From positions 10,168,001 through 10,232,000 of the forward strand of contig CP075493.1 in NCBI GenBank assembly GCA_021613535.1: 64,000 nt of DNA. The letters run 5' to 3'. Made by a program: the position numbers and the translations under genes. Numbering within the stretch: the first letter of the stretch is position 1; each line of letters opens with the position of its first letter. The notes beneath the pieces are model-generated. The model was not told the origin of the DNA, searched no databases, and saw only the letters and a list, made by a program, of their open reading frames with translations. Of the stretch, positions 1 to 64,000 are shown one piece after another. Source of the DNA: Adineta vaga (lineage: Eukaryota; Animalia; Rotifera).

Positions 1-620
1 CAGTATCTTAATTTAAATTAACTATCATTAACAATGAGCAAAGAGACAAACAAAACTATGTTTTTGTTTTCGTTTTTGTTTTTACAAAGCTCGCATTCTT
101 CTCCACATGTAATTGATCATCGCTGTAGTTTGTCTCTGTACATAAGTTTTTTTTCTTCTCTGTATGTTTATGTGAGTATCTTGTTCAACTTGTATACATC
201 GTCTGTATCCTTCTTCTAGTTGATTCCTATTCTAAAATTCAACACTGATATGTATTGCGAAAATCAGACAAAAAAACTCGAAAACTTTCTTTTTCATTTA
301 TGTGTGTATGTGTGTGCTATGTCGTCCCTTTTCTCTCTCAACTTACAGATATATGTATAAGACCGAAATGAGAGAAAATATCTTCATCTGTCTCTTTTTT
401 TTTGTGTATGTTTCTGTTGTAACAAAGTTTTTTCTTTTCATATTCCTTTCAAATGCAACAGACAAAAAGCAGAAAACAAAATTTTTTTTTGGTTCGTTTT
501 TTCTAGATTTTTTGTTAATAAAATGTCAACAAGAACAAAACTATTGTTCAATATTTCATATAAAATAACCATTAAAACCTTGTTATGCATATGAATATAC
601 AGAAAAGAAATTTCATTGAA

Positions 621-753
621 TTGCGCAAGTACATTCTTTCCAACACGTGGTGAAAGAACGTTGATTTATGATTTATACGAGGTTTTGCGTGTCTGTTCTT
701 TCTATTTTGACGCATACTGTCGTCTAATATATGAGTCATCACCCAACACGTCA
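621..753 (+). promoter_or_regulatory. Cluster of bZIP/bHLH-type sites upstream of PARP4
   Basis: TTGCGCAA (C/EBP palindrome, 621-628), CACGTG (644-649), TGACGCA (708-714), TGAGTCA (AP-1, 732-738) and ACGTCA (CRE half-site, 748-753), all 100-230 bp upstream of the ATG in very AT-rich DNA. Confidence 0.35.
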
Positions 754-853
754 GTCTCCGTATTTTTTCTCAACTATTTAAATAGCACAAAAACAAAACG
801 ACCAATTCATTCTTCATAAAATTTCACATTAAAAAGTAACTTTACAAATTTTC

Positions 854-3800
854 ATGTCTCCATTAAGTGGCAAGACATTTGTACTTGAGCTTGGTCGAGA
901 AATTCGTTTTAAAGCTAAACAAGAACTAATTAACTATTTACGTGAACAAAATGCGCAGATTTCATATATATTAACTGCTAGCGTAGGTTTTTCTCTCTCG
1001 ACATATCTGAATCATTATCGATTGAAACTTATTTTTACTCTAGACGGATTATGTTTTGGTTTCGAATGATATTGATACATATAAAACTCGTCGAGCAAAA
1101 CAACTCGGCATACCATTGGTTAATGTTGATTATATTCATGAATGTCGTAAATCAGAAGTTGGAAAAGAACCATCTGATATTAAACGATTTATTGTGACAT
1201 CAGCAGAAGATAAAGAAAACTTCTCAAAAACTGGTACTATACCAGTTTCAGGTTAATATACGAAGGTTTCTTTAGAAAACTTATATTAATACTTCTTCTT
1301 CTTTTGCATAGGAGGAGGAAGTTCGTCAGGTAGTGTAATAAAACCTGTTAAATATGATGTATCAAAAATCAAAATATGGAATTCTGATGATGTGGAATTA
1401 CCATGTTTCGATGAAATTACACATGCTGAAATTGGCAAATGGGCAATCTTCAAAGTAAAAATCTTGAGATAATCAATTGACTCTATTCATTTTCTTGCCG
1501 TTTTCAATAGGAAACAAACGATCATTCAGATATTCATTTTGCGCTTGAATTACAAATCATTTCCGAAGAATATTATCATCAACAAACAAATAATGATTAT
1601 CAATTTCGATTTCGTTATGAAAAACAAACAATTATCAGTTCGAAAGGTAAAACTTCATTAATTCAATATGCCTTCAGTCATGATATTAATGAATTACATC
1701 AATTATTTGCATCGTACTATTATCGTATTGCAACAATGCCAAGAATAACTCGAATTCGAGAATTATTACCCGATAAATTAGGTTCCAAATTATTATTACG
1801 TGTAAGTTACTTTTCTTTCTTTTGCCATAGAAAAATATATTCTTCAATTTTAGTCATTATTTCTTCATCGAATTGATACACAAATGCTCGATGATAATGT
1901 TTGTCAATTGATTGAATCACTTTGGATTGAATCGATTGGAGATTTAAATAAGATTCTTTCTGTTCAACCTGAATCGATTGCATTGAAAACAGTATGACAA
2001 TAGAAAAACAAATGTATTTGAATGTTTATTGTTTTTTTTTCTCAAATATTCTTTTAGATTATCGAGGCTGAAGCTGCTTTACTTGAAATCAAATCTGGTG
2101 GTGAATCAGCATCGGAAGCAGAAACTCGTTTCTATTCACTGATTCCTCATCAATATTCATATCTTATCGATCTTATAACAAATCGACGTGCCTTAATAGA
2201 TAAAATTGATTTATGTCAGGTATATCTTCTTTGCTTGTTGATCATTTCATTGGCTAAATTTTCAAAATTTAGATGTTACGTGATATGCTTACGATCAATG
2301 AATTAACGAATTGGAATATTAAAGCATCAATTGAAGCAAAATATCGAGCATTAAAATGTCATATTGAAAGTATCGATAGAGATAGCCATGAATACTCGAC
2401 CATTAATAATATGATTCATTCATCAACAGATTCGTACGTATTTTTGAATGATTAGAACTCTTTTGAAAAGTATTTGAGATTCTTATAGGAATGAAAAAGT
2501 CATTGTTCATCACATCTATAGTGTTGCAAAACAAATAGATGCATTGAATTTTCGCTCAACACTTTTTAATCAGAAACAACTTTTTCATGGATCGAAATAT
2601 AATAATTTTCTTGGTATTCTCTCACGGTAAATCAATTTAATAAAAGTTCTTTCCAAACATTCATATTTTTTTTCTTGTTATTTAGTGGTTTAATGCTACC
2701 AAAACTAGTTGTAGATGATCTAGGAGTGGCACGTACTGATTTTGGATGTTTGGGATATGGAATTTACTTTTCGGATTCTGTTTCAACATCTTTAAAATAT
2801 ACAACATCAAGTACAACTTGCCCTGGTCGACGCCTATTATGTATATCTCAAGTAGCATTAGGAGAATCAGCAAAATATTATTCATATGCAACGAATTTAA
2901 CTCAACCACCAGAAAATTGCCATAGTACACATGGAGTAAAGAAGACCAATGAAAATAATTCGAAATTTTTCGTAAGAAATTTCCTAGTTTTTATTTCGAT
3001 AAATTGAAATTATTTAGGATGATGAATATGTAATCTATAATCTTGATCAACAACGTTTACTCTACATTGTTGAAGTTTCATGGCAACCACATGATGTTAT
3101 TGATCAACCATTGAAACTATTACCAATTATTCGTGATCATTCAACAAAACAGTTAACGAGTTCGAAAAACGAAAGTAATTGCAAAATTTTACAATTCACT
3201 CTTCATTAATATAAATCTTTAACTGCATTTTTAGTGGATATACCATCATCTATCGAAGATGAAGTAATTCAAGTAGCAGAACAGGATTATGGTTTAGTTT
3301 GTCCATCATCAGGTCAATTAGTGCCATTGAAAGCATTTCATATTCGCGCTCAACTTGTTGATGTAACTGGTGAAGTATGTTTAATTACATTGCTCCTTCT
3401 TTCAATCAATATTATCTATAAATATTTGTTAGGTAGTACTTTATCAAGTATATCATAATACAAGTTCAGTTCCAATCGAAGCTAAATATGTGTTTCCATT
3501 GGAAGAAAATTGTTCTGTGTGTGGTTTCGAAGCTCATATAAACAATAAAGTTATTAAGGGTGTTGTAAAAGAAAAAGAACAAGCGAAACGTGAATATCGT
3601 GAAGCAATCGAAAAAGGTCATGGTGCATATTTAATGCATCAAGAACAACCTGAAGTTTTCAGTGTATCTGTCGGTAATTTACCAGCAAATTGTGAAGTGA
3701 TTATCAAGATTACTTATGTTGCAGAATTATCAATTGAAAATAATGATATTATCTTTCGTTTTCCAGCAAAAGTAGCTTCATGGCAATCGAAACAAGCTTT

Positions 3801-6800
3801 AGAAGCAAAAGATCAAACAATTCTTCCATCGATTAATCTTGAACAAGATAATTCGTCAATGAAATCCGTTGAATTTAGTTTGAAAACATCTATTCGTATG
3901 CCATACGAAATTAGTAAATTATTCTCTCCGACGCATCGTCTTCGACGGAAAGTAACCGATTGTTTAGCCATGATTGAACTCGTTGATAATGTTCTATTAG
4001 AAAAAGATTTTATTCTTTCTATAACATTAAAAAGTATAAATTTACCACGAATGTTAAATGAAACATATGTTGTCTCGGATGAAAACAATAATATCGAATT
4101 AAATGATGAACAATCTCAAGCATGTATGTTAACATTTTATCCGAAATTTGAAATGACAAATAATATCAATGAATTTGTGGAAGTCGTTTTTATTATTGAT
4201 GTATCAAATTCAATGGATGGTAATCATGTTCAACAAGCAAAACAATTAGCACATTTATTTTTAACAAATATGAACAATAATGATGGAAATATTTATTTTA
4301 ATATTGTTACCTTTGGATCAGGTAAGATCGGATGAAGTGAGTTTGATTAATTTTCTTTTCGTTCTTTTAGATAATGATGAATGTTTTCCTATCTCATCAC
4401 CAAATACAAAAGAAAATATTGATAAAGCAAAGCATTTCATTTTGGTTTGTATTATCCTATCAGTTCTTTTGTTCTTGAAGAAAATCTTCTCTTTTGTAAA
4501 TTATAGCATTCACTTGATCATCGTGGTAATACTGATCTTTTCTCTGTTCTTCGTCAATATTCTCTCCTTCCATCTCCATGTAAACTTGGTCGACAATTTA
4601 TTCTTCTTTCTGATGGACATATCAATGATTTGAATTCAATTATAACTTTACTAGAAAATCAACCATCTATGGCACATGATCGATTCTTTACATGTTCAAT
4701 TAGTGATACATCAAATAAACATCAATTAAAACAATTAACTAATGGAGCACATGGTGGCGGTTTAGCAACTGTATTTGATTCAAACTATCGTTCAAAATGG
4801 AAATCGAAAGTTCTTCTCATTCTTGAACATATTCGTCAACCATGTGTAACAAATATATCAATTGATTGGCATGGAAATCTTGATAATCAACAAGTTAAAT
4901 TTACCAATCAAGCACCAAAAATGATTCGATCCTTATTTAATGGTATGCGTTTAACTGTCTATCGATTTATTCAAAATTGTCATAAAGCAACATTGACAGC
5001 AATGATTAATGATCAAGAATTTGTTACAACTGTATTCAGTAATAAAATGACAGAAACACGAGGAACAATTTTACATTGTTTAACGGCACGTGCAATTATT
5101 CATGATTATGAAAATGGTATATTGCATGTAGATGAAAGTGAAAATGAACTGATGAAAAAACAATATAAACAAGATTTAATTGACTTGAGTATAAAATATT
5201 CTGTTGTAAGTTCATTTACAAGCTTTGTGGCTATTGAAGAACGTGATGGACAAGCACTTGAGCCAGGTAGAGTTTTAATTTCAGATTAAAATAAGATTGA
5301 AAAACTTTTCTTTCTTTTTCTTTTCTTTTCTTTTCTTTTCTTTATTAGGTGTTCGCTTACTGGATGTGATGCTTGAACATGATATTGATTTATTGCCATA
5401 TATTGGTTGGGATGGTGATCGATCACAGATTCAAATAATTAAAGAAAAATTACTGGATGCAAAACATTTATTTGATAGTGCATCGATATCAAATAAGATT
5501 CAACTAACAACTGAATATGAAAAACTTTGTCAAAATATATCTTATCGTTCTGGTGGCGATGCAAAATATGATTTAATGTTGGCAATTATTGAAACGTACA
5601 GAACGATGCTAAAAGAAAATAATAAAGCATTAGAATTAGAAGAAAAAATGCAGCTTGGTAAAATTGAATTGTTTTTTATTATGTATTTAGTCGAATTGAT
5701 TTTGTATTCATAGAACTATTGACTGAAATAACAAATGCAACGGCTGATGAAAGAAAGATATTGGAAAAACGTTTGGAAGAAGTTAACGCACGTATTAATA
5801 CAGCTGAATCGTTAGTTAAATTTGTAATAGGAGACAAATTTTAGAAATTTTGATTCTTGTTTTAGGGAAAGCCAAGACGAAGGTGCAAGTAGCGAGGACA
5901 TCGATAGTTCTCAAGATTCCTGCGACGAAGAAGTAAACTGTAGTAATATTCTTCTTCGGACTGTAAGTTATTTATCAAAGTATTGAAAAAACTTTCTGAA
6001 ACTAAATAACTGTCATTTCTTTCTATGAAAAGTGTTCAATGGGTGGTGACGATTCATGTATGGATAGTGCATTTGCAAATATTATTCTAAATACTTTGTG
6101 TTGTTGTATATTTTATAGATTCAATGGTGGATTGCGATATAGACTATCCTCTTGATTTTGAAGTTTCCTCTACAGCTTCTAAGCCAGCTATGAATCCATA
6201 TAAATCAAAAGGCACAGCCATTGCTTTAAGTTCGTCTCATGATGAATCTGAAGGATCTGATGATATGGGTTTTGGCTTATTTGATGACGGCGTACCTGCA
6301 TCATATTCACCAGTTGTATCGAACAAATTGCGCTCATCAATGATAGACGATAAGAAAGATACAGAAAAAATTGCGGCGGCTGCAAAGATACCTCAAATGC
6401 TCGAAACTATGAGAGAATACGAAGATGATGAAGACGAAGCGGACGATTTTGGTTTTGATTTGTTTGGCGATTATTCTTCGTCATCACCAGCTGCTACAGT
6501 GAATCTTATAGAAAAAGAGGAACATAGTAAACGAAGCACGAGTTTAGCGAAAAGACAATCACCACCAAACGTACAAGTAACTCCCATCAGAGATTTACTT
6601 GAAGAAACTAAAGATCTTCTTAAATCTAATTTAAATAAGATTTTAGATAGAAGTAAGTATACTTTGAAACACATTTTTCTTTATTTATATTTGTAAATTT
6701 ATTATTATATTCAATAATAGGTGACATGCTTTCTTCTCTGTCCATAAACGATGAACGAGCCAGTCCAAAGAAACGCAAGGAAGTATCAAAAAAGGAATCT

Positions 6801-9505
6801 AAACCAGTACCTTCTGATTCAGCTGTTTTTTCAAACTTGTCACATACATCCCATACGTCTCAAATACCAACAACACAAAGCTTCAGTTTTTCTAATCTAC
6901 ATTCACAACCACAACAGCAGCAGCAGCAACATCTGAAACAGCAAGAATCTTCGATAGATGGTGATAAGTGCCTCATAACGCCGGCATTGTTTGATTTTAC
7001 AGGCAGCAGTCTTTCGGCGAACAGTGCAGATTTCATATCTGCAACGGCATCCGCACCCTCATTTTCATTTTCGAACACTGCGTTCAACAACTATTATCAG
7101 AGTGATGTATTGCCAGACTTTGGTATTTCAACTCTGCCTCACCCTAGCATGCCATCCTTTACGTTTGGTGCGCCTCAATTTAACAACAATACGTGCAGTG
7201 ATCCATTCTCTACATCGGCTGGCACTCTTTCGGCAAGTACAAATATGGGCTTTAATACTGGACCACCACCACCACCTCCTCCTATGGCTGCTGGATTTTT
7301 TGGTAGCACACCACCTAGTTCCAATTCTTTGTTTCAACCAACCACTGCTAGTGGCATGTCATACAATCCTCTGTTGCCAGATGCGATGCTTCAACAAGTA
7401 CTGCTACCAGCACAACCTCCTCCTCCTATGGCTGCTGGTTTCTTTGGCAGTACTATGTCGCCAGGTGCGGTTTTTCAACAACTACCACTACCACCACCAC
7501 CACCACCTCCTCCTCCTATGGCTGCTGGTTTCTTTGGCAGCACTACATCTAGTTCCAATTCTTTTTATCAACCAACTATTGCTACTGGCATGTCATATAG
7601 TCATATGCCACCAGGTGCTATGCCTCAACAAGTACTACTACCACCACCACCACCACCACCTCTTCCTGCTCCTCCACGACTTCAATCAATAAAAACAATA
7701 GCAAATGAATCGGGTTTCAAAATGTCATTAGCTGATGACGAGGAATCATCTCCGATGTATTCTGCGTTACAGCATAAACAACGCTCGAGCATGGTGTCAC
7801 GAGATAGAGGTCGTGGAGTAGTTTTCGGAGGAAGATGCGCAACTGATGGAGCTGAAGTATTAAGTGGGAAAAAATCAGAGATCATTAAAGAAATATCTGT
7901 AAATGATTGTGCTCGATATTGTGACGTATGTGTAGACAAAATAACATTTAAATCTTATACAAAATACTTTTCTTATTGTAGACACGTTCCGACGAAGCCT
8001 CTAATGCACCAGTAAAATCTGCAACATCAGACTATACAGAAGACTACAATATATTTAGTAAAAAGAAATCGAGTTCCAAACGGTACGAATTTTAGAAAGA
8101 CAAAATACCATTCATGTTCACTAAAATGGAGCTATTAAATTTATTTTAGTGCACCCGAGAAGAAACCAGTGACCAAATATGTTGACGATTGTCTGTACGA
8201 TCTTTTACTACTTGATGTTACACCACTTGGTTTAGGTATTGAAGATGTGAATGGTGAAATGTGTACAATTATTGAACGCAATCGTACAATTCCAACGAAA
8301 TCAAACGTTTATTCTATATTTACCAATGCTTATGCTTATCAGACAACAGCTACTATACGTATTTTTCATGGTCAACATAAATTAACAAAATATAATGTTA
8401 GTAAAATACTTACACAATTGAAATCGAATTGAAATAATTTTATTTTGTTTTAGATATTTCTTGGTGAACTTATTCTTAAAGATTTAACACCAAATTTTGC
8501 TTCACAAACATTACAAATATCAATTGTTATGGATGTTGCTAATAGTTTCCTACAAGTCAATGCGGAAGAACCACGATCAGGAGCTAAAGCTATGATTAAA
8601 ATTAGTGCATCAGATTGTAAGAATCCATTAACCAATATGTATTCAAAATAAATCGTATGTATTTAAATTTATTATAGATTCACTTAGTGCAACCGAAATT
8701 GAACGACATATTACATATGTCGAAAGTGATCCTAACTATAGAGCTGTAGATTTTAACGATGCACAAAAAAATAATCGTCAATACAAGGTCGGTACCAGCT
8801 TTCAGAAAACAAATTCATTCTAAATCTCGATTATTTTAGTTGAAAGGTGATACAGAAAGTACGGCCATTCGTTTTACAGGTAATATAGAAAGTTCGAACG
8901 ATGTTTTCAATTTTGATCGACCAAAAACTATTCAATTAATTTCAACAACTCTAAATGAAATTAAAAAAATACAATTACCAAATGGATCGTTCGATATCAA
9001 TGAAGATTTTACTAAATTATTTTCAATTCCGATGAAAAATTTTGATGAACTTAAAAAATACTTATGTTCACAAGGTTTTAATTCATTTGGTAAGAATGAA
9101 TAAAAAATGATAAAATAATCTAGAAGAAGAATCTTTTCTTTTAGCATTAAATGTACAACAAGATATTATACATCTCATTGCAACAGGTATTGTTCTTCTA
9201 CAATTGTTATTACAAGTACCCGTATCGGATAGAAAAGGATATTTAGTTCCATTCGATAGTGAACAATTAAAAGTAAGAAACGAAATTCTGTTGTTTGTTT
9301 TTTCTTTCGATTGATTGATTTGATTTCTTTTCAGACGATTTTTCATTGTCATTTACCGAAAGTTTTGATAGAAAATGTTAATAAAGCAATTGATTTTTAT
9401 GAACAAAAACGTTTACGCTGTGGAATATATTGTGAACAATTAGAATTGAAATATTCATCATGGGAAAAATTGATTCAATACGGAATTTTTCAAATCGAAA
9501 ATTGA
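854..9505 (+). CDS. PARP4: PARP4 / vault poly(ADP-ribose) polymerase-like protein, ~26 introns, roughly 2,400 aa (estimate): BRCT - WGR-like - PARP regulatory - PARP catalytic - VIT - vWA - insert region - Hsp70 SBD - C-terminal MVP-interaction-like domain
   Basis: Manual splicing gives an N-terminal BRCT (TDYVLVS..KTRRAKQLGIPLVNVDYIHEC). Catalytic motifs LFHGS (His 2586), GIYF..SLKY and DDEYVIY (Glu 3024) form an intact H-Y-E triad. VIT: IEAKYVFPLEENCSVCGFEA..VGNLP. vWA MIDAS: IIDVSNSM. Then SFTSFVAIEER and DIDLLPYIGW. The C-terminus QLPNGSF..LIATGIVL..YCEQLELKYSSW matches the PARP4 C-terminal domain. Stop TGA at 9503-9505. Confidence 0.92.
7263..7660 (+). repeat. Internal coding tandem repeat in PARP4 (3 units beginning P(n)MAAGFFGS; units 1 and 3 full, unit 2 truncated)
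   Basis: cctcctcctatggctgctgg(a/t)tt(t/c)tttgg recurs near 7275, 7419 and 7509. Units 1 and 3 continue similarly through ctagttccaattcttt..caaccaac..ggcatgtcata..caacaagtact. Confidence 0.9.
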
Positions 9506-10161
9506 ATGAACTTATTTACTTATCTCTCTTAACCACGAAATAAACAAAATGAAAACATTTCTTTTTCTCTTGCTTGTATCACTTTAAACGAATAAATATT
9601 TTTATGCTAACAAAAATGTAACGATATGTATTTATCGAACATATGCATTGTTATCAAGGGTTTGAAAATAAGTTTTGGTATACGAACGAATAGAAATACG
9701 GAATCTAATACTAAGAATCAGATACTTTTCATTTCGAATTATTTCTTTTAACATAAAAGTTTACATCTGGATATCTATATTTCACTCTCTTTTGATGAAT
9801 ACAAATATCTGGACAAATACCAGCTAAGAAACCCACAATAATATTCAACTTAGTTTATGATAGCACGATATAATGTCCGCAAATATTTCCAGGCTCATCC
9901 AACCATATATCGACATCACAACATGTTTTCATTCGTTCTCTCTCGAATATCGATTAAATATCAAAGAACGACTGGTATTCTCTTTCTATATTTTTCTATT
10001 ATTCGTATAATATCTCGGCATATAAAAAGGAGGCGTGACTAGCGGCTTTCTTTCACTTATTACCTCATTTTTACAAGTATCCGTTTTCGTCGATTCAGTA
10101 AGTTAACATCATAGTTAAAGAAATAGTTTCTTCTATCGATATTGAACTTCTTAGATTTATA

Positions 10162-10704
10162 ATGCAAGCTACCGCCGGTATCCAAAAACTTAAAGGTACT
10201 TGGGAATACGTTGATGGTGAACATTTCGATGATTACATGAAAGAAATCGGTGTCGGTTTCGCTCTTCGTCAATCAGCTAAATTAATTAAACCAAAATTGA
10301 TCATTCAAGAAAATGGAGGTAAATGGTCACTCAAAAGTGAATCAACCCTTAAGACAGCTTCATATGAATTTACACCTGGCACTGAATTCGATGAAACTCG
10401 TCTCGATGGTGAAAACTGTAAAGTTAGTTCAACTAAAATCTTGGAAAAACTTATCTTTTTCATCTGTCTGTTTATTTAGTCCATAATCAAATTTGAAAAT
10501 GATAAATGGGTACACACAATGCGCGATAAAAATGGTAAAGAATCGACAGTTACACGATGGGTTGATGATCTAGGTCAACATCAAGTTGTAAGAGAAAAAA
10601 AACGATTTTTTTTCCTTCTGAAAGTTGAACTTTATTTTTTCCTCTTATAGGACATGAAAGCTGGCAGTGTTACAGCTCGCCGTTGGTACAAACGTGTTGA
10701 TTAA
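10162..10704 (+). CDS. Fatty acid-binding protein (intracellular lipid-binding family), 3 coding exons
   Basis: GTWEYVDGEHFDDYMKEIGVG..KP..EFTPGTEFDETRLDG..VTRWV..ARRWYKRVD. Introns 10423-10479 and 10588-10650. TATA box at 10021 and a probable 5'UTR intron 10098-10154. Confidence 0.93.
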
Positions 10705-11378
10705 ATCTGTTTTTAATCAACATCATCAACATCATTATCACACGCGTTGCAGAACAACTAGAAGATATCTTTCTATCTTTTATCATTATTGATTTGCTTT
10801 TGGTTTTTTGATCATATTCGTTTTTTATACAACCGTAAAAAAAGAAAGTAGCAACAGATGTTTTCCTTCTTTTCTGTTGTGATCTTTTCTTTTCTTTTGT
10901 ATGCGTGTGTGTGTAGTTGGTTTTTGAAAAAAAAACTATAATAAACACAAAAAAAGCTATAAAATGAAATATTTGTTAACTGCTTCGAATGTTATTTGAA
11001 ACATGGAGAATGAAAAACATGATACTATTTGCGTTATTCACTATGGAAAGGGTACGTATCTTTCTATAAATAAGTTACCAAATACAAACAGGCATTTCAA
11101 CTAATCGCGAAATTAAATCACATCCAACGTCTGCATATATCAACATATTTTTCCTATCATATTCCATGCTAAAAAAAACTTTTTTTATTATTAAATTTCA
11201 TCAAATAATTATATATCATAAATAAGTGTACATGTTCACTTCACTCATCGATTTTGAAACTAATTCGAAAGAATTCTCCTATTACCATGTTTTTTTTTCT
11301 TATACTGTTGAAATCGATACGTCAATACAAAAACACGATGAAACTTTCTGCTCTCTCTCACTATTTTTTTTATGTCAA

Positions 11379-12495
11379 ATGGCGAAACTCAGTAACGAAC
11401 AACAAGAAACGGAACTTGCTCAATCTCCGGACGTGGAATCAATAAATGAAACGACTCAAATTGAACAATCGCATTCGAAATCCCTGATTGAATCTCTTCT
11501 TTTTGCTCAAACTCAAGAGAATGATACGAGAAAAAAGAAGATCAAAACTAATCGTCAAAAAGAGCTAGTAATCCTGTTTGAATAAATCTGATTCTTTTCT
11601 TTGTTCTTCTTCTTTCTCTCTCTCTCTCTAGGAACGTTTAACAAAAGCAACAAAAAGTATATTTAGTTGTTGTGAAGAATTGAATATTATATGTGAACGG
11701 ATTGATTCAATTCTATCAACTCATCGAACAATACTACTTCCTGTTTGTCGTTCACTAGATATACTCAATTCCGGTCGTTTATCTTATGAACAATTTCGAT
11801 TGAGTAATACTAAAACTTTCTAGTTAGTTTTTTTTGTCAAAAAGAACAACTTTCGTTTTATTCATAGTAATCAGAGATTTCTTGCCGGAGATGTCATTAG
11901 AGGATAGTTTTGTTCTTACAAAATTATTTCAAGTCAATGATTCGATTGATTATCGAACAATGTTAGATGACAAATTGAATAGTGGTATCCTACGTTTTAT
12001 TACGCCTTTGTCTGTTCCTCAATCATCAGAAACTATTCTTGAAAAGAGTCCACTCGTACCAAATGACTCGTTACAATTTAATCATTCTAAGTAGCATTAA
12101 TATCTACTGTAATGGAAAATGTTTCTTCTCTTTTTTTCAGATCGAGATATCTAATAGTACATGTTCGTCTGATTACTTTCGATTCCTATGACGCATATCT
12201 CGGTCATGTTCATCTGACTGTTTCTGATCAAATCAGTATTTATACTCTATCAAAGATACTCATTGATGAAACAGATCTAGTTACAAAATCTATTAGTATA
12301 TTTCGTGAAAAAATACAATCACGAAATACTCTTCTTGATCCACAACGTTCACTTGAAAGTTATGGTTACATAGGAGCATATGGAGATGGTACACATCAAC
12401 AACAATTTCCAAAATTTACATTCTATTATGATTTTCTACCAATGCACATTGGTCGTGATTGTCCAATATTGAAATGTGATTATTACATGAAATGA
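11379..12495 (+). CDS. Uncharacterised protein (EF-hand-like middle region; C-terminal FYYDF..DCPILKCDYY)
   Basis: Four exons joined by short GT-AG introns stay in an open frame from MAKLSNEQ to MK*. LDILNSGRLSYEQF resembles a degenerate EF-hand loop. Confidence 0.6.
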
Positions 12496-13800
12496 ATGAT
12501 TGGATTTAGAATATCTCTTCAGTGTGTTACATAAATGAAAGAAAAATAAAATTAACATCATACATAACGGAAATGGTAATGATTAAGAAAATATGCATTG
12601 CTTTTACTTCATTTCTTTTTTTGTTCAATAAAGTCCATTTACTATATAAACTAATTTTATGCAAAGTAGCTATTTGACTTAAGGTAATAGGCAAAGAAAT
12701 GAAAAGGTCGAAGAGTGAAGTTTGCTTCGATCATATTTTGCCTCATGATCAATATGTATTTGTGTTTCTTTACTTAGAAAAATATTTTATACGTAGTAGT
12801 CAACATCGTAAATCGACTTTTTATGGGCTTGAATGCTCAATTACAGTGAATTTTTCATTTTCTACAAGCTAAAAAAAGACTGATTAGATCGTAATCCATT
12901 CTAATCTCTCATTTTTTCATTAGGAGTTTAAAAGAAAGAAAATTACGCAGATAGTGGCAACTAAATCATATTCACAAAGGGCATACATACACACCCACTT
13001 AATATTCATCTTGAATCTTTTTTTTTGGTTTTCTTCGTTCATCATCATATGCTAAATATTCTTTGGATGGTACTAGAAAAACCAGTATTTCAATTATTTG
13101 AGATAGATCAGAGACGGTTGTTGACGATAGAGAGAAACAAAATATTCGATTATAATATATGACGATATTTCTGACCTAACAACAACATTCAAATACTTCT
13201 TAATAATGGCAAGGATGATAAAAACGAAGAATGACATAAGAATGAAAATGATTTGGTTGACATTCATTTCGGCTGTTCTTTCTATTTTCTTTCTACTCAT
13301 CAGACCTCTTATCTATCTGCTCATCCTTTTCCGTTCTTCTATCATGGAATTTATTCGATTGTGTGTAACTCTTCTATTCCGTTCGAATATGATCTGTCTA
13401 CATGCTCAAGAAGACATTCGTCACAGTCAATAATAGTATAGCCAAAGGCAAATAAGAAAAGGTGATGATGATCAGCATCATAATGCCAATAGAGAAAAAG
13501 AGAGACATAGAAACAAACTGAGAGATAGATATAGAGAAAAAGAATGAGCCGAAGTGCCGTCATTGGATTTTCTTTCTCTCTTACTCTCTTCTTCTTTTTC
13601 TTCTTCTCTATGAAAGAAGTTTTCTCTTTCTATACCAGTCGGATACCATTTAAACGATTTCGAGTGCGTTAAATGTTCTTAGAATAATTGATGTCTCAAC
13701 ATACTACTCATGAATGGACATCTATTAATCATAGCAACATGAAAAATTATTGAAGTTCAAAGTCAAACAACAAAACTTACATACTCTGTTTACAAAAAAT

Positions 13801-16080
13801 ATGTCTCGCAGTAACATTCGATCAAATAGCAGCAGACCTTTTTGTAAGTACCATTGTCTTTCATTGCTTCTTTTCTATTCATAAGAAACAAATGATTTGA
13901 ATTTTTTATGACGCATTACATTAATAGTTACTATTCATATATGTTATACTTTTGCCAATTTTATTTTGACATCCATCTATCTTCATTAGAAAATACACTG
14001 TACAACGGCAAGTAAAACTTGATCTATGTCAACTCGATTAGTTAATTCTTATCTTTTCTTTCGATTCTTGTTAGTCGAAGTGTATCAATGTTATGCATGA
14101 GAAAATTTCCATTAGTATTCAGTTTCAAGGAAGCATCTCTAACAAAAAAGAAAGTCTTCGAATGTTTTGTTTTCATCGAATTATAGAACAAGTAAAGCGT
14201 GTTATTACGATCTGATTATCAACTTAGTATCGACCATTATCAAATTATTTATATTAATGAGGTGTCCTCAAATGACAAAGTCATTTTAATTCTGTTGAAA
14301 AGAAGAAAAAAAACTCTTTCCTAGTGACAAATATAGATTTTCATTATGAAACTTCAACCAAGAAATCTTCTCTTTCCTTTGTTTCATAGAAATCAATTAT
14401 TTAAATGGAAAAATCTCTTCTATTTCCTATTTGTGTCTCATACTTATATACCTGTAGTGATCACAGCATGCTAGTTGATTAGCGAAAAAGATCTTTTTTT
14501 TTTGTGAAAAGCATGCTTAAGAATAGAATCATACACTACATGCTGTTATACTATTACAATAACAAGTTTCCATCTTTGCTCCAGTCGATCACGTATAGCT
14601 TGCAAAGACTTTTGCATCTTTACTATCGTTTCTAATTTGATCAATGATGAAATGAATAATATAACACATTTAACCTTAGCAAAAAAGAGAAAGAAAGAAA
14701 AACAAATTGATAATCATGTCGATAAGAATTTTCTCCAGATGCAAGTATAAGAGTACTGAGGGAATACAACAAAAAAAAACAACATATGAATAACATGAAA
14801 ACAAAATTCTCTTTTTGATGTCATCATTTTCCTTTTCCTGTTTCATTTGACTTCATCTCTTCATCAATTTAGATCGAGTTAAAGTTGTCAATGGCATGTG
14901 TTCAACAACATCCATAGATGAAATTGAAAATATTCATCTACTCAACGTTCTCAATTGGTCACCTTTCGAAGATTCAAATATCAATAAATCATCAACAACA
15001 ATTAAAGATGATAATGATTCTAAGTTAAAGAACTCTTACAATGCCGTACAACTTTCAATTGAATTACAAAAGAAAATGTTAAAGTAAACAAACATCACTA
15101 AGATTTTTTTTTCATATTGTTTTATTTAGTTTAAAATCTTTATTTGTTGATTCATCTGGTCATCTTGTAAACTATTCACAACTACGTTCAAGTAGTGTTT
15201 ACAATGATTTATGTGACATGGCGAAATATTTAACGACAATCAATCTTGATAATGTCACTGAAAATGAAAGAAAAACGTTTTTTATCAGTAATTATCAATA
15301 GATATCGATTTTTTGCTTGTAGAAGAGAAATACTTTCGTTTTTAGATCTTTATAATGTCTTGACCATTCATGGGATTGCATCGTTAAGTGATTTACCAAA
15401 ATCTACTTTTGATTTAAATCAATTCTGGAAAACGACAGCTTATAAAATCGGTCCACATATTTATTCATTAGATGACATTGAACATGGCATCTTACGCGGT
15501 TCGAAAAACTTCACATGTTTCATATAAATTCATAAACAAGAGAATGTCTGCTTTTTTAGGTAACAAACCTCATTCAAATTGTACTCAACGACATTTTACA
15601 TATAATGATCCTCGTACAAGATATTGCATGCGTCGTTGTGATCCACGTATTCATTTTGCATTGAACTGTGGAGCACGATCATGTCCAATCATATCTATTT
15701 ACTCATCAACAAATCTTGAAAAAGCTTTGAATATGTCAACAACATCATATTGTAATGCAGAAATCGATATTATTCCTCAAAATGCTGAAATTCATTTATC
15801 GAAAATCTTTCTTTGGTATAAAACTGATTTTGGACGTACAGAATCAGAAGTGCTACGGTAAGTTTTCCATTCATTTCATCTTCTTAATCACGTGTAATAT
15901 TTGAATTTTAGTTGGATTGCAAATTATATTGACGAACCAAAACAATCATTACTGAAAACTGTACTAGAACAACATGGAACCAAAGATGGTATACAAATTT
16001 CATATAAAATCTATGATTGGATGTTGAATAATCATGATGGTTTAATATCGAGTACGACTAATGTCAATCTTTGTCAATAA
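13801..16080 (+). CDS. DUF547-domain protein
   Basis: LYNVLTIHG..YKIGPHIYSLDDIEHGILRGN..DPRIHFALNCGARSCP..LSKIFLWYKTDFG..YDWMLN are DUF547 motifs. Exon 1 (13801-13843) splices in frame over a ~1 kb intron to 14873. Stop at 16078-16080. Confidence 0.88.
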
Positions 16081-17060
16081 AATGATGATTGTTAACATTT
16101 AGTTCTTGAACTTGTACTGATAAGAAAAGAAAGACAGTTTATTTTTTGTTTTGTGAAGAATAATAATAAAAAAGGACGAAAAACAAAGAGTGAAAATGCA
16201 AGGAAATAGCCAACATCAAACATTACAATAAAATGAATTATGTTTGTGATGTGTCTATGTATGATTCTTTCAACATTTAATAGTTGAAAGAATACAATAT
16301 TAGTCAAGCTATCTGAAGCTTGTGGCCAAAAATATAGATGAAACTATAATAGATCTTGTTTCGATTAAGTAGAAAATGATGAACAAAACCTTGTTTCGTA
16401 ACATGATTTTTGATTGCTTGACATACAGGAAGGTGTTCATCATTCGACTGATCGTCACAGACCTGATTTAAAATAATTAAAAATCGTATGATCATCCTGG
16501 AGCTCGTTTACAAGGAATCTAATGGTGAGAATAGTCAACTGAACGAATATCTTGTGATTCTACAATTTTATATAAATATACAACAGCGATCTGACTAAGA
16601 TATTGCTGTATTATCAAAACAGAACAAAATGGCACCTCAAAAGCAAAAAGAATTCAAGATTTAAATGAATATCTTTACATATGTTTTATTATGATCGAAG
16701 TGTGATGCAGTCGGTGAAAAACAGACGACGTGTGTTCGAAATGGAAAAGTGATTAATTTCAAATCTGAAGAATTTATTAGTTACTTGTTTCACGAGATTG
16801 TTTCGTCTAATGTAAAATAGAAACTCTCATTCCCATGTGAATTCAAGCATGATAGTTATCTTTGTAATTTTTACGAAACAACAGATTAAAACAATAAAAA
16901 AATATTCGCAACGAGTCTTCTCATATACTTGGTACACCTATTACCGACATATTGTATCAATGAGATCAAAAATAGTAGCGTCATTTTCTAATTTAAGTGA
17001 CGATTCAGAGTGTCAAAAAAGATGAATTTCAAAATGCAGTTATTTATTCCACTTCATCTG

Positions 17061-18108
17061 TTATCTAATTGGAAAGATCTCTTCTATTTTCTATTTTTGT
17101 CTCATACTAATATACCTGTGGTGATCACAGCGTGTTAGTTGATTAGCGAAAAAGATCTTTTTTTTGTGAAAAACATGCTTAAGAATAGAATCATACACTA
17201 CATGCTGTTATACTATTACGATAATAAGTTTCTATCTTTTCTATTTTCATCTTTATTATCGATTCTAATTTGATCAATGGTGAGACGAATAATATTACAC
17301 ATTTAGCCTTAGCAAAAGAAGAAAGAGAGAAAGAAAGAACAACAAATTGATAATCGTGTCGATGAGAATTTTCTCTAACTGCAAATATAAAAGCACCAAG
17401 AGGATGCAAAGAAAAACAACATATAAATAACATGAAAACAAAATTCTCCTCTTGATCTCATCCTTTTTCTCTTTCTGTATTCTTCAAAGATTTAAATACT
17501 AGTAAATCATCAGCAACAATCAAAGATGATAATGCCACCGGAAACGAACGAAAAATGTTTTTTATCAGTAATTATCAATCGATATCGAAAGATTCGCTTG
17601 CAGAAAAGAAACGTCTTCATTTTTAGATCTTTATGTCTCGATCATTCATGAAATTGCATCGTTAAGTGATTTGCCGAAATCTATTATTGATTTGAATCAA
17701 TTTTGAAAAGCAACAGCTTTACTTATGAAATTTATTTTGCGTTGAATTGTGGAGTACGATCATATCTATCTGTTCATAAACAAATATTTAAATTCAGAAG
17801 TGTTGAACTATAATATTCGATATTATCGATTATAAGTTGTATTGATAGATTATATTTATAACGTTAGGATGTCGAGTACAGTTAATGTCAATTTTTATCA
17901 ATGTAAAATTATGATTGTTAACATTTCATTCTTGAACTTATGATGATAGGCGAAGAGTCATATTAAACAGGAAGAACAGTGTACGATATTATCAAATAAA
18001 GAACAAAGGAATGATTTATTTCAGAAATCGAAAAAAAAGGTGAAAATGTAAGGAAAGAGACAACATCAAACATTACAATAAAATGAATTATTCTTTTGAT
18101 ATGTGTAT
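17061..18108 (+). pseudogene. Eroded tandem duplicate of the DUF547 gene (copy of ~14397-16260)
   Basis: Colinear similarity to the parent's intron 1, coding remnants and 3'UTR. It lacks exon 1, has a TGG>TGA stop at 17704-17706 and carries several internal deletions. Confidence 0.9.
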
Positions 18109-18362
18109 ATTTTTGTGGAAGGTCAATATTGATATTTCAACTATCACAAACGGCGATAGATAATGATAATATTTTTGATATGTAAAATTTTTTCATTATT
18201 AAATATTCGCATCTGACTACTCACAAAAACAAAGAATGGAATATCTATCTTCATAGAATTTACCAGAGGTATAATGATATGTAAAGGAGCCAAAAAAATG
18301 GAATCAAATGAAACAACATTCACCGGTGGGGTTAACACTATTAGAATACGTACGAACTAATT

Positions 18363-20340
18363 TTAATCATATGCACTTAAACCTTCTTGACTATGAGAAA
18401 ACGAATTATTAACCATCATAATTGGTTCTGTTAAATATTGTTGATCTGTTGTTGATTTAATAGCTCGATAATGTAGTTCATCTGTTGTTGTACTTTCTTT
18501 TAATGGTAAGATTTCATTCGGTATATCAACGAGACAATGAAAAATATCGTATGAAGGTGATAAAATACGTTTTTCGAAAAGACTTTTAGCTAATTGAGAC
18601 ACAATCAGTATTGTTGCCAAACTTATAAGCATGCATAAACTTTTCGGTGGAATATATGGACCAAAATGAATTGTTGCTGGAATACCTACTAATGGTTCAC
18701 CAATTAGAAATCGAAAGACAAAACCAGTAATATATGCTGCTAATGAACCATACGTATTTGTGTGTGGAACATAAACAACACAAAGTAATTGAGGAAACAA
18801 TATGACATAAACAAGATCCGAACTTAAATACCAAAGGACATAAATTGATGAAACGAGAATACCTATTCCAGCAGCTCCAATTCCAACAAGAAATATTCCG
18901 ATACGCATGACAAGTAAGACTTCTCTCTCAGATGCCTAGAGTATTTACAATGTTATAAGATGATATTGAAAGAAAAGAATACATACTTGATCACGAAAAA
19001 CAAGTTTCCAGATATTACGAGCAAACATCGAACTAGCACTGAGTACACTTGAATCAGCACTAGACATAACTGCAGCAGAAACGGCACCTAAACCAATGAA
19101 TCCAATAAATTTTGGACATAAATGTAATAGAACTAATGGTAGAATTAATTTTGCTGCTTCAGGCGAATGAATATCTTTGTTAATGTCATAATCTGTCATA
19201 TTCCAATCTAGGAACAAGAAAAAATATATTAGTATGAATATCGATGAATATTTTTCTACAAACCGGTTGATTTTGCAATCGCTCCGATGAGTACAGGTGG
19301 AATTGCCAAAACGATACATCCCACTGCAGCACAGAAGGATAGATACATTGCCTTTTTTGCTGATTTTGCTGATAGAACACGTTGAAAATATACCTAAAAG
19401 CCGTAGAACAGAAGAAAGTGATTAGATTAATTCATCGCAATGTTTGTAGCATGCAATAACACACAAAAAGAAAGCTAATATGAAAAGACGTCTTGATAGT
19501 CACGCAAAACAAAACAAAGAAGGATTTTGATTTACCTGCCATGGTATTCCACCAAAGATTAAGAGTAACATACTATCTGTCCATTCTACCATTTGTGATT
19601 TCTCAAGATGTCCACGCCATTCAGGCCATGTTAACCTGATATCACCCACACTTTTATGACTCATAGCAAATGGAACAGCAACCCATAGGCCAACGAAAAT
19701 GAATCCAAGTTGAACAACATCTGTATAAGCTACCGAATATAGTCCACCGAAGAGAGTATAAATGATCACAACCGCAGCTAGAAATAGTTTGAAATCATCA
19801 ATTATCTCATTCCTACATTAACATCTTGAAAAATGATTCACCTGACAAAATAATTGATGCTGTTATTGAAACATCGGTGAAAATGACACTAATTGTTGCT
19901 CCTAATGCTGATAGAATAGCTGCTGACCAAAAGACTTCTCCAAGTAGTGCTGGAATAAATAATAATCCACCCATTCGTTGTCCATATTTACGTTGAAATG
20001 GATCGAGCATAGTAACATATCCAGCATCACGCATCGGTTGGGCAAATAATAATCCTCCAATAACTAAACTAATAGCATAACCAATTGGTGCTTGACAAGC
20101 AAGAAGACCAGTAGAAAAAACTTGTTCAGCCGTCCCATTGATATAAGCTCCTCCCACCCAAGTTGCTGTCATTGTAAAAATTCCAACTAATAAACCGATA
20201 TTTCTTCCAGCTAACATAATCTCTTCGGTATCGGGTGTTTTTTCCGATGATTTTTGTTTTCGTCCAGCCCATATTCCAACAATTAAAATTAGAACATAAA
20301 AAACAATAACGGCTGCAAGACCACCAAGATGTACACTCAT
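18363..20340 (-). CDS. SLC5A7: High-affinity choline transporter 1 (SSS family)
   Basis: [101 protein letters not shown]. Confidence 0.95.
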
Positions 20341-21838
20341 TGTCTAAAAAATGATAAAATCCGTTCTTTCTTTAACATCGGAAAAAGAAAACTGAAGGAA
20401 TAGTATCTTCTAACCGGAAGTTTCTTTTGCCAATAGGAAATTAATTGAGAGAGGGTATAGATGAATAGAGAAAAAAAAATGGTGAAGTATCATAGAAAGA
20501 TAATGGTATTCAAAAACGAGAATAACATTATTGTTTAATGTCATTCAAAGTTCTCCTTTTTTTTGCCTTCTTCTCTTCTTCTTTTTTCCTCTGCTCCTTC
20601 TCTCTTTTCAACTGAATCACATAAATTTTTCTTGCCAATTAATTTTTTTCTAAAAAAATTACAGACAATAAACTTACGGACGAGTTGATCGTATATTTGT
20701 ATTTTACGGGTTGATGTTTGTTCCCGTTTCTGTTTCTCTCTATCTCAATTCTGTTTCTATTACAATGAACATCATATTAGTTTCTTTGTCGCTCGATATT
20801 TTCCTTTTTTTTTCTTTTTCTTTAACTTCTTCTATCAAAATGCATGCACTGCGCGGTTTAACGAGGAAGATTTTGCCTTGGAACAGTAACTAGACAATTC
20901 ATTTATTTGATTATAGATATATATATTCCATAAGAACATCGTCGAGATTAGACCGAAAAAACACGATTTGTTTTTCGATAGTTCTGTTCATGCATTCACT
21001 GAGAAAGAGGAATGAGCAGGCGTTTTTCTTCTATCTCTTTTTTTTCTCTCTTAATGATACCATGTCAGCCGAGATTGAGCACGGTTGGAATGACAATCAT
21101 CGTTCCAAAGATAGGCTAGATGTGACAAGGGAATTCGATAGAGAAAAAAAGAGAAAAAAATATAGATAGATGAATAGACAGAAGATTTTTCTACTTCCTT
21201 CTTTTGAAAAAAAAACAAACAAAACCATTCAGAGATATATAAGTAGTGAATGTCATGATTATTGTTACGATACATTTCGATTTAGCGATTAATCTTAAAT
21301 CTTCTTCTTACCGCGATGAAATTGAAACCTAAGAAAAACATGTCGTTCTGATCTGTTTATTGAAGCAAATAAAGTTGATTCATTCGAAACAACATCGTTG
21401 TTTCGAATTAGTATGAAGAAAAAAATCATTGATATAAAATTATTAGCACAATTATGTTTCATAGATTCAGAAAAGATAGCTAATCTTTCGTCATCGACGA
21501 TGTACATGCATGAGAGAATGAAAAAAGCTAAATAATGACCTGTTAACTGTTGCATAATTTGAAACTAGCAGCCCATTATTTATGATAATGATAGCTGATG
21601 ATGTTAATAACAAATAATAACGTTTGCTTCTTTCTCTTTTTTTTTGATGAGATAGATCATCGGAATTTGTACTAGAAGAAGTTCTCTTTTAATTATATGA
21701 ATAGTTGTGAAAGATATCATTTCGTATTGCTATAGGATCTCGATAATACTTTCGTTTTATTTGAATAAAAAAAAATCGTATCGTTGATTGTATAACTTAC
21801 TAAAAGTTAATTAAAAACAAAAGAAGTGAAATTATAAA

Positions 21839-24800
21839 TTACGTGGATGAATCTTGAGTACTAATTACATTTAACAAAGTAAGTGGTAAGTCATGTAAAG
21901 TAAGTTTATTATCAATTACAACATCGATAGTACCTGTTAAAGATAAAGGAATCTTGCCAGCTAATAGAGGTGTTAGAAGAGACACCATTGTTGCTAATTT
22001 TGCTGTAATTTTAACATCAATGTACTCTGTTAAAACTTCGGCAAAAGGACCAATATCGATACGCTGATTATCAGTAACAGTGCCAACTTGTTTATCTTCG
22101 TTTAATTCAGCACCATAATCTGCTCTGACATTAATTCGTGTCACAGCTAATGTTGAACTAAATGGGTTTTTCAATACAAGACGTGTCGAAAGTGTTTTGA
22201 CAGTACCAAGTGGAATACCAAGTATTTGTAAAGCGCTTAGTTTTTTCAAAAGAACTTCTCGAACAAGTGTTCTGTCACCATAAAGGCCAGGAGCTGTTGC
22301 CTGAATCTGTAAACCAGCAATAGCTGTCGATAATAGAGGAACATTTGTTCCTACTGAATTATTTGGTAATATTCCATGTAATTCTACATCATTATCTATT
22401 CCACATATCATACGAGAAATAAATTGTCGAGCTACATCAGTATTTTTAGGTGTGATAGTAAATGTTCCTGTTGCATTTAATATTGTACTATTCCCTTTAG
22501 GATCAAGATAAAATGGATCGATAATAACTAAACCAAGAGAAGTTCCACTAGTTTTATCACGTAAGTCAAGCGAAAGACGACCACCATCAAGAATATTAAC
22601 AACCGATGGATTAGTCATTTTTGTTGTTATATGAAGTGCTAGTTCATTGGACGAGATTGCTCCTGTTAGATCAATCTCATCAATATGTAAAAGTCCATTA
22701 GCAAATCGATCATAACCCGTCAAAATAAGAGTATCACTTACTGGAATATCCGTTAAAGTAATATTACCAATTCGAACTTCTGCTAATGCTGTAGCTAAAC
22801 CATTAATTGTTACTGATACACTTTTTTTCAAAACAAGATCAGCAGCAAATGCTTGAAATGATGTTCTATCTAATACAATAAGTTCTTGTTTAAAAAAATT
22901 CATCGAAAGCTCATTAGTTGTTTGATTATGTTGAACAGGCAAATCATGAAGTATCATTTGACCCATATTAGGTCCATTATTAAAACGCATCATATAATCA
23001 ATACTTGTTGTTAAGGCTTTGAATGTCATGTGAACATTTGATGGTAATTCAAATAAAACAGATAATTCACCTGTCACATAAACTCTACTAACGTTTGCTC
23101 GATCAAATTCAATACCAAAATCTAATACTTCAACTCGACGAATTAATTGTGTTTGTATGCCATCAAGATCTGCTTCTATAGAAAGACCACTGATCGTTAA
23201 ATCCATACCAGTAGGATTTTCACTTGTAGATAAATCATGAAACAAGGTTACTGATTGTATTTGATTATTGAGATATGCAGAAAAAAAATTACCAACAACA
23301 GGTAAATCACTTTCTTCTCTTGGAACAAGTAGACTAAAACGAAGAATAATTATAATCAAATAAAAATATTCATTGGTAATTATACAAACCCGTAAAGCAT
23401 CATATTATTACTGCCTGGTGTCAGAGCTAGGATATCAATTGGTACATGACCAATAACTGTTCCAGTATCAGTATCAGCCATTAAAAGTTCAAATTTTTCC
23501 AGTCGAACATCAGTCACACCAGAATTTCCAATCGTTACATTGATAGAAATTCGAAGAGCATTATTAGTTTCTCCGTCGACTGTGATGGCATGCACACGCA
23601 CATCACTAAGACCTTCAAGACCAACTAACGAAACATCATTCGAAATAGAAATACCATTACTATTCAAAGCACCAAGAGCGAATGAACCAGTAATAGATGC
23701 GATGCCAACAACACGAAAATGAATCTGATCAGTTTTATTTGCATTGATGAAATTTTGAGCAAACTTCTCATAAGCTTTTCCCGTACCACTAATTAATAAA
23801 TATCTGTCATTGAATGCTGATTCAAATGTAATACTATCTATTTGTTTTACTGCTGCTTCAGAAACATTTAACATGCCAACAGGATTATTATCATAATAAA
23901 GAAAAACACCCATGTCCATTGTTTGAATTTGAAGTGGAGATTGTTGGCCAAGAGGTGAATTGATTTTAAAAGTAATCGATGCTGATAATTTGACTTTCTT
24001 TTCAGTTGCTGATGGAATAAGTGACATCGAATTGAATATCAATGAAGGAATTAATTGCTCATCAAAAGTTGGCATTGGAACAATCAATGAGAGACCTTTC
24101 ATACCATTGGCAAGTAAAGAATACGAAGTAGCATTTGGTCCAGCTACTGCACCGACTCGACTCGTTTTACCTATGAGAAAATTTTCGATAACATCAGAAA
24201 GAGCTTTATATGCTTCAGGAGATTTTGATTGTAATTCACCAGAAAACGGTACCGCATTTGCACCAGAATGTAAAGTTATATTACTATCAATCGAATTAAC
24301 ATAACCAATCGTTTGATCATTATAACGTAAAGAAAAGTGTAATGCACCTATACGAAAAGAAAATGAGGTTAGAGAAACAAATTAGCGAAAGATTTCTTTT
24401 ACCAAGATCAATGTTAAATATTGATGGATTACCAATTTCGATAATAATATCCACAAAAATATGTTTTGCAGTCGATCGACGAAGATCAACTGTTTTAATA
24501 CTTACATTTTGAAGACCATTTAAAGCATTGAGTGTTACTTTTTTATTAAATGGAATATTCGAATAAGTAGGCATTACGGTCGATATCGGTTGAATCGATG
24601 CTTTTGCTGTTAAATGCCATACAACACTGGATTCAAATATAAGCGAACGAGTGAAATTATTAAAAGCTCCAAGATTAGATACAACAAATGGCGAATCAAT
24701 GGGAATGATAGTCGGTTGATCACCATCTCCAGTAATCTTGATCGATTGTTCATTTCTTACAACTCCAACATCATCAACATTGATGATAAGTGGTGAAAGA

Positions 24801-25282
24801 ATTGTTGCTGGAATTGATCCAGTACGAGATAATTCTAATTCAGCTCGTAGACGAAAACTATCATTTTTAATATCTTCAATATTAATCGATCGAAAAGATA
24901 ATTCAGTTTTTTCAATCGTTGAACGAACAATCGCTGGAACAATAACATAGAGTACAATTATAATGCTAAGAAGAATTATAAGTAAAGCAATAGCAATACA
25001 TAAAAGAATAAATAATTTTCGACGCATTTGAAAACCTTCAAAACGACCACACATTGTACAAAGTGTTACTTTTTTCGATGATGATTTTATCGGTCTATCC
25101 AGCCAATCTATTTCGTCGTCTTCATTAGATGATGATACTAATTCTTGTTTGTCATTAGATGTCTTCAAATTAGTTTTTACATAATCCTCGGCAAAGTCTC
25201 CAGTAAAATCACCAGCATTGCTACTAGATGTTTTAATGTAAGCTACAGACTGATCTGAAGAATCAGATTTTTTTTTACCCAT
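21839..25282 (-). CDS. Single-pass type II membrane protein with repeated DUF3712/LEA-2-like beta domains (fungal Tag1-like), 1110 aa
   Basis: Three exons (introns 24348-24402 and 23334-23389) give 3333 coding nt in frame. Basic RRK then a TM helix, VPAIVRSTIEKTELSF, and repeated NPS..I.LG / F..F / V.L.G..G units typical of DUF3712 proteins. Confidence 0.75.
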
Positions 25283-26969
25283 TGATAAATTTATATCTGA
25301 AACGAAAGAAATAGTAGAGAATATTTTCATTAATTAAGCTCTAAATCCAGAAATTGTTTATCGTATGAAATGTATAGTTTTATAAAAGCCGACAAAGTGT
25401 AAAAGAGCAATCTCTTTTCCTCATAATAATATTTAAAATTGTTTTTATTTTATACGCAGTTTTACAGTTATCTGTTTTAGTTTCTCGTCAGTTCGTTTTC
25501 AATCTGCTTCCTAAAGAATCTGCGAATATTGATAACTTTGTTTTTTTTGCCTTGTCTTTATCAACTGTAGATAAAGAATAGATGAATTTCATTGATGAAG
25601 ATGTCGTTACATTTTGAAAAATATTTTAAATGTAAGTGTAGTATTGATATTCGTTTGTTCGTTCGTACTTATATTTAAAGTTTGCGGACTTATATTTCAG
25701 GTATCAACAGAGCACGCCGTAAGTTTTCATTGGCTCCTCTAAATATATTTACATGAATATATACAACAGATTTTTCTTAGACCATCAATCAGATGACATA
25801 GAAATCGAGTAAACCGATAAGGAATACAAAAATGCTTTTAATCAATCGCCAAAAATAATACTTTAATCTCTATATTTGTATTTTCATCACTTGTAAAGAT
25901 ATACAGGATAAAATGATCACTCCTGAATTATTTTCATTATGTTTCAATCGAAAAAGGTCATACTATCTTCTCAGTAGGATCATTCGATTCCCAGATAGAA
26001 TATCTAACGAAATATCATATATCTAAGCTTGTTTTCTTTCAAACGTAATAAATCTATTAATAATGTCATCTGGTAGCATGATATACATTCCATCGAGTAA
26101 TAAGTTATGAAAATCATGCTAGATTAACGAATGCATCTGGAGATTATGTATATCAAAAAATGGGTGACATATTATGTTGATCTCATCAGAATTAAAAAGC
26201 ATCAGTCATTTTATTAAAAATGTTCGATGATTACAAGATGCGTACTTATTATTCATTCCTGTATATCATCATTTTCTTTCCCGGTTTTGCAGTATAGAAA
26301 TATTTTTCTCGATATTTTCGAAGAATATATTGGACATCATGTTCACAATACGTCGAATAATTAAACCTCAATACTAATCGATGCTTCCTTTTTTATGTAT
26401 ACAAATGTATGCATGCATGTTTGCATAGAGTTTTTCAGTGCACGTTCATCAGCTAAAGACCAAAATGAATAAGAACTATCAGTTTTGTACACATCTCTCA
26501 TGATAGCTTACCACCTAGCGTATGTCGATGTACGAGTTGATATTCTTTCTCACTAATCTGCGTTTTATCTCGTTCTTTGGAGTGTATCTGCTTATTATTA
26601 TTATGTTTTTTCACGTGTTTTTGATAAGCCACACCCATATAGTGCCATATATTTCACTCAATAGACATCTCATGTAAATAAATTATATTTTTCGACAAAT
26701 TTTTTAGTTGCATTTTTCTGAATTTTGTTTTTTGGTTGCACTTGAAATTTAAACGTCCTCTCAACATCGTTGACTATTTCATATTTTTTTCTTTCACAAC
26801 TACGACTACTTATTTATAGTAACAGCAAAAGAAAGAAGCGGAACGGCAAGAAAAGAAAAGCAACACACTCCAAATAAACATATACACTCTAAGCACATGA
26901 TAGTTATATAACGCAGCATAACAAAATAAATTCATAAGCATTAGTGCAAAGTTATTTTATTAAAATAAT

Positions 26970-28278
26970 ATGTCGCAGGTATGTAGAATTCAATATATTT
27001 GATTACTTATTTTTCATAATATCTTTAGTCAGATAACTTCTCAACGCGTGTTGGTCGAATGCGATGTGGAAGAAAAAAACGAAGAAAAGAAGAAGATAAA
27101 TGCTTGGTATGTGGCGATTCGTCGATAGGAATCAATTTTGGTGTTCATACCTGTTCACCTTGTAAAGCATTTTTTCGTCGAAATGCTATTAAACTTGGTG
27201 TATGTTTTTTTATTTTCTTTCTCTTGTAAAATATATCCGTTGATACTTTATTTCTTTAGACATTCGAATTCATTTGCTCAAAAAATGGAGATTGTTCGAT
27301 AACAAGTGATACACGTCGATTGTGCAATTGTTGTCGCTTAGCTAAATGTTTTCGCATGGGTATGGATCGAAATTATATTCGTACAGAAGATGAAAAATTG
27401 CAAAGAAACCAATTAATTGCATACAATAGACAAAAACGTGCTGAAAACAAAGAAATTGTATGTAATTTTGTTTATTCGTCTATACTGATGTGATTGTACG
27501 TATTCATATTTAGATTAAACCAGTAAATCTATTAAGATATTCGCATGAAAATTATTCATATCTATCAACAAATGATCAAACATTATTAACAAATATTCTT
27601 CGTGCATATGATGAAAGTTGTAATACATTGAGATATGATGAACTTTTAAAGATGCCCAATGATGAAACTTTATCATTACAAAGATTTATGAATGGCATGT
27701 CACATGTATATCTTGCCTTAGTTAATTATCTTCGACAAGTACCTCAGTTTACTAATTTACCAATCGAAACAAAGATAGCTTTGTTAAAAAGCAATCTAAA
27801 TCAAATCATTCGTTTAAATAGTGCATTAATTATACAAGCTACAGGTGCTGTTGAAGATGTTAGTACTGTTGCATTTAAACGTGTCTTTCCGGATGATCTA
27901 TATTCTGAATTATGTAAATGTGTTGCAGGTATTTTTCCATTTGTTTATGATCCAATATTTCTTAAATTAATATTTGTCGTATTAACTTTTTTGCCCAGTT
28001 TAAGTATTCGTTTCGATCTTAATCAAACACTAATACATCCCGAAAATACTTTTACAATTCAGAACATCTATATAGAATTACTATGGCGTTATATTTTATA
28101 TCGTTGTTCATCGTACCGACAAAGTGTTCAACTTCTAACAACATTTATTACTCGACTTCTTCATTCACAGATAGTTAGTGAAAAACTGAGCGGATTTATT
28201 AGTAAAATATCACCAAATCAAGGCAATCAATTAGAACCAATTATGAGAGCAATGTGGCTTGATGAAAAGAATAAATAA
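26970..28278 (+). CDS. Nuclear hormone receptor, NR1I/J (HR96/VDR)-like
   Basis: C4 zinc fingers [24 protein letters not shown] and [26 protein letters not shown]. The LBD has [21 protein letters not shown] and ends [12 protein letters not shown] at 26970 lies in a 9-nt first exon. Confidence 0.9.
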
Positions 28279-28723
28279 TTTAATTTCAAATTAATAAACA
28301 GTATTCACATAGCATTTCGAATGAATTTTCATTTCTAACTTCCTCAGTTCGAGTATTCTTCATGTTAAACTCGTTTTGTTTCGTTTATAATTTATATATA
28401 GTGAAAACATGATTTTATCATGCTTGAATTCAACGATTTTCAATGGAAAGAAACTGTTTGGAATTATTGAGAAATCCAAGCACGTACATATATTTTATCT
28501 TTCTCTCTCTCTCCCTTTCTTCCTTTTTCATTGATGATTATTAAAGTTTATCAAGTTATATAAAATCAACCAATGTCGACGTTCCACCTGGTCGTTCTAT
28601 TTGAGCATTATAAAAATGTCAATGCTGTCTTTCATTCTCGCATATGGTTGGCATTCTGTCAGTACAAGTTAGCAGTGTCTCAATACAAAGTCAAATAACT
28701 AACGACTATAGAAGAAAAATATA

Positions 28724-29184
28724 ATGAAAAAGTTCCTTGTGGTATTATTATTTCTAATTTATATACTATATTCAAAAGCGGAAAAATCAAATAATAAGAA
28801 AAAGGTAATGGAATTTTGTTTGATGAGATATTAAAATAGACGTTATCATTTGTAGAATCTTAGATCAATGGATGAATCATTCGAACGAAGTAATTAGAAA
28901 TAGTTTTCTTGATTTTCTAAAAACGTATGTGGTTTTGTTAAGTTAAGAGCTTAAAATATCCAGCAGATCCCATTGAATCGGTTCATTCAGATATTCCAGG
29001 TGATCCACAGATCAAAATTCGCTTTGCTGGTACGAACGAAGAAGATGATGGGGATGCAACAATTTCTATTGATACTGAACCAGAAATAGAAGTAGACGAC
29101 GACAACGACGAAGAAGATATTACTCCAATAAAGAAAAAAAAACTGCCGAAATCGAAAACTGAAGATATTCATTCTTTTCTCTAA
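28724..29184 (+). CDS. Small orphan secreted acidic protein (~111 aa), absent from the ORF track
   Basis: Exons 28724-28804, 28856-28889 and 28964-29184 splice in frame with GT-AG introns. Signal peptide MKKFLVVLLFLIYILYSKA, an acidic low-complexity body, and the end KKKKLPKSKTEDIHSFL*. Confidence 0.65.
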
Positions 29185-29568
29185 TTTATCAATAAATGCT
29201 ATGCAGACAATATTGATTATTTAGTCTACAACTCTTGATGAATTCATCAAATAGAGTAGCTACTCTTAAATCCATGAATGACATGAGAAAGTATACATAG
29301 CGAAACACTAGTTAATAATGAGATTAACATGTTTTTCTAATTCTTAATAAAAGTACTTCGCTATTCTTTCAAATACATCGATTTTAATGACTTTAAATTC
29401 AGTTATATCAAAATCTTGTACATTGCATTTCATGCTAGATTATTTATTCATATTGAAAAACTATTCTTAATGAAATAAAGTAAATTAGACTCGTATCGTA
29501 TCGAATAATAAAGAAACTAAATTGCTTGTTTAAAATAATAGATTTTTATCAAATATATATGCGTAGAA

Positions 29569-30186
29569 TCAATGTTTTTTACCACCAGACTCGTCTCGAC
29601 TATAAAAAAAAGATAAAAACAATGAAGAAACTCTCAAATATCAAAAATAATTTCTAATTCAACACTTACCCTGTTGATTGTTGTTCACGTGTATTTTTAT
29701 TTGCATTTAAAATTTTGGAAACTTCTGGACTTTTTTTTACATAATTCGTATAAACATAATAAGAACCAATAACAAGTACAATTCCGAGACCAATCGTACC
29801 CCACGGAGTTGATGATTTACCCACTGGTGGTCTAGAAAGAAACGATTTGATTTTAATTCCGAACGAATGAGAGATATTTTATGTAATGAAATTCGATCAT
29901 TCTCGTTAACTGTTTTTCCTTTTGAAAAACCAGAAGCATAAACTCACGTCTGAGATGATCCACCAGTAGGTTTTGATTTTGTCGGATCTGTAGACGTTGT
30001 TCGTTGTTCAGCATCTCGCATAGCCATATCTGTGCCATCAGCTGATCTTGATGCTTGAGAAAGATTTGCTGATGCACCTGAAGATTGAACTTTTGTACCA
30101 CCACCGGATGTATTAGTTGTACTTGCTGCGCGACAAATATAAGCAGCTCGTGATATAATAACTTGTGACTGACGGCAAAGACTCAT
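29569..30186 (-). CDS. Small single-pass membrane protein with mitochondrial-targeting-like N-terminus
   Basis: Three exons. N-terminus MSLCRQSQVIISRAAYICRAAS is Arg-rich with no acidic residues, followed by an S/T/G-rich linker, TM WGTIGLGIVLVIGSYYVY and stop at 29569. Confidence 0.65.
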
Positions 30187-30393
30187 TATTTGAAAATACG
30201 TATATATCTATAATAAACAATAATAAATCATAGATATATTTAATTAATATCAAGAGAAAAAAAAACGAGTACGAATCTGAAGAGAAACACATTGAATACA
30301 TAGAAGTTTGCTCAGTTAAGTGGAAAGACATATAGCTGAATATTATCAACCAGTAATTATATATGAAGAGATTTTGTCCTGAGTATTCTTGTT

Positions 30394-33000
30394 TCAACAA
30401 GATTTTTTTTGTTGATTATTACTATTGAAATTAACAATGGAAAATAAGAACTGCATTAATTGACTATGTCGATCTTGTGATGCTTCATCACTATCATTAA
30501 TTCGATGTCGAAGTGAACGTAATTCATTGTTAATCATTTCAATCAAATTATGAAATACATTTTCATTGGTTAGTTGATTTTGATCAATCATTGATGGTGT
30601 TAATAAACACGAATTTCTTTCTGAACTATTTCTTGGATAGGGAGGTTTTTCATCTATATTTGTCTAAAATGCAGAAAAAAAAGAATTTCAAATCTTCTTT
30701 TCTTTTTTTTCTTCAAATATTCGACTAACCTTTATATTCTTAGGAAGTGATTGTTTCGTTGTTAACATATTCGTACGCTGATATCGAAGAAAAACTGTAT
30801 AATCAATTTTAATCTGTACTCCATATGAATCTTTTAAAATTTCATTAACATGTATCCATATATAGTGTGATTCAGTTAATTTCCAAAATTTAGTCAATTC
30901 TTCAACTGTCATACTTTCATCAGTTAAACGAACACGTATACCCAGCCATGGAAGTGTTCGAATCGATTCTGGACATACGTAAATATCCGAAAAAGAAACT
31001 TTACTTTCATTACCAAAATCAACAAAAAAAATCCAAGCTTGTTCATTTTGAACATCAACGTTTTTCACCCATGCACGATAATATTGACCATCGTCAACGT
31101 ATCGAGCAACAACGAGTCTAAAAGAAAATAGAATGAAACTTCAGGTAGTTCTTTTCTTATAGATAAAAATCTACGTTTTAACTTGAGGTATTTGAAGATA
31201 TTCTCGATTTGGTATATGATTTTCATTCAATTCATTAATTGCTCGATCAATAATAGTACTATTGTCATTCATAAGTAAGACATAAAATGAATCATCTTTT
31301 GCATTAAATGAACTAAGTAAAGCTTTGAATTCATCATCAACTGCTAGTTGCATTTGATATCGGAATTGTTCAGTTAATTCATCTTCAATTGGTAGTATTT
31401 TCTTGAAAAGAAGAACATAATTTAGATATTTAATATGAGAGTAAAACATACTTTAGGTGAAAGTAATCGTTGAATTTTATTGTTAATATTGTGTCCATTC
31501 TTAAAAAGAAGTATTTTTCCACCGAATGTATCATGAGAATCATTAACAATAACTTCATATTCATCTTCACCAAGTAATGTTATACATTGAGTAATAATAT
31601 CAGACGGTACTAATTTATCTTGTTCGGGTACACCATCGAGATGGCACATTATGGAACAAGCTGGTTCATTATAGAATTCATTGGGTAAATGACGAATATA
31701 GTTTGAATTGATTTCTACCGGAATTTTCATACCCCAATCCAAATAAAGAACCGTTGCTGACGAATAATCAGATAATACATGAAGTATACGACAACGAAAC
31801 CATCGTCCTTCATGAAAGCATGCACATATTCGATTGATTTCTGGTCTATAAAAGTGTTCGATAACAGAAGATTTGATAAATGATCAAACGTACTTGAACG
31901 ATTGAGTTGAAACAGAATTCGATTGAAGATCTGGATGTGCTGCCATTTTATGAAGAAGATAACAAGCTCTTTTGAAATCTTCATGTAACATTAGCTAGAG
32001 AGAATAGAATAGAGCTATTTTCGATGAAGAAAATAAATAAATAACTAATTAACTCACATGAACAATTGATGAACTTTGAGGATGCGATATGTGTACTCGT
32101 TTTAATTTTTGACCACGTTCTAATGGTTTATGTTCTGGTATATCCATCAGTGCTGATGAGAATGAGGATTTTATTTTTATTTGACTATTATTTGTATTCG
32201 ATGATGAACGTTGTTCAGGATTGATAGAATGAAAAGCAGATGTAGCTGTTTGAATAAGAGATGAAGGTGTTAGTGATGATGAATTTGTTTTGAACGAAGA
32301 AATATTTTGAAAATCGTTAAGAGTATAATTATTCGCTTTTCTTATCGATGAAGTTGAAGTAAAAAATGCTGACATCGATCGAGTTGGTCCAGCTGGTGCA
32401 ACGATTGCTGTTGGACGTGTTGATATATCAGCAGGAGGTTTTGCTGTTAATGAAATGGGTGGTTTTGATTGATTATTTATTTGTTGAGTTTCTATCACAA
32501 AAAGTCAAATCTGTTCTTGCTGTGCATGAAAATAGTCTATGAATTTTACCAATATGATTATGACGAATGAAATCTGTAGAATCAACATGACCAATATCGG
32601 GTTTTGGAAACCAATATTCTGATTGTTTATTGTTTGTTGATTCATTCGGTTTATCATTCGTATCATCAATCATATTCATTTGAGGTAAGTCAGCTTTTTG
32701 ACTACAAACATTTGGTTTCGTTTTATTCTTTTGTTGACCATTGACTAATGGACGAAGATTACGAATTGCAGCTTCTAAATCAGTATTAATTGTGATTGAT
32801 GACGATTCAGATGAACTTCGTGATTTAATTGTTAAATCAGTTTCATTTTGATTATCTTCAAATCGTTCAGAATTGCAGTTCGATATAGATAATTGATTTT
32901 CAACATCTGTATCATTATCATCATTTTTTATACGATGAACATGTGTTAAATGAGAACTAATACGAACACTACCACGGTAGCTACGAATTGGACGTTGCAT
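30394..33000 (-). CDS. Tudor domain protein (two extended Tudor domains)
   Basis: Spliced domains ICACFHEGRWFRCRI..VLYLDWG and LVVARYVDDGQYYRAWV..IFFVDFGNESKV. Confidence 0.85.
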
Positions 33001-33140
33001 TTATCTGAATTTAGACGATCATTCAATGAGCAAAATCAATGAATATTTACTGAAGTTATTTCTTTTATCTAAAAATTAGCACCATACAAAAAATAGTTCG
33101 TTTTTATCCACTGAGAAAATAGAAGTAAAAAAATACAAGT

Positions 33141-33912
33141 TTAATCATTATCATTATCATTATCATTATCGTGTAATGTTAATTTTGTTCCGAAACGTTG
33201 TGGTGGCCAAATAACGTATAGTGCTAGTCCAGTAACTAATCCTCGGGGAATCTAAAAATAGTATTTGATACTATGTCATTTCTTGAAATTAAACTTACAC
33301 AACCAAAATGACGACTATCATAGCTATCACGTTTATTGTCACCTTCGATCCATATATGACCTTTCGGTACGCGTGTTTCTCTTTGTTTTATTGTATCACT
33401 AGAAAAAGAAAAAAAAGATCTGATCAATGAAATAACTATTTATCTTCTTAAATTAGTTGCTCACTAAATTATTTCATCTTCTAATGCTTTGACACGTTTA
33501 ATCATGAAAACACGTGGTTCACGTGGAGATCTAATAAAATCAAAGATATTGTTTGACATAGGAATATCATCGAAAACATACTCAAGTGATATTATATCAC
33601 CTTTTTGTAGACAACTATCATCGATATTCCATCGTTTTATCAATACCCAATCACTATGTAAGCCAGTCGGATTAAGTAAAGGCTATATAAAATAAACTTA
33701 TCATCAATAAAGGAGAGAACTTTTAATATACCTGCATGGATTTTCCAGCAACAAGGGATAATGTTGCTACTCTATCCATAAAAGTAATAAGACATGGAAG
33801 TGAAAAAACAGCACCTTTTAATCCATATTTTAAAAATTCTCCCAATCTCTATTCAGAGAAGATATATGCAAATCAATAAAACTCAAAGAAAATCAAATCA
33901 TCAATCTACCAT
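33141..33912 (-). CDS. IMMP2L: Mitochondrial inner membrane protease subunit 2
   Basis: VAGKSMQPLLNP (catalytic Ser), MIKRVKALE (Lys), VPKGHIWIEGDN..SYDSRHFG, VIWPPQRFG. The first exon is just ATG (33912-33910). Confidence 0.88.
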
Positions 33913-34137
33913 ATCATAGTATTATCAAAATAAAAGCAAAACAATATCAATCTAGAGAAAAAGATTCATTTCATTATTATTAATTTCTTATTAAATATTA
34001 GTTAAATAAACTGGATAAAATGTAATTGAAAAGCAATGTCAGAACACTCGAAGAAAAAAAAAGAACTAAAACTAGAATCGAATGAGATTGAATGTCTCCT
34101 ATCATAGACAGTTCAATATTTCTTTTCCAATAATTCA

Positions 34138-35083
<946 letters not shown>

Positions 35084-35244
35084 GACAATATATTTGTATC
35101 TATAAAAAAAAACAATTATCTCTATTTTTTTCACAAAAAAATGTCTGGACATTCATAATCTCAAATTACAAAAGATAGAAAAAAAATAATTTTTTCAAAA
35201 GAAATAACGAAATAATTGAAAAAGTGTAGTGAGAAAAAAATGAT

Positions 35245-36831
35245 TTAATGTTGTTGCACATATTTATCAATTAGCATTTTCAAATTTTTATTCGAGTAAA
35301 TTTGTGTGTTTTTTATCGAAATATTCATCATTGGACTTGTTTGTTTTTTTGTAATCCATTCTTCTATAGCTTTTCGTTCATACGTATAACCATCGCATAC
35401 ACATACTGGATCTGTCATTAATTCATGTGTTATTGGACATAAGAATTCATTTGGTATCGTTGCTTGATCAGTATCAGCTGATTTGGAATTTTGTTCGTTT
35501 TTTTTCGTTGAAATTTGTTGTACAAATAGTTTATGTCTCAATGAGCTAAGTTCATTCAATAACTTTTCATTTCTATTGAATAAATCTAATAATTCACTAT
35601 CAGATTTTGACAATAAATCATTTCCTGTTAAATTTAACTTTGTTTTGACATTAAATTGTTCGAGCCATTGATGTACCATTTCATTAGTCCATTGATCAAT
35701 TGGATGTATTTTAAATTGATAATTTTGTGATTTCTTCTCTTCTCTATCTTCGATATCATTTTCATTATCACAATAATCGATTTTCCATATATTCACCATA
35801 CGATCATTCGAACCTGATGCTAGATATTGGCCATCTAATGAAAAAGAACAACATGTAACATAACGCGCATGTGCATCAAATTGATATACAAGATGACCAG
35901 TTTCATAATTCCAAATAACAATCGTTTTATCACCTGAACCACTTGCTAAATAATGTTTAATACCAAATGAAACACACATAACAGCACACGAATGCTTTTT
36001 TAAAGTTCGAATATGTGTTAGTTGATGTTTCGATGATGATGAGCAATGCCAAATTTTTACACAATTATCATTACCACCCGACGCAATCAGATAGGGTGGA
36101 TGATGATGATGATGATGATGACTTTCAGTGGATGAAGGAGAAAGAACATCAACACATGTTACACCTAAATCATGTGCTTCACGTTCAAAATGAATATGAC
36201 CAGTAAATGAAGAATCAACAGTCCATAGTTTAAGATCACCATAAAATGAACCAGATATAAGTAAATTTGAAAAGAATCGCAAGGCTACAATCGATGCCGA
36301 ATGACCAACAAAAGTTTTAACTGGTCGCGAAGATATAGCAGTTATATCCCATAAATTTATTAATTCATCATCACCAGCTAAAAATCAAATATTGAATTCT
36401 TTTTCTTTCGTATGTGACTAAAAAATAAATAGTTAACCTGTTGCTAATAGTACACCATCCAATGAAAATTGACAAACACGAATGGGAGAACCACTATCAT
36501 GTTTATATTCTTTTAATACACTGATTGTTGTTAAATCCCATACAAGGCAAGTTCCATCAGTGGAAACAGATGCCATATATTTTGTTGTTGAATCATTTTT
36601 CTCATTGAGAATAGGTGAAAAAGCAAGGCAATGTACTTGATATGTATGTCGCGTTAGTGTTGTTGATGATTGATCATTTAAATTCCATAGTCGAACTGTT
36701 TTATCAGATGAACATGAAGCAAGTAATGGTGAAACTGAATGAGTCGGTGAAAATATAACAGTATTTACATCCGATGTATGTCCACGTAATGTCTGAACTA
36801 ATCGAATGGATACTGGCGAAACGTCACTCAT
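35245..36831 (-). CDS. WDSUB1: WD repeat, SAM and U-box domain protein 1
   Basis: Seven WD40-type repeats, a SAM-like segment WTNEMVHQWL, and U-box PNEFLCPITHELMTDPV..DGYTYERKAIEEW..TSPM. One intron. Confidence 0.92.
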
Positions 36832-37632
36832 GATTTAAAACAATTGATAAAGAGAAAGTTTTTTAAACGATAACTTCAAAGTCAGAACAAATAAACAGTC
36901 ATGATGAATAATAATCATCTACGAACGATATGATGACAAACAAGAATCTTTTTCTTTTTTTAGAAGTCAAACATAAGATTGATTGAGAATGAAAGAGACC
37001 AATCAAACATATACAGCTTTTCCGAAGTAATTACTGAATAGATGCGCCCTCTTACGATGAGATAACAGGTGAAGAATATATTTCATTTTACTGTTAATTG
37101 AAATAGTGCGATTGTGTATCATTTAAACATCATGCATCATTATCTATATTAAATTAGCTATTGTCAATAATAAGATTTGGAACTTCGATATCTTCGTAAT
37201 TGATGTAATATTCGAAAATTGATCAAAGTTCTTTTTATTTCTATCATCATGAATACTAAACATATCAACAGAAAATCAACGACATTTATTAATTTAAAAA
37301 CAAAAAGAAAACAGTACGATCTACATCATTTTGGAAGGTACAATAAAAGTGAAGCTTATCTTCTCTTTATGTCAAAATTAAAAAAAAATGAAATTTATCA
37401 AACCAATTCTTTCCGTAAGTAAACATACAAAAATAATCCTATCACATGTGAACAAGATCATATTTTTCTTGGATTTATTCTGTCGTTATGGTCAAAAGTC
37501 GAAGAAGATAAATAAATATCTGACAAAGAGTGGTACATTAACTATTTTTGAATAAGATTTCTAGTTGTTTTTCACTAATTTTCAATAAAAGAAAAACAAA
37601 AACCTTATTCTGTTCAAATTACTCTTAAAAAA

Positions 37633-40600
37633 TTATGAAGTAGAAGATACTTCATAGACATGATCATCATCAAAACCAACTGATCCCGTATTCGTAATAG
37701 GTGCTATTCGACCTGTTGAATCGATATAAGTTATAATTGTGCTTCTTGACGGTACGACAGGTGAGGAAGAAACACTTGTCTACAATAGAAAAACAAAACA
37801 AAACAGTTCTTGTAATCAATATTGTTAAAAATTTTTACTTTAGGTGAAACATTAATATCGAATCGAACAACGCTGGCATCTCGACGCAATTCACCTGGTT
37901 CGGTTACAGTATGATCGATTCGATTATTTAAATACTTTATTTGTTGTTCAAGTGAGTGAATTTTCGATGTTAACACAAAGTTTTCATGATGCATTTCATG
38001 TTCTTTCGTATCTTTCTCATCCATACTATCACATAAAAAAACAAAAAAATTCATTGGATATTATACTTTTATAACAAGATATCTATAGTCAATGATAGTT
38101 AAATTAGTACCTTACAAGTAATTGTCGTCTTCCATCAATTGCTTTTTGATAAAATGTCTGTTGATTTAATCTGATATCCGCATCTTTAGTTAGTAAGTGT
38201 CGTGTTTCTTGAAGATCTCGTTGAATATTTCGAATATAGTCAACATATTTCGTTTTAGAACATTCATGAATATCCCTAATGAAAAGATACATTTATTTTT
38301 TTATTTCTGTCAAAATTGCATTGGTAACTGAAAAACAAACTTTTCCTCTTGTAAACGTTGTTTATATTTTTGTTTGAGTATTTCATAACTTTTCTTTAAA
38401 TGCTCAATTTGCTGTTGATATGTTCGACATGTTAACTGACAGTGGAGATTATCCGATTTTTCTTTGAGATACAATTGAAGAACACTTGATGAATGAGAAT
38501 TCTCAGACTAGTTATTAACATAAAGTTTCAACAAAAATCATACATTTTTATTTTCAACTTACTGATTTTTCCGAAGCTGGTAGTTGAGGATGAATATGTG
38601 AATAATAATCTGCTGTTAATCGACATTCAATTAATTCATACTGTAGTGATTGATTCTCTTCCGTTCGTGCATAGAGTTCATTACGTACATCAGAATATTC
38701 TTGTTTCAATCGTTTTAATTTCATTTCCAGACTATGCCTAAATAGTAAATAAACAACTTCATGTCAAATACAATCGAATGCAAATAAAATTGAACAAACC
38801 GTCGAAGTTGTTCATCATGAATTGAATGTTTTAAGATAGTGTTTTCATCAGATTTTGTTATCAATTCATTTTTTAACATAAGAAGCTCACGTTTTGTAGA
38901 TTGATTTATTTGATCGAACGAGTAACGGTGATGTTCTTGAGGTAGTAGATTCTGTTCTGACAATTGCTTATCGACTGTAGACAATGCAAGTGAATCTTGT
39001 AGTTTCTGTTAAAAATCAATAAACAGAAACGTTTTCAGACATTTCTTCAAATGACTTACATGTTGTTGTTCGTCAGATAGTGCTTGTTCAAGTTCGTTAA
39101 TTTTCATAGCTTTCATCTTATTCTCTTGTGATAACTGGTTATTAATTGTAACAAATAATGTTGACCGTTCTGCTAGATCAATTTGTATTTGCTCAATAAA
39201 CTAAAATCAGACAATAGAATTGTTTCGGGGAGAAAAAAAAGAATTAATTATTTTACAAACATTTTGTTTTTCATTGATTTCAGTTTGCAATTTATCAATT
39301 TTCGAACGATAATGTTCTAATTGATTAGCGTATTGATTAATATGATGTTGTAATTGAATATTTGTTTGATGACTTTTTAATATTTCACTATCATAATTTT
39401 CCTAAAATAAAAAAGATGTTATTTATCAACAAAACTAAATAAAAGATTATTTCATTTCAACATACAGTCATTTGTTTCTGTATGGTACGTAAAGATTCTA
39501 TTTGAGATTGATATTCGGCAATTTCATTATCATATTTCTCCTGTAATTCAGTGAGATTTGTAATTACTTGAGGTGTTCGATTCTGTGAGATTTGTTCCTG
39601 ATAATCAATTGGCACTATAATCAGTTCAACATCTTGTGTTGTTTCGCTTTTCGAATTTGTTGTCTAGAACATGGGATTAAAAAAATAAGGAATATTTCTG
39701 AAGATAGATTACCTGTTGTTTCAACACTTCATTTTCTTGTTGAAGTTGTTGATATTGATTTTGTAGAGAAGTAAATTGTGATAGAATAATATCGCGTTGT
39801 TGAATAGTATCATCCATTTGTTGAACGAAAACAAGTTCTTTCTGCCGATAATCATTTCGAAGTTTGTCAATTGCATCACGAATAGACTAGAAAAAATAAG
39901 TCATACTAGCAATAAAACAAGACAAATATTTTCTTATGTTGGAAATTAACATTCGACTTTATAGAATCACATACTATCTATACTTCGATTCATTTAGATA
40001 AGACTAGAGAAATGATTCTTTAACTTTCTAACAATAAGTTTTGTTTGAAAAAGTAACTTGGTCCCCAAGGCATTCATTCAATATGTCATCATCATACAAT
40101 CACTGTTGTTTTTCGAGTTTTTATCACTTTCACTTAAGCTCAAAACGTAAAGTGCCTACTTATATATATATATATATATATATATGTAAGAACACTTATC
40201 AAACAACTTCTTCATTTCTCTCATCGATTGATTGTAGATGTAGAAAAACACATGCTATGTATTACACTTCACCTTACATTATATTTTTGTTCTTGCTTTT
40301 CATTTTGTTCGGTAAGATCTTGAATTGTTTCTTTATATTCTTGTTGTTTTTGTTCGAATTCATTTGCCATTGCAATATTCATTCGTTCTACACGAGCCAA
40401 TTTCTAGTAGAACAATTTAGAAAGATAATCCAACAAAAATATATACATATATCGATTGAATTTACTTTAGGAAGTTTTTGTGCATGTTGAGTAGCTTGTA
40501 GAATTTGTTTATAATGATGATTTGTATCAACTAAATCTTGTTTATCTCTTTCATATGCTTGTTTCATATGATGCATTTGTTCACGTAGATGAATCAGTTC

Positions 40601-42517
40601 ATCTTCTAATTCATGATTCCTCTGAGTTATTTGATCAATTTCAATTTTAAAATGCGAAGTATCTGAATGATTAGTTTGAAGAAAATCATTTTCACGTTGT
40701 TTCAATCTATTCATTTCTTGTACGAGTGTTAATTGACGAAGTCTGCAATGTTCCATTTCTTCAGCCCATTGACTTCTTTCATTGTAAAGATATTGATTTT
40801 CTTCATAGATTGTATCAACTTCTTGTAGACGGGATTGAAGTATTTGATTTTCATTTGTTAATTCATCTAATCTGTCATGTAATTGATCGATTTCATTCTG
40901 TAAATCATTAATAGTTGGTTGTTGTTTGTAAAGAGAGAGTGTTGATGCTGGCCGTGGTGATGAAACTTTCGATGATGCAATACAAAGATCTTCAATTGAA
41001 CTCATAATTGAACTTGTACCTTTTTCGATTTGATTTTGTAACTTTTGTAAATCATAATCACGTTGTTGTAATGTTTGTTCTAGACGGTGAACGTGCTCGT
41101 GTAATTCAACAATATCATTTGATGAATAAGCAATCGAAAGATTTTCAACATCTGTTCTTGAAGAATGCGTTGAGATTGGTGAAAGTTGTAATTGATTAGA
41201 TAGCGATGATGGTGGTGTTGGATAAATATGCACCTACAAATAGATGAATCAATCTTAGAAAAATTTTATTCACTTTTGTTTTATTCATTAGAAAAATTAA
41301 ACATAGAAAAAAAAGGGAACTCTTTGTTTGTTAATACGCGAATAAATGGAATCTAACAAGGACGTTGTCTCGGTAGAGCAACTATTGCTTGGTATATATT
41401 AGAAACCTATCGAATTCAAGACCAAATTCCGATATTTATTCAAGACAAATATGATTCTCTTGTATAGAATTTGATAAAACTTACTTGTTTCGAAAATGTG
41501 ACTTGTTGTTGAGACAATCTTTTATTAGTTAATCGTAATTCTTCACATTCTTCCAATGCTGCTGTTAATTTTGTTTTTAAATAACTAATTTCATCGAAAT
41601 TTATCATTTGTTTCATTTGATTATTTTCACTGATAGCTTGATTTAATTGTTGCTGTAAATGTATATTTACTGATTCTAATAACTGAACTTGTTCATAAAC
41701 AGGATCACTTGTTTTGAAATAGTTCAATTCAGAATATAGATGTTCATTTTCTTGTACGATTTCTTCGATGATTCGTTTCAATTGTTGATAATCTTTCGAT
41801 TCAGTTGTTGATCGAGGATTTTCAGGTGCATCAATAAGATTTCGATATAAAATCAATTGTTTTGATAACGAACGATGTTCATTCATCAAACGATCATTTT
41901 CATTTTCAACTTCGTCAAGACGATGTTTCAAGATTTGATCTTGTTTTTCGTAAATTGAACGAAGATATTCGATCTAGATTTACAAGGAAAAAAACGTGGT
42001 GAAATAAATTTCTTTTAGTCAAAACTTACTTCATCGATAAGTTCAAAACGTTCAGAAAGAAAACATTCTATTTGCTGAACTCTGTCCAAATGAATCAGAT
42101 AAGACAGATCAGCATTTTGAAGCAAACGAGCTATATAAATAGCACGTTCGTCATTATCAACAGGCACTAAAAGCAAATTTCAGATAATAATGAAATAGTA
42201 AATAGAATAATTTTTTCAGAATATCGACTTTCAAGTGTTATAAATTTTAATTACATAGTGTCAAAACTCGAATTGAGAATCAGTTCTTATTAACAAAGTA
42301 ATCAAAGCTTACCAGGGAGATTCGAGCCAGAATAATCATCACTGTTTGTTGTAGATAAATCACCTTGTTGTTGATATTGTTCAGTATCAAATGTATATCG
42401 TTCTTTTTCACTATTTTCGTTCACAACACCTTCGACTTCTTCTCCAGTATCCATCAAACTTTCAGTCTGCTGTTGTTGTTGTTGTTGATGATGTCTTTGT
42501 CGATTTGTTGTGTACAT
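37633..42517 (-). CDS. Long multi-exon coiled-coil protein (Q/E/L-rich; possibly centrosomal)
   Basis: Consecutive minus-strand exons with heptad-rich E/Q/K/L translations joined by GT-AG introns, from MYTTNRQRHHQQQ to EVSSTS*. Family not recognised. Confidence 0.7.
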
Positions 42518-43459
42518 ATTCAAAGAATTCTCGACATCAATCAACGTTCAAATCGAAGTGTTACGATAAATGGTCAGTGACTGTCCTTTTTATATGTGTT
42601 TGTTCTAATCCAGCAAGTGATCAATCTTAGCATCTTAACTTTATTCTAGGACGTTTCTGTTTTAGTAACTCGCATGCATATGAAGACGTACATTAATAAA
42701 AAACACATCATCCTCATGCATACTTCTTGTTCATCTAAGAGAGAGAGAGAGGGAGGGAGGGGAAAAAAAGAAATTTGTATGTAAATGTGCATAGATATGA
42801 AAGATGTTGTTCAATCGACGTAATATCAACATATGCAGACAAAGAGTAGAGAGTAAAAAGAAATTGTATAAGTAATCGTTCAAAGAATATATAAAAATGC
42901 ACAGAAGTGTGAGAAGTTCTATGTGATTGATGGTACTCTATTTATATAAGAGAAGCTTTCTTCTTCTCTTCTCGGTGCACATTAGAATTATAATTTTATT
43001 CATCTCAACTTACGAGATTGTATTTGTGATTATTATAAAAGTGTTTTTATTACAAACGAATGCAAATTTAACATTTAGATCGAGATATCAAAATGAGTAT
43101 ATTTGATAGAAAATGATCAGGTGAATGTATCATATTTTATATGATGATATTGTTCATAGAATGAACCAAGTGTTCTTCTCCTTGAGATGTTTTGTCGACA
43201 AACAAATTCGAATCGAAACAAATGAAGAGATATTATAATCAACTGAATGATCTTGAGAATGAAAGTGTGGATGTGTTATTGTATATTGTGGAAACATTGT
43301 TTTCTATACGAGATTTACCGATAAAATTAATCAGAAGTGAGAAATTTGTTTATTCACGTTTGCTCTAAATGAATTCTAAATACTTCATCAAATCAAAATT
43401 TTCATAAAAAGTTGATTAACAATAATCACCAAAGCTTAAAAATGAAAGAAAAAAAAAAT

Positions 43460-45356
43460 TTATAATCGTACAGCATAAATTCCACATCCAGGTAATGTCG
43501 GGAAAATACTTTGATCTGCTTTGCTAGCCCGTTTCGAATCATTACTACCAATATAAAACTTATCACGAACACTGGCAATAAATTTATCCAAATTTTCTTG
43601 TCGAACAAGTGAAACTGCACATCCACCCCATCCAGCACCTGTAAGACGTGAACCAAGTGCACCACTTTGTCTAAACAACAGTATTATTTCATTTTTGTTA
43701 TCTTTCATAAGAAATATTCGTGTAAATAAAACATACCGACAAATGTCTGTTAATTCATCAAGCTCATTACTACTACATTCATATAATCTTGAACAACTAT
43801 TATGACTTTGATTCATTAATTCTCCAAGTGTTTCAAGACGATCATGTGTATTCGAATCACACACTTCTTTGAAAAGTAATACACGATTTGCTTCACTAAG
43901 AACATGTTTCATACGTTTACATAATTCGAATTTTTGTTCTAAAAACATCAAGACTAGGAATGCAAAGCAATAAATCGAAACCGACCTCGATTAATGTTTG
44001 CTTTTAAACTGATAGCGATCAATTCGTCGACAGAAACATCTAATAATCCAGCTACTTCATCAAGTGTATAGGGGACTTCATGAAGTGAATCTGTTGCAAA
44101 TTTTTCTAATTCATTTATTGTCCAACCCAAAGCAGTTTGAAGTTCATACGGTTTACGAATAGTACGCCAATCAAGTCCCTTTAGCATGTGTTAATATCTT
44201 TCAAGTAAAGAAATTCTTATAGAATGAAAATATATTAAATCATCCATCAGTTTTACTTGAGTTGCTAATCGACATTCAGATACACGAATATTAAAATGAT
44301 CTGTTGCTGCTTTATTTACTTCTGTTAAAGAATGTGTTACGACAAAAGCACAACCAACTGGTCTGGTAACGTAACATCATACGTTTTCAATGGATTAAAA
44401 CTGATCAGCATTGCCTATATAATGAAAATTATAAAGAATCAAATACGATTGATACAAAAAAGAACGTACAGAACCACTATGTGCAAGACATGATGCCGCT
44501 TGATCCATTCCACCTTTTCAAAAATATTAATTTTAATAAACATCATCGCTTCTCAATGAAATTACCTCCTTGTGTCCCAATATATTTTTCACATTCAGCA
44601 CAAAGTTCTGCAAGATCACTCTAAAACATGTCTCATGAGATTAAATATATATATATATATGGCGAAATGAAATGTAAACCTTGCTTATATTGATTCCATT
44701 ATTAATCGCTGTAGTCAAAGCTGCACAAACAACTAAAGCTGATGATGACGATAGGCCAGCACTACGTGGAATTGTTCCATCAATTAAGACTTTCATGCCT
44801 TTTAATTTTATATCAGGATATTTATCACGAATACCTTGCACACCACATTTAAAATATTCATACCAATTCGCATTTTCATACGAAATAGAAAAATTCTGAA
44901 GATCAAATGAACCTTCTCTATAAATAGTAAAAACGAAATTGTTACAAAATATCTATAAGTTAATCATTGAAATTCTTTACTTGAATGATTGATCATTATT
45001 ACTAATTTCTACTTCATTACCATCAACAGCTGCAAAAACGGATACAATATCTTGATCAACAGCCATTGGTAACACTGAATACCCACAATAATCAATATGC
45101 TCACCTTGAACAAAAAGAAATGATCTCTCTTCACATTAAAACTTCATTTTCATTATTACCAATTAGATTCACACGTCCAGGCGCACGACAAAGAAACTGT
45201 GGTTGAACATCAGCATATACCGTTTTAAATTTTTCTACTAATTGTTTAAATCTTTCTTCACTAAAGCAAAGATTAATCAGAACATTCTCGTGAAATCATA
45301 GTAAATACTCACTTCGGATTTTGTGGTATTCCATCAGCTATTGAAATCAAATCCAT
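43460..45356 (-). CDS. GALK2: N-acetylgalactosamine kinase / galactokinase (GHMP), with two frameshifts as sequenced
   Basis: [66 protein letters not shown]. Frame breaks at 44358-44367 and 44177-44179. Confidence 0.9.
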
Positions 45357-46135
45357 ATCACTTAACTTCTTCTTATTCTTCTTTCTATTAGTAAGTTCAA
45401 ATCTAAAATGTGTCTTATCTCATATTTTATCTCTAGTTCTTTATATATATATATACAAACACGCTCAATAGCGTTTCTTTTTTAACTATAGATCTCTTTC
45501 ACACATACAATAATAATTCATCGTATGAAAGACACACGACACACACACACATACATGTATAAAGAAGTTACACACATATTAAAGGCTTCAATCATCTCGA
45601 GAAAGAGAGATAGAGAAAGAGAAGAAAAAAAGAGTAACAACAAAGAATACAACGACTTTGGATGTCAAAATAGATATAACATTTATATGTATTTACAAAA
45701 AAAAACGTAAACAGAAAGAATATTGAGAATATATATTTGTTTGTTTCGTATTTCTCTTCAATTATTCGTTTCGCATAGCAAAGATAAACTGTTCAATAGA
45801 AGAGAAGAAGAGAAAACAATACGAAGAAATCTTCGAAATAAATTTCATTTTCTATGACTTGTCATCAACATTATCATCATCATCATCGAAAATTCTTATC
45901 AGATCGTCAAATAAACATGGATGTTTTTTTTCTTCATATTTTTTTCTACAGAAACAAAAGACAAAAACAACCACCGGTTCACAAAATAAGAAGAAGAAGA
46001 AGAAGAAGAAGACAGAGAAGACAAGCTTATTGCATAAACATAAAGCCATGTTCAATGACATCTCAATGAGATTTCATAGAAAAACAAACAAATAATATTT
46101 ATAAGAAAAGTATGTATAAAGTATATTTATATATG

Positions 46136-49100
46136 CTATCGTTCTTTCGTCCGTTTTATTGTCGAAGATTTTGACATTGAACAGATATCTTGTAATGTAT
46201 TTCCATGATCAAGCAAATTAACAAGTATAGTAGATATTTGAGTTAGGTGTTCACAAAAACAACGATGCCGTTGACTATTAGCCTACAAAAGGAAAAGAAA
46301 TCAATTCATATAATATTTGTATTGTATCTTTTGTTTCTAAAAACTAAACACTATGTTTGAAAAACAACTATCATCTTCATTTTAAAATCTGAATAAACAA
46401 GATTTTCATTTATCTTACTTCGATAAGATCTTCGACAGTCCTTCGTATTGATTGATCTTCAATATCTAATAATTGTGTTATATCAGACAATTGATTTTGT
46501 GTCATTTGTTCGTCTTGTGTCTAAAATGAACAAAAACACATTTATTACTATTTCTAAAAATCGCCTTTTTTTCTCCTTACCAGATCGGATAGATATGTTG
46601 TTAATTGATCAATACGCCAGGTTGCCCACGGTTCAGTTAGTCGTTTTCGTATCGTCTCAATACTTTTGACCGGTACAGTTCTTTTTGGATCTAGGGAAAA
46701 ATAAAATTTGAAGATCAAACAAAACAACATATTCAATGAAATTGTTTACTCGTTCGAATAATATCTGAATATTTTTCATAATGATTGATTTTTGGTTTCC
46801 ACGAAAAACGTGATACAAGTGTACTCATGGATTGCGGTCGAGTTTTTCCTCCAATCCAACGAATGCCAGTTCGTTTATCATCATAAACAAAATCTACAGA
46901 AAAGAAAAACAAATTCAATGAATTTATTTCGAATGTAATTCTTCTTACCCTGTGATAATCGTCGAAGAAGTTCATCATCGATTTGATTGATAAGTATATC
47001 TGTAGATGTTGTTTCTTGTTTAATATTTTCATTCGATACTAATTCAGGAGTTACTTTCGTAATTGCTCTTCGTTTTCGAGATAATAGAGCAGCATTGGCT
47101 GTTTCTGCTGAATTACGCTTTTTGGATATACCACTCGTATCAATACCGATGGATGATACTGGTGTCGTATTTTCAATAGAAAATTTTGATAATGGACGAT
47201 TACGAGAATTGGAAAGCTTCTTTAAATTCGATGATGAATCAAACTGTTCATAATGAATTAGTTTCGACGGTGGCTCACTAGATGATAGTGGATCACTGAG
47301 AGAAAAGAAGACAAGGAAAGATATAAAATGAAATAGAAGAAAATGATTTTAAAATTTACTCATCGATTAGTTTGTGCTTTTTCGGTTGTCGAATAGTTGT
47401 TGCTGTTGCTGATGATAGTGATGATGATGATGATGCTGGTAGAACAGTTGTTGATATTGGTGTTATTTGTTGAGTGGATGGTTGTAAAGGAAGGCGTGTT
47501 CGATTTTTCGTTGACATTTTATTATGATGAACTAAAAATAGTAAGGTTTATTCAAAAAAGAAACGAACGAAAAGATTTAATTCATTTCTTACGATTTTTA
47601 ATAATTGTTGAATCGTTAAGTTTTTCATCCGTTTGCATTTCACGAATAATTGGTGTTGTTATTGTAGTTGTTGTTGATTGATGATTATTATTATGATCCA
47701 TTGAACGTTGTGTAGTTGATATAAGTACAGATGGTGTTGAGGAAGAAGAGGTTGATGATGAATATAAATGGGTTGCTGGAAGTGTAAATTGAACTGGTTG
47801 TTGGGGAGAATTGATTGACTCGGAATTTGTTGATGAGGGTAACAATTGCATATGAAAATAAGTTTGATGACCAGAAGAATCAAGATTTTTTGTCGTATAT
47901 GAATGCGGATGTTGAACTTGAACATTCAAGGATGCTAGAGGATTTTCAGTTGTTGTCGGAGATGACAAACCAAAATGCATACTTATTGGAAAAGAATCCG
48001 TTTTTTCACTTTTTACAGTTTGAACATGAGTGATATGTGGATGATGATGATGATGATGATGTTCAGAAGATGATATTGAAGTAGGAATCAATTGTACTGG
48101 TCGAGAAAGTACTTTAGCTAAATAAAAGAAATTATTCGTTTATTTAATTGAAGTTTTATTTGAATCATTTATTACAAAATAAAACATTCTTTAAAGTAAG
48201 ATTCACTTTTCTTCTTATCTACCCACAGTTTACTTTGTTGTTAAGTTGGATTTTTCTTTATACAAAGACCTGATAATAACCACAACACACTAAAAGATCT
48301 AACAAATACAAACATTTCGTTCTAAACTGATCTTACAAATCGTTCTCGAACAGTAAGTTGTTCTTTAGAAGACTCCTAGCTACTAAATCGAAACGATCAT
48401 TTTCATACATTCTTCCAGTAAAGATACGACGATTGGTGAATACAATGTTCAAGAAAAAGTCTGATTTTCATTACTTAAAATATTTTCAAAGACAATACCT
48501 GTTGGTAACATAGATGATGGTGGAATTGAAACTACAAAAGAAAAAGAAGAAATATGTAAGTTACTTTCCAGATCTATCTTTCTTTCAAACTTACAAATCT
48601 TCGTGGCTTGTGTTTGTTGTTGTGGTTGCCAAAAATTATTATTTGTATTTGATGCATTTGTATTTTGTTGAATGACTAATTTTGGTGTAATATTATTTGT
48701 AACATTCGTTGATGATGATGATGCAGATACTGACGATGAATTCGAATTTGTAATCAATGGTTGTACAAGTGTAACACGATTTTTCGATAGAAAAACGGAT
48801 TGATTTGTATTGCTTGAACAGGATTTATCTGTTCCCATTGTTGACATATCATTTGTAGATGAGATTGTCACACTATTTAATGTCTGAATTTTTGGTGATG
48901 TTGTTCCAGGTGGAATTAATGTTACTAATGATGACGATGATGTTGAATTTGAAGGAATTTGTTGTTTATTTACTGTTGTTGTACTGCTCTGTTGTGGATT
49001 TAATATATATGTTTTAGCTGTTGAAAAACCTCCATTCATGGATGATTTATCCGTCAATTGGAACTGTAAATTTGTTGGAGGAGATGATTTACCAGTTGGT

Positions 49101-49557
49101 GTAACTAAACGAATTGATGATGGAGTTGTAGTTGTTGTTGATGTGGTTACATTTGATGATGATGATGATGTATGTCTCACATTGTTATTTGAATTATCTA
49201 AATGTGAATCAGCTAAAAAAATCACATTTCAAGATGATTGACTCATGTATGAATAAATAAACATACGGATGGATAATTTTTTCACGATTGTTAATGGACT
49301 TGCCACACCGGGCATTGATATTGTAGGTACGAGTGGTTTTGGATGCTAAAGAAAAGAAAATTCATCAATATTTTATCTATATTATTTGAACTTATTTAAC
49401 GAACCAATTTTAAACCAGAATAAATAAGTGTCGTTGCAGTCGTTGCTGATAATGTAGAACAATCAATATCGTTCGATATTTGTTGTTGTTGTTCGTTTAA
49501 AACATCACTCTGCATTGGTTGTAATGATCGTCGGTGTGAACATATGCGGACTGTCAT
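46136..49557 (-). CDS. SAP130: Sin3A-associated protein 130-like (long S/T-rich disordered N-terminus plus SAP130_C domain)
   Basis: The C-terminal exons GIRWIGGKTRP..SWKPKINHYEKYSDI..WRIDQL..ANSQRHRCFCEHL..LVNLLDH parallel the SAP130 C-domain (WK..HHF.RYSDV / GN.QR..LDH). The start may be 49557 or 49515 (same frame). Confidence 0.72.
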
Positions 49558-51164
49558 ACACAAACTAAAAAATCAAACGTTTTGTTTATTATTATCCGAA
49601 TAAGAATTGCCCAAAAACGAACGACAAGAAAAAGAAATCAAGAGAGGGAGAGCAGCAACAGGCTACCCCAGGAGTGCAACGATGTCTTTTAGCTACATAT
49701 GCGTATGGAGAGAGAGAGAAGACGCATGAGTCTGTCGCTTTTTTTCCTTTCTTTCCTCTTTCTTTCTCTCCCTCCTTCTATTCGTTCCTTCGATCTATCA
49801 AAAGGCTTGGTTCGATGATGGTCGTTTTCTTTTCTTTTCTTTTCTTTAGTTTGTGTTGTTTTCTCTTCGTTCGAGCTCGGCAGCGGTGGTAGCTATCGTC
49901 TACATATATACATTAATGACAATCTCGGGCATCGTGCATGTGTGCGAGGCATGCCTGACCTACGTAAAATTGCACGTTGATTGGTTAAAAGGAACGATGT
50001 AGGAAGAAAAAGATTTGACAACGCAAAAGAAAAGAACATAATACAACACACATACACGACCGAGCAAGAATGATTTTTTTTCTTCTTTCGATCATTTTTA
50101 TTTTAAGGTAATATAGAACGATTGAATCGTGTTATCAATTAAAATACTTGTTGTTTTTATCCGAATATTAAGACGAATTTTTCTTTTTTTGTTTTGTGAA
50201 TAGAACGATGGACCAGCTGCTATTCTTTCAGAATCTTTTTCTTCTCGCTATTTTTTTTTGTCTATTCTTCTTCTTTGTCAATTAAGTCTGATGTCGATGA
50301 GAAAAGAGAAAAGTAAATGCAACCAATGTGTAGTATTTCTTCTTTTCTTCTTATCGTCGTACGACTATTCTTTTCTGGGCTTTTATTCGCGCAATATTGG
50401 TCGGACGCATGTAGACAGACAGTAACAGGCGACGTGAAAAAAAACGGAGAAGAAAATGAAATACATGCATATACACTCTTAGATAGATTCATTCGATAAG
50501 TAACTAAAACCTTTCACCATTTGTCTTTTTTCTTTTCTTTGCCTAAATCAAGAGATAAAAATCAATGATAAATTTTCAAGATTGTTTGATTATCTAATGA
50601 AGAAGAGATTCTTTTTTTTGTTGCCTTTTGTATATTTGCACTTACTAATGATGTGAATGTTGAAAGAAGACAGACGAAGGACATTTATGACTTAATTGAA
50701 GTATATTTCGAAGACATGAATGATTTCTATTTAAATGTATATGACAAATACATCAAATAGTCGAAATTCTTTTTTATTTCGTCTTGTGGCACATGAACTG
50801 AAAGTTGTATAATGTTATAGCAAGTATAAAGAAAAGAAATATGCATATAAACTAAACAGCACAACAAGATGAATTTTGAAAACGGAAAGAAAGGAAAAAA
50901 TATAATTGGCTATTTCAAAGTGATTCTACTGATGCATTTATGCATTTAGTTGAACGGTTTTTATGAATAAGAAAAAGATATTATTTGAACGAAATATTTC
51001 TTTAAAATATAGATCTTCATAAAATACGTCATATCGAAGAGGATAGAGTCTGAATTATAATTTTGTATTGGCAGATTAGAACACGGACTTCGTGTGCTGA
51101 AGAACTGTGTTGTGAGAAAACTTGATTTTTGTCATTCGATTTTCGTGAAATTACAAAGAAAAAG

Positions 51165-54100
51165 ATGGCTATTCCACTTGATCAACAATTCAAACTAGAA
51201 AAAAAAGGAATTACAGAAAACCGTATTCCTGTTTTGGTAATTTTCAATAGAAAATCTATTATTTATTAATATATCAGTACTATGATTGATTGTAGGATGA
51301 ATCTGGGATGGAACAACGTTGTTTCGTCACATATACTCCACTACCAACAGATATACACGACGGAGGAGCTGTTGAACAATGGATTGAACGAATGACATTC
51401 ATCTGTGAAGATTTAACATGGTTATTACAACAAAGTCATACAAAATTTTGGTGTGAAGTATGTGATTTTCTTGGAAATAATCTCTTTTTAAAAATTAGAA
51501 TTTCATTTAGGTTGTTTTTAATAAAGATTTTCATTCCATGTTTGATTCTTATTTACGTTATTCACCACGGTAAATCTCTTCTTTTTTTATCATTTAGTTT
51601 ATTTAATTGTTAACATATTATCGAATAGACCACAACGAACTGTGATAGCTGATAATTATTCTTTTGTTCCAAATGGTAAACAATTAGAAGAGAACGTTTC
51701 ACATCTCATGTTTCTATGTATTCTTCGACTTTCAACTCATAAAGAATCTACTGTATGTTTCATACATTCTTTCGTTCTATTTTGAATTTCTACAACAAAT
51801 CAAATAGGAATATTTCTTCACACCACAAGGATTTGGTAATATTATATATGAGAAGTATATTTTTGATATTCCTCGAATATTTGATATATGTTCATTATAT
51901 GCAATCAATAATAAAGATTTGTTAAGTAAAATGATTGGAAATATTTTTAAACAACAAGATGCATATCATAATGATCTTAAGAATGCAATTAAAGCAATCA
52001 CAGAAGTAAGTTTCATAGACTACTGATCTATTCATCAGCTATTTTATGAATTTAGGTAGTCAACACTCGAATTCAAGCATTCAATACACAAACTGGTCCG
52101 AAAAAACTTACTGCCACGACAACGAAATCGTCCGGTTCAGAAGAAATCATTGACTTTCTCCATTATATTCTTGATCTAAGTTGTACAATCAATCGTTTAT
52201 TCTCTGTTTATCCACCAACTCGAATGATACTTTTCCATGAAAACTTTCATATAACGCAAGTACGCTGAATACACTAGGCAACAAACTAAAGAAATGTGTT
52301 TTTGCTTATTTTATTAGATTGATCGAACTGTTTGAAACATTCTTACGTATTTATGAACGTACTCAAAAAGCAAATAATCTCGAAGATAATGAGTAAGTTT
52401 AAATAAACGATTGCCAATTAAAATACTTCTCATATGAATTATTTAGAGAATTGTTCGAAGAAACAAAATATGAATCTATTGTTTTATTCAATGATCTTCT
52501 TGCGTCATGTTGTATTGATCCATTACTTGTGAATGAGTAAGATTATTTCTTGAAAATATCGAAACTGTTATTTCATATACATTCATTTTTATAGAAATAA
52601 ATCTGATAATGTCGAATCATTGATCGATATATTTTCATTATTAATTACAAAAAAACGATTTCTTGCTGCATATGAAGATTATTTCGATCTTCGTGAAATG
52701 ATTGATCTTGTTCATCAAACAACTAATCTTTTGTAAATAGTACAATACTGATGAAAATATCGATAAGAAAATGTATATATTATCTGTAGAGATGATCAAC
52801 AAATTACGTTTTATACCGATGGTGTAAAACAAGCTATTGAACTTCATGGAACTCCATCATGCAAACAAAAATTATCTTCTGTATGTAGTTCAAACGAAGT
52901 TTTATGTTATCTATTTTCTCTATTTAGTCAGCAACTGGTATTTCTTCCGTTAAAAAATCAACTAATCCAAATGTTCAAATGATTCAAGATATGTTTCCAC
53001 ACTTAGATGAAAAATATATTCAAGTAAGTTGGAGAGAATGAAAAGGTAATCTAGAGAATTATTTTAAAAGTTTTAAACCCATTTTATCATTGAAATCCAA
53101 TGTTTTTAATGTGTTTACGAATGTTTCGAGTGATACTTTGGAATTTGGTTGATCATCTATAAATTCTGCAATAACTTTTTCTGCTATAATTGAGGCTTCA
53201 TCATCACTGATTTTGCCAACCTAAATGATAAAAATAGACAGATATAAATGTACATATTGATTCATGATTGTTTCTTTATTGATTTACCATCATTTTAAGT
53301 GTTTCTTGTACGTCTTCCTTTGACAAACGTCCATCACGATCAATATCGTACATCTAACAGAACAATACAAAAACATATAAGAATGTTAAATAGAAAGAAT
53401 GTTAGTTTTGATCATACACGAAACATAAATTTAACTTTACGAGTTTTTGGTGTATCATCAGGAGAGTATCGGACGTTTTCTAAAGTAGATTTGGTTGCAA
53501 GTTGAGAAGTACTATTCACTGTAGTTGCTTGCAGGGATGATCGACGTTTTGAATGAGAATGATGATGACCATGATGTTCGTGTCCGCCACGAACACATTG
53601 ACCGAATGTACTCATAAAGTAAACAAATTGTGGGAATGTTAATTTTCCATCTGAACCGAAATCATCCAAAATAACTTTGATCAATCGAGGTGCAATTGGA
53701 TTTTCATCAAATTTTGGTACACGACCAAGATCATCTCCATCTATATAACCTTTATATCCTTTTGTATCACCGCGACCATCACGATCAAGTTCAAAAAATC
53801 GTGTCCATAATGAAGAAATTTGTTTTTTTGAAAGGCCTAATTCATTTCTCAAGAGATTTTCTTATTGGAAAAATGTTTCTTTATTACCTGTATTATTAGT
53901 TATCTCCTCAACATTAACCGATTCCGGTAATGATGGTGTTGCACCCATCGCTATTTTGCTTCCGTTCTCTTCTGTGTTGGTTTGTCTTAGAATCGATTCT
54001 ATTTATTGTTTAACGGAGAACGTGTTCTAAATGTTAAACATACGGTTAAAATAGAAAAGAATAGAAAATATTGTGTTTTTCTCTTATTCTCGAACATATC

Positions 54101-55893
54101 ACATGTACGTGTAGTCATGCATTAAAATCATTATTATCATCGCTACCTATTCAAGTATGATATAAATGTGCGAGTGTATGCTAGAGAAAAAAAGCTTGTA
54201 AGAGAAAGAAAAGTAGCCTTTTTTTTTGTATGAAATAAATATAACTGCAAGTAGAAAAAGAAGAGAAGAAGGAATAAAAATGAGAAGATAAAATATAGTT
54301 TTTGTCTTATGATTATAAATTAAATGAAGAAAATGCTCTTTTGTATATTGAAAAGATCAGACAAATAGCTAAAAGTCACGTTCGTTGATAGAACGAGCAA
54401 GTTTATTACTTGCCTCATTTTTCTGATAAGATCGACTTGAAGATACTCGATGCCAAACGTATGAACGAGGAGAAGTAGAATTTATTAAATGTCGCAATCA
54501 AACGTAAGAGATAGAATAGAACAATATGACGAGTAGCGCATAATAATTGATTGAATGTCTGCTGTGTCTGTTATTGCTTCTGTATTCTCTCTCTTTCTCT
54601 CTTTTTCGGTGTGCGCGCTGAACTTTTACACATCGAATCAGAGAAAAGAATGTGATAATAAAGGAAGAAAAACAAGAATTTATTCATTGTTACTTGATCT
54701 AATCACAGTAGGCTGTTGCCTGCAAACTTATAAAAGAAAAGAAAAGACACATAAGATGACTGTCATTAATGATGTATTAACTCATGTTGAATCCATAGAA
54801 AGAAAAGCATAAGTCACTGAAATAATAATAATCTATTCTCTTTAGACTTGTCTTAATCATTACGATAATAATACTGAACGTCTTGTTAATGCTCTATTTG
54901 ATAATACTGTTCCTGAAAATCTCAAATCTGAGACGATAAATACTGTAACAACGTCGGCATCAGGATTTTCATCTTATGATACAACCGATACTGAGAATTT
55001 ATTTACGAGTAAAGATCTATATCTTGTGGAACAACGTTCAAATATATATGATAATGATGAATTTGATTTCTTCAATCGTGAAAATATTGATAGATCCAGA
55101 ATACATCGAGGAAAGAAGTACGTAGATATTATTTGCACGACTAATATTGATGATTTTTTGTTCTCTTAGAACACAAGATTCATTAGCAATTCTTGATGAT
55201 AAATCTCATTTGGAAGGAATGAATGAACGTTATGCTCGTCTAGGTCTCGTTCAAGATTATACAGATGAAGAATATGATGATGAATACGATGACACATATG
55301 ATGATGGTATTGTCAATGTGAGAGATAAAGATGATACGGTTGATAATGAATTAGCAAAAAATGAAAACAGGTTTGATATTTATTACTATTAATCTTTCTC
55401 TTTTTTTATGAATCATAAAAAATTCTCAATAGATCAACTGGCATAAAACCAAGACGTTTTCGTCAACAATCGGATGATGAAGAAGAAGAAGAAGCAGATA
55501 ATGAAAATAAAGTAATTTCCTTTTAGCATGGATCTTTTTTTTTATTATTATTTCTGTCATAAATCAATCTCTCGTTCTTTCGTTAAGGATAAACGCCGCC
55601 AACAATTCGTAGAAAATCCTGAAGTTGTTCGAGAACGATGGGCACAACAACGAGCAGCTTGGCAACAACGTCATCAACCACATCGATCGCACGCTCAACA
55701 ACAACAACAACAGCAGCAGCAGCAGCAGCAGCAGCAACAGCAACATGATGTCGTTGGTAGTGCTCGTGGTCGTGGTCAAACAACAACAGTTCAGCATAAT
55801 CGACGTTGGAAAGATTCACATAAATCATCACAAGGAAATCATAATCGTCGAGATCGAGCAGCACAAAAAGCAAATCGCGGCTTACTTTCTTAG
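51165..55893 (+). CDS. ASCC2: Activating signal cointegrator 1 complex subunit 2 (CUE domain)
   Basis: MAIPLDQ, WLLQQSHTKFWCEV, RLSTHKES, IFDIPRIFDIC, CUE domain IQDMFPHL..CLNHYDNN, IYDNDEFD, YDDEYDDTYD, FVENPEV, NHNRRDRA. Confidence 0.92.
53059..53948 (-). CDS. Calcineurin B homologous protein (CHP)-like EF-hand protein nested in ASCC2 intron
   Basis: MGATPS (myristoylation consensus), GLSKKQISSLWTRFFELD, NPIAPRLI, KVKFMFRMYDIDRDGRLS..LKMMVG, DKMGLKLLK*. Four exons lie wholly within ASCC2 intron 53024-54845. Confidence 0.87.
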
Positions 55894-56004
55894 AAAATAA
55901 ACAACACGAAAAATTTTATTTTTTTATCTTGAATAAACTTCAGTTGTTTTATAATTCTAGAAAGAAAATCTTCTATTGAGTTGTTTTGTTTTACGATATT
56001 TCAG

Positions 56005-59000
56005 ATGGCGAATGAAAAACAAGAAAAAATCGACGAACAACTTCGTCCATTGTATGCTGAATTACAAAAATATAGTCAAACACAAGACTGGGATCGAGCA
56101 TTAAAAGTAACAAAGAAAAGTATGTATAATTGAAGAGATTCTATTTTCTCATTTCTACGTTTCAATATGTTTAGTTTTGGGAATTTCAAGTAACGAAAAA
56201 AAAGCAACACACTGTAAAATCATTTGTTTAATGCAATTGGATAAATTTGATGAAGCATTAACAACAATTGTGAAAAATGCAATGGATACAGAGTAAGACA
56301 TTCAAAGATGAGATTTACTTCTGTTATCAGTCTGCACGAACTTCTATCCTATTTGTGTCGTGTGTCATTTAGAGATTTGATATTTGAACGTGCCTATTGT
56401 GAATATCGTCTCAATCGTATCGAAGATGCCTACAAAACATTAAAGAATGTTGACAGAGACTTAAACGAACGTGAAAAAGAATTGTTTGCTCAAGTAGTAA
56501 GTAAAGATAATTTAATATTTATACTGTTCTATAAAGTTCAACCTGTTTTCTTTTGTACAGTTGTTTAAATTAGAAAACTATAGTGAGTGTGTGGAATCCT
56601 ATCGTGCATTATTGAAAAATAATGAAGATGAATATCAATCTACACGTCAAGCAAATTTTATTGCTGCATTGGCAACATGGAAACTTATTGATCCTTCGAA
56701 AAAAATTCAATTAGTAAATTTTTAAACTATCGAATCTATTGTCAAATATCTTTCTATTTTTAATCAAATAGGAATCGAATGATCTAAGCGATGAAACATA
56801 CGATACCACGTACAATTCTGCTTGTGTTCTTCTTAGTTCAGGTCAATATACCGAAGCAGAAAGTAAACTTCGAAAAGCTGATGGTAAGAAAGAATCAAAG
56901 ATGATTTTGATTTCATCTTCAAATCAATATCTTTCTTTTCATAGCACAATGTCGACGTGAATTAGAAGAAGAAGGAGATATGGCCGAAGACGAAATCTTA
57001 CGTGAAACTGCTAATATACGGTAAGCCGTTTGCTGTTTATAAACTTACCCATATGTTATTTCAAAACATCTCTTGTATAATAAAAATGTTACTTAAATAT
57101 GTACATTTTGCTTTTTGTTGTATTTCTACTTAGACAAAAAAAGTGCACTCCATTAGCTAAGAGATAATATAAGAATTAGAAATAAGGATGCATAAAATTG
57201 AATAACATACAACTGACAACACATCATAAGTCTGAAGTACAGAACGCTGTTCTTTTCTGTTTTTAATTGATATTAGTAAAAAGCTTCTCTACGTTACTTA
57301 CAATAGTAAAGATCGTACTAATTTATGCATTTAGTATAGTTCACACCAATTTGAAAAGAGCACTCTATTGTAAATGGATTTCCTTTTTAAATTTTAGAGT
57401 ACAATTAGCATATTGTCTTCAACAACAAGATAAAAATGTCGAAGCATTAACACTTTACAATGATGTTCTTAAGTCAAAGTATGATTGTTTTCTTCTCCAT
57501 TCTTTGGTTTCTTTTTATAATAAAGATGGTTTTTCATTTAATAGACCAACTGACTTAGCTGTTATTGCTGTTGCTTCAAATAATTTAGCGGTCTTAAATC
57601 GTGATCAAAATCTATTTGATTCACGTAAACGTATCAAAACAGCAGCAGCTCCCGAAACAGAACTAAAATTGAATGCTTTTCAAAAGAAAATCATTCAAGT
57701 TAATGAAGCATTATTAGCTATCTACACTGGTCAAGTTTGTATTGAATTTAAAATAGTTACCGAAATATAATTGAAGTTTATTGTAGCATGATACTGCTCG
57801 ACGTATTCTTGATAAGATGGTGCAAAAGAACGATGATACTGATGATACCATTCCCTTAGCAAAAGTTTCATTATTAATGAAAGAAAAGAAATTACCTGAA
57901 GCAACGCAATTATTACAAGTAACAAAGAATATTTACAATTGATATTAACTTGAATTTTAATTTAGGAGTTTATCGAAAATCATAAAGAAAAACGTATTTC
58001 AATCTATTGTCGATTAACATATGTACAACTTCTCCTATCACAAGGTTTCTTTTCAATCCTCAATATAATTGAAATTTAAAAATATCCTTTTTTCTTCTAG
58101 GAAAAGTTAGTCAAGCTTGTGATTTTATAAGAAAAGATGCTGAACTCTTAGTCAAGCCAGGAATTGTATGTCTTTTATTCAGATCATTTCTCACACAGAT
58201 ACATAATATCATTGTATTCTAGGTGGCAACATTGGTGACACTTTATAATTATTTAGAAGATTCAAAATCTGCTGCTGAAGTACTCAATGAAGCTGTCGAT
58301 CGTTTATATAATCTTGATCGAACTAAAGGCAAAAATTCTCGTGCATTATCATATTTGATTAAACAAAATATTATCTATCAAGAAAAACAAGGCAATGCAC
58401 AACGTGTAACAGAAATGCTTGAAATTCTTCATAAGTAATTATCTTTCTTTATTTGAAAGAGAAATCATCGTATTATTATTACTTTTTAGACTTTATCCAA
58501 ATGATACAAATACCTTATCGAAATTAATTGTTCATTATTTAAAATCCGATCCTGATCGAGCTAATTTATTAGCACAAAAATTACCTTCGATTAAACAATT
58601 AGCTGAAGGTGTCGATGCTGATATGCTTGAATCAACATTCGGCAAACGAGTACAAAAGGCAGAAAAAGCAACAGAAAAGTATATTTAATCTTTTTTTAGT
58701 ATTACTATCAATAGAGCATACATTGGTTCATTTAGAATAAAACCAAGTGATTCAAAATCAACACTAACAACAACAGCAGCAGCAGCGACAGGTGCGGCAA
58801 AACAAAAAAAGAAACGAAAACGAAAAAGTAGATCCTTATTTTCATCTTTATTTTTCAAAGTAGTAAATTTTTTCTCTTGTCTAAAGTTTGTTTACCAAAG
58901 AAATATGATTCATCGTCAAAACCTGATCCTGAACGTTGGTTACCATTACGTGAACGTTCTTACTATCGAGGTAAACGAGGAAAACGTGGTAAACAAGCAG

Positions 59001-59188
59001 CAGTTGGAAAAGGCACACAAGGTGCGATTGGATCCGATCAATCAGCTGCTACAACAGTGACAACAGCAAGTGGCGCTCAAAGATCGATGCCAACATCGAA
59101 AACGACAACAGGAGGAGCTACATCAACTCAACCGAAGCCAACGCCACCATCTGGCAAAACAGCAGGAAAACGACGAGGAAAACATTAA
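56005..59188 (+). CDS. SRP72: Signal recognition particle subunit SRP72
   Basis: HCKIICLMQLDKFDEAL, FERAYCEYRLN, VASNNL..NLFDSRKR, LPKKYD..PDPERWLPLRERSYYRG..KGTQG. Confidence 0.95.
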
Positions 59189-59951
59189 TTATCTTTTGCT
59201 TTTTAAAATTTTGTTTCATGAACATCACTTTTTAGCAATAAAAAACATGGATTAAAAACGTTTTTCAATTGTGCACTTTTTCCACTAATTTATAATGGAA
59301 AGAAATATAATGAAGTGACACGTCTCACTTACTTTCAAGATGACATGAGCTTTTCATAAAAGAAAGAAGGCAGTTGTTTCCGAAGAAAACAAAATTGATC
59401 GAGTTCTTTCAATAAACAATACCCTCAGGATGATCCAAATGAGGGCATTTATTCATTATAACTTCAAAATACTAAGAATTATGTTTTTATATTTTATTGA
59501 ATGACAAAGACAAATTCATATGATCATACAATTCGTTCTAACTAAAAAATAATCGAGGATTTTCATGCTACACGAAGCATTTAAAATTTAAACTCATAGA
59601 AATAAATTTTTTGACAGTGTGTTTAAATATACGTTCTGCAACACTGAGCAATATGTGTGGAAACAATAAATAAGCTAGAAATGAAAAGATATTCTGTACA
59701 TTTTAGTTATGTTTAGTATGTATACTCTGCTTTTGCAAACCATGATAATACCGCTTATAGCTTTCCAATATTATGAACATATACATAGCATGTATAAGAT
59801 AAACGACAGATCAATAAGATTGAGTGAGATAGAGAAAGAGAGTGAGAGCGCGAGAGACAAAAAAATGAATGAAGTTAAAAACAAATGAGAAATATTCAAC
59901 TGTTCAAATTGACAACGAGATTAGAAAAGGAAGAATTGAAGAGAAGAAGGA

Positions 59952-61704
<1,753 letters not shown>

Positions 61705-63555
61705 GATCACAATAGATTTCAAAACGGAATGATAAATAATCACATAAAATTCTAAAAATATAACATCAATCATCGATTTTATATAAATGTGTTTTTTTCT
61801 CTCTATATCGTTATTCAAACCTATCTTCAATTAAGTGTATATGTTTGAATGAAAGTGAATAGAAATTTCCATTTTCCTTCATTACCTATCCACATCCGCT
61901 CACTGAGCGCAAAAGGCAGCAGCTGTAGAAAATCATTATCAACCGACCGATAAAAGAACCCCTCGCATTTACTACACAAGATAATATAAAAAAAATATTT
62001 TTTTTCACAATATGAGAAAGATATAGAAACGTCAGAAATCATATGAAACGATTGAATGAAACATGAGCAATGGTGAATGAAGAAGAAAATGAACGTAGGA
62101 CTTGTCAAATTATTCTTCGCAGCTCACAACAGTATGACCTTTCCTTTGCTTTGCTTTCCTTTTCTTTTCTTTCTTTCGTTCTTCCTTTCACTCTCAACAC
62201 TCTCGGTGTTCTTATTTGGACGTAAAAAAAAAGAATTGGACTAAGAATAAAAAAAAAGTGAGCGAATGGTACTATAAATGATGAATGTATTCATTAGAAT
62301 GGTAAAAGAAGCAATTCTGAATCCTGTAAGACAAGATCTTCTTTATATATACAAAAGAAAGATAATGGATAAATAAGAATAATATGTTTTTAATGAATCT
62401 CAAAAGAACCAAAAATAATATTAACTCAAAACTTTGTATTATTGAATGAGTTTCTAATTCTAATAAATAGATGTTTCGATATTCTTATAGTCTTTTCTCT
62501 TCTACAAATGAATAATACTACCTGTTTGTCAAAATCGATAGATTTGAAACTTATTTGAAGCAAAAAAAAGACAACTATGTATATATATATAGAGTTAGTG
62601 AGTCATTCAACAAAGTATCGTGCTTGCTTCCTTGACAGTCAATGAGAAAGAGAAAGAGAAGAGAGAACTAACATAGTAAAGAACAAAATGCTTATATTTT
62701 TTTTCAATGGTTGATTGTTGAAACCAGTGAATAATAATACTCAGTTCGAAGGAGAACGGTTGGAAATCGAGTTCCAATCAAACAAACGTACTACAACGCG
62801 CTCTATACATAATCGACAGAGTTCGCTAGTTTGCGTCGTAACTTTACGTTCCATACACTTTAAAAAAGATGAATAAAACTTTTGATGATACTAATATATT
62901 ATTCGACTCAATTCGATCTTATTCTCCACCAATCTATACTTACTTTTCTCTATATTCCTTAGTTTTGGAATGGTATACACGTATATATATTTTAAACCAA
63001 TAATTTAGTAAGAAAAATAAAAAGTTAACTTATCCAATTATACTTTAACGCACTTCTATCTGTGGTTTACTCGTTAATTCTGCTGTACAAATCATAACAT
63101 TATTTTCATTAATTTAGTTTTATCACACATAGAAACTCATGGTGAAGATTATCATTTATTTGAAATACAATGACATATTCATTATGGCGTTCTTCAGTTG
63201 TAGCTCTTTCTTAGCACATTTTTGTTATACAAGGTCATTATCTTCTATTCCACATCTATAATTCAGTTTATAATTAAAGATAACGTTCACATTTCTTAAC
63301 AACTAAATTTTGAATAGAACCATCTTCAAATATACATTGTTTCAACTAGGTATTTTCATTGTATTTCTTTATGAAAGAATATCTTTTTGAATTGTTAATT
63401 CCACATTTCGTAAAGACATTACTATTCAAATGAATTGATCAGTGCCTTAGATCTGACTATTTAATTAAATGATTTTCTATTTTTGTAACTAAACTTTTTT
63501 CCATTGATCAATTACATTTGCATATTCATATTCCCCATATGGAAACAAGACACAA

Positions 63556-63578
<23 letters not shown>
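63556..63578. repeat. (GA)n microsatellite
   Basis: About 11 GA units in a row. Other short microsatellites: (TA)n ~40160-40184, (AG)n ~42738-42751, (AAG)n ~45988-46011. Confidence 0.85.
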
Positions 63579-63586
<8 letters not shown>

Positions 63587-64000
63587 TTCGTGACACGGCA
63601 AGTAGTTTCACAGTTACCAGATGGTTGACGACGAAATTAAGAGTAACTCTATGCATACATATAACTCTTCTTCTTTTCATCAATGAGATTACCGATCAAA
63701 AACGAAACTAAAGTACGTCATCGATTACCACCTGTTATCACTTGTAATTGTTCAAGTTTGACCCACCCATTCATTTCTTTCCTTTTTTGGTCATCTTCTC
63801 TGGAGACATGTCCACATATATCACTTGTTCTTTTTCACGTCACAATTAAAAACGAAACTACTAGAGGACAATCTATCAAGGGACTTATCATTGTAATTCA
63901 GGTAGATTGATCGATGAGAGTACGTTCATTTTCTTTTTTCGTTCCATCTGATTATAAATGAGAACAAGAAAAAAAAAAAGCAAATTGTTGTTTTTTTCTT

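Follow-up and report, generated by a model that had tools for sequence, protein, structure and literature searches.

Several known defence proteins carry pieces or mimics of host targets that vary across lineages and paralogues, among them the integrated decoys of plant NLRs, the bait region of alpha-2-macroglobulin and the tripwires of NLRP1 and CARD8. The bait of ITIH4 is a variable, proline-rich stretch that follows its vWA domain, and the MIDAS is needed to hold the enzyme (Pihl 2021, PMC7793589). Published accounts of PARP4, the vault PARP, give the same order of BRCT, PARP, VIT and vWA domains, variable region and C-terminal domain that we find at the rotifer locus reported here, with the fast-evolving region in the same place (PMC2964712, PMC4245714, PMC4038475). 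Surveys of 2010 and 2014 confined the clade 5 PARPs to animals and amoebozoans (PMC2964712, PMC4245714). Citarelli et al. (2010) treated core domains only, and the string "ribosom" appears neither in the accessible text of their paper (PMC2964712) nor in the Dictyostelium VIT-vWA paper (PMC10539598). Appended 14-3-3, actin and ubiquitin have been known in PARP4-like proteins since Perina et al. (2014), who took them as links to pathways; a bait reading is absent from the accessible text of that report (PMC4245714). In the matching region of mammalian PARP4, Daugherty et al. found recurrent positive selection and proposed that it binds pathogen proteins, the accessible text describing no host look-alikes there (PMC4038475). 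As far as their accessible text goes, these PARP4 papers make no mention of a ribosomal stalk motif, an Hsp70 piece, calmodulin or VAMP (PMC2964712, PMC4245714, PMC4038475), and a wider search of largely open-access article text found no paper that gives PARP4 a stalk motif, an integrated decoy or a tripwire role.

The window analyzed here is a stretch of 64,000 nucleotides from Adineta vaga contig CP075493.1. The features that concern us are as follows.

854..9505, + strand: PARP4 (vault PARP) gene of bdelloid-rotifer type, 27 exons, 2370 aa, an open model built from GT..AG introns
854..1251, + strand: N-terminal BRCT domain, two exons (Pfam E=0.002, second exon alone)
2489..3174, + strand: PARP catalytic domain (PF00644, E=1e-5 and 8e-12)
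3433..5266, + strand: VIT and vWA domains (PF08487, E=1e-33, and vWA families)
5866..8194, + strand: fast-changing linker rich in Ser, Pro and acidic residues, the proposed bait region (model residues 1361-2029)
6119..6652, + strand: exon with both stalk-like motifs (acceptor joint in spliced contigs, donor inferred)
6241-6288, + strand: stalk mimic 1, reading DESEGSDDMGFGLFDD, canonical P0/P1/P2 type, then an extra Asp
6421-6471, + strand: stalk mimic 2, reading EDDEDEADDFGFDLFGD, GFDLFG type, then an extra Asp
7260..7680, + strand: polyproline tracts in which a short Phe-Phe-Gly unit occurs three times (direct reading)
8195..8730, + strand: Hsp70 piece, interdomain linker and substrate-binding domain with no ATPase domain (PF00012, E=5e-13; model residues 2030-2169, three exons)
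8918..9505, + strand: PARP4 C-terminal domain (profile of six bdelloid C-termini)

The first-pass annotation had named the host gene as PARP4, and this identification holds: the window protein is a PARP4 and not a stalk protein. The exon encoding its vWA region is 83% identical to Rotaria proteins, the best among 50 relatives from a name search, and the nearest named non-rotifer relatives carry PARP4 annotation. Pfam on single exons recovers BRCT, PARP regulatory and catalytic, VIT and vWA domains in that order; the BRCT match is weak because the domain is split by an intron and the exons were scanned singly, which also accounts for the weak PARP regulatory match. The H-Y-E triad of a predicted active enzyme was located by motif at model residues H444, Y484 and E555, and the MIDAS residues are present as DxSxS at 907-911 and D1008. 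A profile of the six bdelloid C-termini finds the shark PARP4 C-terminus at E=5e-12 and that of lungfish PARP4 at 5e-9; in human PARP4 this is the vault-binding domain. The model is one of 12 open GT..AG combinations that differ by a few residues, and many of its joints appear in spliced contigs. Neighboring genes, judged by eye (choline transporter, WD40/U-box, Tudor, kinesin light chain and others), show no link to PARP4. Also seen by eye were partly duplicated stretches at 14500-18140 around a small gene (14850-16080), with decayed copies near 17190-18140. In a large minus-strand gene at 21839-25333, the long exons encode repeated beta-rich units, and there is a single membrane segment at the N-terminus.

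The motifs would matter little if their exon were left out of the mature message, a condition raised in the earlier annotation; spliced transcripts contain it. Contigs from four of four runs (two studies), taken as RNA by automatic guess, join 5810>5866, 5962>6033 and 6057>6119, all GT..AG introns, and contigs covering 6119-6535 and 6240-6523 include both motifs. The same four runs support a micro-exon of 25 bases at 6033-6057 with a purine-rich acceptor. The donor joint 6652>6721 is missing from the joints listed (15 of 30) and is taken from the open 2370-aa model; if that intron were retained, the frame would stay open for 74 codons beyond copy 2, so that both copies are internal either way.

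Two internal copies of the stalk motif had been proposed. Both peptides lie where they were placed, in one reading frame, and are the sole stalk-type pattern matches in a six-frame scan of the window; copy 1 is canonical as claimed, and copy 2 proves to be a P3-type variant. The claimed nine-residue match of copy 1 at 6259-6285 is exact and equals the animal and yeast stalk end. Given the composition of exon 6119-6652, its chance is about 1.6e-9, and 200,000 shuffles of that exon gave 2e-5 pattern matches per shuffle. Among the matches listed for this nine-mer in the literature, the titles deal with stalk proteins, toxins, antibodies or proteomics. Against the PDB, all 24 chains matched by copy 1 are P0, P1 or P2 and no other protein (E 0.1-1.6), and copy 2 has no match at E<=10. 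The core of copy 2, DFGFDLFG, is identical in eight of eight residues to the C-terminus that a phosphopeptide table gives for Arabidopsis P3 (PMC2778640). From the PDB matches of copy 1 only and the P3 identity of copy 2, we class copy 1 as a canonical and copy 2 as a variant stalk end. An Atlas search with copy 2 returned stalk-protein clusters at 0.88, below the 0.9 line of that search. The idea that copy 2 is an acidic motif of eEF1B type was set aside when Pfam gave only PF00428 (E=2.8).

The likeness is confined to the stalk tip. PF00428 is matched at profile positions 68-88 of 88 only, the N-terminal dimerization or rRNA-binding domain being absent, and its score of 19 bits is far below the Pfam cut-off of 28.1. 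Stalk proteins end at this motif, whereas 913 residues follow copy 1 and 852 follow copy 2 before the end of the protein. The motif exon found none of 1423 longer-protein candidates at E<=0.001, the motif being very short for such a search.

We surveyed the family in a pool of 200 proteins comprising 50 named matches, the best 150 of 1032 among 50%-identity representatives (one shared) and the window model, and kept the 102 with a near-complete vWA-region match and at least 300 residues beyond it; most of these relatives are unverified gene models. With a pattern set after viewing matches (three acidic residues within eight, then hydrophobic-G-F-x-L-F-D/E/G/A), 23 motifs were found in 18 of the 102 proteins, the window included, all after the vWA region. 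The 103,430 residues ahead of the vWA region in the same 102 proteins hold none, and shuffles of the whole tail or of 15-50-residue blocks give an expected count of 0 to 0.005. Carriers include five Rotaria proteins, oyster (Magallana), scallop (Argopecten), the millipede Chamberlinius, Dictyostelium purpureum with four copies, Heterostelium, Cavenderia, Synstelium and Euglena gracilis. Beyond the 102, the motif also occurs in a clownfish model. None was found in the 22 proteins of the clade with the named shark and lungfish proteins. On a FastTree tree of the VIT-vWA core, at least eight changes are required for the 15 carriers among 93 proteins, gain and loss being indistinguishable. Full PARP4-type proteins also occur in Euglena, Diplonema and Entosiphon (P0199, P0183, P0176), where contamination or transfer is possible.

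All 23 motifs are internal, with at least 88 residues following each. An Asp or Glu stands directly after the would-be end in 16 of the 23, against a background of 0.16, the motifs not being independent of one another. This pattern suggests that an acidic side chain may stand in for the lost end, and in the mechanism proposed below the extra acidic residue would replace the missing terminal carboxyl. The sequence MGFGLF is kept exactly in 10 of the 23, and six are of the GFDLFG type, common to the window and proteins of the dictyostelid clade. A literature search for a possible variant of the stalk end in dictyostelids gave no match.

The stalk motif is one of many pieces of host proteins found in this linker. 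Pfam detects a non-core host domain after the vWA region in 32 of 80 non-bdelloid relatives, the kinds being ubiquitin, 14-3-3, actin, synaptobrevin, Hsp70, Ras, kinase, eIF5A, Slu7, IRS and FG repeats. The actin piece in relatives' linkers is N-terminal, covering actin residues ~5-65 only, and many inserts are fragments too small to do the parent protein's job. Our own profiles and short motifs mark 50 of the 102 proteins, 17 of which hold two or more kinds; these profiles include their own seeds, so that the counts are partly circular, and three VAMP matches are weak. The oyster linker carries an actin piece, the stalk motif and an Hsp70 piece, and P0121 holds these three with ubiquitin; dictyostelid linkers hold 14-3-3, polymerase-II heptads and stalk motifs; those of Hydra, Nematostella and Mytilus hold an actin piece, and that of Euglena ubiquitin and the stalk motif. 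Among 21 bdelloid-type proteins, six have the stalk motif, and one slot is occupied by an Hsp70 piece in seven and by calmodulin in five. A histone H4-tail motif was found in two of the 102 proteins, and H3-tail and tubulin-tail motifs in none of the 102.

The Hsp70 piece of the window matches DnaK, BiP and Hsc70 in the PDB at E ~1e-11 and is split by two introns whose joints are seen in spliced contigs. It recurs in six other bdelloid-type proteins, the oyster and three further relatives, and is 58-64% identical among bdelloid paralogues while the linker around it is unalignable. In P0030 an Hsp70-end-like peptide immediately precedes the stalk motif. The inserts of P0011, P0021, P0040 and P0062 lie between the vWA and C-terminal domains, which excludes a fusion of neighboring gene models in these cases; a delta-COP match in P0038 may be such a fusion. 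A 14-3-3 remnant in the helical region of the window model (1226-1360) was considered and dropped, with no match at E<1e-3.

Several further inserts were observed. Calmodulin is near-complete in the linkers of P0011, P0013, P0015, P0032 and P0040, and P0043 and P0031 were added by motif; bdelloids hold many PARP4 paralogues with differing inserts. One Dictyostelium purpureum linker (P0161, 1323-2112) combines 14-3-3, polymerase-II heptads, polyproline and four stalk motifs with what appears by eye to be a WASP-type WH2-central-acidic stretch. A synaptobrevin/VAMP SNARE piece lies in the linker of a vertebrate protein, lungfish PARP4 (P0062, 1333-1385), and likewise in Pelomyxa P0157 and P0141. 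Phe-Gly-rich repeats occur in the linkers of the window (7260-7680), P0070, P0131 and P0047, with a Pfam nucleoporin FG match in P0131; these repeats might mimic nucleoporin FG motifs.

The linker that holds these pieces has 10% Pro and 16% Ser, compared to 3% and 9% in the core, and is hardly alignable even to close relatives. Against this background, copy 1 is identical in 13 of 18 residues to P0024 (flanks 17/80 and 15/42) and in 12 of 18 to P0045, and copy 2 in 14 of 20 to P0021 (flanks 12/80 and 8/42); flank identity beside motifs is 14-36% in close relatives. Comparison with 12 relatives shows copy 1 lost or blurred in 7 (2-6 of 18 identical). The environmental locus L002, 85% identical in the core and the sole one of five such loci extending into the linker, holds the two motif types in reverse order between flanks that do not align. 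Among 40 of 144 variant rows listed, 36 variants are exonic, with alleles and homeologues possibly mixed: 12 silent and 6 changed in the core, 3 silent and 12 changed in the linker. Leaving aside eight linker variants in a possibly misplaced repeat, the linker count is 1 silent and 6 changed (p=0.03 versus the core). The sole silent non-repeat linker variant lies inside copy 2, and three changes fall within 10 codons after it. Judged from the sequences compared, the stalk likeness is real and kept by selection.

We lean, if only slightly, toward a reading in which the linker offers pathogen enzymes a bait or integrated decoy, and in which the stalk motifs would be baits for stalk-binding foreign proteins. 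The pieces share no common pathway, are often too small, differ between paralogues and sit in the fastest-changing region, and it is for these reasons that we read the linker as a bait line. The stalk look-alikes also share it with actin, ubiquitin, calmodulin, 14-3-3 and Hsp70 pieces in relatives, which makes a bait line likely. The parents of these pieces are common docking sites, substrates or activators of bacterial and other pathogen toxins and effectors. Positive selection on the mammalian region (PMC4038475) and the ITIH4 bait in the matching position (PMC7793589) lead to the same reading. A pathogen enzyme that docks on the stalk would be diverted to PARP4: the foreign protein, which could be a ribosome-inactivating protein, a ribotoxin or a viral factor, would engage the bait, and the neighboring vWA/MIDAS module would clamp the captive by analogy with ITIH4. 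The PARP domain might then ADP-ribosylate the captive or raise an alarm, and the C-terminal domain might tether the trap to vaults; these last two steps are speculative. Of the two functions suggested in the first-pass annotation, a toxin decoy or an eEF2-directed shut-off of translation, the decoy gains considerable support, the motif being one of many host-protein pieces family-wide. The eEF2 idea gains nothing specific, because the motif is absent in 84 of 102 proteins, close paralogues included, and is interchangeable with pieces unrelated to translation.

Some observations weigh against a bait. The terminal carboxyl of the stalk makes a salt bridge in the archaeal stalk-EF1A structure (PMC4267659), and the last Asp matters for binding of ricin A and Shiga A1 (PMC6162817, PMC3280276, PMC6822507, PMC5086656); the missing free C-terminus counts against both the bait and the eEF2-recruitment readings. 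Copy 2 alters two of five residues required in the Shiga A1 alanine scan (PMC3280276). In the accessible text of these papers on the stalk with toxins or EF1A, no C-terminally extended motif is assayed (PMC3280276, PMC6162817, PMC6822507, PMC5086656, PMC4267659). Several close paralogues have also lost or blurred the motif, which speaks against a bait, as does its absence from all 22 proteins of the shark and lungfish clade. The literature on rotifers and ribosome-inactivating proteins yielded nothing related, and we know of no stalk-binding toxin from rotifer pathogens.

An alternative that we regard as unlikely, though worth holding in view, is that the motifs recruit eEF1A, eEF2 or GCN2 to PARP4 as ADP-ribosylation substrates or as a stress switch, the other inserts recruiting their own normal partners. 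Both copies have the LF pair needed for EF1A binding (PMC4267659), the H-Y-E triad is in place, and the host-pathway links drawn by Perina et al. from appended actin, ubiquitin and 14-3-3 (PMC4245714) would agree with such a role. The factor touches the free carboxyl end of the stalk, however (PMC4267659), and an arms race fits better than a housekeeping link both with the patchy occurrence of the motif (18 of 102, at least eight changes among 93, swapped order in close orthologues) and with a single slot that holds fragmentary inserts of unrelated pathways in a fast-changing region.

Convergence on a short motif specific to PARP4 (an acid run, then G-F-x-L-F), with some other partner such as its own vWA domain, the vault or a trafficking adaptor, strikes us as improbable. 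It would explain why the six GFDLFG-type motifs are often followed by Asp-Tyr, which is absent from the stalk end, why looser DLFG/DIFG forms occur in bdelloid paralogues, and why a long-protein search with the four-motif region of P0161 retrieved no more than 4 of 364 candidates, each of them a dictyostelid PARP4. Against it stand the exact MGFGLF of 10 motifs and the nine of nine residues in copy 1; the GFDLFG form, found in dictyostelid PARP4s as in copy 2, is itself a natural stalk end, and loss in most relatives is unexpected for an internal structural partner. Finally, we give little credence to tolerated debris, in which pieces of highly expressed mRNAs would have been copied into a permissive disordered linker without function: inserts do appear and vanish, several are degraded, and transcripts of the donors (stalk proteins, actin, ubiquitin, calmodulin, Hsp70) are plentiful, but the motif core persists while its flanks turn unalignable, the Hsp70 piece is kept among bdelloid paralogues and now has introns of its own, D. 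purpureum holds four motif copies, and there are no comparable pieces ahead of the linker.

Extended to the whole family, the bait-line model becomes a more doubtful proposal, which we offer tentatively. PARP4 could be an ancient cytosolic trap for pathogen enzymes, with vaults as its cage and the linker as a decoy menu that changes across animals, amoebae and euglenids, in which the vWA metal site would clamp and the PARP domain would mark the captive. The menu would comprise the stalk tip, the Hsp70 hinge and substrate domain, an actin loop, ubiquitin, 14-3-3, calmodulin, VAMP, Ras, and histone and polymerase tails, and in bdelloids the gene would have grown into a family whose members offer different baits, much as plant NLRs do with their integrated decoys.

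The bait-line model makes the decades-old question of what vaults and PARP4 do testable, as it names candidate ligands and the key residues: the LF of the motif, the MIDAS and the catalytic Glu. It would also account for the positive selection in the matching region of mammalian PARP4. If true, it would extend the integrated-decoy immunity of plant NLRs to an enzyme common to animals, amoebae and euglenids, and would provide a naturally occurring mimic of the ribosomal stalk tip at an internal position.

Taken together, the window's PARP4 resembles several known systems in part. Like the stalk proteins P0/P1/P2/P3 (PF00428), it has an acid run followed by MGFGLFD (copy 1) or FGFDLFG (copy 2); unlike them, it carries the motif internally and lacks a dimerization or rRNA-binding domain. 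Like ITIH4, it combines VIT and vWA domains, MIDAS residues included, with a variable, proline-rich stretch after them (PMC7793589). ITIH4 is a plasma protein that acts outside the cell, captures host proteases once they have cleaved it and lacks an enzyme domain (PMC7793589), whereas the window's PARP4 is cytosolic, has a PARP domain and bears putative baits that are recognizable copies of other proteins, any capture by them being putative. Trapping by the ITIH4 route would thus be an extrapolation by analogy to ligands that do not cleave the bait. Variable pieces of host targets at one site of a conserved scaffold are also what defines an integrated decoy, a likeness we claim only for the way of working. 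Unlike the NLRs, alpha-2-macroglobulin, NLRP1 and CARD8, the window's PARP4 has no NB-ARC/NACHT, LRR, thioester or FIIND domain, and its output would be ADP-ribosylation or trapping.

Follow-up and report, generated by a model that had tools for sequence, protein, structure and literature searches.

An Hsp70 linker and substrate-binding domain fused into a bdelloid rotifer PARP4, a possible integrated bait

What PARP4 and vaults do is a long-standing question, to which a gene of the bdelloid rotifer Adineta vaga adds another: what is a piece of the chaperone Hsp70 doing inside a PARP4 protein? The initial annotation of a 64 kb stretch of the A. vaga genome (hereafter the window) had recognized the Hsp70 interdomain linker and substrate-binding domain (SBD) in three exons, fused into PARP4 and standing without an ATPase domain (NBD).

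The gene that carries these exons is modelled on the forward strand with 27 exons, whose boundaries were set by spliced contigs and which join into one open frame of 2370 residues (Table 1). All 26 introns are GT..AG and 46–82 nt long. Introns in the window are short and AT-rich. The modelled protein is that of A. vaga I4U23_003265 (P0148), which it matches at 99.7% over residues 1–1586 and 97% over residues 1712–2370; the NCBI model P0148 skips part of exon 20. Its domains run in the order BRCT, catalytic (CAT), VIT, vWA, low-complexity region, Hsp70 piece and MVP-ID; the name of the last and the homology of the PARP4 centre to ITIH follow PMC10450202. The MVP-ID was assigned from the paralogue P0032, which matches human PARP4 1574–1703 (E 0.0013), from precomputed PF26156 on bdelloid relatives and from a custom profile (E 2e-37). 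Thus, the features of clade 5 PARP4 are all present, namely an N-terminal BRCT domain, a PARP catalytic domain with H-Y-E, VIT and vWA domains and a C-terminal MVP-ID, and the gene is a PARP4 (clade 5) member, not an Hsp70 chaperone. Human PARP4, or vault PARP (PDB 11jf/9bw6 chain), has the same order of BRCT, CAT, VIT, vWA, disordered region and MVP-ID and aligns over residues 212–1259 (E 5e-192), with the H-Y-E and metal-site motifs kept. The differences from human PARP4 are that the rotifer disordered region holds the folded Hsp70 piece and P-stalk-like motifs, and that bdelloids have several paralogues, some with calmodulin. The protein has no signal peptide, the BRCT domain starting at residue 2. 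ITIH proper, a family of secreted proteins, was ruled out by that BRCT domain together with the PARP domain. ADP-ribosyltransferase activity and vault association are predicted from the PARP4 domains only; MVP genes are present in A. vaga (PMC10809525).

Table 1. Positions of the features discussed in the text, numbered within the window.
Feature	Position	Strand	Remarks
PARP4 gene, A. vaga I4U23_003265 locus	854..9505	+	27 exons, 2370 residues; spliced contigs
BRCT domain, exons 1–2	857..1150, end approximate	+	Pfam BRCT on P0148 2–77
PARP catalytic domain	2384..3086	+	H444, Y484 and E555 in the places of the H-Y-E triad
VIT domain	3327..3717	+	
vWA domain	4180..4755	+	D907-x-S909-x-S911 metal-site motif, intact
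Helical segment after the ITIH-like core	5408..5793	+	Weakly like a 14-3-3 half, tentative
First copy of an acidic motif resembling the ribosomal P-stalk C-terminus	6241..6285	+	Sequence
Second, more diverged P-stalk-like motif	6424..6471	+	
Exon 20, largest exon	6721..7925	+	Pro/Ser/Gln-rich low-complexity region
Hsp70 interdomain linker	8199..8219	+	Equivalent to DnaK 388–394
SBD-beta, first half, exon 22	8220..8396	+	Carries loop 3,4, remodelled and invariant
SBD-beta, second half, exon 23	8454..8616	+	Most alleles have 3 nt more behind 8536
Ser2139	8577–8579	+	Hsc70 T495 equivalent
Phase-1 intron	8617..8677	+	Shares its codon position with an intron found in canonical Hsc70 genes and algal BiP-type genes
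Hsp70 helix A, exon 24	8678..8727	+	Subsequent Hsp70 lid helices absent
MVP-interacting domain, exons 25–27	8951..9502	+	

The Hsp70 piece comprises residues 2032–2168. The peptides first quoted for it were found in place in three exons, which are exons 22–24 of the PARP4 gene and are split by the introns 8397–8453 and 8617–8677 (GT..AG). Frame, splicing and profile matches confirm the proposed fusion of linker, SBD-beta and helix A into PARP4: exon 22 alone matches Pfam HSP70 (E 2e-12), and the spliced piece is 35% identical to a cytosolic Hsp70 SBD over 140 columns (E 3e-18). The ATPase domain is indeed missing, both from the model and from the 64 kb window, in which two of two NBD queries drew a blank with tblastn. 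What had been said of the lid was garbled; helix A is kept, whereas the presence of the lid did not hold up, the one tblastn query for it being blank in the 64 kb window.

That these exons are spliced to the rest of the gene is borne out by contigs from four runs of three studies, which directly show at least 13 of the 26 modelled joints; the RNA status of the sequencing runs is presumed, none being on record as RNA. The joint 8082>8150 into the Hsp70 exon occurs in all four runs, and the exon 20–21 joint 7925>7982 has matching loose ends in all four. Two further runs repeat joints around exons 19–24, and run X11, an unspliced one, reads through the introns with zero joints. An independent Hsp70 pseudogene or transcript had been set out beforehand as the refutation of the fusion; the contigs speak against it, as they join the Hsp70 exons to upstream exons. 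Exon 20 itself, with 8–34% identity to other bdelloid PARP4s, holds three poly-Pro-MAAGFFGS-type repeats at about 7263–7535, and none of the runs, spliced or unspliced, yields a contig across its repeat at 7448–7521. Hence no single molecule spans the gene, and continuity in exon 20 is supported by the open frame and by full-length models in other species. Three nucleotides behind 8536 are present in eight of eight runs and lacking in the window, which reflects either an assembly slip or a rare allele; the usual protein therefore keeps the Asp of the D-x-D-A-N turn.

The piece is 56–74% identical to that of seven other bdelloid PARP4s, against 7–47% in the flanks, and in four distant ones of these seven its identity exceeds that of the MVP-ID; bdelloid pieces are 40–46% identical to canonical Hsp70. 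In DnaK numbering, checked against structural superposition, the cytosolic Hsp70 residue is at least 90% fixed among 35 bdelloid inserts at 35 of 149 positions, including the linker, R414, N415, F426, Q433, I438, D479 and N481. A further 23 of the 149 are fixed at non-cytosolic residues in the same inserts (T403D, the whole of loop 3,4, V436A, R445H, D450Y), and the lid latch R467 is lost. Within the linker of these 35, L390, L391, D393 and V394 are at least 90% kept; within the pocket, F426 and Q433 are kept in 100% and I438 in 97%, V436 is Ala in 91%, T403 has become Asp and loop 3,4 is replaced. All 41 of 41 inserts have Ser or Thr as the T495-equivalent, although the two residues just upstream of it are variable; among 12 Ser/Thr positions, only one other is equally kept. 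Judged by its residues, the piece is conserved yet remodelled, with a new invariant pocket loop and the lid latch lost. It shares with the SBD-beta of Hsc70, BiP and DnaK (PDB 1ckr, 3dpq) the linker, the eight-strand sandwich, helix A and F426, Q433 and I438; it differs from these Hsp70s in having neither NBD nor lid, in the loss of R467, in T403D and V436A, in the replacement of loop 3,4 and loop 5,6 and in two small insertions. A fold model with bdelloid rows only in its alignment was weak (mean pLDDT 57), and Foldseek still matched it to SBDs. With canonical rows added, pLDDT blocks were 61–94 over residues 21–160, and the model superposed on the DnaK SBD with Z 16.4 and an rmsd of 1.9–2.5 Å over 134–145 residues, a match that is partly built in since the alignment held canonical SBDs.

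In a search with exon 22, proteins of Adineta and Rotaria rank first, and a Didymodactylos PARP4 also carries the piece. A VIT-vWA search gave, among the best 120 of 541 matches (isoforms included, which inflates the counts), 48 bdelloid sequences; 20 of them reach the MVP-ID, and 19 of these 20 have the piece ahead of it, the exception being P0133. The same Hsp70 cut (Pfam about 378–528) recurs in oysters, P0174, P0333 and P0377. Oyster PARP4s bear the piece in the matching position, some 200 residues short of the end, all nine of nine matches being Ostreidae; P0174, with a piece at the same place, groups with an annelid (97, quick tree); P0333 is a PARP4 fragment with the piece and groups beside the bdelloids; and P0377 is a VIT-vWA protein without PARP. 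The piece is absent from 21 of 28 other non-fish sequences that reach the MVP-ID and from all 18 fish sequences (both among the best 120 of 541). The ESM Atlas gave no usable match for P0333 or for P0005 195–543.

These data bear on an explanation that is now very improbable and largely refuted, namely that an Hsp70 fragment sits as a neutral passenger in a tolerant linker, or that a separate gene was merged by prediction. Many NCBI models of the family are split in the low-complexity region (the short P0003–P0030 rows), as a merging artefact would have it, and the unbridged stretch at 7448–7521 points the same way. Against it stand the single open frame through exon 20 with spliced joints on either side, the 19 of 20 bdelloid sequences (best 120 of 541) with the piece among those that reach the MVP-ID, its occurrence in Didymodactylos, Adineta and Rotaria, the 58 of 149 positions that are at least 90% fixed and the PARP4 MVP-ID that comes after the piece.

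The donor was probably a eukaryotic, cytosolic Hsc70-type gene. The phylogeny proposed in the initial annotation gave a divided answer: free trees grouped the bdelloid inserts in a single clade (98/96) that lies among eukaryotic rows, both cytosolic and ER, whereas an AU test did not reject a position beside bacterial DnaK (p 0.68, with 14 rows left out of the tree). Nor did it reject 16 PARP4 inserts as one clade (p 0.54). With 146 columns on a long branch, the trees do not decide the donor. A bdelloid-plus-oyster branch (97/81) joins long branches. P0270, P0347 and P0358, tried as BiP, fell with other groups in the trees. A eukaryotic donor is favoured by an extra residue that the inserts have before L507 and DnaK lacks, by the cytosolic T448 and K449, which are 100% kept in the inserts, and by a shared intron. 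The least diverged inserts retain the Hsc70-type end of strand 8, and the P0333 insert is 60% identical to a cytosolic Hsp70. The shared intron is intron 23 (8617–8677), which splits Tyr2152 in phase 1 at the codon of a canonical Hsp70-gene intron. Its site was chosen from what we take to be the structure of the human HSPA8 gene, and the intron test was therefore aimed. Among 36 loci with the pattern, seven are Hsp70 genes, five of which have a spliced continuation (three Hsc70-type, two algal BiP-type); the other 29 are not Hsp70 genes and the scan selected for the intron, so that it shows existence, not frequency. The other SBD intron, 8397–8453, has no counterpart in the loci mapped. DNA-level capture from an intron-bearing eukaryotic Hsp70 gene seems the best reading, with BiP also possible as the donor.

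The Hsp70 piece is one of several kinds that have entered the same variable slot, the region between the ITIH-like core and the MVP-ID. Among the best 120 of 541 matches, at least one captured piece is present in 38 of 54 non-fish, non-bdelloid PARP4 sequences and in none of 18 from fish. These 54 sequences hold a 14-3-3 half (19), an actin N-terminus (15), a P-stalk motif (11), ubiquitin (7), Hsp70 (7), Pol II heptads (5), calmodulin (2) and synaptobrevin (VAMP; 1), as found with profiles seeded from the inserts and confirmed by Pfam on 21 proteins; bdelloid PARP4 paralogues add a near-intact calmodulin. Several pieces look too short for the job of their donor: the actin piece covers Pfam positions 2–74 of 410 and the 14-3-3 piece 125–223 of 223. 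The protein of the window perhaps carries a worn 14-3-3 half at 5408..5793, where hhalign gives 67% (E 5e-5) with an alignment that includes shared flank, against 0.1–0.3% for five control profiles; HMMs for 14-3-3, actin and ubiquitin find no match in this protein. For its P-stalk-like motif at 6241..6285, Pfam Ribosomal_60s matches the orthologues P0155 and P0149 below the curated cut-off. In vertebrates, the slot region corresponds to the largest exon of PARP4, a fast-evolving exon for which we know of no ligand. This exon is under recurrent positive selection (PMC4038475).

What, then, is the piece for? The explanation that we put foremost, and to which we give an even chance, is that it is an integrated bait: foreign enzymes that target Hsp70 would be lured onto PARP4. 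With no NBD to cover them, the linker and the loop bearing the T495-equivalent serine would stay exposed permanently. A putative pathogen enzyme (protease, kinase or AMP-transferase) would then bind or cleave the piece, and the neighbouring ITIH4-like VIT-vWA core would, putatively, keep hold of this attacker; the PARP domain would either ADP-ribosylate it or send a signal, or else the MVP-ID would carry it into vaults. The captured hub proteins would be toxin targets or cofactors. The arrangement resembles that of plant NLRs with integrated decoys, in that a host target has been copied into the variable slot of a protein with a putative role in defence, where the copy is free to diverge. The decoy-like features here are a host-protein copy, a lineage-variable slot and selection, whereas the carrier is a PARP with an ITIH-like core rather than an NLR. 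The bait is favoured by the loss of the chaperone-cycle parts (NBD, lid, R467 latch) with the linker kept, and by the selection under which the piece stands (56–74% identity against 7–47% in the flanks). Since the slot takes many unrelated housekeeping pieces, several of them too short to work, a decoy is favoured over a general holdase. Thus, of the two roles originally offered, slot context favours the decoy; the holdase for unfolded clients is disfavoured, yet the fold and three pocket residues are kept.

Published work on the separate parts is consistent with such a bait. Hsc70 T495 is phosphorylated by a bacterial kinase and the analogous site of BiP is AMPylated (PMC13215673), and the Hsp70 linker is solvent-exposed when the domains are uncoupled (PMC4608358). 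Subtilase is described as cleaving the ER chaperone BiP (PMC4608358); the link to subtilase cytotoxin that had been drawn for the linker survives as an analogy only, for a protein that has no signal peptide and a piece that is more probably Hsc70-derived. ITIH4 serves as bait and traps proteases through its vWA metal site after cleavage in a proline-rich region (Pihl et al., 2021; PMC7793589). As in PARP4, its VIT-vWA core with the metal site precedes a susceptible region rich in proline, and a C-terminal domain comes last, whereas ITIH4 is a plasma protein without a PARP domain and its bait is unstructured; trapping has been shown for ITIH4, PARP4 may be likened to it by architecture, and PARP4 is unmentioned in the accessible text of PMC7793589.

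Several points weaken the bait explanation. If the piece were purely a mimic, it should stay close to what it copies, in the way the calmodulin insert stays close to canonical calmodulin, and the piece has 23 fixed non-cytosolic positions. In the bdelloid fungal-infection study PMC11258130, a PARP4 row is absent from 12 of 16 supplements, and PARP, vault and Hsp70 are absent from the main text. The Ser or Thr at 493 may be needed for a beta-turn; host enzymes modify the T495 site too; and the captured proteins are also simply the hubs with the highest conservation, as would suit the recruiting of host partners. This last reading can be made explicit: the NBD-facing surface of the piece might dock in trans on Hsc70, J-proteins or host modifying enzymes and so tie PARP4 to the chaperone network, with the other slot pieces recruiting host partners of their own. 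We consider this distinctly unlikely. Among the 35 inserts, the linker is kept without an NBD, as are R414, N415 and N481 (100%), D479 (97%) and L454 (94%), which we take to face the NBD in Hsp70, and as a recruiting surface they would make sense; several of these are, however, turn residues needed for the fold. Host enzymes phosphorylate Hsp70 T495 after DNA damage (PMC13215673), and for Perina et al. (2014; PMC4245714) the appended 14-3-3, actin and ubiquitin domains of PARPs are links to host pathways. The swapping of pieces lineage by lineage, in contrast, is more easily squared with an arms race than with one fixed host partner.

An ATP-independent binding module is likewise unlikely in our view, if deserving of weight: the lidless sandwich would bind hydrophobic peptides with altered specificity and deliver its clients, whether unfolded proteins or a single specific partner, either to the PARP domain or, by way of the neighbouring MVP-ID, into vaults. 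The predicted SBD-beta fold (Z 16.4 to the DnaK SBD) speaks for it, with the caution that canonical SBDs in the alignment partly build the match in. F426, Q433 and I438 are kept, V436A would widen rather than block the pocket, and the invariance of loop 3,4 is new. BiP can engage peptides even without its lid (PMC4608358), and A. vaga MVP and PARP genes (unspecified PARPs) rise after desiccation or radiation (PMC10809525). Such a module would nevertheless leave the non-folding slot pieces (actin N-terminus, P-stalk motif, heptads) unexplained, and the piece is lacking in P0133 and in 21 of 28 other non-fish MVP-ID sequences (best 120 of 541).

Parts of this picture are already known. The 14-3-3, actin and ubiquitin-related domains on clade 5 PARPs of amoebae, Capsaspora, lancelet and sea urchin were described in 2014 (Perina et al., 2014; PMC4245714), where the appendages are treated as links to signalling and the cytoskeleton rather than bait; section 3.1.2 does not touch on their fragmentary nature, and Hsp70 occurs nowhere in the main text. 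The Pfam HSP70 label is likewise present in databases. A literature search, whose coverage left most subscription papers outside, returned no description of an Hsp70 piece in PARP4 or of PARP4 as a decoy, and the accessible text of PMC10539598 and PMC2964712 has 'bait' and 'decoy' in method senses only.

Tentatively, the bait explanation may be widened to the whole protein. PARP4 might be an animal intracellular bait-and-trap sensor with a swappable decoy array, copied from hub proteins that pathogens target or borrow. The array (Hsp70, actin, 14-3-3, ubiquitin, calmodulin, P-stalk, VAMP, Pol II tail) would, in this somewhat doubtful scheme, be coupled to the vault, to a trap of the ITIH4 kind and to an ADP-ribosyltransferase. 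Within such a sensor, the Hsp70 piece could be an old spiralian decoy retuned by bdelloids, a suggestion that we make with reserve. Each hub-protein piece in the slot of an invertebrate PARP4 is a testable prediction of the purpose of that region. The Hsp70 piece is the most tractable, as a folded domain of 140 residues that bdelloids have conserved, from an animal kept in culture whose natural pathogens are known. Even if it serves as a binding module, it would be a natural ATPase-free and lid-free Hsp70 binding module, with a new pocket loop, beside a vault-targeting domain. If PARP4 is such a sensor, this would give a function to vaults and PARP4 and extend the integrated-decoy principle to animals.

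The Hsp70 piece of the window's PARP4, which comprises the linker, SBD-beta and helix A, differs by 3 nt from the sequencing runs matched to it: three nucleotides just after window position 8536 are absent from the window and from the NCBI model (P0148), but are present in all eight runs. The missing triplet corresponds to one Asp in a conserved turn, and its lack represents either an assembly slip or a rare allele.

The same linker–SBD–helix A piece forms the C-terminal end of a metagenome VIT-vWA protein that lacks a PARP domain (P0377/P0381). The least diverged Hsp70 piece is that of P0333, a PARP4 fragment in which ubiquitin, an actin N-terminus, a P-stalk-like motif and the Hsp70 piece follow one another in a row. 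A JGI protein (P0338) carries a long unrelated N-terminal part fused to an Hsp70 SBD and lid, with the NBD absent. The Rotaria PARP4 model P0133 extends to the MVP-ID and contains no Hsp70 piece, which reflects either loss or skipped exons.

Other segments of the window's PARP4 may also be borrowed (see table). The conserved helical segment may be a worn half of a 14-3-3 protein. The P-stalk-like motifs have counterparts in the PARP4s of other bdelloids, oyster, lancelet and brittle star.

Features in the window's PARP4 and its neighbourhood
Feature	Window position	Strand	Remark
Conserved helical segment	5408-5793	+	hhalign 67%
Acidic P-stalk-like motif	6241-6285	+	within PARP4
Acidic P-stalk-like motif	6424-6471	+	within PARP4
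Fatty-acid-binding-protein-like gene	10200-10704		directly downstream of PARP4
Large open frames, almost without introns	21842-25333	-	membrane-anchor-like stretch

Downstream, the A. ricciae model P0149, in which a lipocalin domain is merged onto PARP4, points to the same gene order in that species combined with an annotation merge. The minus-strand open frames differ in intron content from their intron-rich neighbours, and are possibly a foreign-type gene.

The variable region of other PARP4s holds further pieces. Near-intact calmodulin occurs there in eight bdelloid paralogues (P0022, P0023, P0031, P0032, P0124, P0127, P0136 and P0137), and calmodulin was also found in the PARP4s of Pinctada and Nucella. 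PARP4s of the eastern oyster and a brittle star (P0235, P0236 and P0176) carry a synaptobrevin SNARE-motif piece. RNA polymerase II-type heptad repeats lie in the variable region in Didymodactylos, a crinoid and a snail (P0383, around residues 1420-1440; P0165 and P0233). The PARP4 P0212 contains a Gly/Lys/Arg stretch around residues 985-1010, which we take, judging by eye, to resemble the histone H4 tail.
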